A DNA stretch of 64,000 nucleotides from a virus. The position numbers were made by a program, and so were the translations under genes. Position 1 is the stretch's first letter, and each line of letters begins with the position of its first letter. The DNA lies in the IMG/VR virus record IMGVR_UViG_3300021963_004549, positions 5,904 through 69,903 of that record; one strand, 5' to 3'. Of this stretch, positions 1 to 64,000 are shown piece by piece. The notes beneath the pieces were generated by a model, which was given only the letters and a program-made list of their open reading frames with translations, was not told where the DNA came from and ran no database searches.

Positions 1-8762: not shown

Positions 8763-9278
8763 ATGGCAACTGTTAAAAAGGTTAAAAAAGCCCAAAGGGG
8801 TGGTTGTGTATCAAATATGAGCGGTGCACAAAGACAAAGATATTTCCAAAGTGCATATGGACCTAGTCCTCTTCAAAAAGCTGGTCAAGCTATCAAAAAT
8901 GTTTTCAGTGGTGGTAAAACTAAAGAAGAGCGTCAAGAAGCTAGAGCAGAACGTAAAGCTATTAAAGCTTCTAAAAAATCAGTACCTGGTGCTAAATACG
9001 GTAAGAGTGTTGTTAAGAAAGCTCAAGATGGTAAAGCTCTTCGAAACACAAAAGAACATGAAAAAAACAGAAAACAATCAACAGCACTCACTGAAATGGG
9101 TAAGAAAACCACTAGAGCTGCTATAGACAAACGTACTGATGAAATGGCTAAGTCTTTAGACAAAGCTTCTGTTTTTGGTAAGAACTATGTTGCAGCTGGT
9201 GATTCAGCTAAGAAAAAAGCTGTTAAGAAGCCTGTTCCTAAAAAGAAGATGGGTGGTAAATGTAAATATGGTTGCTAA
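8763..9278 (+). CDS. polycationic Lys-rich protein, family member
   Basis: MATVKKVKKAQRGG..VKKAQDGKA..KKMGGKCKYGC. Confidence 0.5.
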   Translation: MATVKKVKKAQRGGCVSNMSGAQRQRYFQSAYGPSPLQKAGQAIKNVFSGGKTKEERQEARAERKAIKASKKSVPGAKYGKSVVKKAQDGKALRNTKEHEKNRKQSTALTEMGKKTTRAAIDKRTDEMAKSLDKASVFGKNYVAAGDSAKKKAVKKPVPKKKMGGKCKYGC

Positions 9279-9418
9279 TGAAATCAGGTAAACCACGTTT
9301 GGCTCCTAAGGTTAGAAACCCTAAGCCTAACAAGCCTTATATGAGGGAATCAGATAATACTAGAAATAAAGGTAAGAGCCCTATGGCTCCTATGACTGGT
9401 AAGAAATTATCAAAATAA
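9278..9418 (+). CDS. small basic Lys/Pro-rich protein (46 aa), last member of the array
   Basis: MKSGKPRLAPKVRNPKPNKPYMRESDNTRNKGKSPMAPMTGKKLSK; TAATG overlap with upstream stop. Confidence 0.35.
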   Translation: MKSGKPRLAPKVRNPKPNKPYMRESDNTRNKGKSPMAPMTGKKLSK

Positions 9419-9467
9419 TCTTCCCTATAGTCTCAGTATTATAGGTCTGCTACCAATGGTAGCTAAA

Positions 9468-9502
9468 AGAAAAGCCCCCCAGAAATGGAGGGCTTTTTTT
9501 AT
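9468..9502. terminator. bidirectional rho-independent terminator between convergent gene blocks
   Basis: aaagcccccc-agaaatggag-gggcttttttt hairpin with T-run on + strand and A-run upstream giving a U-tract on - strand. Confidence 0.6.
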
Positions 9503-9522
9503 GAGCAAAAACGAAAGAAAGT

Positions 9523-10197
9523 TTATGGTAGTTGAGAATAATAATCCTCTTTAAAATGTGGATGTAACTCTATTACACCCTTTCTATCATCTAACACTTT
9601 ATCTGCCTGAGCTAATATCACTTCATTAGGTTGTATACCCATTCCAGATATATGTAATGTTCCCATACCCCAACGGTATAACATTGTTGTAGGGATGTTC
9701 TCGTATATTCTAGCATGGTGTCCAAATGTGATATCAGCATCCTCATCTCCTGATTTGTGGGGCCATGTGATTCTATCTAAGTAACTCTTAGTATAGATGT
9801 TTCCATTATTTATGTTGGAACTTATTCTCTCAAACTTATTGTTTACAAAGAAATAGTGATGTTGACTTCTGTAGATTTCATACCCACTGTTCAACACTAT
9901 TCCCATTGTAGCATCGCTGATTGCATTAGGTCCTAATAGATCATCATCGTCTAGTCTATAGATGTAATCGTTCTTACACTGTTTGTATCCCCATTTAAGC
10001 TTTGCAGCTATGGAAGGAAACCTTTCCTTAAGATTAAATATACGTATAGCAGGATGATTGTACGTATAATCCACTTCAGGATTATCATTTACAATAACCA
10101 TCTCAGCATCAGGTATAGGATTTTGTCTAATGAAAGACTCCATAGCTTCTTCAAGCAAGTGGTGTCTTTTATATGTGATTGTTAGTACGCTTATCAT
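9523..10197 (-). CDS. glycosyltransferase family 2
   Basis: MISVLTITYKRHHLLEEAMESFIRQN..AEMVIVNDNPEV N-terminal GT2 signature and later RLDDDD; start placed at MISVL (ATGA overlap with upstream gene). Confidence 0.6.
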   Translation of the reverse strand: MISVLTITYKRHHLLEEAMESFIRQNPIPDAEMVIVNDNPEVDYTYNHPAIRIFNLKERFPSIAAKLKWGYKQCKNDYIYRLDDDDLLGPNAISDATMGIVLNSGYEIYRSQHHYFFVNNKFERISSNINNGNIYTKSYLDRITWPHKSGDEDADITFGHHARIYENIPTTMLYRWGMGTLHISGMGIQPNEVILAQADKVLDDRKGVIELHPHFKEDYYSQLP

Positions 10198-10988
10198 TTT
10201 GGTAGTATTAGTCCTTTTTGAAAATAGGTAGGTAGAATTATCCAATCCTTACAGTACATCGAATCCCATTGATGGGGATACTCTGGACCAAACCATGTTT
10301 CAGGTGCTACGACAATCTTTTTAGCATTTCTACAAAGATAGGCAGCCCACCAACTAAACGAGCTGTTAGATATCACAAAGTTTTGACACATTGATAAGAT
10401 CCACAACTGTTCCTCTGGTTTATATCCTTCTAAGAAGAACATGTTAGGGAGATGTATGTTTTCTTTACACCACTCAATATCATCACTAGCTATTAGAAAC
10501 ATCTCTGTATCAGGTATTTTCTCAATAGCTTTGTATATATATTCTGGTGTGACCACTGGGTGGTAATTGGGAGAGTGTAAATAGTCACCTCTACGTACAT
10601 TAATCACTGTAACAATCTTCTTATGTAGATGAGGTAGTTCATTAATAATCCTTTCTACAAACTCTTGAGGAGGACCAAACAAACGTTTAATGTCTTCACC
10701 ATACTTCTCAAAATAACTTTCGCTTTGGTAGTATCCAAAATAGAACGTAGGTTTATCGTCTGAAGGAACTGCTAAGTTATAGTTTCTATTGTCCTGATAA
10801 GAGTCTACAAACTTTAACTCACGAAATATACTTTTTGAATAGTCATTCCCATGATAGATTACATGAGGTTTGTAAATAACAACCTGCTTATTATAGTCAA
10901 GCCCTTTTGCAAGAGCATGAGCTATCATAAACAAGTTGTTACCCAACCTGCCTCCTAATAGAGGCATTATATAATCTTTAGTTACCAC
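10194..10988 (-). CDS. glycosyltransferase family 11-like (alpha-1,2-fucosyltransferase-type)
   Basis: N-terminal GGRLGNNLFMIAHALAKGL resembles GT11 GGLGNQMFQYAF motif; real start probably MPLLGG at 10967. Confidence 0.5.
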   Translation of the reverse strand: MVTKDYIMPLLGGRLGNNLFMIAHALAKGLDYNKQVVIYKPHVIYHGNDYSKSIFRELKFVDSYQDNRNYNLAVPSDDKPTFYFGYYQSESYFEKYGEDIKRLFGPPQEFVERIINELPHLHKKIVTVINVRRGDYLHSPNYHPVVTPEYIYKAIEKIPDTEMFLIASDDIEWCKENIHLPNMFFLEGYKPEEQLWILSMCQNFVISNSSFSWWAAYLCRNAKKIVVAPETWFGPEYPHQWDSMYCKDWIILPTYFQKGLILPK

Positions 10989-11272
10989 ACTTGAATAATG
11001 TCAAACGGTGATACTAATATTGCACGTTCTTCACCATCGTTAGAGATTGGAACCAATGTAGCTTTGTTTAAAGCTGCTGGATCTACTAAAACCCAGTCTC
11101 CTGCTTTAATCTCTGTAACAATGGTACCAACTTGTAACACCTTTAGTTTAGACATCTTGTTAAGTAATTCTCTTTGTAATGCTTCTTTAGTGTTTTCGTC
11201 TACAACAATCTTGCTTTCCTCTTCTTGTGGAGGTAGTTCTAATAGCACTCTGTTTCCTAATAACTTTGGCAT
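10982..11272 (-). CDS. GroES/Cpn10-like co-chaperonin
   Basis: 96 aa; RVLLEL..KIVVDE..LKVLQVG..IKAGDWVLV..ERAILVSPFDIIQVW matches Cpn10 architecture. Confidence 0.5.
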   Translation of the reverse strand: MPKLLGNRVLLELPPQEEESKIVVDENTKEALQRELLNKMSKLKVLQVGTIVTEIKAGDWVLVDPAALNKATLVPISNDGEERAILVSPFDIIQVW

Positions 11273-11274
11273 GA

Positions 11275-11544
11275 TTAATTATTTAAATTGTTAAATCTAG
11301 TTACGTCTTCATCAACTAAGCTAATCTCTGTTGAATATGTGTTGCGTTGTCTTTTAACTCCTCTTTGTTTTCCTGTCTTAGGATCAATATCTGGAACATC
11401 TTCTGAACGGTCATGTGCATCATCTAATAAGACTAACACTTTGTTGTCTTCTATTTGTACTGATCTAATCACCTTGTTCAGGTTAAAACTGTCGGTGTAA
11501 GTTTTGTCACCGTCCTTTCTTGTGTAAAAGAATAAATTGCTCAT
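11275..11544 (-). CDS. hypothetical protein
   Basis: ORF in compact minus-strand operon. Confidence 0.4.
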   Translation of the reverse strand: MSNLFFYTRKDGDKTYTDSFNLNKVIRSVQIEDNKVLVLLDDAHDRSEDVPDIDPKTGKQRGVKRQRNTYSTEISLVDEDVTRFNNLNN

Positions 11545-11552
11545 ATTAATCT

Positions 11553-11792
11553 TTATTTATTTTGGTTTAATAATGTTAATCTTTCTACTAAGATTTCTTC
11601 ATAGTGACACATTGCTTTAAGTTGGTGTTTCAATAAATCTTTATGTTCCCAACCAAGTTCTCTAAAACTAAGATTTAAAGTGACAAACATTTTTAATCTT
11701 TCAATCTTTTGTGCTAATTCTAATCTTTCTTCAGTTAATTTTTCTGAAAGTTTGGACTCTACTAGTGGTCCTTCATAAGTTTCTTGACTCAT
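11553..11792 (-). CDS. hypothetical protein
   Basis: ORF. Confidence 0.4.
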   Translation of the reverse strand: MSQETYEGPLVESKLSEKLTEERLELAQKIERLKMFVTLNLSFRELGWEHKDLLKHQLKAMCHYEEILVERLTLLNQNK

Positions 11793-12238
11793 TTGTTTTG
11801 GTTTACTTGTTTATAAAATTGTTTTGTTAAATACTGTAACTGGTAGGTGTACACCTCTTCTGTTTCATCATTTAGCTCAATACCTGCCCATTTCATCATA
11901 TCTATTGTTACATGGAGTAATTCATGTTGTACAACAGATGAGTCCTTAATATCTGAGAACCATATGATAGGAGGTTTACCATCAGCTGTACCAAATGTTA
12001 CAGCCCTAGCATCTAAATTAGGACTCTTAAGACTACTGTCAAAGTTGGTAGTTATATACTTAGCAGCAAATGCTGTATCCTCTGTAACAATGATTTGTAC
12101 ATCTAGGTCAAATGTTCCAGCAGGTATTGTATACACCTTATAATAAGGATTTGGAGCTTTCTTATCTGTCACCCAGATAGATGTAGCTACCATGGCTACC
12201 AAGGATACACCTATTATTATTCCCTCAGCTAATTTCAT
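11789..12238 (-). CDS. membrane-anchored putative zinc metallopeptidase (HExxH)
   Basis: N-terminal TM IIIGVSLVAMVATSIWV; HELLH motif. Confidence 0.4.
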   Translation of the reverse strand: MKLAEGIIIGVSLVAMVATSIWVTDKKAPNPYYKVYTIPAGTFDLDVQIIVTEDTAFAAKYITTNFDSSLKSPNLDARAVTFGTADGKPPIIWFSDIKDSSVVQHELLHVTIDMMKWAGIELNDETEEVYTYQLQYLTKQFYKQVNQNK

Positions 12239-12650
12239 ACTTTTGTTTTAAATGTTCACGTCTATTGTTTACTTCCTCAAACCTATAAATATCACTCTCC
12301 ACTTGATCATGTTCGTTCAAGGTCAAAAGTATGATATTTTCTTCATCTAACGCAGCTTGAGGGTATTTATTTTTTGGTAAAATGTGATGGAAGTATACTG
12401 AGAGGGGCTCCCCAACTAAGGGAAGCCCACTAATCTCAGATAAGTGTTGTCTTTTTTTCCAAATTTGTAAGAAAAACTGTTGCATTTCGGAAATTTGTCG
12501 AATTTCCTCATCTTTTTTGACACACATTTTATATGTATCTCTGATTAGCTTTAAAGTTTTAGTACCTTTTGACATAGCTTTTCTAGGCTTATGTTGGAAA
12601 CAATACTCTCCGTCACAATTTTTACCACATGTTTTACATTGTGTTTTCAT
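12225..12650 (-). CDS. putative HNH endonuclease with N-terminal Cys cluster
   Basis: CKTCGKNCDGEYC; FHHILPKNKYP..N..LNEHDQ fits the H-N-H spacing. Confidence 0.3.
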   Translation of the reverse strand: MKTQCKTCGKNCDGEYCFQHKPRKAMSKGTKTLKLIRDTYKMCVKKDEEIRQISEMQQFFLQIWKKRQHLSEISGLPLVGEPLSVYFHHILPKNKYPQAALDEENIILLTLNEHDQVESDIYRFEEVNNRREHLKQKYEIS

Positions 12651-12652
12651 AC

Positions 12653-13006
12653 TTATCTACATCCTGCATAGTGATAAATGTTGCTTCTATCTCTTCTAAT
12701 AAGCTCTGATGCATCTTTAACACAAAGATTATTACCTATAACAAATCTAGAGAAATCAACAATAGCTGCCCTTTCTTTTCTAGTAGTGCTTCTGTTAAGT
12801 CTTACATTAGTATCTTTAACTATCTCAATATCTGCACCATGTCTTTCAACACATTCTGAAAGAGCTTGCTCAAGTGTCTGTCCTTCATCTTGCATGAAGT
12901 CTAGATTTTTCATCACTACAAAGTCTATTTCAAGTCTCTTTCCAAACGTTTCTTGGAACTCACGTTGGTAACCTTTAATCACTGCTAATTCTCTTGGAGT
13001 CATCAT
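12653..13006 (-). CDS. hypothetical protein
   Basis: ORF. Confidence 0.4.
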   Translation of the reverse strand: MMTPRELAVIKGYQREFQETFGKRLEIDFVVMKNLDFMQDEGQTLEQALSECVERHGADIEIVKDTNVRLNRSTTRKERAAIVDFSRFVIGNNLCVKDASELIRRDRSNIYHYAGCR

Positions 13007-13018
13007 TTTAATTTTATA

Positions 13019-13465
13019 TTACTTTAATCCTGTAGAACCAAATCCACCTTCACCTCTATTTGTATCTGATAGGGCTGTCACTTCTAAGAATGCAATGTTA
13101 TACACCTCATCTAGATAGAACTGTGCCACTCTATCACCTACAGCATAAGGGAAGTCTTGGTAGTCATCAGCAAATTCTTTCCCTGGTATTGCTGTAAAGA
13201 TAACCATCCACTCACCACGATAGTCAGCATCAATAATGCCTATAGAGTTGTTCATCACCCAGTTATACTTAGTTAAGTTACTACGAGGTACTAACACAGC
13301 TTTATAGCCTACAGGGATTTCTGTCTTAAACCCTAGACCAACAACAACCTTACCGTTTGCACTAGTAATACTATGTGCATACACATCATAACATGCTGCA
13401 TCTAAACTTCCTCTAGAGGGAACAATAGTGTTGTCAGAGATCTTTTTAAATTTCACTTGTAACAT
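13019..13465 (-). CDS. dut: dUTP diphosphatase (trimeric dUTPase)
   Basis: motifs AACYDVYA, RSNL, GIIDADYRGE; start at MLQVKF limits overlap with recA to 20 nt. Confidence 0.7.
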   Translation of the reverse strand: MLQVKFKKISDNTIVPSRGSLDAACYDVYAHSITSANGKVVVGLGFKTEIPVGYKAVLVPRSNLTKYNWVMNNSIGIIDADYRGEWMVIFTAIPGKEFADDYQDFPYAVGDRVAQFYLDEVYNIAFLEVTALSDTNRGEGGFGSTGLK

Positions 13466-14480
13466 CTTCTTCAGTTTTAATTTCAGTTTGGTTAATTTTG
13501 TTAATAATGCTAGTCTTGATTTCATTGTAAAACTCTTCGTTGTCTAACAACATAGCTTTAAACTCTTCAAGATCATACTTTGTTTCATTGAACGTGAATG
13601 TCTTACCATACTTCCTACCAAGTTCAAACTCGTTAAGAAGCTCCATAATCTCACCCACCTTATCAATACCCTCACCATATACAATATCAAATGCATGTAG
13701 CTTATAAGGAGAACTCATCTTGTTCTTTACAGCTTTCACCTTGGTAATATTACCGTAGTTTACATCACCTTCCTTAGCTAAGCTCTTGCTCACCTCTATT
13801 CTTACATCAGTGTAGAACTTCAATGCATGACCACCCTGAGTTGTTGTAGGGTTACCAAACATGACACCAATCTTCTCACGATATTGACTTACCACAATAA
13901 CACATACATTGTGTTGTGATAGGGCACCTTTTAGTTTTGGATATGCATTACTATTCAATCTAGCTTTGTAACCGATAGTGCTATCACCTACATCACCATC
14001 TAATTGTTTCTTAGGAATCAATGATGAATCTGAGTCAATGATAACAAGATCAACATCTCCTGTTTGAATCATTTCCATAGCAATGTTAAAGCCTTCCTCA
14101 CCGCAGCTTGGTTGAGCAATTAACATCTTGGTAGTGTCTACACCTAGAGCTTGGAAGTATTGCTTATCTACAGCATGCTCGCCATCTATATATAACACAG
14201 TGCCACCTTTCTTTTGACACTCTGCTACAGCATGACCACAAATTGTAGACTTACCTGAGCCTTCCCAGCCCATTAGTTCATACATCTTACCTTTTACAAA
14301 TCCTCCAGTTCCTAAAGTGATATGATCAAAACCAATACTCCCTGTACTGATAATGTCATACTCACCATCTGTTTTGCTTTCTAGTGTTAGGATTGTTCCT
14401 ACACCATAAGCTTTGTTTAACTTCTCAAGGGCTTCTTGATATTTACTTTTGCCCTCTGAGCTTTCCTTTGCTTTTGCCAT
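13446..14480 (-). CDS. recA: RecA-family recombinase
   Basis: GSIGFDHITLGTGGF, Walker A GWEGSGKST, LYIDGEHAVD, VIIDSDSSL Walker B. Confidence 0.85.
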   Translation of the reverse strand: MAKAKESSEGKSKYQEALEKLNKAYGVGTILTLESKTDGEYDIISTGSIGFDHITLGTGGFVKGKMYELMGWEGSGKSTICGHAVAECQKKGGTVLYIDGEHAVDKQYFQALGVDTTKMLIAQPSCGEEGFNIAMEMIQTGDVDLVIIDSDSSLIPKKQLDGDVGDSTIGYKARLNSNAYPKLKGALSQHNVCVIVVSQYREKIGVMFGNPTTTQGGHALKFYTDVRIEVSKSLAKEGDVNYGNITKVKAVKNKMSSPYKLHAFDIVYGEGIDKVGEIMELLNEFELGRKYGKTFTFNETKYDLEEFKAMLLDNEEFYNEIKTSIINKINQTEIKTEEDVTSEI

Positions 14481-14535
14481 AATTGTTGATTTTATAGATA
14501 CAAATTTACGAATAACTTTACAAAATAAAAAATAA

Positions 14536-14575
14536 AAAAATAGCCCCAGTATAGATATACCAGGGCTTTCATAAT
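14536..14575 (-). terminator. rho-independent terminator (minus strand) downstream of the nrdJ/Cys-protein pair
   Basis: agccccagtatagatataccagggct hairpin followed on minus strand by a U-tract (+ strand aaaaaataaaaaaata). Confidence 0.45.
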
Positions 14576-14601
14576 CAAAATGAAAAACTAAAAACAGAAC
14601 A

Positions 14602-14787
14602 CTAAAACAAAATATCTTTCTTGTCTTCTAAGACATTATTACCTTTTTTTCTTGGTTTGGTATATGGGCAGTGTTTACACCCGTTTGCACAACACTCACC
14701 ACGTTGGATGAGAAACAGAGCTGTAAATACAACTCTATCCCCATCCAAGTAGTAATGTTTATCTTTTATGAATTCTTTCTTTTCCAT
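14602..14787 (-). CDS. small Cys-rich protein (CCxNGCxHCPY), translationally coupled to RNR
   Basis: 61 aa; RGECCANGCKHCPY; ATGA overlap with nrdJ stop. Confidence 0.4.
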   Translation of the reverse strand: MEKKEFIKDKHYYLDGDRVVFTALFLIQRGECCANGCKHCPYTKPRKKGNNVLEDKKDILF

Positions 14788-16721
14788 TAGATGTTAACTT
14801 CACAAGCACCACCTGCACATGCAGCGATAGCACCAAAGTCTACAGTATCATCCATCTCCATCACTTTTGTTAAGTCAATGGATTTCAATGATTTAATACG
14901 GTTGTTGTATTCCTCTTCTGTGATGTCTTCAAAAGGAGCTTGAGAATAACTACCTCCAAAATAAGGCAGCACTGACAAACCATTGTATACATCTCGATTG
15001 GTCCACATCCAATTACCTACAGCTTGCCATTCATTTAACCAGCCCTCTTTTGATAATGTAAATTGACTTCCTTTACCATCAGACATGTTAATAGAAGTGT
15101 ATTTTCTATCATTATCAACAGAGATGGTAGCACTTACGTTGTGTGTATTAGCTCCATTGTTATGACCTGCTTTAACCCACTCTGTAGAAAACTTCTTAAC
15201 ACGTTCTAGTGTATCAATTGCTGTCTCTGTACGTAGAATAGATCCTTCAGGAGCTTTAACTGGAATGCGTACACACACTGTATCCTTAGGACGTAATACA
15301 TCATCTTCACATAGTTCAGGATGGTTAATTTCTAAGTACATAGCAATGTCTTCATTCTTGTTGAATCTCATTGTACGTAGATAGTGAGGAGCATGCCAAG
15401 CATGTATACCACTAGCTGTACCTAACACAAGGCTAGTTGTACCAGAAGGTTTAATACATGTAATACGAGCTGCTTCATTAGTACCAATAAGAGCTGATAG
15501 GTCCCTATTCATAGTTTTAGCTGTGTTAGCTACTAGTTCTAGGTCATACTTCAAGATTTCTCCTGAACCAATACCAGTCATACCAATACCCAATAGAGCA
15601 TCTTTCTGTGTAGTCTTTTGCCAAATAGGACGTAAGTAATGAAAGTCAAAGAATCCTGCCTGTAATGTACCAAAGAATGAAGCAATTGCCACTCTTTCAT
15701 TAAGATCGTCTTGATCTTTAATATCAGATACATTCACTTCACATAGGTTACAGAATTGGAATGGACGTAATCCAATTTCACAACAAGGATTAGTTCCCCA
15801 ATCTAGATCGTTAGACCAATAGATACCTGGTTCACCGCTTCCTGATGCTTCAATTCTTTTCCATAGAGACATGAATTCTTCTTCACTCACCTCACCTCTT
15901 TTAAGGACAGCTGAGTTATTACTTCTACCACGCTGTTCATTAAGCTCCCACCAGTTACCATACTTACATGTAATCATTTCCTCATCATCATGGCTGAATA
16001 GGCTAATCATAGCACTTCTTCTAATACCACCTGCAAGGACACTATTAGCAATGTGACACATAATATCATGGCATTCTAGAGGAGATAGTTTACTACCATC
16101 TTCTTTACGCTCCATAATAGCATCAATGTGAGCTAATGCAATCTTTAATGGTTCTGGACCAGGTGCTTTACCACCAGCTGTTACAAGTCTAGCTCCTTTC
16201 TCACGGATAGCTCTAAAGTCAAACTTAGGCTTTAAACCACCTTCAAAATAGAACTTCATTAACACCTTCACAGCATCAGCCCATCCCATAATACTATCCT
16301 CAATAAGATAGTTCTTATGCTTATAAGACTCTTGTTTCTTAATAGCTGGTAATTGAGCTACGTGGTGCTTCTGTACAGAAAAACCAACACCTGAACCACC
16401 TAATAATAAGAACATAGTCTCACTGAAGCTATACAGACTATCCACTGGCAGATAAGCACAGTTGTATCCCCTAGCATTATTCACTTCCATAGCTGGACCA
16501 GCAAACTGAAGGGCTCTCATAGATGGTAACACCTTCTTATCTCTGATAAACTTGGCACTCTCTACAATAGCATCTTGTAATTTAGGATATTTCTTGATCA
16601 TCATTGTTTCATACCTATCCACTATCTCATCCCAGGTTTCTCTTCTCTTGAGTTCTGGGACATACTTCGCATACTTACTAAAAATCGTTATTTTACTTAA
16701 CGCATCTAATCCTAAATCCAT
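14787..16721 (-). CDS. nrdJ: ribonucleotide reductase, class II (adenosylcobalamin-dependent) type
   Basis: active-site NPCCEIGL (class II NPCGE-like, not class I NLCSEI); C-terminal Cys pair ACAGGACE; no NrdB nearby; start set at MDLGLD because a terminator-like hairpin lies inside the longer N-terminal extension. Confidence 0.65.
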   Translation of the reverse strand: MDLGLDALSKITIFSKYAKYVPELKRRETWDEIVDRYETMMIKKYPKLQDAIVESAKFIRDKKVLPSMRALQFAGPAMEVNNARGYNCAYLPVDSLYSFSETMFLLLGGSGVGFSVQKHHVAQLPAIKKQESYKHKNYLIEDSIMGWADAVKVLMKFYFEGGLKPKFDFRAIREKGARLVTAGGKAPGPEPLKIALAHIDAIMERKEDGSKLSPLECHDIMCHIANSVLAGGIRRSAMISLFSHDDEEMITCKYGNWWELNEQRGRSNNSAVLKRGEVSEEEFMSLWKRIEASGSGEPGIYWSNDLDWGTNPCCEIGLRPFQFCNLCEVNVSDIKDQDDLNERVAIASFFGTLQAGFFDFHYLRPIWQKTTQKDALLGIGMTGIGSGEILKYDLELVANTAKTMNRDLSALIGTNEAARITCIKPSGTTSLVLGTASGIHAWHAPHYLRTMRFNKNEDIAMYLEINHPELCEDDVLRPKDTVCVRIPVKAPEGSILRTETAIDTLERVKKFSTEWVKAGHNNGANTHNVSATISVDNDRKYTSINMSDGKGSQFTLSKEGWLNEWQAVGNWMWTNRDVYNGLSVLPYFGGSYSQAPFEDITEEEYNNRIKSLKSIDLTKVMEMDDTVDFGAIAACAGGACEVNI

Positions 16722-16734
16722 GTTTTGTTTTGTT

Positions 16735-16775
16735 TTTAATTGGTTAAAAAAGGGGGTTGCAAATGTACAACCGCA
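16735..16775 (-). terminator. hairpin with U-tract (minus strand) after gene 16806..17081
   Basis: ggttgcaaatgtacaacc palindrome preceded on + strand by aaaaaagggg. Confidence 0.35.
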
Positions 16776-16805
16776 CTTCTTATAAACCAAGACATTTCAA
16801 AAATT

Positions 16806-17081
16806 CTACTTAACTAAATTTCTTATTTTCATTCCTAATTCAGCATCATTAGGATGGTCTCTAACTAATTTAGTTAGTTCCTTATTTTGCTGCATTAGTT
16901 TCTCTAAATAGAGCGTTGCATCCATAAGTTCTTCCTGTAGATGCTGTAGAAAATTGTCTTTATTATTAGTTTCTAATGTAGTACCGTACTTAGATTGTCC
17001 TAATTCACTACGCTTTGCATATTTCATAAGAACATCCATTACTATTTCATCTTTTACTGTTGCTGTTCCTCTTTCACTCAT
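16806..17081 (-). CDS. hypothetical protein
   Basis: ORF. Confidence 0.4.
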   Translation of the reverse strand: MSERGTATVKDEIVMDVLMKYAKRSELGQSKYGTTLETNNKDNFLQHLQEELMDATLYLEKLMQQNKELTKLVRDHPNDAELGMKIRNLVK

Positions 17082-17443
17082 AGTTTATTGTTTAAGATTT
17101 CAAATGCTTTTTCAATAACTGCTTTCTCAGCTTCTATTCTTGTAGGAGCTTCACCAGACACATCTTCAGATATAGTGTATTTAAACTCCATACCACCAAT
17201 TAAGAAGTTAGGAGTGATTCCTATATACACCTTGTTGTTATCAAATACATCAAACAATCCTCTAGGTTGTAAATCTATAAGCTTACCTATCTTATCATTA
17301 TCAATAGTTGTTTGACGAGCATATTCTTTGAAGTTCTCTGGAAGTTCTTCATCCTTTAGGGACTCCAACATGCTGTTTAAATAATACTGCTTGATAACAA
17401 TAGCTGTTTTGTCATACTTTTCTAATAGTTCTAATCCTGTCAT
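17078..17443 (-). CDS. hypothetical protein
   Basis: ORF, overlapping stop/start. Confidence 0.4.
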   Translation of the reverse strand: MTGLELLEKYDKTAIVIKQYYLNSMLESLKDEELPENFKEYARQTTIDNDKIGKLIDLQPRGLFDVFDNNKVYIGITPNFLIGGMEFKYTISEDVSGEAPTRIEAEKAVIEKAFEILNNKL

Positions 17444-17652
17444 AGCGATTTTGTTTTATTTAGTTCTTCATATTTGTTCTGCCACCAGTCCCTCTCAAAA
17501 TCAAACTCTACACAATCTGTTGTATTTTGATTGTTCTTAATACAATCTTCGTATAGAATAGAATTCTTGAGAGCTTCCATTTTACAGAACAGAATGGTAT
17601 TTTCTATACCAAACTTACTTACTAGTTCTTCTAACACTTCTTTGTTATACAT
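17440..17652 (-). CDS. hypothetical protein
   Basis: ORF. Confidence 0.35.
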   Translation of the reverse strand: MYNKEVLEELVSKFGIENTILFCKMEALKNSILYEDCIKNNQNTTDCVEFDFERDWWQNKYEELNKTKSL

Positions 17653-18196
17653 GTTCTTTGATTTTATCTAGGTCAAGAATTTCTTTTTCTTCCATAAAAC
17701 CATACCAGACTTCCATATCATCATCAAATACTACATCAAACTTTTCTTCCCAGAACTGTCTCAAATCTTCTGTTTTATTAAAGATTCTGTATTGAAGAGA
17801 CAACTCATCCTTTTGTAAGCCATTTTTATTTATTTTGATAGTTTTAGGGAAAATCTGCTGGAATTTTCTAGAAGTTTGGGAATATTTGCCTTGTTTTACC
17901 AATTCTATATCAGGCATTAGCCTTGGATTAATTTGATAAACTACAACAACATAACCCTCTTCATAATCATAATCATCTATAATAGACTTAGTCTTTTCAT
18001 ATTCACCATCTAGAAACACTCTAAATTTATCTAGGTCCTCAGGCTTAAATAAAAGATAGACAGAATCCTTGTATTGAACATCTCTTCTGCTATCTTTTAT
18101 AAAACCATTGACAAACCCATTATTTACTAGTTTTTCTTTACCAATACTAAATATTGGTACAATGAATATACTGGTGATTGTCTTTGTTGTCTCCAT
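17645..18196 (-). CDS. hypothetical protein
   Basis: ORF. Confidence 0.4.
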   Translation of the reverse strand: METTKTITSIFIVPIFSIGKEKLVNNGFVNGFIKDSRRDVQYKDSVYLLFKPEDLDKFRVFLDGEYEKTKSIIDDYDYEEGYVVVVYQINPRLMPDIELVKQGKYSQTSRKFQQIFPKTIKINKNGLQKDELSLQYRIFNKTEDLRQFWEEKFDVVFDDDMEVWYGFMEEKEILDLDKIKEHV

Positions 18197-19239
18197 TAAC
18201 CTAATTTTACTAACCCGTTATTTAAATAATTTTCTCTTGAAATGTTCCACTTATCATTCTTAATAGCCCATTTGAGGTCTTCAATGATAGATTTAACACC
18301 TGGATACTTTCTACTCTTGTGCTCAAATCCTTGTTCAGCATCTTGGAATGACTTATCATCCATTGTAAATACCAGTGGACATGCATAGTTTGTGCTGTCA
18401 CATACAATAAATCTAGGAGGTAATATCTCATATCCTACAGCTACTAGCTCATCAAACATGTGCTTTGCTGCAAAGAAATACAAATAGCCCTGTATATAAG
18501 CTCTACGATAGAGATAATACTCTTCATAGAAGTTTTCTACAGACCACGTGCATTTAAGATCATATACCTGGATTGTCTTCTCTGTATGGTCAACAATCAC
18601 CTTATCCATCATGCTCTTGAACATATGTCCAAATACAACATATCCTTCTACTTGGAGCTGATTATATACATTGTAGCGTGCACTATTAACTAGGTTTACA
18701 ATTGGTGCTGTAAAATCATTAGTCTTAAGCTCTTCTACAATCTTCTCTGCGTTAGCTATATCCTGTGTGGTAACAACGGTGAGGCCTTTACTTCTCACCT
18801 CACGGATTTCTTTGTAATAGATTTCTGCATCAGATCCTATGAATTTAGCAAGAACAGCATCAATCTTAATCTTGAATCCAGAATCTACATATGCATCTTT
18901 CATGATGTCTTCCATCTCTCTTGTAACTACACCATCTTCATTTGTAGCTGCAGCTGTATGTCTATACAATGCTTCTACGAATTCTAGCATAAGATTGGTT
19001 GGTGCACTAGTAACAGTTGACATATAAAACCTGGTATCAAATAACTCAGGTTCCATAAGCAATGTTTCTACCACTCTACCAATAACTGATGCTGCTGTGT
19101 CTTTATCCTCTACCTTCTCATTTAGGACATACTTCTTGTGGTATTTCTTTCTGTCCGTGGAAAAGTCCTTCAAGCTTGAGGAACTGTCCATTACTACAGC
19201 CCTATAAGCTGCTTCTGTCCTGTTTGGTCCTTGTATCAT
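18196..19239 (-). CDS. putative PD-(D/E)xK nuclease (lambda Exo/YqaJ-like)
   Basis: IVDHTEKTIQVYDLKCT resembles the D..(E/D)xK(C) core of YqaJ/lambda exonuclease. Confidence 0.3.
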   Translation of the reverse strand: MIQGPNRTEAAYRAVVMDSSSSLKDFSTDRKKYHKKYVLNEKVEDKDTAASVIGRVVETLLMEPELFDTRFYMSTVTSAPTNLMLEFVEALYRHTAAATNEDGVVTREMEDIMKDAYVDSGFKIKIDAVLAKFIGSDAEIYYKEIREVRSKGLTVVTTQDIANAEKIVEELKTNDFTAPIVNLVNSARYNVYNQLQVEGYVVFGHMFKSMMDKVIVDHTEKTIQVYDLKCTWSVENFYEEYYLYRRAYIQGYLYFFAAKHMFDELVAVGYEILPPRFIVCDSTNYACPLVFTMDDKSFQDAEQGFEHKSRKYPGVKSIIEDLKWAIKNDKWNISRENYLNNGLVKLG

Positions 19240-19471
19240 TTAGTGTTTGTTTAAAAGATTCTATAATATAGGGATGCATTGCTCTAACCTCCCTTGGTAC
19301 CCTCTGAAAGAACCATCTAACCTCTAGTTCATAAGGATCTCCCTTATCATCTACATTTCTTGGATGGATTAACCAGAAATAGTGCTTCTCTGAGTTATAT
19401 GTAATATATCCCTCATGCCATATCTCTGTGAACGATGGTTCTTTATTGATTGTTATCTCTAAGTCACTCAT
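19202..19471 (-). CDS. hypothetical protein
   Basis: ORF. Confidence 0.35.
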   Translation of the reverse strand: MSDLEITINKEPSFTEIWHEGYITYNSEKHYFWLIHPRNVDDKGDPYELEVRWFFQRVPREVRAMHPYIIESFKQTLNDTRTKQDRSSL

Positions 19472-19869
19472 TTCTTCTCTAATTTAGTTTTTACATCATG
19501 ACATGATTCACATAACACCTGTAGATTATCTAGTTCACAGAACAGACGCTCTACAAATCCTGCTAAGTCCTCTTTACAGTTAAGACTACCTGCAGGTTTA
19601 ATGTGATCTACGTTAATTTGTTTCTCTGGAAACCATGCTTTACAGCTATTGCATTGATATTCAAACTTCTGTCTCTTACTGGGACCTTTATATGCCCTAC
19701 GAGCTTTCATCTTGCATTCTGTAATAGGTTTCCACCATCTAGACTTCTGTCTTAAAGCACTTCTAATGAAGCTCCAAAATGCTGATTCTGTCATAGTACC
19801 ACCATTTCTCACTTTTGGATTTTTAGCTCTAGGTATCTTTGCTCTTCTCTTTGTTGCGTTCTTTTTCAT
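19468..19869 (-). CDS. HNH endonuclease
   Basis: YQCNSC..NVDHIKPAGS..NLQVLCESCHDVKT. Confidence 0.6.
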   Translation of the reverse strand: MKKNATKRRAKIPRAKNPKVRNGGTMTESAFWSFIRSALRQKSRWWKPITECKMKARRAYKGPSKRQKFEYQCNSCKAWFPEKQINVDHIKPAGSLNCKEDLAGFVERLFCELDNLQVLCESCHDVKTKLEKK

Positions 19870-19914
19870 AAGCTTAATATAAGACCAGGGATTTTAGCCC
19901 CTGGTCCTACAAAG

Positions 19915-21552
19915 TTAGTCAATATTTACGATTCTCTTAGAGATTTCTTGTCTTATTTCGTCAAGACTCTTAACAATTTTAAGTACTTCTACAGCAGATA
20001 AAGCAGGGAGATTGAACTCATACTTCTTAGCTTCTGCAATAAAGCCTTCTCTAGCTTTTGTACCTAAATTTTCCAATTCGCGAATTGCATAGCTCTCATC
20101 AAGCTCCATTGTATCAAAGTCTAGATCATGTAAGATTTCTGTTGCTTCTTCACGAGGAACAGTCATGATTGGTAAATACTCATAGCATCTACCCTTAGAC
20201 TCACCAATACCTACAACCTTCATTGGATTGATAAGTACAAGAACAGAAGTATCACCACAACCTACATAATGAATCTCATCACTAGTGAAGTGTAAACCTT
20301 CAGCACCACAATCATCAGTATTCCATCTACATTGCTCCATAGGCATGTTTACTGGTCTACCAATTCTGATGTCAAATGTCTTTGTGTGAGCATCTGTAAA
20401 TCTATTCTCTGCTCTATTAGGCAAATCAAGATAGAGTTCAGTTAGATTACCAATCATTTCACCATACTGGCTTTCTTCATTTGCATAAACCTTGCCTGTA
20501 CCATCACACTCTGGACACTCACAGCTATCGTCATAATAAGAATCAGTCTCTTCATCATATTCATCAGCCTCACAAGGAACAGTTCCATTTTCATCACAAT
20601 ATGTACATGGCTCTAACTCATAAAGAAGAGACTTAGCAACCATTTTATATTCACCATTTTTTAAGAATATAACATAATCAGATGGGTTCTTCTTCCATAC
20701 AGCTTTAGTTTTGTTGTAAGCATTGCTGATGAATTGTACCAGTTCTGTAGATCCATGTAATGTTACAACGTTACGTAATGCTACAAAGAATCCTTGCTTG
20801 GTGATACGGAAGCTATTCTTCTTTAGGAAGTTGTATAGCTTATCAGCCACCTCAGCTCTAGGATTTAAGCAACACCACATAAAGAAACGCTTAAGAGATT
20901 GATACTCTTCGTCTTCTTGTATAAGTTCATTCACCTCATCGATTTCTCTATCTGTTACATTATCCATAGAGTTGTAACTGTGATTACCAATAATACGTAA
21001 GAACTCATCTACCATCAAAGGTGGGATGCTTCTGTTGATTCCCTTGATATAAAGAGATCCGTCTTTCATCTCAAAATCATCAAACTTAGCTAGATACTCA
21101 GCACCTTTTTGAATAGCCTTGGCTTTCTCATATTTAGCCTGTGCTTCCTGCTTTTCCTTTAGTATATCTGGAGAACCTACAAGGGTCAACAAACAAGCTT
21201 CTGTCTTACATTCTCTGGCATTATTAAAGTCTTCTGCTGTAGCTTTAGACTTAGTGATGATAGAACCATCATTAAGCACCACTGTAAGCACATCATTCAC
21301 AATCTTAATATTGGAATAAGGCTTAGAAATAGGAACACTATTGTAAGTTTGATAGCTCGATTCTCCTGCAGGAATATTAATAATTGGATTCCACGCACCT
21401 GTAGTTGTTGAAAAATAAGATGGCTCTTTGCTCTCTCCTGGTTCTAAATGTCTTAATGTCTTCTCTAGTCTTTTAACTTCAATCTCATGTTGTAATTCAT
21501 CTAATTGCTTTTGTTTCTGGCTCTTGAACCAGTTTAAACTGAATAGTCCCAT
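19915..21552 (-). CDS. hypothetical protein with coiled-coil N-terminus and DnaJ-like CxxCxGxG zinc-finger repeats
   Basis: CTYCDENGTVPC and CECPECDGTGKV. Confidence 0.4.
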   Translation of the reverse strand: MGLFSLNWFKSQKQKQLDELQHEIEVKRLEKTLRHLEPGESKEPSYFSTTTGAWNPIINIPAGESSYQTYNSVPISKPYSNIKIVNDVLTVVLNDGSIITKSKATAEDFNNARECKTEACLLTLVGSPDILKEKQEAQAKYEKAKAIQKGAEYLAKFDDFEMKDGSLYIKGINRSIPPLMVDEFLRIIGNHSYNSMDNVTDREIDEVNELIQEDEEYQSLKRFFMWCCLNPRAEVADKLYNFLKKNSFRITKQGFFVALRNVVTLHGSTELVQFISNAYNKTKAVWKKNPSDYVIFLKNGEYKMVAKSLLYELEPCTYCDENGTVPCEADEYDEETDSYYDDSCECPECDGTGKVYANEESQYGEMIGNLTELYLDLPNRAENRFTDAHTKTFDIRIGRPVNMPMEQCRWNTDDCGAEGLHFTSDEIHYVGCGDTSVLVLINPMKVVGIGESKGRCYEYLPIMTVPREEATEILHDLDFDTMELDESYAIRELENLGTKAREGFIAEAKKYEFNLPALSAVEVLKIVKSLDEIRQEISKRIVNID

Positions 21553-21593
21553 TGTGTTTTGTTTTTTGTTTTAAAATAAATGTATTAAAAAGA

Positions 21594-21666
21594 GAAATAT
21601 ATTGCTCATTTGGGGGAAAAATGCATGAAATTTTAGAAAAATTCATGCAAATGAGCAATATATTTC
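21594..21666. promoter_or_regulatory. 73-bp nested near-perfect palindrome between two co-directional minus-strand genes
   Basis: 19-bp perfect arms gaaatatattgctcatttg / caaatgagcaatatatttc enclosing tgcatgaa / ttcatgca. Confidence 0.5.
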
Positions 21667-21674
21667 CTTTTTTG

Positions 21675-23990
21675 TTATAAATTCTCTACCAACTGCTCTA
21701 CAGAAGCTTCTGTTAACTCTTCTACTACCTCTTCATTAATACGAATGTTGTAGTGTTTCCAGTCAATTCTATGTCCATGATACTTGAATAGATCACGGAA
21801 TGCACTGATTATTGGAGAGTTATCATTATCATAACTCTGTATTTTGTCTGACATAGCTTCAATGAACGGTAATCTTTCTAGAAGGTTCTTCACTTCCACA
21901 TACTCATGATATATCTCCATATCAAATAAGTTATGTGTTTGAGCCACTTCTAGCATAGCTAAATGCACTGTATTATTACCATGGCAATGATGTTCATTCT
22001 TGTAACCATTTAGTCTTTGCATCTTTTCATACAAATCTGTAGAGATGAGACTTATTTTTTCTCTTCTAATGAATGATCTACTAAACTTATTATGTAATTC
22101 ATTAATTAGATAGGCTGTTACAATTCTCTTGAATGGTTTGTTTTTACCTTCCATAAACTTACTTAAAGGGATTAGATTGTGTATATCAATAGTAGATAGT
22201 GTCTTAAGTTCTCTCTCAGAGAAAACAGCTAGTTCTATCTTACTTTTATTGATAATTGAATATAGTTTATCCATAGTGGAGATATCTGCCTGGGTACCAT
22301 AGATAACAAGCTTGTTATACTTATGCATTTCAGCAAGGCCATAAATCTTGCTAACCAGTTTAGAATTCTTACCATCTACACTTCTTTCTAAATCCACTAA
22401 TTGTCTACCAATCACCTCACCTTCTAACTTAACTCTTCTCACCTTTGTTCCACCAACAGTAACAGTGATTCCCTTTTGCTTCTTCCTAGAATCTAGGAAA
22501 GCTTGTGGTATAACCATCTCATCAAGGTTGATAAAGGTAGATGTAAGAGAAGCTAATACAGTTTGAAACTCTGCAATAAGCTCTCTCCACTCAGTTCTTG
22601 GATAATTTTCCAAATCAAGAAGCTTCATGTAAGTGTCATAATCATTCATCTTTGTAAGACTACCCAATTTGAATGTCTTCACCTTTCTAATGAAATATGC
22701 ATGTCTGCTCTTTGGAGCTATACTCTTAATATAATCCTTCATAGCACCACTAATCTTCTCAGAATAGAAATAGTGTGGTTCATCGTTTCTGTTTATAACA
22801 TCAACACCACTTCTCCAATAGCTCTTCACCTGAGACATTCTACCATTGTAAAGCTCAAACTTCTTATCATACTCACCAAGGATGTATTCCTTGTTTCTGA
22901 CAAGTTTTTGTAAGTCAAGCTTCTTTAGACTGCTCACCCTAGGAGAAGCGATTAGAACACTACCATGTTTAACTAAATCACTTAAATCAAAGTTAGTATT
23001 CTTACCAGGAACATCAACATATCTTCTGTTTGTAGCATGATATCTCAATACAGCCATGAAATCATCAGAATCAGCAACAGTTTCATTGTATTTAGTAATA
23101 AAATGATCAACCATTTTACCAATCTTAGCTAGGATGATATCTTTAGCTTCCTTGGTATATCTGATGGATTCTCTATTTGGTGTAGGGAACAAACCATCTG
23201 TAAGACTAAATCTTAAACCTACAGGAACGCTTATTCTATCAATACCTAATCTAGTGAAATCCAATGGATAATACACGTTATCTAAACAAATATGTAAATA
23301 ACTATCTCTGGATAGGCTAGAAGCTTGATAGTGTTCTGATCTATGGATAGTGAAATCATTGCTCACCTCATTATCTAGTACATTGAAATACACGTTCTCA
23401 AAATAAGCTAGCTGCTCTTTAGTCTTACGTACAAAATCATGTCTATCGTAATAGTTGACTGGTATAGTCACCTTAACACCGTTTGGCTGATCTGTGGGAG
23501 TCTCATGAAGTAAATCAATTGAATTCACTTCTTCTCCCTCATACATCATGTATTTTCTTTCTGTTCCATTTTTCCTTGCAGTAAAATAGAAGGTAGATGT
23601 GTATGCTAGTGGGGCCTTAAAACCAAGACCCATCATGCCTAATTCTGTGTTGCTATTACGCTTTGTACTTTTACCATATTTGCTGATGATATTAACTACA
23701 TCATCTGCATCTAAACCAATACCAAAATCCTCTACAGAGAATTCATAGTTATCATGGTTATTCCTATTGAGGCTAACAATGATTGGTTTATCAATGCCTG
23801 CTCTTCTGTGACTGTCTAATGCATTAGAGGCACACTCACGAATGGTGGAACCTATTGCATCTGAATATAAATTCTTACTTAACATTTGCATTAGCACCTG
23901 AGCTGAGTCCAGGTCTAATGACATTCCAATTGATTCTTGTGATTCTCCTTCTTGTAGGATAGTTGCTTCTGTCTGTTTTTCTAGTATCAT
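21675..23990 (-). CDS. GHKL-superfamily ATPase domain protein (Bergerat fold; Hsp90/MutL/MORC-like)
   Basis: ECASNALDSH, EDFGIGL, GMMGLGF; no TOPRIM motifs in the C-terminal 500 aa. Confidence 0.5.
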   Translation of the reverse strand: MILEKQTEATILQEGESQESIGMSLDLDSAQVLMQMLSKNLYSDAIGSTIRECASNALDSHRRAGIDKPIIVSLNRNNHDNYEFSVEDFGIGLDADDVVNIISKYGKSTKRNSNTELGMMGLGFKAPLAYTSTFYFTARKNGTERKYMMYEGEEVNSIDLLHETPTDQPNGVKVTIPVNYYDRHDFVRKTKEQLAYFENVYFNVLDNEVSNDFTIHRSEHYQASSLSRDSYLHICLDNVYYPLDFTRLGIDRISVPVGLRFSLTDGLFPTPNRESIRYTKEAKDIILAKIGKMVDHFITKYNETVADSDDFMAVLRYHATNRRYVDVPGKNTNFDLSDLVKHGSVLIASPRVSSLKKLDLQKLVRNKEYILGEYDKKFELYNGRMSQVKSYWRSGVDVINRNDEPHYFYSEKISGAMKDYIKSIAPKSRHAYFIRKVKTFKLGSLTKMNDYDTYMKLLDLENYPRTEWRELIAEFQTVLASLTSTFINLDEMVIPQAFLDSRKKQKGITVTVGGTKVRRVKLEGEVIGRQLVDLERSVDGKNSKLVSKIYGLAEMHKYNKLVIYGTQADISTMDKLYSIINKSKIELAVFSERELKTLSTIDIHNLIPLSKFMEGKNKPFKRIVTAYLINELHNKFSRSFIRREKISLISTDLYEKMQRLNGYKNEHHCHGNNTVHLAMLEVAQTHNLFDMEIYHEYVEVKNLLERLPFIEAMSDKIQSYDNDNSPIISAFRDLFKYHGHRIDWKHYNIRINEEVVEELTEASVEQLVENL

Positions 23991-23992
23991 GA

Positions 23993-24358
23993 TTAGTATT
24001 TTACGTCGATGTTAAAGTTTTTTAGTGCTTCTTTTGCTACTCTGATGTCTTCTATGTCTATTTGGTTTGTAATGTTTTCTCTGTTCAATTTCATTATTCG
24101 TGTATCTCTTGGTGTGTTAATGTAACACTTCCAAAATCTATTTAACTTAAGAGGTTCTGTAGGTTTTCCTTGAGCAGTTAATTCTGCTGTTTTTACGTTA
24201 AAACGTTCCATACAATGCTTAACAGCATTAGGCATGTAATACTGAACAGTTCCTCCTATTCCTCTACCATAGTAAATACCTATTGAGAAATCATTACCAT
24301 TAGCAATAGCAATGAGGTCTCCCTTTTCAATTGTTTCTCCAAATCTAACTTTGTACAT
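23993..24358 (-). CDS. hypothetical protein
   Basis: ORF. Confidence 0.4.
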   Translation of the reverse strand: MYKVRFGETIEKGDLIAIANGNDFSIGIYYGRGIGGTVQYYMPNAVKHCMERFNVKTAELTAQGKPTEPLKLNRFWKCYINTPRDTRIMKLNRENITNQIDIEDIRVAKEALKNFNIDVKY

Positions 24359-24360
24359 AA

Positions 24361-24660
24361 TTAAATAGTTTTAATAAGTTCTGATTTTCTGATTTCTATT
24401 TTTTCATCCATGTGCATCATTAACATAACAAGCATTTCACGTGCTTCGTTATAGTCTAGTTCTATTACCTTCTTATCAGGAAATTTGAACTTAATACCAT
24501 TACCATCGTCTGTTAACTTTAATGCTGTTTCTCCTCCACATGTCCAATCTTTATGATGTGAGTATTTTAATGTGTCTACCGCACCTCCCATTATAAGATC
24601 GTAATCATATTCTAAATCTTCACTTCTGTTGTTTTCTACATACACTTGTAATTCTTCCAT
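24361..24660 (-). CDS. hypothetical protein
   Basis: ORF. Confidence 0.4.
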   Translation of the reverse strand: MEELQVYVENNRSEDLEYDYDLIMGGAVDTLKYSHHKDWTCGGETALKLTDDGNGIKFKFPDKKVIELDYNEAREMLVMLMMHMDEKIEIRKSELIKTI

Positions 24661-24670
24661 AATTTTAGTT

Positions 24671-25387
24671 TTAGAATGGCACTTTTTCTAGCCAATCGAT
24701 TTCTGTATTATTGTTTTCTTTTAATATCTTGTTTAGCTTAGTAAATACACCTTCTGTATCCCAATCAGTTTGCTTGTAAGAAGCACTGGCTGGATGACTT
24801 ACAGTGAATGACCAACTAAACGGTGGTACATATCTCTCATACTTGGAAGCATCTTTCCCTAAGAACAGAATAGGCACTCCTGTATAGGATAGCACCTCTT
24901 CAAATAAATACTTAGTGAAAGGTTCCCAGATATCAATATGTGAACCTGCTTTATTGATTTCAGTGGTTAAAGCTGCGTTATACATAAGAACTCCTTGTTT
25001 AGCCAAATAGGTAACATCTGGATTCTTTAGTATAGTGAGATTTAATCCCTCATACAACTCTTTTTCTATACCATCATAGAACTTTGTAAGAGAAGGTTGT
25101 AATATACCTGTTGTAGAACAGCCCATTAACAAACCTTCTGCTATAGGACTACCATTCTTTAATGTGTGGTAAGGGCACATACCCACCATAACCATTTTTA
25201 GGTCATCTAGTGAAGTCTCTAAAAAGCATCTATAAACATTAGGAGAAAGAGGAGCAATCTTCTTGCCCCTCTGACTCTCTGATTTTAGGAATTTATAGAT
25301 GTTATCACAAGCTTCACTTTCAATGAATGGCTGTATAAGTCTATGCCATGATGGATGAAATTGTGATTCAAATTTGTTCCAATTCAT
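24671..25387 (-). CDS. uracil-DNA glycosylase family 1 homolog, divergent (GQDPYH replaced by GMCPYH)
   Basis: collinear with E. coli Ung: SESQRGKKIAP..VYRCF..LKMVMVGMCPYH vs SERQSGVTIYP..VFNAF..VKVVILGQDPYH; SHPASAS vs HPSPLSA; GVLMYNAAL vs GVLLLNTVL. Confidence 0.55.
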   Translation of the reverse strand: MNWNKFESQFHPSWHRLIQPFIESEACDNIYKFLKSESQRGKKIAPLSPNVYRCFLETSLDDLKMVMVGMCPYHTLKNGSPIAEGLLMGCSTTGILQPSLTKFYDGIEKELYEGLNLTILKNPDVTYLAKQGVLMYNAALTTEINKAGSHIDIWEPFTKYLFEEVLSYTGVPILFLGKDASKYERYVPPFSWSFTVSHPASASYKQTDWDTEGVFTKLNKILKENNNTEIDWLEKVPF

Positions 25388-25388
25388 A

Positions 25389-26159
25389 TTAAAATAATTC
25401 TAATTGTTCTAATTGCATAATAACAGGCACCTCATCTTTTGGTGTATGAAGTCCTGAAGCATCTACAAAGAATGAATGTGCTTTAATGTGACTACTCATC
25501 CAGTTTGCAGGATGTGTTTCCTTCATAGCAAATGTTGTGTAGTTGTACAACTCCCATAAGCTATCAGGTGCACCATAATCATGTGTAGGGCTAGTTAATT
25601 CTCTGGTAATGATATTCAATTGTGTAGATGTAATGAACTGCTCTTCAATCATCATTCTACCAATCAATTCAGCTTTAACACGCTTAGTAACTTCCACTTG
25701 CTTCATTTGATCTCTCTGGAACTGAATAGTTCTAAAGCTTTCTCCTGCAGCCTTGATGTATTCACTAATAGCATTTGGTGTAAATGATTGTATCTCACCT
25801 ACGTGTTTCTTCTTAAATGCACCATAATCACCTGATACACAACCATTCTGACAAATCATAATGCGTGTACCTAGGGCAAACTTTAATGTAAGTTGCTTGT
25901 TGTAGCTATTCTGCCAGCCAATCTCTAATTGCATCTCACTATCCATTACATTCTTGATAGTAAATCTACCATTAGCAATCTGACCATTTGTACTAGCTGT
26001 GTATGTTTCTTTGTCTAATACAAATCCAGCCTTCTGAATGCCATCCATTGTAAGATCAATCAATTGACCGTGGCTAACTGGTTTGTAAGTTCTTGTCTGT
26101 GCAGGAATATCTGCTGCAAGAATCAATTCTTTCGTTGTGTTGTAGTTCTCAGTTTTCAT
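25389..26159 (-). CDS. hypothetical protein (replication/recombination module)
   Basis: ORF. Confidence 0.4.
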   Translation of the reverse strand: MKTENYNTTKELILAADIPAQTRTYKPVSHGQLIDLTMDGIQKAGFVLDKETYTASTNGQIANGRFTIKNVMDSEMQLEIGWQNSYNKQLTLKFALGTRIMICQNGCVSGDYGAFKKKHVGEIQSFTPNAISEYIKAAGESFRTIQFQRDQMKQVEVTKRVKAELIGRMMIEEQFITSTQLNIITRELTSPTHDYGAPDSLWELYNYTTFAMKETHPANWMSSHIKAHSFFVDASGLHTPKDEVPVIMQLEQLELF

Positions 26160-26306
26160 ACTCTTCTGTTAGTTTAATTTCTGTTTTAAAATATTGTGAT
26201 AATATACCTTCCAGGTTCTCAATACCAATACACTCCACTTCATCTCCTTCTGTTGTTTCAAGAAATTCTATTTCGTTTCTAATAGCTTCTTTTAAATCAT
26301 GCAGTG

Positions 26307-27329
26307 TCATAAAATGTGTTTTTGTTTTAAATAATCTTCAATAGATTGTAAACCATGAGCTTTTGCTAGATCAGCCCAGTCCTTTATACCCTCTGTTAGA
26401 TACTTACGGGGAACATTAGCATAATCAAAATCAAATAGCTTGGTAATCTGTTGTGAGTTAGTTACACCTGTAACATCGCTATCAAAACTGAGGATTTGTC
26501 TGTCAGAATTAGCTTTAAGATATTCTAGGTTCTCTGGAGAGAAACATCCAACACCTTCATTCTGTACAGCACAGCTACATGGAAAGATCTTCTTCATAAC
26601 CATATAGTCTTTCTTGCTCTTATTGATGAATGCCACCTTGCAATTAACTATGTCCTCTTTACCATCCATAGCGGTGATAGGAACATTGTTAGGTAACCAT
26701 TTGGTTTTCTTATCTCCAAACGGTGTATAAATCTTCCAATGTCCATCATAGAAATAACCAAACCTCATTTCCTGACCATTAGTGTAGAACAAACTTTTGT
26801 TCAAATACACCTTTTTGATAGAATAGACGTTGTTACTTTTTAGATCCTCTATATCTATATGATATTGATTCCAATAGGCTAACTCCTCTTGTGTAAACTT
26901 CTTTGTTACCACCTGGATGAGAGAATATCTCTTAACAGCATCTGGTTGTTTGTATTCAGCTGTTATTTTCTTGTATTGCTCTGTACCCTTGGTAACTATT
27001 CCTAATCCAAAATCTCTGTCTATAATCTTTAACACATCATTCATACTAGATAGATTGTGAAGGAGCTTAACAAACTCAAAACAATCACCTCTTTTACTGG
27101 TATCAGCAAAGTCAATAAATGATATAAAGCCCCTTTTATTCCCTATTACAAAGGAAGGATTGTTCTCATTCCTGAATGGAGAATAGGTCACTTGGTTAAG
27201 CTTCCAACTCTTATCAGGCATATAGAACCTAAATATATCATAATCAGTTATCTTGTCTAGTACGGACTCTGGTGTAAGCTTTGTTTTTCTTTTTCCGTTT
27301 ATCATATATATAAAGTTAAAACCCCCCAC
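26307..27329 (-). CDS. putative DnaG-like primase with degenerate zinc-binding domain
   Basis: YSPFRNENNPSFVIGNKRGFISFIDFADTSKRGDCFEFV parallels DnaG CPFHxEKTPSFsV..CFGCG..DvIdFv with the Cys/His ligands substituted. Confidence 0.35.
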   Translation of the reverse strand: MGGFNFIYMINGKRKTKLTPESVLDKITDYDIFRFYMPDKSWKLNQVTYSPFRNENNPSFVIGNKRGFISFIDFADTSKRGDCFEFVKLLHNLSSMNDVLKIIDRDFGLGIVTKGTEQYKKITAEYKQPDAVKRYSLIQVVTKKFTQEELAYWNQYHIDIEDLKSNNVYSIKKVYLNKSLFYTNGQEMRFGYFYDGHWKIYTPFGDKKTKWLPNNVPITAMDGKEDIVNCKVAFINKSKKDYMVMKKIFPCSCAVQNEGVGCFSPENLEYLKANSDRQILSFDSDVTGVTNSQQITKLFDFDYANVPRKYLTEGIKDWADLAKAHGLQSIEDYLKQKHIL

Positions 27330-27371
27330 CTTTTTACAGATGAGGGGCTTTTATAGGGGGAGGGGACAAAA

Positions 27372-28244
27372 TTAAAAGTCGCTATCATCTTCTTCTAGCA
27401 CTCTATCAGAGGCTACAAGATTATCATCTGCGTTATACTCTGCTAAGTCTTTGAATGTATAGAACTCTTTACATCCATACTCACCTGTAACGTTTAATAC
27501 AAAACGCTCATGAGGTTTTAGATCTTTAGACTTCTTCTCACGTAATCCTTTAAGGATTGTAGAGCTACTGAAATCTACTAGTCTAAATTGCTTCAATGTA
27601 TAAGCAGGTAGGAATCCCTTATTATATACACCTTGATACTCCTTAATATCACCATCTTTCTCAACAGTCTTCACTGTAGCTAAAGCAACGACATTTGTAC
27701 ACCATTCACCATTGATTTGGTCTCTTAGGTCTTTAACATTACCTTTCATAAGCTTGCTCCAGTCTAATTGTAGAGTGGTTTCAGCATCACGGTAATCTAA
27801 ATTACCTAACCATGTACGTAAGAAGTTATAAAGATCTTCTTCACCCATATAAGCTACACGAACATCACGCTCTGTAAACCATTTAGGGAGATTGTTTTCA
27901 TCATCAGCCCAAGAACAGCTACCAACAGAGTTGATATATTGCTTCTTGCTGCCATCTTTGTTTTCTCTTTCTTTGTTCTCAAGGAAGAATACAGCTTTAA
28001 ACTTATCCTTACTCTTAACTTCTTCAAGCCAGATGTCCACACGTAGTGTTTTGTTACCATCTTGACTCATTCCTAAGTAATCAGCTGCTTTGCTGTCTTC
28101 TTTAAGTTCAATACCTAATTTGTCTTTGAACTCTTCAATTGTTGGGTTAATTGCAATCACAGTTGCTTCAAATAATCCTACCTTCTTTGAGAAGTTAGAT
28201 TCACCACCTGATTGCTGTCTTTTGTTTCCACCGATTCCTGACAT
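27372..28244 (-). CDS. putative ssDNA-binding protein (acidic C-terminal tail EEDDSDF)
   Basis: C-terminal acidic tail ending DSDF like SSB DDDIPF tails; sits next to the Sak4-type ATPase. Confidence 0.35.
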   Translation of the reverse strand: MSGIGGNKRQQSGGESNFSKKVGLFEATVIAINPTIEEFKDKLGIELKEDSKAADYLGMSQDGNKTLRVDIWLEEVKSKDKFKAVFFLENKERENKDGSKKQYINSVGSCSWADDENNLPKWFTERDVRVAYMGEEDLYNFLRTWLGNLDYRDAETTLQLDWSKLMKGNVKDLRDQINGEWCTNVVALATVKTVEKDGDIKEYQGVYNKGFLPAYTLKQFRLVDFSSSTILKGLREKKSKDLKPHERFVLNVTGEYGCKEFYTFKDLAEYNADDNLVASDRVLEEDDSDF

Positions 28245-28263
28245 GTTTTTCTAGTTTTAATTG

Positions 28264-28935
28264 TTATTTATAATATTCGTCAATTGTGTCTACTACAAGC
28301 TGTAAGTTGTTTGGGATTTTAACATCCGCAAACATACCATCTGGGCTCTTAGCTGGATACTTTCTAAAGCGATTTGTTAAGAACTGATAATTAGCAGAAC
28401 CATCCTTGTTATCTTCTACATGTGTATATAGACACACAGTTAGTAAACCTTCAAGGACAATCTGATTATCAATCAATTTACCTGCAGTTTTGATTTTGTA
28501 TCCTACAATCTCACCACCATCTTCAATAGTTTCAGGGTGTGTGAAATAGAACACTTTTAAATCATCACGCAAGCGTCTTGCTTCTCTAAACAATTCTACC
28601 ATATCTCTAGCCATTAGAGTGAACTTGGTGTAACCAACTTCTGTAGCTTTTGCTATCATATTGAAACCCATAATGTAATTAGAGTCTTCAATGATGATGT
28701 TTTTAATGTGAGGTGCTTTCTCTGAGATGGTCTTTAACAATCGAGTGATTTCAATTGCATCATCTACCTCTTTGTAATTCTTGTTTTCTGCATTGTACAA
28801 CTTCTCTGCTCCTTTAAAAGGTAATTCCTTTTTAGCAACATTGATGATGTACGTTTCCTTTGGATCTAAGTGTTTGATAGACGTTGATTTACCTGTACCA
28901 GTTGGACCAACAATACCAATTAATTTGCTTGCCAT
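28264..28935 (-). CDS. AAA_24/Sak4-like recombination ATPase
   Basis: Walker A GIVGPTGTGKST; IIEDSNYI Walker B-like; size and context typical of PF13479. Confidence 0.55.
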   Translation of the reverse strand: MASKLIGIVGPTGTGKSTSIKHLDPKETYIINVAKKELPFKGAEKLYNAENKNYKEVDDAIEITRLLKTISEKAPHIKNIIIEDSNYIMGFNMIAKATEVGYTKFTLMARDMVELFREARRLRDDLKVFYFTHPETIEDGGEIVGYKIKTAGKLIDNQIVLEGLLTVCLYTHVEDNKDGSANYQFLTNRFRKYPAKSPDGMFADVKIPNNLQLVVDTIDEYYK

Positions 28936-28944
28936 GTTTAATAT

Positions 28945-29157
28945 TTAGTTATTTGTTTCCTCCAAAGATAAGCTAATTTCCTGAGATTTCAAAATATTTT
29001 TTCGAGGTTTTAAGAGGTCTGGATGAGCAACAATCTGTTCATAAAATTCCTCTGCATTATCTTTGTGAGCAAACCATTTAATAGCTGAACCACCTGCTCT
29101 CACTGAATACATTGTTGCATCTCCTGGGGTAATTTCTTCCCATAATTCTAAGATCAT
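28945..29157 (-). CDS. hypothetical protein
   Basis: ORF. Confidence 0.35.
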   Translation of the reverse strand: MILELWEEITPGDATMYSVRAGGSAIKWFAHKDNAEEFYEQIVAHPDLLKPRKNILKSQEISLSLEETNN

Positions 29158-30242
29158 AAGTATTTAATTTTTGATTTGTCAAAGAACTCAAGAGCTTTCT
29201 TGAGCCATTTTAATTCCACTTCCTCATTAGAAGATATGATGTATATATGGGCTTTCTTGTCTGGAGTGTTGTATTCCATAGCCATACATCTATTAATCTT
29301 CTGAGCAAGGTTTTCTGCATTACTATCGAAGTAATTGATAATCACCTTGTTAAGTGGTTTGTAAGTTACACCTGTGTTACCTATCTTAACAACAGCCAAA
29401 TGATTCCCTTTACCCTCAGCAAAGTCTGTAAAGATTTCTTTCTCTGTAGATTTACTGTGATAGGAAGGAATACCAAGTGTGTCAGCTATTCTAGTAACAC
29501 CACAAAATACCAAGATTCTATCTTGCTTGTATTTAGCTAAGATTTCTCTTGTCTTCTCCATTTTAGATATGCTATTCTGTATGATTCTCATTCTAGCTAG
29601 ACGTAGGAACATTGTTGCTTTTCCTTGTCTTTCTAGCTGATCAATCACCCAGGCATAGCTATCAAATTGTCTTTTCTCTGTACGCTTCTTCCCTTTATAA
29701 TCGTTAATACGCTTATCATCTAGAGGAACCTTTATTACAGTGATTTCATAGTCTGTAATAACTCCTTCTGCAATAGCTTGTTCTATTGGATAGGTAGCTA
29801 ATACATTCATTCCAAGCTCCTCATTGAGGGTCTTTTCTGTATCACTAGCTAATGTTCCTGTAAGACCAAGCACACTTATGCATTTTAGCTCCTTTACAGC
29901 CTCTATTTGTGCCTCAGAGAGTAAATGTATCTCATCTAGTATTACTAGGTCAAATACACCACCTGTGTGCTTTTTAATAGATAGATGCGTAGTGTACGTT
30001 ATGTGGGGATTCTTGTATTTTCTAGTCTTGAAATCAGCTTCCCAAGCCTCCTTAATCTTAAGATCTGGATAGGCTATCAGGATGTTGATATCTTTGTCTA
30101 GTTTCTCTAATATGTTGATAGTTGTATAGATCTTCCCAAATCTAGGACATAAGTTTAGAATACCAAACTCTCCATGTTTTAGGAACACCTCAGCAAACTC
30201 CTGTTGCCTCTTATCTCGTAAAGAGATTTCCTTTTTTGCCAT
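29154..30242 (-). CDS. SF2 DExH-box DNA helicase
   Basis: CPRFGKIYT (motif I), LVILDEIHLL (motif II DEIH), GLTGT (motif III). Confidence 0.6.
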   Translation of the reverse strand: MAKKEISLRDKRQQEFAEVFLKHGEFGILNLCPRFGKIYTTINILEKLDKDINILIAYPDLKIKEAWEADFKTRKYKNPHITYTTHLSIKKHTGGVFDLVILDEIHLLSEAQIEAVKELKCISVLGLTGTLASDTEKTLNEELGMNVLATYPIEQAIAEGVITDYEITVIKVPLDDKRINDYKGKKRTEKRQFDSYAWVIDQLERQGKATMFLRLARMRIIQNSISKMEKTREILAKYKQDRILVFCGVTRIADTLGIPSYHSKSTEKEIFTDFAEGKGNHLAVVKIGNTGVTYKPLNKVIINYFDSNAENLAQKINRCMAMEYNTPDKKAHIYIISSNEEVELKWLKKALEFFDKSKIKYL

Positions 30243-30413
30243 AGCTTATAATTGTAGTAAATGACCAAAATAACCATTCAAAATTGACAGCCACGTATGG
30301 ATCATATTTTTGTATGTTGTTCATAATACTAACTGTAGGCAATACTACAATCTGCCACCAATGGTCTTTTTTACTTGGTAGTGTGTTATATACGTTTGTT
30401 TTTATACTCATGT

Positions 30414-31478
30414 TTATTTGTTTAGGAAAAATGATTTATTCACGACTGCTGTATAATCCGCTTCTGTAATGTCTTTCACTCTAGGCAGTTCTTTGAACAT
30501 ACCAATGCTTCCTAAGAAGCCTAAGCCTATTCTAACATCATCTTCACCATAGCTATTCTTAATTAGCCTGAGAGATCTAAAATACTTGGCACCAAAGTTA
30601 TCTTTTAGCTTATCTAATTCATAGCCTGATGGATCAGCCACTTTATATCTCATTGGGTCAAACAATCCTAGTACAACATCAGCATCATTCTGCGTGCTTG
30701 AACTCTCTGCAAAGTCTTCTAGTTGTGGTTCTACATCACCACTCTTTAATCTTGCCATGTTAGAAATGCTCCTATTGAACTGACTAACAACAACAGGACT
30801 ATATCCATAGAAGTCTCTAGCATATCTGAGCTCATCACTCATCTTATCAATAGCATCTTTCTTTGTAGGCTGGGCTTGTGTAGTTTTTAATAAGCCTATA
30901 TGATCGATAACAACCATAGTGATTTCATTCTCATTTGTGGGGAAATACTTCTTATTGTATTCATCCACCTGCTCAATGGTTCCATTCTGTAAAGCATGTG
31001 CCTTTAATTCTTTAGCAATACCTACAGCATTCTCTGGACCATCAATGATTGTAATCACTTCGCTCATCTCTCCTATATAGTCTTCATACATTAGAAATAG
31101 ATCATGTTCATCCTTGGTCATTCTATCATTCCAACCCAACAGTTTGTTAACTGTGATAGTTACACCATGATCGATGAATATTCTTCTACCTACCCATTTA
31201 GCCATCTTATAAGTTCTGCTTCTCTCCATGGATCTGTATATAATCCTTAGCTTGATGTTTGTTTTATTTGCTTTGCTTATATACCAATCAAATGGATTAA
31301 GCACATATGCATCATCAATAAAGCTAGTCTTACCAGAACCAGTGAGACCACCTATAAGCGTATATATGGACTTTCTAATACCAATATATCTATTAAGTCT
31401 ATCAAAACCCATAGGTATACCACCATTCCTACCCTCTAAGCCTGCCTGTACCTGTTTTTTTAAGTCTTCGAAACTCAT
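30414..31478 (-). CDS. DnaB-like replicative helicase (RecA-fold C-terminal domain type)
   Basis: LIGGLTGSGKTSF Walker A; VVIDHIGLL; SQFNRSISNMARLKSGDVEPQLEDFAESSSTQNDADVVLGLF matches DnaB motif H4. Confidence 0.7.
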   Translation of the reverse strand: MSFEDLKKQVQAGLEGRNGGIPMGFDRLNRYIGIRKSIYTLIGGLTGSGKTSFIDDAYVLNPFDWYISKANKTNIKLRIIYRSMERSRTYKMAKWVGRRIFIDHGVTITVNKLLGWNDRMTKDEHDLFLMYEDYIGEMSEVITIIDGPENAVGIAKELKAHALQNGTIEQVDEYNKKYFPTNENEITMVVIDHIGLLKTTQAQPTKKDAIDKMSDELRYARDFYGYSPVVVSQFNRSISNMARLKSGDVEPQLEDFAESSSTQNDADVVLGLFDPMRYKVADPSGYELDKLKDNFGAKYFRSLRLIKNSYGEDDVRIGLGFLGSIGMFKELPRVKDITEADYTAVVNKSFFLNK

Positions 31479-31481
31479 AGA

Positions 31482-31667
31482 TTACTTTTTTTCATATTCT
31501 TCTTGCGTTATGAAATCAACGTGCTCTTCGCAATCTTCACACCATCTATCTCCACTATCGTCACTACATTCCCCTGCGTATTCACTATTGTTTACATACT
31601 GCCAAACTCTTATCTGAATAGAATCTGCTGATCCACATTCTTTACATACCAAAATTTCATTTTTCAT
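31482..31667 (-). CDS. free-standing zinc-ribbon protein
   Basis: CKECGS...CEDCEEH; acidic C-terminus. Confidence 0.4.
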   Translation of the reverse strand: MKNEILVCKECGSADSIQIRVWQYVNNSEYAGECSDDSGDRWCEDCEEHVDFITQEEYEKK

Positions 31668-32287
31668 ATATCTGTACCTCCATTTGTAGGTGCTTTATCT
31701 TCCACAGTATAGCCCTCTTTTAAGAGCTCTATAAAGGGTTCAAAAGAACGCTGGTTTAAATAAGTGAGACTATTCTGCATGTATGTTAGCTTATTAGTCC
31801 CTGTCTTTACAGAATTCTCCTTCTTTTGTAACACATCTAGATTCAATGAATCTATCAGGTCTTTTGCTGTATATTCTCCTTCCTCTAATATCTTATCAAA
31901 TTTCAACTGACAGTCTTCCTTGGTCTTTCTTAACGTTCTATCACCTGAGAACTTCTTCCCTTTGTGTGTAAAGTTATCTGTACCTGGAAAAGCTTTCCAC
32001 CACTCTTCAAACTCTGATGTGATGTCCACCTTCTTTTGTATCCTGACAGTTGGTTCTTTGATGTTGATAAATTTTAGAAGCTCTTTACCTGTGAGCGTTA
32101 GTCCCTTTTCTGTTATCAATCCTTTCCTAACTAGCGTCTGATAAAGAGCTTCTATCTTAATGTTATCAGTTCGTAACGCACGAACATCATAATTCTCCTC
32201 TATAAGCTTTAATAGGAATACAACATCTAGGCTGTATCCTTTCTTGAGTAGTTCCTCAAAATGGAAGTACGTTATGTCTAACTTCAT
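31664..32287 (-). CDS. hypothetical protein
   Basis: ORF. Confidence 0.4.
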   Translation of the reverse strand: MKLDITYFHFEELLKKGYSLDVVFLLKLIEENYDVRALRTDNIKIEALYQTLVRKGLITEKGLTLTGKELLKFINIKEPTVRIQKKVDITSEFEEWWKAFPGTDNFTHKGKKFSGDRTLRKTKEDCQLKFDKILEEGEYTAKDLIDSLNLDVLQKKENSVKTGTNKLTYMQNSLTYLNQRSFEPFIELLKEGYTVEDKAPTNGGTDI

Positions 32288-32462
32288 CTCTCTCTAAGAT
32301 TTTATCTGTATCTACAATAAATATAGCCGCAGGCTTTCTAAACTTGTTTAACTCCTTCTGGATTTGTTTATCAAGCTCATAGCTCTCCTCTTGCAAATAT
32401 ACTAAATCTTTAAGAGATTCTCTCTCCCAATCCTCCATTATTTTCAAGCTTTGGTCTCTCAT
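32256..32462 (-). CDS. hypothetical protein
   Basis: ORF. Confidence 0.3.
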   Translation of the reverse strand: MRDQSLKIMEDWERESLKDLVYLQEESYELDKQIQKELNKFRKPAAIFIVDTDKILERDEVRHNVLPF

Positions 32463-32667
32463 CTTTAAAGTCTTTATTGTTCCAAAAGAAAGGGCATGTG
32501 AATGTCATAACACCAACTGAGTTAAATAGCTCACTTGTTATCATGCTCACTTGATATGGAGGGTCCTTAAAATAAGATTGTCCTAATTCTTCTTTAGGGC
32601 AAGTGTATCTGTGGCAGTGTAGTCTTAATGGACAACTACCACCATTGCATGCTGATATATCTGACAT
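32410..32667 (-). CDS. small Cys-rich protein
   Basis: ACNGGSCPLRLHCHRYTCP; overlaps the next ORF by 53 nt, so one start is probably internal. Confidence 0.3.
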   Translation of the reverse strand: MSDISACNGGSCPLRLHCHRYTCPKEELGQSYFKDPPYQVSMITSELFNSVGVMTFTCPFFWNNKDFKDERPKLENNGGLGERIS

Positions 32668-32668
32668 A

Positions 32669-33028
32669 TTATAATTGTTTAGCTATTTCAATTAGGTTTT
32701 TAAGACAAGCAAGTTCTGCTTCTTCATAAGTGATAAAATCTTTATGGGCTTTTATGATTCTACCATTTTGCAATATACTATAAAAATAATTATCTTTATC
32801 GCTATTATATACCCAACTAGTTAGTTCATACTTCTCTCTGAAAAATCTAAATGCCTGTTGGTATAATGGTGCTTGTATACACTTATTAGTATCAATAGAG
32901 AGATTTCTATATATGAGCCATTTTAACTCTAAATCATCTACATCTAAATAATGTGCAGCACACTTCTCATTAAAGCCTAGTTCTTTAAGGTCTAACGCTT
33001 CTTGATACGGTAGAAATTCTTTTTCCAT
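32669..33028 (-). CDS. hypothetical protein
   Basis: ORF. Confidence 0.4.
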   Translation of the reverse strand: MEKEFLPYQEALDLKELGFNEKCAAHYLDVDDLELKWLIYRNLSIDTNKCIQAPLYQQAFRFFREKYELTSWVYNSDKDNYFYSILQNGRIIKAHKDFITYEEAELACLKNLIEIAKQL

Positions 33029-33046
33029 ATGTTTAATTTATTGTAG

Positions 33047-33853
33047 TTAAGCAACTAATTGAATAATCCTGTCCTGCTTGTTCAGGTTACCTATGTAAGT
33101 TACACCATCAATAACGGTTGTAACAGCAAATAAAGGTTGTAAGTTAGTATAATGAAAACATATTCTCTGTTCCTCAGGATCTGCTAGATTAAACTTAGCA
33201 CAAGGCATTATATGATCTATATGCCACACTGTACCATAATTATCCCAGGTCATTGTTGGAAGAAACTTATTTTCTAAATACGACTTTAAGAACTTTACAT
33301 CACATCCTAATAATTCAAAAGTTGGTGCAGATTTCATATGAATTCTATTAAGAGCATAATTAAGCCTAGCTCTAAGATTTTTTGTTATTCTAAAATTAAC
33401 ATCTGTAGCCATTCTATGTTTTTTATAAGCTCTTCTCCAAACTTTTATTTCTTCTAAAGTTCTTACTGGATGTTTAACCTTTGATGGTTTTGATAATTTA
33501 AGCTTTTCAACATATTTTAACCTGTATGATCTTCTTTTTTCTATAATATCAGGTCTAGAATTGTATTCTTTTCTCTTGATAGCAATGTATTCTTTATTTG
33601 CTTCTTTATAAGCCTTGCGTTTTTCAAAAGGTTCCTGTTTTCTATTTGCTTTTATCTTCTCTTTATTTTTCTCTCTATACAATCTCGCAGTCTCAAGAAA
33701 CTTTTCTCTATTCTTTAAATTGTATTCTCTTGAATTTTCTCTTTTACAAGGCTTACAAAACCCTTTTGTTGCAGACATTTCTTCAATAGGCTTAAGTTCC
33801 TTACATCTGTAACATTTTTTCATATGTATTGTTTTATTCTGCAGCCCAACCAA
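33047..33853 (-). CDS. HNH homing-endonuclease-like protein
   Basis: CKPCKREN..WHIDHIMPCAKFNLADPEEQRICFHYTNLQPL. Confidence 0.55.
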   Translation of the reverse strand: MVGLQNKTIHMKKCYRCKELKPIEEMSATKGFCKPCKRENSREYNLKNREKFLETARLYREKNKEKIKANRKQEPFEKRKAYKEANKEYIAIKRKEYNSRPDIIEKRRSYRLKYVEKLKLSKPSKVKHPVRTLEEIKVWRRAYKKHRMATDVNFRITKNLRARLNYALNRIHMKSAPTFELLGCDVKFLKSYLENKFLPTMTWDNYGTVWHIDHIMPCAKFNLADPEEQRICFHYTNLQPLFAVTTVIDGVTYIGNLNKQDRIIQLVA

Positions 33854-34412
33854 AGAATACCCATCTACCTGGTCTTTCTGTGTTAGACTTCTTGTATGTA
33901 ATTTTAGCTACTGTACTATTGCCTTTTTCAAGGGTCTTTTCCATACATACTTTTGTAAAAGTTTGACGTTTTTCTGTGTATTCTCTAGCTTTTTTAACAG
34001 CTTCACCTTTAGTGTTACAAGATGCAATCATATAATCTTCATGATTATACACTACATATCTAAGCACCCATTTCTTCGTACCTTGTGTAACAATGTGATC
34101 TACTTTAGATTGAGTCTTATTACCATTAGCTTTAGGCTCCTGAATACAGATAGCAGCACAATGCCACTTATCAATTTTATCCATTTGCATTTTGATATAC
34201 TCATTTAAGTCTTTCTTACTTCTCTTATATTGATCTGTAAGGTCTTCACAATGATGAGTTGTACTGATTGTACCATTATATCCTTCTTGATGTCCATACT
34301 CAACTAGTGCTTCTTCTTTAAGACCCTTATATGTTTCTCTTAATGATGCACCATATCCTGTTTGTTGAAACCAACTTGCTCCCATAATTTTAATTTTTAA
34401 TACGTAATCCAA
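33834..34412 (-). CDS. hypothetical protein
   Basis: ORF. Confidence 0.4.
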   Translation of the reverse strand: MDYVLKIKIMGASWFQQTGYGASLRETYKGLKEEALVEYGHQEGYNGTISTTHHCEDLTDQYKRSKKDLNEYIKMQMDKIDKWHCAAICIQEPKANGNKTQSKVDHIVTQGTKKWVLRYVVYNHEDYMIASCNTKGEAVKKAREYTEKRQTFTKVCMEKTLEKGNSTVAKITYKKSNTERPGRWVFFGWAAE

Positions 34413-34644
34413 ATTGTAAATCGAACCAATTGAATGTATCCTCAGCTCTTGCTTTTCTACATTTAAACACTTTTTTGATTAGTGGTAATGCATAAGCTTT
34501 GAACTGATCGTGCTGCTCTTGTGTCATGGTCCATTTATTGTACCATTCTTTTATCATATGTGCCTCTTGTGTAGACTTACCAATCATTCCTAACTGGTAG
34601 TCTACTAAGTGGTCAGCTATGTTTTCTCTGTTAATCTTTGCCAT
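34390..34644 (-). CDS. hypothetical protein
   Basis: ORF. Confidence 0.35.
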   Translation of the reverse strand: MAKINRENIADHLVDYQLGMIGKSTQEAHMIKEWYNKWTMTQEQHDQFKAYALPLIKKVFKCRKARAEDTFNWFDLQFGLRIKN

Positions 34645-34901
34645 TATAATGTTAATTGATATCCGTTAACATGTCTATATGCAGGAAAACTCTTTAATTG
34701 GTTCTCTATTGATTCCCTAGACCATTCTTGTTTAGAATGTTCCATAGGTTTACCATCTTTAACCTCAGCAATAATGCATGTAGGACCATTATCTTCTACT
34801 ACTTGTTTTAGTTCTGGTTCATATGCTCTTCTGCTGGTCATAGTCATTCCCCATGCATCAATATAAAATCTTCTGCCTTCTAATGATTGTGCTTGTATCA
34901 T
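34644..34901 (-). CDS. hypothetical protein
   Basis: ORF. Confidence 0.35.
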   Translation of the reverse strand: MIQAQSLEGRRFYIDAWGMTMTSRRAYEPELKQVVEDNGPTCIIAEVKDGKPMEHSKQEWSRESIENQLKSFPAYRHVNGYQLTL

Positions 34902-35073
34902 ATTCTTTTATTTATGTATTGACCAAACTTATCTGGATCAAATTTACTATCAAGAGCCTCAAAGAATTCTCTATAAGCCCAATAGTAATCTGATTCTGTG
35001 CAAACTGTATATCCATTATCCATGCAATGGTTTACTACTATGTCTGCAGCAATTTTAAATTGTGATTTTCCCA

Positions 35074-37242
35074 TTAAAATAAACTTAATTGATTAGGATT
35101 GATTGTCACCTTTCTCTTTTTACCTTCTAACTGTATTTTGCTGATAATACGTTCAGCACGTTCTATGTAATAAGCATAATTGATGTTATCCAGAGGATGG
35201 TCTGGTGGTAGATGATTACATACATGCATCACCCATTCACCCGCTTCCACTTGTGCTACATCAGGAGCATTAGATTGACATTCAGGGTTTTTCACCTTTA
35301 ACAGCTTCTCACCCTTATTAGACACATAATACCTGATTAGCTTATTGTACACTGTTTTATTTGACTGTTTATTTCTTATGTCTGAGTTGGTAGAAGATAT
35401 AGCATTTTCAAAAGAGGTAGCCATTTTTTCATATGGTTCTCTATTATTGATCCACTCCTTTTTAATCCATATATCTGGTCCATATTCTACCCAACCATGT
35501 TCAATAAGGTCTGCTTTGGTTGATATTGAATAAAAGTTATTTATTCTTATTCCTTCATAATGGAAGTCTTTACTTGCTTTTTGTCTGAGACAAAAGTCAT
35601 ATATATTTGTATGATTATGAATGGTATCAGCCACAGGGACATCATTAACAAAATAATGCTCGAGAGCAATAGGTACAATCCTAGCTGACTTATTTTTGTG
35701 TAACTCAAAATCAGTGAGGAAGTCACCCTTCTTTTTAATTTCTCCATTGGTTTTAATTGCTAAATAGTCATTTACTGTTGAGAATATAATTCTTTGATAA
35801 TCAGTGCGTTCTAGCTCATATTGTGTAATGTCCATCCACCACTTATTAATAGCAGTCATAGTATCAAAACTTGCATTTTTTACAAGTATTGTCACTCCGT
35901 CTGTATTAGCAGATATTACACGTATGCCAGCTAATTCATATGCCTCAATAAGCATAAGTAAGCTCAGCTCACCTGTAATAGTGGTAAACATAGTTAGTTG
36001 TCTATCATAGAGCCAAGATAGCATATCAGAGCTTTTGCCATACACAGAGTTAACTGCAAGCTTCAATGCACCCACAATACCTGCTATCTTCTTATCCTTC
36101 TTAGCTAATGGTTTAAGTTCTAGTCTCTTCTCAAACATCTGTTTGTATCCTCTAAGAAACTCTTTACCCAAATGCTGTGGATATTTACCATTGTTAATGA
36201 TGATAGCTGGATAGTATGAACTAACATCCCAGTCAACTATGCTGTTATCTTCATCAGCCTCAAATATCTTGGGCTTATTCTCTGTATGCAAACCACCCTT
36301 GGCAAATGTATAAGTGTTACCCATAAATACCAATGACTCTTTAAAATCATCAGTGAGTGTGAATATCTGCTTCTTTACATGCTTTAGGAATGCTTGTAGC
36401 TCTGGTGTCTGGAAATCCACATAATGAGCAATACAATCTTTAGCTCTCACTTGCTTTCTGAAATATCCTTTCTTTGGTAAATCACCATATGACATACCCT
36501 TCTCTTGACAGTAATACTTCTTAATCATCTCATCACCTATCTTACTGTCAGAATAGTTTAAGCAAGGAATACCAAACTCGTTGTATATATTCTGTCTGAG
36601 CTCTATTTGATTATTATCCTTGTATAAAGGATGGTTTGTTTGACCAGTGGTTACCAAATAGAATTCATATGTAGCATATATATCATTACGACAATAGTCA
36701 ATAGTGAGCTGTATCTCCTCATCAGTCATATCAGTTTTAGTATGATGAATAGGCATCTCTTCAATGTTTGGAAGATCCATCTCAAACTCTAACCTCTTCA
36801 AGCTAACTCTACGATTCTTATTATCATAGTGATTCACTCTGAATAGGTCTATTTGTTTGAGGGTGAGCCATTCTTCTCTATACTCAGGAAATACATCATA
36901 GTTAGCATCATGTATCACATCAGCAGCTTTCTGTGCTATTTTAGCACACACTTCTAATGCACTTAGATCATACCAATCACCATGATTACGTAGCACCCAC
37001 TCAACCACCTGACTATCAAAGCGTAGATTGTTATATCCAACCCAATAGTAATCAGCATGTTCCTCTGTAAACCTTTGGAATGCATCTAATTGGTTAATGT
37101 TTCTACTTACCTGGAATTCATACCACTGCTGTGTATCAGGATTGTAAACTCCTATTAGAAACAGCTCTTGCATGGTTTCTATGTCATAGATGAGTATCTT
37201 CATTATTCTCTTTTTGTTGCTCGTTAAACTTCTTCTGTTCAT
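35074..37242 (-). CDS. DNA polymerase family B with 3'-5' exonuclease domain (T4-like N-terminus)
   Basis: Exo I ILIYDIET, Exo II YNNLRFD, Exo III YCRNDIYATYEFY, motif A DWDVSSYYPAII, motif B KLAVNSVYGKSS, motif C ISANTDGV; the ORF-track start at 37245 is a TTG, ATGs lie at 37242 and 37203 (MKILIYDIET). Confidence 0.8.
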   Translation of the reverse strand: MNRRSLTSNKKRIMKILIYDIETMQELFLIGVYNPDTQQWYEFQVSRNINQLDAFQRFTEEHADYYWVGYNNLRFDSQVVEWVLRNHGDWYDLSALEVCAKIAQKAADVIHDANYDVFPEYREEWLTLKQIDLFRVNHYDNKNRRVSLKRLEFEMDLPNIEEMPIHHTKTDMTDEEIQLTIDYCRNDIYATYEFYLVTTGQTNHPLYKDNNQIELRQNIYNEFGIPCLNYSDSKIGDEMIKKYYCQEKGMSYGDLPKKGYFRKQVRAKDCIAHYVDFQTPELQAFLKHVKKQIFTLTDDFKESLVFMGNTYTFAKGGLHTENKPKIFEADEDNSIVDWDVSSYYPAIIINNGKYPQHLGKEFLRGYKQMFEKRLELKPLAKKDKKIAGIVGALKLAVNSVYGKSSDMLSWLYDRQLTMFTTITGELSLLMLIEAYELAGIRVISANTDGVTILVKNASFDTMTAINKWWMDITQYELERTDYQRIIFSTVNDYLAIKTNGEIKKKGDFLTDFELHKNKSARIVPIALEHYFVNDVPVADTIHNHTNIYDFCLRQKASKDFHYEGIRINNFYSISTKADLIEHGWVEYGPDIWIKKEWINNREPYEKMATSFENAISSTNSDIRNKQSNKTVYNKLIRYYVSNKGEKLLKVKNPECQSNAPDVAQVEAGEWVMHVCNHLPPDHPLDNINYAYYIERAERIISKIQLEGKKRKVTINPNQLSLF

Positions 37243-37410
37243 CAATCAAATGCACCCAAATTATTGATATAATTGTTGCAAATGCAAAAGATGCTATAGA
37301 AGCTACTAAAAATGATTCCATGTTACTTGTCTTTAGTTTGTCTTAATACATCTATAACACCTAGAATTGCTACTATGCCTACAAGGCATACTATTATTAT
37401 TCCTGTCATG

Positions 37411-37620
37411 TTAAAATAATATTTCTGGTTTAACAAATCCAAACTTTATAGGTTCACCTAATTCATAAATTTCAAGCATACCATCAGCAGATAAATATGC
37501 ATCAGGTTCCTTATTAAAGTCATCAATAATGTCTTGTTTTGTACCTATTATCCATACGTCTGTATTCTCATACAACGCTATGTACTTTTTTTCTTTGTCT
37601 TTAACTTTTTTTGGAGGCAT
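37411..37620 (-). CDS. hypothetical small early protein
   Basis: ORF. Confidence 0.35.
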   Translation of the reverse strand: MPPKKVKDKEKKYIALYENTDVWIIGTKQDIIDDFNKEPDAYLSADGMLEIYELGEPIKFGFVKPEILF

Positions 37621-37621
37621 C

Positions 37622-37867
37622 TTATTTAATTTTATTATAATATTTATTAATTACATCATGTTTCCATGTGCCTGTGTGTCCATCTTCATCAAAAGCGTAC
37701 ATCATAGCATCTGTTAACATTTGTTTCTCTTCTTCAAATAAATTGTCTAAATTCTCTAGCATCCATGTATCGAAATCATTTTGATTCATTATGGATCGTT
37801 GCTTAATTATTTTACCTATAACTGTCATAACTAAATTAGTTAATAGTGTCAATAAACTCTTGACCAC
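37622..37867 (-). CDS. hypothetical small early protein
   Basis: ORF. Confidence 0.35.
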   Translation of the reverse strand: MVKSLLTLLTNLVMTVIGKIIKQRSIMNQNDFDTWMLENLDNLFEEEKQMLTDAMMYAFDEDGHTGTWKHDVINKYYNKIK

Positions 37868-38024
37868 GGCTAATCAAATCAATTAGAACATGTACCTCTT
37901 TTGCTTTTAGTACACCTTCTACGTTATCATTAGTCCAGTAGTCTAAATATTTTGATCTTGGTATCGCATGCCATAAACCCTGGTAGTGGTTAAAATGGAA
38001 TAAGTAATCGTAAAGTGGATCCAT
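37836..38024 (-). CDS. hypothetical small early protein
   Basis: ORF. Confidence 0.3.
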   Translation of the reverse strand: MDPLYDYLFHFNHYQGLWHAIPRSKYLDYWTNDNVEGVLKAKEVHVLIDLISRGQEFIDTIN

Positions 38025-38026
38025 GG

Positions 38027-38215
38027 CTATTGTTTTTTTATCTTTTCAACTTCACTGTCTGCTAATTCAAATGCTGATATAAGTAGGTCTCTAAATTCAC
38101 TGCTGTCTTCAGATAGTAATACAGAAGCTAAGCCTGCTATTAATGCTGTGTTTTCTCCTTCAACATCAAGTGTCACCTTGCTGTCTGTAACGTGTATTAG
38201 TATTTTACCTTCCAT
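38027..38215 (-). CDS. hypothetical small early protein
   Basis: ORF. Confidence 0.3.
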   Translation of the reverse strand: MEGKILIHVTDSKVTLDVEGENTALIAGLASVLLSEDSSEFRDLLISAFELADSEVEKIKKQ

Positions 38216-38226
38216 TATTATTGGTT

Positions 38227-38517
38227 TTAAACTTCATAAATTGTGTGTGGGTGATAGTTAACGCAATACACTTTAACTACATCTATACTAGTCACTTCTT
38301 CATCATATCGTTTCATTGTATATGAATAAGAATAGTGTCCTTCGTAATCATCAGGGTATTTTGTCATAAATGGAACAAACCCTAAACATTGAGCTTGTCC
38401 CTTATCTACACCATAATACTCATCTAATCCTTCTCTGAGCTCTTCAAATGATGAAGCAGATAGTATAGGTTTATACTCATCCATGGCTATATAAGTGACT
38501 CTCACTCTTGTTCCCAT
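38227..38517 (-). CDS. hypothetical small early protein
   Basis: ORF. Confidence 0.35.
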   Translation of the reverse strand: MGTRVRVTYIAMDEYKPILSASSFEELREGLDEYYGVDKGQAQCLGFVPFMTKYPDDYEGHYSYSYTMKRYDEEVTSIDVVKVYCVNYHPHTIYEV

Positions 38518-38528
38518 AGGTTATTTGT

Positions 38529-38858
38529 TTAATGCTTTTTATCAGGATCTGTATCAAACGTTTTATACAATCCATCATCTTCATCAGCTTTCATAATGTC
38601 AATGATGTGTTGCTTTGTGTTATCTACTGATGTCCACTTTGATTTTTGTTTGAAAGTCTTGTCTTCCTCTTGAACATAGGTTTCTTGATAGTATTTCTCT
38701 GGATCAGAATTCCAATTCCAACCACTTGCAAAAGCTTTTACTATCTGTTCTTTTTCTTTTTCAAGAAATTGAATTTTATCTTTATCAAAATTTGTCAATT
38801 CGTTAATATAATAAGCTTTTTCTAAATACTCAATAAATTCTTGCATTGCTGTTTTCAT
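38529..38858 (-). CDS. hypothetical small early protein
   Basis: ORF. Confidence 0.35.
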   Translation of the reverse strand: MKTAMQEFIEYLEKAYYINELTNFDKDKIQFLEKEKEQIVKAFASGWNWNSDPEKYYQETYVQEEDKTFKQKSKWTSVDNTKQHIIDIMKADEDDGLYKTFDTDPDKKH

Positions 38859-38974
38859 AGGTTATTTGTTTTGGAATTATATTTCTAATTTGATTGAGTA
38901 ATTGTTTTTAAATAGCTTGTTTTTAACTAATTAGAATTATATTTCTAATTTTATATTGTTTCGGGTTTGTAAAG

Positions 38975-39244
38975 TTAAATAAATAAAGGTCTAATAAGTA
39001 TAACTCCTGCACTAAAACCAAGAGCAAAAGCAAGAGCTATCTTAAATCTTCCTGAAAATGTTTTTACCTCAATAGTAAAATGGTTCATAGGTAGAGTTAA
39101 GAAAGGATTGACAAATACCATCATTACCATACCTATCCATTGCTTGTCTATTAAATACCTAAAACTTGCTATCGAGTTGGCTTCTAATGCTATTGCAGAA
39201 AAGAATACAATCAGCAGTTTCCACCATGGTATCTTATCTTTCAT
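38975..39244 (-). CDS. small membrane protein
   Basis: hydrophobic segments WWKLLIVFFSAIALEA and IALAFALGFSAGVILI. Confidence 0.35.
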   Translation of the reverse strand: MKDKIPWWKLLIVFFSAIALEANSIASFRYLIDKQWIGMVMMVFVNPFLTLPMNHFTIEVKTFSGRFKIALAFALGFSAGVILIRPLFI

Positions 39245-39253
39245 ATATTGTAT

Positions 39254-39565
39254 TTATGCTTCAACAAGCTCTGTTTGTTTCAATAGCTCATCCATTGAGA
39301 ATGTTATATCAGAACAGTCTTTAATTAATTCAATTAGTTTCTTTAATGCTTCCTCTGTAAATGCAAATCTATTGGCTAAGAAGTATTCATATGGTAATTC
39401 TCTGTCTGTTAGCTCTATTTCAGCTAGCTGTACACCTAATTCCTTCTGTGGTAGCACTGTAACAGTGAATATCACTGTGTATGTGTTACCCTTCTTAACC
39501 CATTTGTTTGCTGGTATTTCTTTTGGTCTACCACCATCATTGATACATACGCATTCTACGCTCAT
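39254..39565 (-). CDS. hypothetical protein
   Basis: ORF. Confidence 0.35.
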   Translation of the reverse strand: MSVECVCINDGGRPKEIPANKWVKKGNTYTVIFTVTVLPQKELGVQLAEIELTDRELPYEYFLANRFAFTEEALKKLIELIKDCSDITFSMDELLKQTELVEA

Positions 39566-39632
39566 ATTAGTTTATTTAATGTTAAAAATAAGCCCCATGT
39601 ACAAAGATAGTACACAGGGCTCATTGTTTTAC

Positions 39633-39836
39633 TTACTGCCCAACATTTTTTTTGCGTACAACCTTACCCATAAATACAAATGTATTATTCTTGGGAACAA
39701 CTCTACGTTGTTTTGATGCAGCTATAATAGCATCAATAAGCTTTGTAGCATTCCAGTTTGTACTATTGGCATAATACACTGTAATGTGATTTCTTGGATG
39801 TAGTCTAGATGAATAGACTAATGTTGCTTGTGGCAT
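39633..39836 (-). CDS. hypothetical protein
   Basis: ORF. Confidence 0.3.
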   Translation of the reverse strand: MPQATLVYSSRLHPRNHITVYYANSTNWNATKLIDAIIAASKQRRVVPKNNTFVFMGKVVRKKNVGQ

Positions 39837-39855
39837 ATGTATTGGTTTTTGGTGA

Positions 39856-40239
39856 CTAGAAATAAAGTCTAACGTGATCTTGGAACACCTCTGTTTTCTT
39901 TGGTGTGAAATTTATTACAAATCCTTCCTTAATAGCCTTACTTGTATGAATCGGTGCAGGTTTTGTAATAGGCTGTTGAACAGTCTTTGTAATATTCTTT
40001 TCTAAAGGTCTTCTTTGTATACCTTTCTTAATTTCTAATAGCTTCTGATAAGAACAGTTCTTCGTTCTTCCTAATTGTCTAGATAACCAGGTAGCTGATC
40101 TATCTGTCTTTTTAAACTTAGCTAATGCTATCTTAGCTACATCAATTTCTTCTGTTGTCCAAAATTTAACTTGTCTTTTCATCTTTTTTTGTTTTTTATA
40201 ATGAGTAAATAAGTGACAATAAATAAAAAGAGCTCCCAA
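39856..40239 (-). CDS. hypothetical basic protein, possible DNA-binding regulator
   Basis: TEEIDVAKIALAKFKKTDRSATWLSRQLGRTKNCSYQKLLEIKKG helix-turn-helix-like. Confidence 0.3.
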   Translation of the reverse strand: MGALFIYCHLFTHYKKQKKMKRQVKFWTTEEIDVAKIALAKFKKTDRSATWLSRQLGRTKNCSYQKLLEIKKGIQRRPLEKNITKTVQQPITKPAPIHTSKAIKEGFVINFTPKKTEVFQDHVRLYF

Positions 40240-40473
40240 ACTTAATTGAGAGCTCTCTTATCCACCACATAACACTAACCAAGATGGACCGTTGAACGAT
40301 CCCAAAGCATTCCAACATTGTATTCCTCGCACCATTCCTCAAATTGTGGTCTGGTGTCTGGTTCTACTGTTTTAAATTTGATTTCAATCTTAGGTGGCTG
40401 TTCTTGGTTTGTAACCACCTGTGATAATAAGTTTAGTAATTCTTGCATGTTCGTGTGTGTTGGTTAATAAATA

Positions 40474-41013
40474 TTATTCTGTATTGTGGTCCTCAGCATC
40501 CCATACATCATCATCTCCATCATCTATATAATCATCGTCATCATCAATCCATTCATCACTGTCTATTGTATGTACATCTCTGAGAGTCACCTTGTTATCA
40601 TATAATAATGGAATTGGTGTACCATCTTCTTCATCCTCCTCATCATCTAATATCTCCATTTGCACCATTGAATTGTCCCATTCCAATATATTATTGATAT
40701 CTTTCACTGTTATATCCCTTAATTCATCCACATGATCTCCCTCATCCCACCAACCTATTTCCTCTGGATAGGCTGCAATCACCTCTGTATCATCAGGATT
40801 AATCATTGGATATACAAGATATGGCTTAACAGGATAGCCATTGTATGTGAGATATGTATCTATATCCCTTGGAACTATATCTAGTTCGCTTACATGGAGA
40901 TATTCTTGTTTCTCTCCGTATATAACTTCTGTTTTAACTCTTACGAACCACATGCCCTTCTCTAATTTCTCAGGTACATATGATTTAAGTACGAGCTTGC
41001 AATCTATAAACAT
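40474..41013 (-). CDS. highly acidic early protein (poly-Asp/Glu C-terminus)
   Basis: DDEEDEEDGTP and EWIDDDDDYIDDGDDDVWDAEDHNTE. Confidence 0.4.
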   Translation of the reverse strand: MFIDCKLVLKSYVPEKLEKGMWFVRVKTEVIYGEKQEYLHVSELDIVPRDIDTYLTYNGYPVKPYLVYPMINPDDTEVIAAYPEEIGWWDEGDHVDELRDITVKDINNILEWDNSMVQMEILDDEEDEEDGTPIPLLYDNKVTLRDVHTIDSDEWIDDDDDYIDDGDDDVWDAEDHNTE

Positions 41014-41191
41014 AATATAATAGTTTAATGTGAAAGAAAGCCTAGGTTTAATAGCCTAGACTTTCTAAATGTTTTATATCAGCTCTAATAAAGACTTGTT
41101 GTCCCTTAATAAGCTCAACTACATAATCAAATGTAGCAATCTTCTTGAATGTATCCCATTCTCTTGGTGTTAACTGGATGGTTTTCATATG

Positions 41192-41491
41192 TTATCTGAG
41201 GTTATTTCTGCGTGATGTCTCCCAAGATGTGTCACTAGGACATTTTATCTTGTTTGGACCACTGCAAGCGGTGAATGATACTAATACTAATACAAATATA
41301 AAGCCTTTCATGTCTTTCCAAAAATCTATTTGTTGTCTATAGTCCTTAATAATAAGAAACAATAGACATACAATAGCTGAAAGGATGAAAATAACACCTA
41401 ACATTACATGTGATGTTGATGGTGCTGTAAGTAATAAATAACTACCTGATGTTGAGGTAGTTATGCAGATTAATGCGAATAAAAATTTCAT
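41192..41491 (-). CDS. small membrane protein
   Basis: multiple TM-like hydrophobic segments. Confidence 0.35.
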   Translation of the reverse strand: MKFLFALICITTSTSGSYLLLTAPSTSHVMLGVIFILSAIVCLLFLIIKDYRQQIDFWKDMKGFIFVLVLVSFTACSGPNKIKCPSDTSWETSRRNNLR

Positions 41492-41520
41492 TTGATTGTG
41501 TTTAAATGGTTGATAATCAG

Positions 41521-41754
41521 TTATTTAGTCTTAAATAGTTTAAATGTATTATCTCTTTCATTGTCACTATGATGCACTGCATATGTACATAGCATAATAA
41601 TACAATAGAAGAAGTCTAATACAATGAATTGTGTGCTTGTAACAGCTCCATAATAAGTAAATGCAAAGCCTGAAACAAGCATAAAGAATAGGACAATTAC
41701 ATATGGTATTGTCCATAGAGCTAATAAATTAGCGATGTGTTTGATTAAGTTCAT
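41521..41754 (-). CDS. small membrane protein
   Basis: two TM-like segments. Confidence 0.35.
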   Translation of the reverse strand: MNLIKHIANLLALWTIPYVIVLFFMLVSGFAFTYYGAVTSTQFIVLDFFYCIIMLCTYAVHHSDNERDNTFKLFKTK

Positions 41755-41787
41755 AATCTTGGTTTTATGTGTGTGTTGTGGATATGG

Positions 41788-41976
41788 TTATCTATTGTCC
41801 TCTATAATAAGACTATCTAATGCAGGAACAGATGAACAGGCTAATGAGCCAACATATCTATCTCCATCAAAGATGTAAATAGAATCAGCATCAACTGTCA
41901 TCTGATATTCCCCATTAGAAGAGCTATTACAACCAACAATAGTGGCTATAAGAAGGAATAATATAATCTTTCTCAT
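41788..41976 (-). CDS. small lipoprotein
   Basis: signal peptide MRKIILFLLIATIVGCNSS with lipobox-like VGC. Confidence 0.4.
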   Translation of the reverse strand: MRKIILFLLIATIVGCNSSSNGEYQMTVDADSIYIFDGDRYVGSLACSSVPALDSLIIEDNR

Positions 41977-42226
41977 GTTAATTTTGTTTAATATGAATGT
42001 TAATAATGTAAGTCCAGAATAATATACCTATTGTAAAATAAATAACTCTCTTGGGATACATATGTTTATCAACAGTGTTATCTATGCCAATATTCATTGT
42101 TATTCCAATAGAGGTGTAGTTTGTAATTAAATATGCTCTCATATAATTGTTATTTAATATGTGAATGAAAAAACATATCCTTTACCTTTTGTCCGTAGAA
42201 GGCTAATCCAAAAGGATATGTGTGTT

Positions 42227-42817
42227 TTACATTACAACTGCATCTGATGTATCAATTCTCCTGAATAGATTGTGAATGTTCTTATCACTTTCAAGAGTTC
42301 CTACATATACGTATTTGTGCTCATCAGTGTTTAATGGAACAACAGCAGCAAATGCATCTTCCCAATACTCCTGACCATGTCTCAATGCAATAGAGTTTAA
42401 ACCACCATAACTGGTGATATGTCCATAAGCATCAGCACAAAATACCATTGTCTCTTGCATCATTAGATTTGTAGAGGCAACAACATACTCTGGATGAAGT
42501 TCTTGTTCATAATCACGTTCATCAGTGATAACACTAGTGTGTTCATCGTAATCATAACATTCATCCTCACCATGAGCATATTCCTCATCATCAGGATAGT
42601 CAATATCCTTTGGATCATCATCATGCTGTAATAGGAATGAAGCATTATAGTCTTTCCATTCCCAACAATCATTCTCCATATAAGGAGTTTTAATTGTATT
42701 AGAATAAAGACTAACAACAATGATGTCTTCACCATTGGTTAATTGTTCATTGAGATTAGGCCAATCTCCAAAATGTGTTGTTGTTTGGTTGGTTGTTCTG
42801 TTGATAATGTAGTACAT
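42227..42817 (-). CDS. acidic early protein
   Basis: HDDDPKDIDYPDDEEYAHGEDECYDYDEH. Confidence 0.4.
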   Translation of the reverse strand: MYYIINRTTNQTTTHFGDWPNLNEQLTNGEDIIVVSLYSNTIKTPYMENDCWEWKDYNASFLLQHDDDPKDIDYPDDEEYAHGEDECYDYDEHTSVITDERDYEQELHPEYVVASTNLMMQETMVFCADAYGHITSYGGLNSIALRHGQEYWEDAFAAVVPLNTDEHKYVYVGTLESDKNIHNLFRRIDTSDAVVM

Positions 42818-43386
42818 ATGTTTGTTTTTTAGTGTATGTGTGTGTAAAAAGCGAATATATAGCCTAATGTTGCCTCAGCATATATATTCTATTGTGTGTC
42901 ATGTGCAACAAATCCCTCTGTACTCAGATGTAATAGCTCTACACCTATTATGTAGCACCTTTATAGGAATAGATTGCAATCTATTAGCTTCACCTATTAC
43001 ATCTGTCAGCCCTTGGGAAGCTGAAATGGTACATTAAATAAATAATGGATACAATATATACTGTACATTAGTAATATACAATGAACCATCAAGTCCACAT
43101 ATATGAACTCTATTACCATTAATATACTCTATTGTACCAAATCTTTCGTCTGTATCATTTAAGAATACAACTTGTGTTCCTATTGTCATATAATTGTATG
43201 TTAATGCTATATGTATTGTATTATGTTTTACATGTAGCTGTTATCAAAAAAGGTGTATTTATCCGTGAGAGGTCACACAGCAACTAACACATTGACACAG
43301 AATATATTGAGAATCAATGAGTTACACGTGTGCTTTAAACAAATCCCACCCAAACATTCACGTTTCCCACCCTATATATAAAGGAA

Positions 43387-43404
43387 AGAGCCCCGAAGGG
43401 CTCT
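43387..43404 (-). terminator. rho-independent terminator (minus strand) after gene 43415..43822
   Basis: agagccc-cgaa-gggctct GC-rich hairpin immediately past the stop. Confidence 0.5.
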
Positions 43405-43414
43405 CTCACTTTAA

Positions 43415-43822
43415 TTAAAACACTACTAAATCATCGTAAGTCACTTTGGTTTTAGTAGCAGAAGAAACCTTCATTTCTTCTTCTTCACCACCTGCACCAC
43501 GAGGAGCACTAATGATGTTAGCACCGTCTTCTGTCTCAATCATTTCAAGCTTTAAGATTGCAGCAAGACAGTCACCTTTTGATGCACCACTTTTCAAGGC
43601 ATTAGAGATTGTTGCACTAACCTTCTTGCTCAAAGGTGCAGTGTCACTTTCTCCATTCTTGTTTGTTAGTAGCATGCTGATAGCCTTAATCTGATTAGCA
43701 CGATACCTGTCAAGTGAGCCAGGCGTAAATTTGATTTTTCCGTTAGGAATTTGTTCTGCAACAGTTCCAAGTTCTGTTAGGTTTGATTCTGTTGGTGTCC
43801 ATGTTTTGAAGTTCAGTGCCAT
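43415..43822 (-). CDS. hypothetical protein, first gene of the minus-strand block
   Basis: start set at MALNF (aaaATGGC context); the longer ORF-track start is unlikely. Confidence 0.45.
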   Translation of the reverse strand: MALNFKTWTPTESNLTELGTVAEQIPNGKIKFTPGSLDRYRANQIKAISMLLTNKNGESDTAPLSKKVSATISNALKSGASKGDCLAAILKLEMIETEDGANIISAPRGAGGEEEEMKVSSATKTKVTYDDLVVF

Positions 43823-43999
43823 TTTGTTTTGTTTTTTAGTTAATAATTGATTGGGGGCTACCCCAACTTGGCAATTTATGCGTGGGGTTGTTGTTGGAAG
43901 TACCCTCCCCTCCCCTACATACAATAGACCCCTAGGTTTAGAAAAATTTTTTTGTCTCAAGTAAATAGCGTATATTTGTATTAAATAAAATTGTAATAT

Positions 44000-44218
44000 A
44001 TGTATGGCATGATGTTACAGCTCAATCCAACTATTCCTGTTTGGTGTAAGGGGCATGGAGAAGGGGAAGCTCTGATAGTTATGGACTATGGGCTAAACGT
44101 AAACACTGTCTGGTTAGTTAGGCTACCTGGAGGAGTTGTTAAACATTTCTACTCTGATGATATTAGGGTGTATGACAATCCCATGAATGGTAAGGGGGAT
44201 GATGTGGAATTCATCTAG
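44000..44218 (+). CDS. hypothetical small protein in the divergent control region
   Basis: 72-aa ORF of balanced composition. Confidence 0.25.
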   Translation: MYGMMLQLNPTIPVWCKGHGEGEALIVMDYGLNVNTVWLVRLPGGVVKHFYSDDIRVYDNPMNGKGDDVEFI

Positions 44219-44897
44219 ACACTTCTGGGTTTGGCTGTGTTTCACTTCCTGATTTGGCAATTTATAACAAGTCTATGTTCTGCCAAAAGTCAAGTTATCC
44301 CTTTACTTATTTTACGTTTTGTAAAGGTATAGCTTTACATAATGTGTCTTATAAGGGACATGCTCAGCTTGACAATGTTGCTTTTATAACACATTATGAT
44401 ATGTTATGGCATATAGTGATGGATATTTCCAACAGATTATATGTTTTATAATATAGTGCTGTGTCAGAATTATAACATCCTGCCATAGAAGTTATCCACA
44501 ATTTGAAAATAAATTTGTTAATATGAAACCACACGTCTTACCTTTGGGGTGGAGGGTGGGTTAAAAACTAATAACATGATATATATAATAGTAACACTAC
44601 TGATTGTCACTTCCTTAGTACATGGTTTTTCCAGGTATAACGAAATAGATTTTGCATTAGAGATTAACCTGTTTAGAAGTCCTTATTTCCTTATAGGCCT
44701 ATCGTATACAGAATTCACATTAGATGATGGTAATGTAGAGAGAGAATTACGTATAGGTTTCTTTTTTGTAAACATTAGTGTTCTATTCTGGATAGATAAC
44801 CAAGGAAATGATGCATAATATAGCATTAGGTGTTATAAATAACTATTTAAGTTATTTGTAGATGATTGTAAATCAATTACCTTTGCCCTAATTAAAT

Positions 44898-45260
44898 ATG
44901 GAACAACCAACAACCAAGAAGACAATAGTTCAAAAGCTTAGAAAGCCTGTAGAGGATCAGTTCTCTACAGCTGAAAAATACTATTCCCTATTGTCAGCAT
45001 TGAATGGGTTGAAGCTTACGCAGAGGGAGATACAGCTCGTGGCATTTACAGCTATAAGGGGGAACATTAGTTATGCTAACATTCGCCAAGAGTTCTGTGA
45101 GAAATACGACAGTACAGCTCCTACAATAAATAACATCATCAGTAAGCTTAAGAAGCTAGGTGTGTTTGTGAAGGATGGGACAAAGGTGAAGGTGAACCCT
45201 CTCATCATCCTAAACTTCGAGAACGATATAGTGTTACAAATAACCCTTAGCCATGGATAA
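44898..45260 (+). CDS. hypothetical protein, first gene of the late operon
   Basis: ORF. Confidence 0.4.
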   Translation: MEQPTTKKTIVQKLRKPVEDQFSTAEKYYSLLSALNGLKLTQREIQLVAFTAIRGNISYANIRQEFCEKYDSTAPTINNIISKLKKLGVFVKDGTKVKVNPLIILNFENDIVLQITLSHG

Positions 45261-45603
45261 GCCAATAAGCATGTCCGTCAAGGACTATTTAATTAGGACA
45301 CTAGCTGTTAAGATGCTCACAAGTGAGAAGACAATTGAGGCTGTTGTCAACCATCAGTTCCAATCCGCTAACGAGGCCCTTGAAACCAACCACAGTGTAG
45401 AGATATCTGGGTTTGGTAAGTTCCTCTTTAACAACAAAAAGGCCATTAAGAAGCTAGAAGCCCTACACGCTAAGGTGATAGCAATGGAAAGAATACTGGC
45501 TGATGACACAATTACAGAGCAGAGAAGAAATGCTGCTACAGTGACATTAGCCAACACACACATAGCAATCAATCAACTAAAACCAAAGCTCAGATATGAT
45601 TGA
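45253..45603 (+). CDS. HU/IHF-like DNA-binding protein
   Basis: DYLIRTLAVKMLTSEKTIEAVV..SVEISGFGKFLFNNKKA matches the HU fold V.L.GFG.F.V..R.A. Confidence 0.5.
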   Translation: MDKPISMSVKDYLIRTLAVKMLTSEKTIEAVVNHQFQSANEALETNHSVEISGFGKFLFNNKKAIKKLEALHAKVIAMERILADDTITEQRRNAATVTLANTHIAINQLKPKLRYD

Positions 45604-45889
45604 TTTATCCAAGGTTTATGAAGGATGGAGAAACAAGCTGTTTCCTCCAGCTGAAATGAAGGCCCTAATCACTAAGGTTAGTGAGGAAAGAATGGCCATC
45701 TGTAATGACTGTGAGAACATATCTACAAAACATAAGTCTATTAGACCAGATGTATTTTGTATAGATTGTGGATGTACACTATCAGCCAAAACAAAATGTC
45801 TGTCATGTGCTTGCCCTATTGGTAAGTGGAAAGAGATGATGACAGATGACGAATATGATGAAATAAAACAAGCTATCGATGGAGAATAA
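45596..45889 (+). CDS. Cys-rich zinc-binding protein
   Basis: ICNDCEN..FCIDCGC..CLSCACP. Confidence 0.4.
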   Translation: MIDLSKVYEGWRNKLFPPAEMKALITKVSEERMAICNDCENISTKHKSIRPDVFCIDCGCTLSAKTKCLSCACPIGKWKEMMTDDEYDEIKQAIDGE

Positions 45890-46127
45890 CCATGATGTCA
45901 TACTAAGAAAGATTCCTTTATCAGTTTTACTGGACCACCTGACAGAAATATACAATTCTGGTGTGGATTACATTGACATCCTTGGTGTTAATGGTGTAGA
46001 ACAGGATAAAATAGGTATTGCATTCAACTCATCATACATGTCTCCTGAGGAAGACACAAATTTAAACCCAGACGAATCACAAATAAATATAAAATTGTCC
46101 GATGAGGACCTAAACCAATTATTATAA
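45879..46127 (+). CDS. hypothetical acidic protein
   Basis: ORF. Confidence 0.35.
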   Translation: MENNHDVILRKIPLSVLLDHLTEIYNSGVDYIDILGVNGVEQDKIGIAFNSSYMSPEEDTNLNPDESQINIKLSDEDLNQLL

Positions 46128-46132
46128 ATACA

Positions 46133-46423
46133 GTGAGTAAGAAGAATTATTATAATAGTATAATTCATACGCTTCAAGAACTACATAAGGAATTCCCAGA
46201 GTATAACATGGGAAGACACATCGCTACAGCTCTTGATGAATATGGAGATATATGGGGAATGACAGATAAGGAGCTAGCTTTTGTAATGGATAAGTATAAA
46301 ACAAAGCTTGAAATGGATGTCCCTCATACAGACGAATCTGAGATTGATAAGATTATCAAGGAAGGAATGGATCTGGACAATATTTTAAAAGAAGAAGACG
46401 AAGATTATGGCGACAACTATTAA
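46133..46423 (+). CDS. hypothetical protein
   Basis: ORF. Confidence 0.35.
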   Translation: MSKKNYYNSIIHTLQELHKEFPEYNMGRHIATALDEYGDIWGMTDKELAFVMDKYKTKLEMDVPHTDESEIDKIIKEGMDLDNILKEEDEDYGDNY

Positions 46424-46742
46424 GAAAACTACATTTATAAATACAGAGCTTGAATGGGCTGAGTCACAACTTACGTCTTGGAAAGCTTATGTGGATGCAA
46501 ACCCACTACATGAACTAAAAGACAGGATTGAGTGGAAGCCTACAGCTAAGGGTGGAATGTTACCAATGGTAATTGCAAGCATTGAGGCACAAGGTAAGTT
46601 TGTACAAGAGACAATGAAGAACTATCTAGCTCTTATTGAGGTGGTAGACAAGCTAAGAAGTGTTGAAGAGGCTAAGGTGGAAGTGAGAGGTAAAGGGGAA
46701 TTATCTGGTGCTGCAGAAGAGTTCCTTAAGAACAGAAGATAA
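46407..46742 (+). CDS. hypothetical protein, possible terminase small subunit by position
   Basis: immediately upstream of the large terminase; no motif support. Confidence 0.3.
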   Translation: MATTIKKTTFINTELEWAESQLTSWKAYVDANPLHELKDRIEWKPTAKGGMLPMVIASIEAQGKFVQETMKNYLALIEVVDKLRSVEEAKVEVRGKGELSGAAEEFLKNRR

Positions 46743-48772
46743 TGAGTAGTGTACACATACAGAGTATAGATTACAAAGACTGGTTTATCAATCAGAAGCG
46801 TCTGCCAGACAGAGCATCTGAGGAATATAAACCGTTTTATGATTTTCATAAAGACCTATGTTTAAATGGCTGTATGATGGGGGGTGTATATATCAACCCC
46901 TTTTTATATTGGCACCTAAACATCTGGCATACAGAGGTGGATATTATTGATGAGTATGGAAGGATTGCACAGAAATATGCTAATCCTTTATTACGTGATA
47001 ACGAGTGGCTGGTAACAAACGAAATTGACAGAGCACAGAAAGAAAGAAAAGGCTTAGTCATTCTAGGTATTAGACGTTTTGCTAAGTCCGTTATTGAGGC
47101 ATCTTATATTGCATGGGGTGCAACATTTGATGAAAACTCACAAAACATTATTGCTGGTTTGAACGCTCCAGATATTAAGCTTATCACAGATAAGATTGAT
47201 AAGGGGCTTAACTTCATTCCAGAATATTGGAGATGGCAGAGAATTGAGGATAACTGGAAAAACCAAGTTACGCTTGGTATCAAGACCAAGTCTGGAGAAC
47301 GTATCCCCTTTTCTTCCATCTTAATTCGTAACCTTGATGAAGGTAATAATGAGGAAGCTATCGCAGGTACAAAACCTAGAAAGCTCATCATTGATGAGAT
47401 AGGTAAGGGAAACTTCTTACGTGGATTGCAAGCTGCAATTCCAGGTTTCACTACACCATTTGGTTGGGGTTGTTCTCCAATCCTTACAGGTACAGGTGGT
47501 GATATGAAGAAGTTTATGGATGCAAAGAGCTTAATGTTCGATGTAGACAACTTCAATTTCCTTACATATAATAATGAGAAAGACACAACTCGCATACATG
47601 GACTTTTTATATCTAACAAGTATAGAATGGAGGCCAAAGAGAAGAGCTCTCTTGGAGCTTTCTTAAGTGAGCCTTACACATCTGATTTACATAAGATTGA
47701 GATGTTGGTAAGTGACCAAGAGAAGGCTGACCAAATCACTGTGCAAAACTTAGAAAGACTTAAGAAAGCTGGTGATAGAGTTGCCTATCTAAAAGAAAAG
47801 ATGTACTACCCACAGGAAGTGGATGACATATTCCTCAATGAAGACACCAACATCTTTGATATTGAGGCTGCTAAAAGACAAAAGAGCAGGCTATTACAAC
47901 AAGAAAGAACAGGTACACCTATTATATTATTCAATGATGGAGAAAAGATAAGTCACGAGTTTACAGATAAGCTCCCTATATCTAACTTCCCTCTTAAGAA
48001 TAGTGATCAGAAAGATGCTCCTGTTGTTATATATGAATTCCCAATTGATAATCCTCCTTATGGATTATATGTAGCTGGGGTCGATCCATATAGACAAGGA
48101 CAATCTGCATATTCAAGTTCGTTAGGATCTGTGTATATTTATAAAAGAATGCATGACCTAACAGGTGAGAAATATCAAGATATGTTCGTAGCTTCGTATT
48201 GTGCAAGACCTGAAAAGAAGGAAACTTGGGAAGAACAAGCTAGACTTCTTATCAAGTATTACAATGCTAGAACGCTTTGTGAGAATGATGATATATCATT
48301 TATAGAATATATGAAAGCTAAAGGAGATGCTCACTATTTAGAAAAGCAACCTCAATGGCTTATGGAGATTGTTCCAAACACAACGGTTAAACGTGAGTAT
48401 GGAATTCATCGTTCAAGTCAGAAGATAATTGACTATCTTCACAACTGCTTAAAGAAGTATTTGGAAGGAACGATATATAAAGAGACGAATGAAGCTGGTG
48501 AGACTGTGAGAGAAGTGTTGGGTGTGAGTAAGATCTTTGATCCTGTACTACTTGAAGAAGTTATTCAGTACAATGACTCAGGTAACTTTGACCGTATCAT
48601 TGCTGCAGAATTAGCTATCGCTCAAGCACTTAAGATGGACCCTATTATGGGTAAGATTGGCGGAACTTCTGATGATAGAGTGAAAGCAATGTATGCAGGA
48701 TCACCAAAGAACCCTTTATTTTCTACATCAAGAGGAATATTTAATAAAAGAAAACGTAAACTTTTTACATAA
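46742..48772 (+). CDS. terminase large subunit
   Basis: deviant Walker A LGIRRFAKS, Walker B KLIIDEIG, RNaseH-like nuclease start VAGVDPYRQGQS; followed by portal-sized gene. Confidence 0.55.
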   Translation: MSSVHIQSIDYKDWFINQKRLPDRASEEYKPFYDFHKDLCLNGCMMGGVYINPFLYWHLNIWHTEVDIIDEYGRIAQKYANPLLRDNEWLVTNEIDRAQKERKGLVILGIRRFAKSVIEASYIAWGATFDENSQNIIAGLNAPDIKLITDKIDKGLNFIPEYWRWQRIEDNWKNQVTLGIKTKSGERIPFSSILIRNLDEGNNEEAIAGTKPRKLIIDEIGKGNFLRGLQAAIPGFTTPFGWGCSPILTGTGGDMKKFMDAKSLMFDVDNFNFLTYNNEKDTTRIHGLFISNKYRMEAKEKSSLGAFLSEPYTSDLHKIEMLVSDQEKADQITVQNLERLKKAGDRVAYLKEKMYYPQEVDDIFLNEDTNIFDIEAAKRQKSRLLQQERTGTPIILFNDGEKISHEFTDKLPISNFPLKNSDQKDAPVVIYEFPIDNPPYGLYVAGVDPYRQGQSAYSSSLGSVYIYKRMHDLTGEKYQDMFVASYCARPEKKETWEEQARLLIKYYNARTLCENDDISFIEYMKAKGDAHYLEKQPQWLMEIVPNTTVKREYGIHRSSQKIIDYLHNCLKKYLEGTIYKETNEAGETVREVLGVSKIFDPVLLEEVIQYNDSGNFDRIIAAELAIAQALKMDPIMGKIGGTSDDRVKAMYAGSPKNPLFSTSRGIFNKRKRKLFT

Positions 48773-51357
48773 TGGCAATTATACGGTATACAAAAGATGC
48801 TACAATTAGGTATGCATATTTAAATATATTTCCTGATCAGTTCAAGACTGAGAAGGAGAAGCAAGATGAGAGTTGGATTAAAAACACAATGGACTATTTT
48901 GCCAACAAATCATACGCTGAGTATGTAAAGAACAGAGACACCTTTGTCAAGAACTATGATCTTGTTAAGGGTATTTTGCGTATGGAGGATTTCTATCAAG
49001 AGCCTGTTGTAAGTAGCTTTACACAAACATTAGAAGCTAACTTAAATCTTCCTTCATATGTAAAAATGTATTCTATCATCACCACTCCTCTTAATGAGTT
49101 AGTTGGTGAGATTTCTAAAAGACCAGATGCTTTCCGTGTGAAGGCATTTGATGATGATAGTCAAGCTGAAGAACTAGAATTCAAAACTGGTATTCTACAA
49201 GAATACGTTATCAATCAAGCTAAACAAAAGATTTTAAATCAAGCTCAATTAAGTGGACAGGAGTTAGAAGAAGAAGAAGTTCAGCAAATGACAATGGATC
49301 AGGTGAAAGATGAGCTAGATAGCTACACATCTATTGCTGAGAAATGGGCTAACCATATTCTTACTTGTCAGAAGGCAGAGTTTAATCTTAAGGAGAAATC
49401 AGAAGATGCCTTCAGAGATATGTTGATTTCAGCTAGAGAGTTCTACCATATATATGAGGACAACTCAAAGCTTGGATTTAACATTGAGGTGGCTAACCCT
49501 AAGAACACTTGGTTCTTAACCACTCCAGATAGAAAATATGTTTCAGATCCTACAGGTAGAGCACAAGGAGCTTATGCTGCTGGTATTGTACAGGTGATGG
49601 AACTATCTGAAATTATTGAGGCTATTCCAGATATTACTAAAGAAGAGATTGACCACTTACGTAGTTCTTTACAAGACTATGGTTTGATCAACGTACGTGA
49701 ATCAAATCTTGGTAATCCAGATGCAACACCTGGTATTGATTCAGTACAATATGATACATACGATCCTCTTGTTCTACAAACAAGAATGATCATTGAATCA
49801 GAGATGAAAGAGAATGATGATGGACTTAAAGACTTCTTAGGTCTTACATCTAATGTAAGCTCATTTGGTTATAAGTATGTTGTTGTTAGAGCCTATTGGA
49901 TCTCTAAGAAGAAGATTGGTAAACTAATCTACTTAGATGAGATGGGTAATGAGCAATCTATGCTTGTTGATGAAAACTATAAGAGTAAGACAATCCCTAC
50001 AGAAGTTTCTTTAGAATGGGGTTGGATTAACCAATGGTATCAGGGTATTAAAATTGGTCCAGACATCTACCACATCAAACCTTACAAATTATTAACCTAT
50101 TGTCCTATTATTGGATTGGTTCATGAGGTTAAGAATACAGAAGCTAAAAGCTTAGTAGACTTAATGAAACCATTCCAAGTGTTATATAATGTATGTATGA
50201 ACCAGCTTTACACACTTCTTGAGAAGGAAGTTGGTAAGGTGTATCTAACATCCATCAGACATATTCCTGTTCCTAAAGATGGTGATGCTCAAGATGCTTT
50301 AGATATATGGGAACTAGAAGCTCGTAACAGAGGGGTTGTATTTATTGATGATTCTCCAGAGAACTTAAAAGGTCAGTCTAGCTTTAACCAGTTTAGAGAT
50401 ATTGACCTCACACGTACGCAGGAGATTCAATCTCGTTATACACTAGCTATGCAACTTAAGCAAGAGTGTTGGGAACTGATAGGTATGTCTAAACAAAGAC
50501 TTGGATCTGTATCAGCTAGCGAAAGTGCTACAGGTACAAACGCAGCTCTTACTCAGTCTTATTCTCAAACAGAACCTTTGTTTGTAGCTCATGAATATGT
50601 TCTTGGTCAATTGTACCAAGCTATCATTGATGCTGCTTTATATGTAGAATCTAGCAAACCACAATCCACCCTATCATACATTACATCTGATGGAGAATCT
50701 GCTTTCGTACAGGTGAATGGATCTGATCTCAGATTCCGTGATCTTAAGGTGTTCTTAACCAATCGTCCTGAAGATCAGAAAATGTTTAACGAATTACGTG
50801 GATTGTCTCAAGCTGTTATACAAAACGGTGGTTCATTACATGACATCATTGAACTTTACAGCACCAACTCTGTACGTCAGATGAAAAAGGTGTTTAAGAG
50901 TCTTAAAGATAAGCAAGATGCTATGCAACAACAACAGTTGGATATGCAACAGCAACAACAAGAGCAACAACAAGAGCAAGCTATGGCTCAACTCCAACAG
51001 GCTCAAGCATCTCAAGAGAGACAATTGGCTAATGATAACTACCAAGCTGAACTTGATAGAATCAATAAGAAGGAGATTGCACTTATTGCTGCTGAATCAA
51101 AAGCAGGTTCATTGGCTGATGTAGATGAATCTGGAACTCCTGATGTATTGGAAATCAGCAGGTTAGCATTCGAGCAATCAAAAGCTACTAAAGATTATGA
51201 AGCAAAGATGAATGATATTCAATCTAAGAATACATTAGCTGCTCAGAAACTACAAGTTGAAAGAGAAAAACTAAAAGTGGCTAGAGAGAACCAAGCAAAT
51301 GATTTAGCTATTGCTAAAGAGAATGCTAAGAACAGAGCGAGTAAGAAAACTAAGTAA
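48772..51357 (+). CDS. portal protein (putative), with Gln-rich coiled-coil C-terminus
   Basis: 861 aa, immediately after terminase; C-terminal QQQQLDMQQQQQEQQQEQAMAQLQQAQ. Confidence 0.45.
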   Translation: MAIIRYTKDATIRYAYLNIFPDQFKTEKEKQDESWIKNTMDYFANKSYAEYVKNRDTFVKNYDLVKGILRMEDFYQEPVVSSFTQTLEANLNLPSYVKMYSIITTPLNELVGEISKRPDAFRVKAFDDDSQAEELEFKTGILQEYVINQAKQKILNQAQLSGQELEEEEVQQMTMDQVKDELDSYTSIAEKWANHILTCQKAEFNLKEKSEDAFRDMLISAREFYHIYEDNSKLGFNIEVANPKNTWFLTTPDRKYVSDPTGRAQGAYAAGIVQVMELSEIIEAIPDITKEEIDHLRSSLQDYGLINVRESNLGNPDATPGIDSVQYDTYDPLVLQTRMIIESEMKENDDGLKDFLGLTSNVSSFGYKYVVVRAYWISKKKIGKLIYLDEMGNEQSMLVDENYKSKTIPTEVSLEWGWINQWYQGIKIGPDIYHIKPYKLLTYCPIIGLVHEVKNTEAKSLVDLMKPFQVLYNVCMNQLYTLLEKEVGKVYLTSIRHIPVPKDGDAQDALDIWELEARNRGVVFIDDSPENLKGQSSFNQFRDIDLTRTQEIQSRYTLAMQLKQECWELIGMSKQRLGSVSASESATGTNAALTQSYSQTEPLFVAHEYVLGQLYQAIIDAALYVESSKPQSTLSYITSDGESAFVQVNGSDLRFRDLKVFLTNRPEDQKMFNELRGLSQAVIQNGGSLHDIIELYSTNSVRQMKKVFKSLKDKQDAMQQQQLDMQQQQQEQQQEQAMAQLQQAQASQERQLANDNYQAELDRINKKEIALIAAESKAGSLADVDESGTPDVLEISRLAFEQSKATKDYEAKMNDIQSKNTLAAQKLQVEREKLKVARENQANDLAIAKENAKNRASKKTK

Positions 51358-51359
51358 TT

Positions 51360-51890
51360 ATGTTAGATAGGCTGATTGACGTTGTGTTACAATTTGGCTC
51401 AGACGTACTCCCTGGTATTATTATCAGGGATTACGAGGAGGCTGTACTTCTAAGATTTGGTAAATTTAAAAAGGTGTTGAAACCTGGGTTCCACCCAAAG
51501 ATACCATTTGTAGATGAGGTGATTGACCAACATGTCGTTATTACAACATTGAGCCTTCCAGCACAATCTTTGTATACCAGTGATAGACAGAATATTGTTG
51601 TCAAGGGGGTAATCAAATACAAGATATCAGATGTAAAAACATTCCTGTTAGAAGTATTTGATGCCCAAGATGCAATAGCTGACATGTCACAAAGTGTCAT
51701 AAAAAACGTAATCATGTCTATGTCCCTGGAAGAATGTACGGATGCAGAACTTGATAACACATTAACTAAGAAGGTGAGGGTTGAAGCTAGGAAATGGGGT
51801 GTTGAGATTCAACAAGTTACGCTCACTGACCTAGCCCCAATCAAGAGCTTTAGATTAATAAATGACACAATTACAAACAATCTTGATTAG
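51360..51890 (+). CDS. SPFH (band 7/stomatin/prohibitin) domain protein
   Basis: IIRDYEEAVLLRFGKFKKVLKPGFHPKIPFVDEV..TTLSLPAQSLYTSDRQNIVVKGVIKYKISD matches the SPFH core. Confidence 0.55.
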   Translation: MLDRLIDVVLQFGSDVLPGIIIRDYEEAVLLRFGKFKKVLKPGFHPKIPFVDEVIDQHVVITTLSLPAQSLYTSDRQNIVVKGVIKYKISDVKTFLLEVFDAQDAIADMSQSVIKNVIMSMSLEECTDAELDNTLTKKVRVEARKWGVEIQQVTLTDLAPIKSFRLINDTITNNLD

Positions 51891-52011
51891 AGTGAATTAC
51901 ATTAATGCTATATTATCGTGAATAATGGGCCTTATAGTGCACTACCTCTTTGGTATTAATTTATAATAATATACTTTTACATCTGAAAACCAATAATAAA
52001 ATAAACTACAT

Positions 52012-53274
52012 ATGGCTGAAAATCTAGACAACCCGTCAATGGGAAACTTTAGTATTCAAGATACTATGGAAATGGGCATGGGAAACCAAGAGCTTTTAAG
52101 TGACTTATTTGCTCCTGAGACTTCTACTACCAATCCTGATGATATCCAAGATATTAAAGATGAACCTGCTCCTGCACCTAAACCTGCAAAGAAGACACCA
52201 GCTCCTGCTGCTGCTTCAGAAGAGAATGATGAGGAAAATAAAGAAGATAATAAAAAATCTTTACAGGACTTTTTACTAGGTGGAGATGATGAAGAGGATG
52301 ATGATGAAGATGATTCTCCTGCTCCAACTCCCAAAGCAAAAGCTCCTGCAGATACAGAAGATGATAATGAAACAGAAGGTGATGAACCATCTAGTCCATT
52401 TACATCTCTATCTAGAGATCTTTTCAAACTTGGTGTATTCACCAATGATGAAGATGATGAAGAAGTTAATATCTCAACTCCTGAGGAATTCCTTGAGCGT
52501 TTCCAAGCTGAAAAGAAGAAAGGAGCTATTGAGGTGGTAAACAACTTCATTGGTCAGTTTGGAGAAGATTATCAACAAGCATTTGATGCCATATTTGTAA
52601 AAGGAGTAGATCCAAAAGAGTATTTCGGTACTTATAATAATATAAAGAGTTTTGCTGAGATGGACTTAGCAGACGAATCTAACCAAGTTGCAGTAATTAA
52701 ACAAGCACTCTCTGATCAAGGATTTGATCCTGAGGATGTTACAACAGAAGTTGAAAGACTTAAGAATTACGGTGATTTGGAAACTGTTGCTACTAAACAC
52801 CACAAAGTGTTGGTTAAGAAAGAAGCAGCAAAGCTCCAACAAATGGAGCAAGAAAATGAAAGAAGATTACAACAGCAAGCTGCTGTTAAACAGCAATACT
52901 ATCAAAACGTTCAGTCGGTATTACAAGAAAAACTAAAAACAAAAGAGTTTGACGGTATTCCTCTGAACCCTAAATTGGCTGGTGAACTACAAGATTTCCT
53001 GTTAGTAGATAAGTATAAGACAGCATCTGGTGAGACTCTCACAGATTTTGATCGTACTATTCTAGAACTTAAGCGTCCAGAAAACCATGCAACAAAGGTT
53101 AAGATTGGACTTTTATTAAAGATTTTAGAAAAGGACCCTACTCTATCTACAATACAAAAGACTGGTATCACCAAGAAGTCAAATGAATTGTTTGGTGAAG
53201 TTGCTAGACAAGTTAGCAAAAGTTCTACAAAAACAGGAAATAAGCCCAAGCCTACAACTTCATGGTTTCAATAA
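52012..53274 (+). CDS. putative scaffolding protein (highly acidic, low complexity)
   Basis: long D/E/A/P-rich region, helical C-terminal half, positioned before the capsid gene. Confidence 0.4.
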   Translation: MAENLDNPSMGNFSIQDTMEMGMGNQELLSDLFAPETSTTNPDDIQDIKDEPAPAPKPAKKTPAPAAASEENDEENKEDNKKSLQDFLLGGDDEEDDDEDDSPAPTPKAKAPADTEDDNETEGDEPSSPFTSLSRDLFKLGVFTNDEDDEEVNISTPEEFLERFQAEKKKGAIEVVNNFIGQFGEDYQQAFDAIFVKGVDPKEYFGTYNNIKSFAEMDLADESNQVAVIKQALSDQGFDPEDVTTEVERLKNYGDLETVATKHHKVLVKKEAAKLQQMEQENERRLQQQAAVKQQYYQNVQSVLQEKLKTKEFDGIPLNPKLAGELQDFLLVDKYKTASGETLTDFDRTILELKRPENHATKVKIGLLLKILEKDPTLSTIQKTGITKKSNELFGEVARQVSKSSTKTGNKPKPTTSWFQ

Positions 53275-53308
53275 ACAATTTATAAACATTAATTAAAAAA
53301 ATAACAAA

Positions 53309-54862
53309 ATGGCAATTCAAACAATTCCAGGTTTAACTGGCTTTACGTATGCTCGTGTTGCTTCTATGGACAAGCGTGCAGTAGGTAAGTTGACAGATGC
53401 AAACCACTTGGAGAGTTTTCACTCGACTGAGCCAGCAGATTATGATAAGAAGATTATCAGTTTGTACACTCAGAGTTCTCTTTACAGTAACGATTTCTTG
53501 GATATGATTAACAAGAGCACTCCTTACTATATCGATAACAACAGTGATGCTTGGAAGTGGCAAGTACAAGTTCCTTACAAATTCCCTAAAATCATTGATA
53601 TTCCTGATAGCACTCTAGCTCTAGATAAGCCAGGTATCGATGGTCAAGAGTTTTCTCTTGTAATTGACACTAATGAGTTCTCTAAGAATGCAATTGTTTC
53701 TGTAGGTACTCGTCAGTATGGTCCTCGTTTCTACGTGATCAAAGATCCTATTCCTTGGAATATGGGCTTTTTGTACACCTTCACTCTTGTGACTGACAAC
53801 CCTCAAGTAGATTACGTAAGTTCTACTTTCTTACAGACTGGTATTGAACTTGAATTAGTTGATGCTGCTATCGGTGAATTCGATCAAGACTTATTAGGTC
53901 TTCCTCGTTTAGGTGAGCAAATCACTATGTTTGAATCTTTAGGTTCTGCATATGGTTATGAGCACAAAATCACTGAGTGGGCTGATGACAAAATGATGCG
54001 TGATGCTTCTGGTAAGCCTCTTGACATCTTAGTATATGCTCCACAAAGACGTAACCAATTACCTTTAACTCGTAACGATGTTAAATGGGAACCATTTATT
54101 GAGTTCTGGATGCGTAAGTCTATGTTAGAATTAAAAGTTAAGCGTATGATCTGGGCTAAGCCTGGTACCGTGAAGACTAATGGTTCTAAGCAAGAATTAA
54201 AGCGTACATCTGCTGGTGTATACCACAGAATGCGTAACAACGGTAACTTAGTACAATACAACCGTGGTGAGTTCACTGCAAACTTGATTCGTTCAGTGTT
54301 TGGTGACTTATTCTATCGTCGTGTTGATGTTAAGGATCGTAGAGTTAAAATGTACACTAACGAAGCTGGTTTCGATGTGTTCCAACAAGCTCTTAAAAAT
54401 GATGCACTTAATTCTGGTTTAACTTTCATGGCTGATTCTGGTAATCGCTACATGCAAGGAGAAGGTCAACACATCACTTACAACTTTGCATTCGATGCAA
54501 TGGTTACACGTGAAACAGGTCGTGTTGAACTAATTCACTTAAAAGAATTAGACCTTCCTCAAACTAACTTAGAATTCGGTCAGAACAAAAAATCTACTCC
54601 TGTATTCATGGTGTTTGATGTATCTCCAATGAGCGATGGTTCAATGGTAAACAACATCCGTGAAGTACGTATGAAGGGTGCTCCTTCAATGACTTGGGGT
54701 TATATCGATGGAACTCGTCACCACTTAGGTTTTGCTAAGTCTCAAGGTATGAGTTCTGCGAACAAATTCCCTGGTTATGAGATTTGGATGAAAGACCGTT
54801 GTGATGTATTCATTGAAGATTTATCACGTACAGTATTAATCGAAGAAATACCACAATTCTAA
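53309..54862 (+). CDS. putative major capsid protein
   Basis: 517 aa after scaffold; followed by a strong structured terminator region; protein-family assignment not verifiable by eye. Confidence 0.4.
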   Translation: MAIQTIPGLTGFTYARVASMDKRAVGKLTDANHLESFHSTEPADYDKKIISLYTQSSLYSNDFLDMINKSTPYYIDNNSDAWKWQVQVPYKFPKIIDIPDSTLALDKPGIDGQEFSLVIDTNEFSKNAIVSVGTRQYGPRFYVIKDPIPWNMGFLYTFTLVTDNPQVDYVSSTFLQTGIELELVDAAIGEFDQDLLGLPRLGEQITMFESLGSAYGYEHKITEWADDKMMRDASGKPLDILVYAPQRRNQLPLTRNDVKWEPFIEFWMRKSMLELKVKRMIWAKPGTVKTNGSKQELKRTSAGVYHRMRNNGNLVQYNRGEFTANLIRSVFGDLFYRRVDVKDRRVKMYTNEAGFDVFQQALKNDALNSGLTFMADSGNRYMQGEGQHITYNFAFDAMVTRETGRVELIHLKELDLPQTNLEFGQNKKSTPVFMVFDVSPMSDGSMVNNIREVRMKGAPSMTWGYIDGTRHHLGFAKSQGMSSANKFPGYEIWMKDRCDVFIEDLSRTVLIEEIPQF

Positions 54863-54886
54863 TCTAACGATTAGGCATAACCTACC

Positions 54887-54992
54887 GAGAAGAATTCCCC
54901 CCCACTACTCCACGTGGGGGAGTCTTCTCACACAGATGGATGGATACAGATTACATGTCTGTATGGCACTCTCTTCGCTGAGAACCCATCTG
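54887..54992 (+). terminator. compound stem-loop element in the capsid-gene 3' intergenic region
   Basis: gagaaga-att-cccccac/gtggggg-ag-tcttctc; atacaga/tctgtat; flanking cagatgg/ccatctg. Confidence 0.45.
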
Positions 54993-55023
54993 CAAAAATA
55001 AACCAAACAAAAAACAACTACAT

Positions 55024-55992
55024 ATGGGTAAGATAGGAAAAATCTCTACTATTAAGAAAGATTACAACAACTCTCAGTTGCAAACCATGCAAGGTGGTCT
55101 TGCACAAAAAGGTTTAACCAGGATCCCTGGAACAGGTGTATTTAAGTATCCTTACAAGGAACTTGATGGTCAGTACAGAACTGGATTAGATCCAAATGCT
55201 TCATACATCCGTAGGATGGGTGATAGTCTTGAAAGAGAAATGGAAGTTGAAAGAGTTACAGCACTTAAAAAGAAGCTTGAAACTGCTTTAGGTGATGTTG
55301 ATTTAAGTCCTCGTTCTAGTTTCTGGAACTATGGATTGTCTACATCTACAGATGATACATTACATGTACAAGCAGTTAAGTTAATGGATGGTGATAACTA
55401 CTTTGACTTTACTAATCCTTTTCAGGAGTTAGCATTTGCTTGGTTAAGAGTTCATCCAACAATTGCCTCTAGCTATCAGGCTTGGGAGCGTGGTGAAGTT
55501 CCTGCAGACACACAATTTTACGTTGCTGATGATGAAATTGAAAATGCAGTGATATTCAAGAAGAAACAATTGATCAACAAGGCTATTGTCAAGTTTGATG
55601 CAATGAGTCCTGAGAAGAAACGCAAAGTAGCAAGATTGTTAGGATTACCTGTTACAGAAGACACTAAAGAAGAATCTGTATACAATCAGGTAGATAACCT
55701 ATTAAAACAAACAGAATTCAAGAATGGCAAACATGCTGGTTTAAACCCTGTAGAGGTGTTCACCAGATTTGCAGATATGAAGGAAAACTTACTCCATATT
55801 AAAGACTTGGTTAAGCAAGCTATTGCTCACTCAGTATATCGTTTAAAACCTAATGGTAAAGTGTACGAAGGTGAATTTGAGATTGCTAAGGATGAAGATG
55901 ATTTAGTTAAATTCCTTGCTGATGAAGATAACCAAGACGAATTATTAACCTTGGAAGGAAAATTAAAAACTAAGAAAATAGCTTCTGTATGA
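55024..55992 (+). CDS. hypothetical structural protein
   Basis: ORF in the late module. Confidence 0.4.
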   Translation: MGKIGKISTIKKDYNNSQLQTMQGGLAQKGLTRIPGTGVFKYPYKELDGQYRTGLDPNASYIRRMGDSLEREMEVERVTALKKKLETALGDVDLSPRSSFWNYGLSTSTDDTLHVQAVKLMDGDNYFDFTNPFQELAFAWLRVHPTIASSYQAWERGEVPADTQFYVADDEIENAVIFKKKQLINKAIVKFDAMSPEKKRKVARLLGLPVTEDTKEESVYNQVDNLLKQTEFKNGKHAGLNPVEVFTRFADMKENLLHIKDLVKQAIAHSVYRLKPNGKVYEGEFEIAKDEDDLVKFLADEDNQDELLTLEGKLKTKKIASV

Positions 55993-56720
55993 TACCCGTA
56001 GATAGTTTATTATATAAAATTGACCAGAAACTAAATAAACTATCGACTAACGAGCATCAACAAATCCAATTGGAAGATAAGATTTTAGCCTTGAATGAGG
56101 CTCAGATCAAGTTGATTAAACAGAAGGTTGACGGTCAAAACACAGTTTCTGGTTTAGGTCTTGATGCTTTTAAGAAGCGTTATGAAGACCTACAAAATCT
56201 GGTTGTAGATTACAATAAACAACCTCTTGATTTAACAATCAAGAATGCTGAATTAAATCAATGGTCGGCTGGACTAAATCAACTCACTCCAAAGTACATG
56301 TTCTATATAGATAGTTATGTACTTGCAGATAAGGGTTTGTGTAAGGATAGACAAATATGGATTAATAGAGACTTGGCTAAGCATAGCGATTTGCAATTCT
56401 GCTTAAACAATACCCATTACAAACCATCGTTTGAATATCAAGAAACGTTCAACCTACTAACTTCTGATGAGATTTCTATATTTACTGACGGTACATTCAC
56501 ACCTAAGAAAATATATGTATCGTACATGAGATACCCAGTGTATATTAATAAAACTGGATATGTTATGTTAGATGGACAGGACTCTTACGATCAAAACTGT
56601 GAACTAGAAACATACCTGGAAGATGAATTGTTAGACTTAACAGTTCAAAACCTAGCAATGTATACAGAGAATCAATCTGCAGTTCAAAGTGCTCAGTTTA
56701 GAATTCAGACAAACGAATAG
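55989..56720 (+). CDS. hypothetical structural protein
   Basis: ATGA overlap with the preceding gene. Confidence 0.4.
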   Translation: MIPVDSLLYKIDQKLNKLSTNEHQQIQLEDKILALNEAQIKLIKQKVDGQNTVSGLGLDAFKKRYEDLQNLVVDYNKQPLDLTIKNAELNQWSAGLNQLTPKYMFYIDSYVLADKGLCKDRQIWINRDLAKHSDLQFCLNNTHYKPSFEYQETFNLLTSDEISIFTDGTFTPKKIYVSYMRYPVYINKTGYVMLDGQDSYDQNCELETYLEDELLDLTVQNLAMYTENQSAVQSAQFRIQTNE

Positions 56721-56747
56721 TTATTTTCACAATTTAAATAAAATAAA

Positions 56748-64000: not shown

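Follow-up and report, generated by a model that had tools for sequence, protein, structure and literature searches.

A phage homolog of family-1 uracil-DNA glycosylase with cysteine at the position of the catalytic aspartate

[quoted passage not shown] A gene on the 64,000-nucleotide stretch of viral DNA analyzed here (the window) raises the question of what a member of this family does when that residue is gone. The gene, an ATG-to-stop open reading frame (ORF) at 24671 to 25387 on the minus strand, encodes a 238-amino-acid protein whose water-activating loop reads GMCPYH rather than GQDPYH. An earlier note on this locus described the product as collinear with Escherichia coli Ung and suggested that it might bind uracil without cutting it, recognize an altered substrate or modified base, or use thiol chemistry.

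The assignment to family 1 was confirmed by sequence and by predicted structure, and we add the strand. Family-1 UNGs accounted for 57 of the 58 matches when the protein was compared with all PDB chains by phmmer, the best being those of Burkholderia (9pyv; E = 6.1e-17) and Coxiella (3tr7; E = 8.5e-17); weaker matches included E. coli (2e-14), human (1.8e-9), and vaccinia virus D4 (approximately 0.01, residues 131 to 234 only). These alignments set GMCPYH under GQDPYH, N137 under the Asn of LLLN, and HPASAS under HPSPLS. An AlphaFold2 model built from 40 homologs reached a pLDDT of 83 and a pTM of 0.84, with low confidence in the active-site stretch from residue 71 to 95 (pLDDT 51 to 56 at residues 71 to 90). 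In a Foldseek search with this predicted model, the top 50 matches were all family-1 UNG structures (TM scores of 0.69 to 0.82; best matches, 0.74 to 0.82), and those in BFVD were viral UNGs. By fold and collinear sequence, the protein is a family-1 UNG homolog. Its best library match is phrog_12143, whose function is listed as unknown (E = 1.6e-31; residues 9 to 232 on profile positions 5 to 227 of 227, thus full length). Its Pfam UDG score falls under the curated cutoff (20.3 versus 24.3 bits), and it misses all NCBIfam Ung equivalog cutoffs (75 to 117 bits versus 143 to 237). Because the catalytic Asp is absent and the scores lie under curated thresholds, we do not file it as an UNG equivalog and refer to it as UNG-like.

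The residues that differ from canonical UNG, and those that do not, can be read from the alignments. In the water-activating loop (69-GMCPYH-74; 25166 to 25183, minus strand), Cys71, encoded by TGC at 25175 to 25177 (minus strand), takes the place of the catalytic Asp (E. coli D64, human D145), and Met70 that of the preceding Gln, so both substitutions described in the earlier note are borne out by the PDB alignments; Tyr73 and His74 of the loop are kept. No Asp was found in the translated sequence or the alignment anywhere in residues 66 to 85, and hence the loop holds no displaced canonical Asp. E84, which aligns with E. coli His73, was considered as a relocated base; this position is Asp in most relatives, and since an acidic residue there is equally conserved in members that retain the catalytic Asp, it is neither compensatory nor a relocated base. 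A disulfide or metal site involving Cys71 was likewise rejected: among the remaining conserved cysteines, Cys27 and Cys54 do not covary with Cys71, and Cys90 is conserved whatever the residue type at the Asp position.

The uracil pocket is better preserved. The uracil-specificity strand (132-GVLMYN-137; 24977 to 24994, minus strand) carries Asn137, the equivalent of E. coli Asn123, and the leaving-group His loop (198-HPASASYK-205; 24773 to 24796, minus strand) carries His198, the equivalent of His187, together with an invariant Tyr204, so the proposed correspondence of the pocket Asn and of the His loop (SHPASAS) stands. The thymine-excluding Tyr (Y66) and the uracil-reading Asn (N123) of E. 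coli are thus retained as Tyr73 and Asn137, both invariant in the clade. Ser99, in what remains of the Pro-rich DNA-pinching loop (97-QPSL-100; 25088 to 25099, minus strand), corresponds to E. coli Ser88 and is invariant in the 40-homolog alignment. Other elements have changed. The segment 83-AEGLLMGCS-91 (25115 to 25141, minus strand; low confidence in the model) is equivalent to E. coli AHGLAFSVR, and in this alignment (GLLMG versus GLAFS) the uracil-stacking Phe77 position is Met88. Ala202 lies at the position of the intercalating Leu191, next to an unaltered His198-Pro199; the invariant Tyr204 might stand in for the Leu. The Gly-Ser loop is Gly-Lys in the alignment. The substitutions at Phe77, Leu191, and the Gly-Ser loop go beyond those described in the earlier note.

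Pseudogenization or drift is ruled out by strong purifying selection (median pairwise dN/dS of 0.096 over 716 pairs) and by 72 of 238 columns that are invariant across 40 homologs, among them Tyr73, His74, Ser99, Asn137, and His198-Pro199. By these measures the gene is not decaying; it is functional, and the Cys is maintained. Cys71 is invariant in 64 IMG/VR relatives (57 to 100% identity), where it is encoded by TGT in 59 and TGC in 5; the window has TGC, versus TGT in contigs encoding a 100%-identical protein. A word-indexed search yielded at least 1,296 homologs at E ≤ 1e-3, and the best 120 of these, all at least 70% identical, have GMCPY (n = 118) or GMAPY (n = 2). Since 72 of 238 columns are invariant at the same divergence, however, the invariance of Cys71 is not exceptional. 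Relatives were found on viral contigs only; a search of 185,579 species-representative genomes of bacteria and archaea (GTDB) found none, which argues against a host or cellular origin for the gene. Megablast found no close deposited phage, and tblastn identities reached at most approximately 32%.

A wider view of the family showed that the Asp position itself is labile. When cluster representatives were searched exhaustively, 5,618 matched at E ≤ 1e-3, and 140 of these reached E ≤ 1e-30. Among 137 full-length representatives (50% identity) of the best 150, a sample biased toward the query, the residue at the "Asp" position is Asp in 57, Ser in 21, Cys in 20, Glu in 17, Gly in 6, Ala in 4, Asn in 4, Lys in 3, Pro in 2, Thr in 2, and Val in 1. 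The description of this Asp as universally conserved therefore fails within the protein's own phage clade, where the position may be D, S, C, E, G, A, or N. The pocket residues behave differently: Asn137 is kept in 20 of 20 Cys-type, 19 of 21 Ser-type, and 57 of 57 Asp-type representatives, and His198 in 19 of 20, 18 of 21, and 56 of 57, respectively. On a neighbor-joining tree calculated without the motif columns, which is rough and shares the bias of the sample, parsimony requires approximately 50 changes at the Asp position, and near the query the Cys types are intermixed with Ser and Ala types. Because Asn and His are kept across types while the Asp position has changed so often, it appears that the uracil pocket is under selection and the carboxylate is optional; we consider this qualitative picture robust.

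Two further features of the clade bear on mechanism. First, His occurs at +3 relative to the Cys (His74 here) in 17 of 20 Cys-type representatives, whereas Asp types mostly have Pro there (38 of 57); counted by clade, His74 is present in 10 of 12 Cys-only clades versus 4 of 34 Asp-only clades. Second, Cys is replaced by Ala in two intact and distinct homologs (P0089 and P0095) of approximately 72% identity, represented on multiple contigs, a change that needs two nucleotide substitutions. Among cultivated phages, crAss001 gp74, DAC15 gp053, and FpV4 gp54 have GQDPYP and an intact His loop. Cellulophaga phage phi14:2 g042 has GKEPYR and has also lost the His; as a fully degenerate member, it indicates that the family can persist without the catalytic residues.

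Asp-type proteins also occupy the same genomic slot as the Cys type. The closest Asp-type representative (P0125) is 49% identical and has VCQDPYF, and its IMG/VR relatives (L074 to L079) lie at the same place in clearly related sister phages, with a shared order of primase, UNG-like gene, 121-aa ORF homolog, RIIA, RIIB, HNH endonuclease, exonuclease, RecA, and dUTPase. An Ala-type ortholog (GMAPYH; L081) has the same synteny. The fixed differences between the Cys clade and the Asp-type orthologs (G69/C, M70/Q, C71/D, H74/F, L86/V, L87/A, G89/D, and M135/L) cluster around the active site; the Asp-to-Cys change therefore appears to be part of a local remodeling, inside a single orthologous gene, that made the pocket more hydrophobic. 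Taken with the census, the Asp- and Ala-type orthologs suggest that Cys is one state of a labile position.

The surroundings of the gene point to DNA replication. The window derives from a tailed phage (35% GC) of an uncultivated lineage of roughly 114 kb (related contigs are 111 to 119 kb). Its minus-strand replication module, whose gene order is conserved in relatives, runs from the polymerase through a DnaB-like helicase, an SF2 helicase, Sak4, a 290-aa ORF, primase, and a DUF932 protein to the UNG-like gene, and continues with two small ORFs, RIIA, RIIB, HNH endonuclease, exonuclease, ribonucleotide reductase (RNR), a RecA/UvsX-like protein, and dUTPase; the 10 kb past the 3′ end of the window hold structural genes. 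The polymerase (35074 to 37245, minus strand; phrog_1252, E = 8.7e-141) is divergent and probably of the B family, given its weak similarity to archaeal PolB (1qht; E = 0.006) and to type B model NF004416 (E = 0.003); there was no Pfam match. Upstream, the slot is anchored by the primase (26307 to 27329, minus strand; phrog_12622, E = 1.5e-33), and downstream, by RIIA-like (21675 to 23990; phrog_612, E = 5.4e-56) and RIIB-like (19915 to 21552; phrog_609, E = 8.9e-16) genes, also on the minus strand; synteny supports both anchors. The two small ORFs directly downstream of the UNG-like gene (99 and 121 aa; 23993 to 24660, minus strand) include the 121-aa ORF that also follows Asp-type orthologs. 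The dUTPase reported earlier for this genome is indeed present (13019 to 13525, minus strand; phrog_135, E = 1.3e-41).

The DUF932 gene (25389 to 26159, minus strand; PF06067, E = 1e-6) lies 1 nucleotide upstream of the UNG-like gene. It is found there in only 47 of 65 loci, and Asp-type orthologs lack it as a neighbor, so we rejected it as an obligate partner. Neither the window nor 241 related loci (3.6 Mb) contained a second UDG-like ORF. Two apparent second UDGs (L017 and L029) proved to be GIY-YIG homing endonucleases, matched via fused representatives in the HMM. A search for neighbors homologous to those of the crAss001, DAC15, FpV4, and phi14:2 UDGs found none, and PADLOC gave no match that would connect the gene to a defense system.

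Comparison with characterized proteins narrows the possible functions. E. coli and human UNGs have the same single-domain fold, length, and collinear arrangement, and share with the phage protein the Pro-Tyr of the water loop, the His at +3, the Ser of the Pro-rich loop, the specificity Asn, and the His-Pro of the leaving-group loop. The phage protein is unlike them in its Asp-to-Cys, Gln-to-Met, Phe-to-Met, and Leu-to-Ala replacements, its Gly-Lys in place of the Gly-Ser loop, and a 4-residue insertion after the loop. Poxvirus D4/E4 is a viral family-1 UNG with altered loops (GIDPYP; HPAARDR, lacking the Leu) that is encoded together with a B-family polymerase; like it, the phage protein combines the family-1 fold with water-activating and Leu loops that diverge from the canonical ones, and Asp-type phage members share the GxDPYP and HPAAxxR/Y motifs with D4. 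D4, however, keeps the Asp and is an active UDG, and its similarity to the phage protein is weak and confined to the C-terminal part aligned above. D4 is tethered to its B-family polymerase via A20; the phage gene shares one module with the primase and the probable PolB, and no A20-like adaptor was identified. The UNG-like proteins of crAss001, DAC15, and FpV4 belong to the same phage-specific clade (approximately 28 to 31% identity) and are also encoded in a replication module, close to the primase gene and ahead of those for exonuclease, RNR, and dUTPase, but they keep the Asp and their immediate neighbors are unrelated to those in the window.

Two engineered or unusual glycosylases are also instructive. 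In human UNG D145N/H268N, the Asp is lost and specific uracil-DNA binding is kept, which makes this variant a functional model for the phage protein; the His, too, is missing from this engineered sensor but present in the phage protein, which is natural and under purifying selection. UdgX, a UDG-superfamily member with nonhydrolytic chemistry at C1′, is a precedent for noncanonical outcomes. It is family-4-like, with GEQPG as motif A and its nucleophile, His109, on an R-loop insertion (KRRIH); the phage protein has the family-1 fold and no R-loop insertion. We propose that the phage protein most resembles either the engineered dead-UNG uracil sensor or a D4-type replisome UNG.

We therefore favor, at roughly even odds in our own estimation, a protein that binds and flips uracil in DNA with strongly attenuated hydrolysis and that has a role at the phage replication fork. 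The gene is a replication-module UNG ortholog whose general-base and electrostatic Asp has been lost and is now Cys71. Tyr73 would exclude 5-substituted pyrimidines, Asn137 would read the uracil face, and His198 would contact O2; with Tyr73 and Asn137 kept, uracil is probably still the ligand. The protein would bind DNA and flip uracil into the pocket, but hydrolysis of the glycosidic bond would be slow or absent, as the Asp-to-Asn mutants of UNG suggest by analogy: in E. coli D64N and human D145N, removal of this one carboxylate reportedly lowers the rate approximately 1,000-fold or more, by three to four orders of magnitude. What would be selected is the recognition and holding of uracil at the fork, as sensor, shield, or scaffold beside the primase and B-type polymerase, and not fast bulk repair. 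To this extent we prefer the first of the earlier suggestions, binding without cutting: the pocket residues are kept and the Asp is lost, and binding itself we infer from that pattern.

A replisome role for an UNG is not a new idea, since viral precedents exist. For binding after loss of the Asp, the precedent is human UNG D145N/H268N, which binds uracil-DNA specifically and in a wild-type-like manner (PMC4756853). The essential role of vaccinia virus D4, in processivity, is independent of catalysis (PMC1936997), and work on gamma-herpesviruses describes their UNG as a structural element of the replisome (PMC5934625). Phage PolA-UDG fusions scan template DNA in front of the polymerase, and the same docking is predicted for phage UDGs encoded in trans (bioRxiv 10.1101/2025.03.26.645540).

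Some observations pull against this favored reading. That His198 stays nearly invariant in the absence of the Asp may indicate continuing selection for bond cleavage, and the co-occurrence of Cys with His74 hints at a replacement arrangement, whether water-activating or a dyad. The equivalent of His198 in canonical UNG is mainly a transition-state (leaving-group) catalyst. The Asp equivalent is Asn in UDG families 2, 3, and 6 and Ala in family 5, and an UNG slowed 1,000-fold would still equal ordinary glycosylases. With His198 near invariant and His74 accompanying Cys, there is room for residual or alternative catalysis, by His74-assisted water or a Cys-His dyad.

The alternative that fares best, although we think it unlikely, is a competent glycosylase, in which His74, partnered by Cys71 or its thiolate, would position or activate the water and His198 would stabilize the leaving group; the gene would then serve the phage in ordinary uracil excision, at a rate that is perhaps moderate. 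The invariance of His198, Asn137, and Tyr73 fits such an enzyme, as do the partnership of Cys with His at +3, the Asp-less families just mentioned, and the dUTPase of the genome, which would belong to a uracil-avoidance strategy. UdgX offers a parallel: its H109C, H109S, and H109A variants turn over as ordinary UDGs once water enters (kcat of 0.062, 0.058, and 0.024 per min, respectively), and H109C forms no cross-link (PMC10359453). Yet the Gln-to-Met, Phe-to-Met, and Leu-to-Ala changes each remove a residue that UNG uses for catalysis or flipping; the interchange of Cys, Ser, and Ala and the natural Cys-to-Ala lineages argue against any need for this side chain as a base; and cellular UNGs keep the Asp, while its frequent independent loss in the phage clade suggests relaxed or reversed selection on rate.

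It is improbable, in our judgment, that the protein serves as a shield or decoy, occupying uracils or titrating a host factor and so blocking the abasic sites and breaks made by host UNG, as a functional analogue of the inhibitors Ugi and p56. The retention of binding residues with loss of the cutting residue, and the recurrence of Asp loss across the clade, are what one would expect of such a protein, and phages, as in the literature on phi29 p56, are known to benefit when uracil excision is blocked during replication. Stoichiometric shielding would be costly, however, and sister phages have in the same slot an Asp-type ortholog that presumably cuts, the opposite activity; the changes in the Leu loop predict altered Ugi-type surface contacts but are silent on decoy function.

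A pocket retuned away from uracil, toward either a damaged base or a modified pyrimidine specific to the phage, in a protein acting as reader or glycosylase of that base, seems very improbable. The second-shell changes relative to the Asp-type orthologs (Q70M, F74H, V86L, A87L, D89G, and L135M) would make the pocket more hydrophobic and sulfur rich, and the Phe-to-Met88 change would loosen stacking. Against this, Asn137 is invariant, as is Tyr73, which sterically bars 5-substituents; the presence of a dUTPase and an RNR points to ordinary dNTP pools; and no base-modification gene, including hydroxymethylase and thymidylate synthase homologs, was detected in the 64-kb window; we thus found no support for the altered substrate or modified base that had been raised earlier.

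Least probable of all, and in our view a long shot, is covalent thiol chemistry, in which Cys71, activated by His74, would attack C1′ or an abasic aldehyde to give a UdgX-like or HMCES-like DNA-protein link or the glycosyl-enzyme intermediate of a retaining mechanism. In its most specific form, which we rate just as low, a Cys71-His74 thiolate-imidazolium dyad beside C1′ would capture the oxocarbenium ion or abasic aldehyde after slow, His198-assisted departure of uracil; the resulting thioglycoside or hemithioacetal, possibly reversible, would hold and protect abasic sites at the fork, an idea that we regard with the same skepticism. Were it true, an HMCES- or UdgX-like function would have evolved independently on a family-1 scaffold, and a DNA glycosylase would for the first time have a Cys as its nucleophile. 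By alignment, Cys71 does occupy the position that faces C1′ in UNG, it is invariant over 57 to 100% identity with both codons in use, it co-occurs with His74, and UdgX shows that covalent capture can evolve in the superfamily. The thiol proposal of the earlier note is nonetheless disfavored by the intact Cys-to-Ala homologs and the Ala-type ortholog in the same slot, by the interleaving of Ser and Ala types with Cys types on the tree, by the lack of an R-loop-like insertion in the UNG-like protein, by the unexceptional nature of the Cys invariance, and by the failure of UdgX H109C to cross-link (PMC10359453).

Source pipelines annotate all of these homologs as "uracil-DNA glycosylase," which probably overstates their activity. 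Searches of the full-text literature turned up no account of phage family-1 UNGs that naturally lack the Asp. The novelty is tempered by the viral precedents cited above, and any new chemistry here is hypothetical. What the locus does reveal is a widespread, virus-only clade (at least 1,296 proteins at E ≤ 1e-3; approximately 140 clusters at 50% identity and E ≤ 1e-30) in which the Asp is replaceable while the uracil pocket is kept. That orthologs in the same slot toggle among Asp, Cys, Ser, and Ala points to a selected role in phage replication in which uracil is recognized but not rapidly excised, which would extend to bacteriophages the catalysis-independent replisome roles of poxvirus and herpesvirus UNGs. 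As natural variants that may read uracil, these proteins might find use as uracil sensors or as accessories in base editing. In this large viral clade, a classic repair enzyme has probably been turned into a reader or a pseudo-enzyme.

The ortholog of the UNG-like gene in one sister phage (locus L077, 9989-10720) retains the catalytic Asp (VCQDPYF) and lacks the leaving-group His, with NQPDSAIY where HPASA is expected; either catalytic residue, Asp or His, can thus be lost from the protein encoded in this slot of the replication module. In the cultivated crAss-like Cellulophaga phage phi14:2, g042 (locus L005, 8980-9690), annotated as "UDG," carries GKEPYR, and the catalytic His is absent (AEDPIQ). 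It directly follows a gene cluster (L005, 3345-8989) encoding gamma-glutamyl cyclotransferase, ATP-grasp, COOH-NH2 ligase, Gn_AT, and amidoligase proteins.

Within the window's replication module, a RIIA-like (771 aa, HATPase-like) and RIIB-like gene pair (19915-23990, minus strand) lies immediately downstream of the UNG-like gene, an arrangement kept in all related loci. Some relatives (L017, 5644-6219; L029, 3246-3875) have GIY-YIG homing-endonuclease genes inserted close to the UNG-like gene or immediately upstream of it. In some cluster representatives of the phage homologs (P0137, 524 aa; P0138, 385 aa), GIY-YIG and UNG-like sequences are apparently fused; these are either true fusions or gene-calling artifacts.

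The DNA polymerase gene (35074-37245, minus strand) matches phrog_1252 (8.7e-141). Its product has no Pfam match. The resemblance to B-family polymerases of archaea is no more than marginal (1qht, E = 0.006; NF004416, E = 0.003), so the enzyme is PolB-like but very divergent. In the ORF listing, the dUTPase ORF (13019-13525) shares 80 nt with the end of its RecA/UvsX-like neighbour (13446-14480), both on the minus strand; since the dUTPase profile match begins only at residue 20, the real start is probably an internal Met.

At the module's edge lie two overlapping glycosyltransferase genes (9523-10988, minus strand), one GT2 (PF00535, 2.4e-11) and the other GT11 fucosyltransferase-like (PF01531, 3.3e-30); candidate targets of their putative products are the host surface, the virion, or DNA. 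A 288-aa ORF (4781-5647, plus strand; LRR_4, 3.6e-7), close to the endolysin gene (1007-1603), encodes leucine-rich repeats, which are unusual in a phage.

Among representatives P0121-P0270, the Asp-bearing phage UNG-likes share both departures from canonical UNG with vaccinia D4, whose motifs were taken from PMC1936997 for this comparison: GxDPYP in place of GQDPYH, and HPA(A/S)AxR/Y in place of HPSPLS. This shared pattern hints that the poxvirus processivity-factor UDG and the UNG-likes of phages either are evolutionarily linked or have converged.
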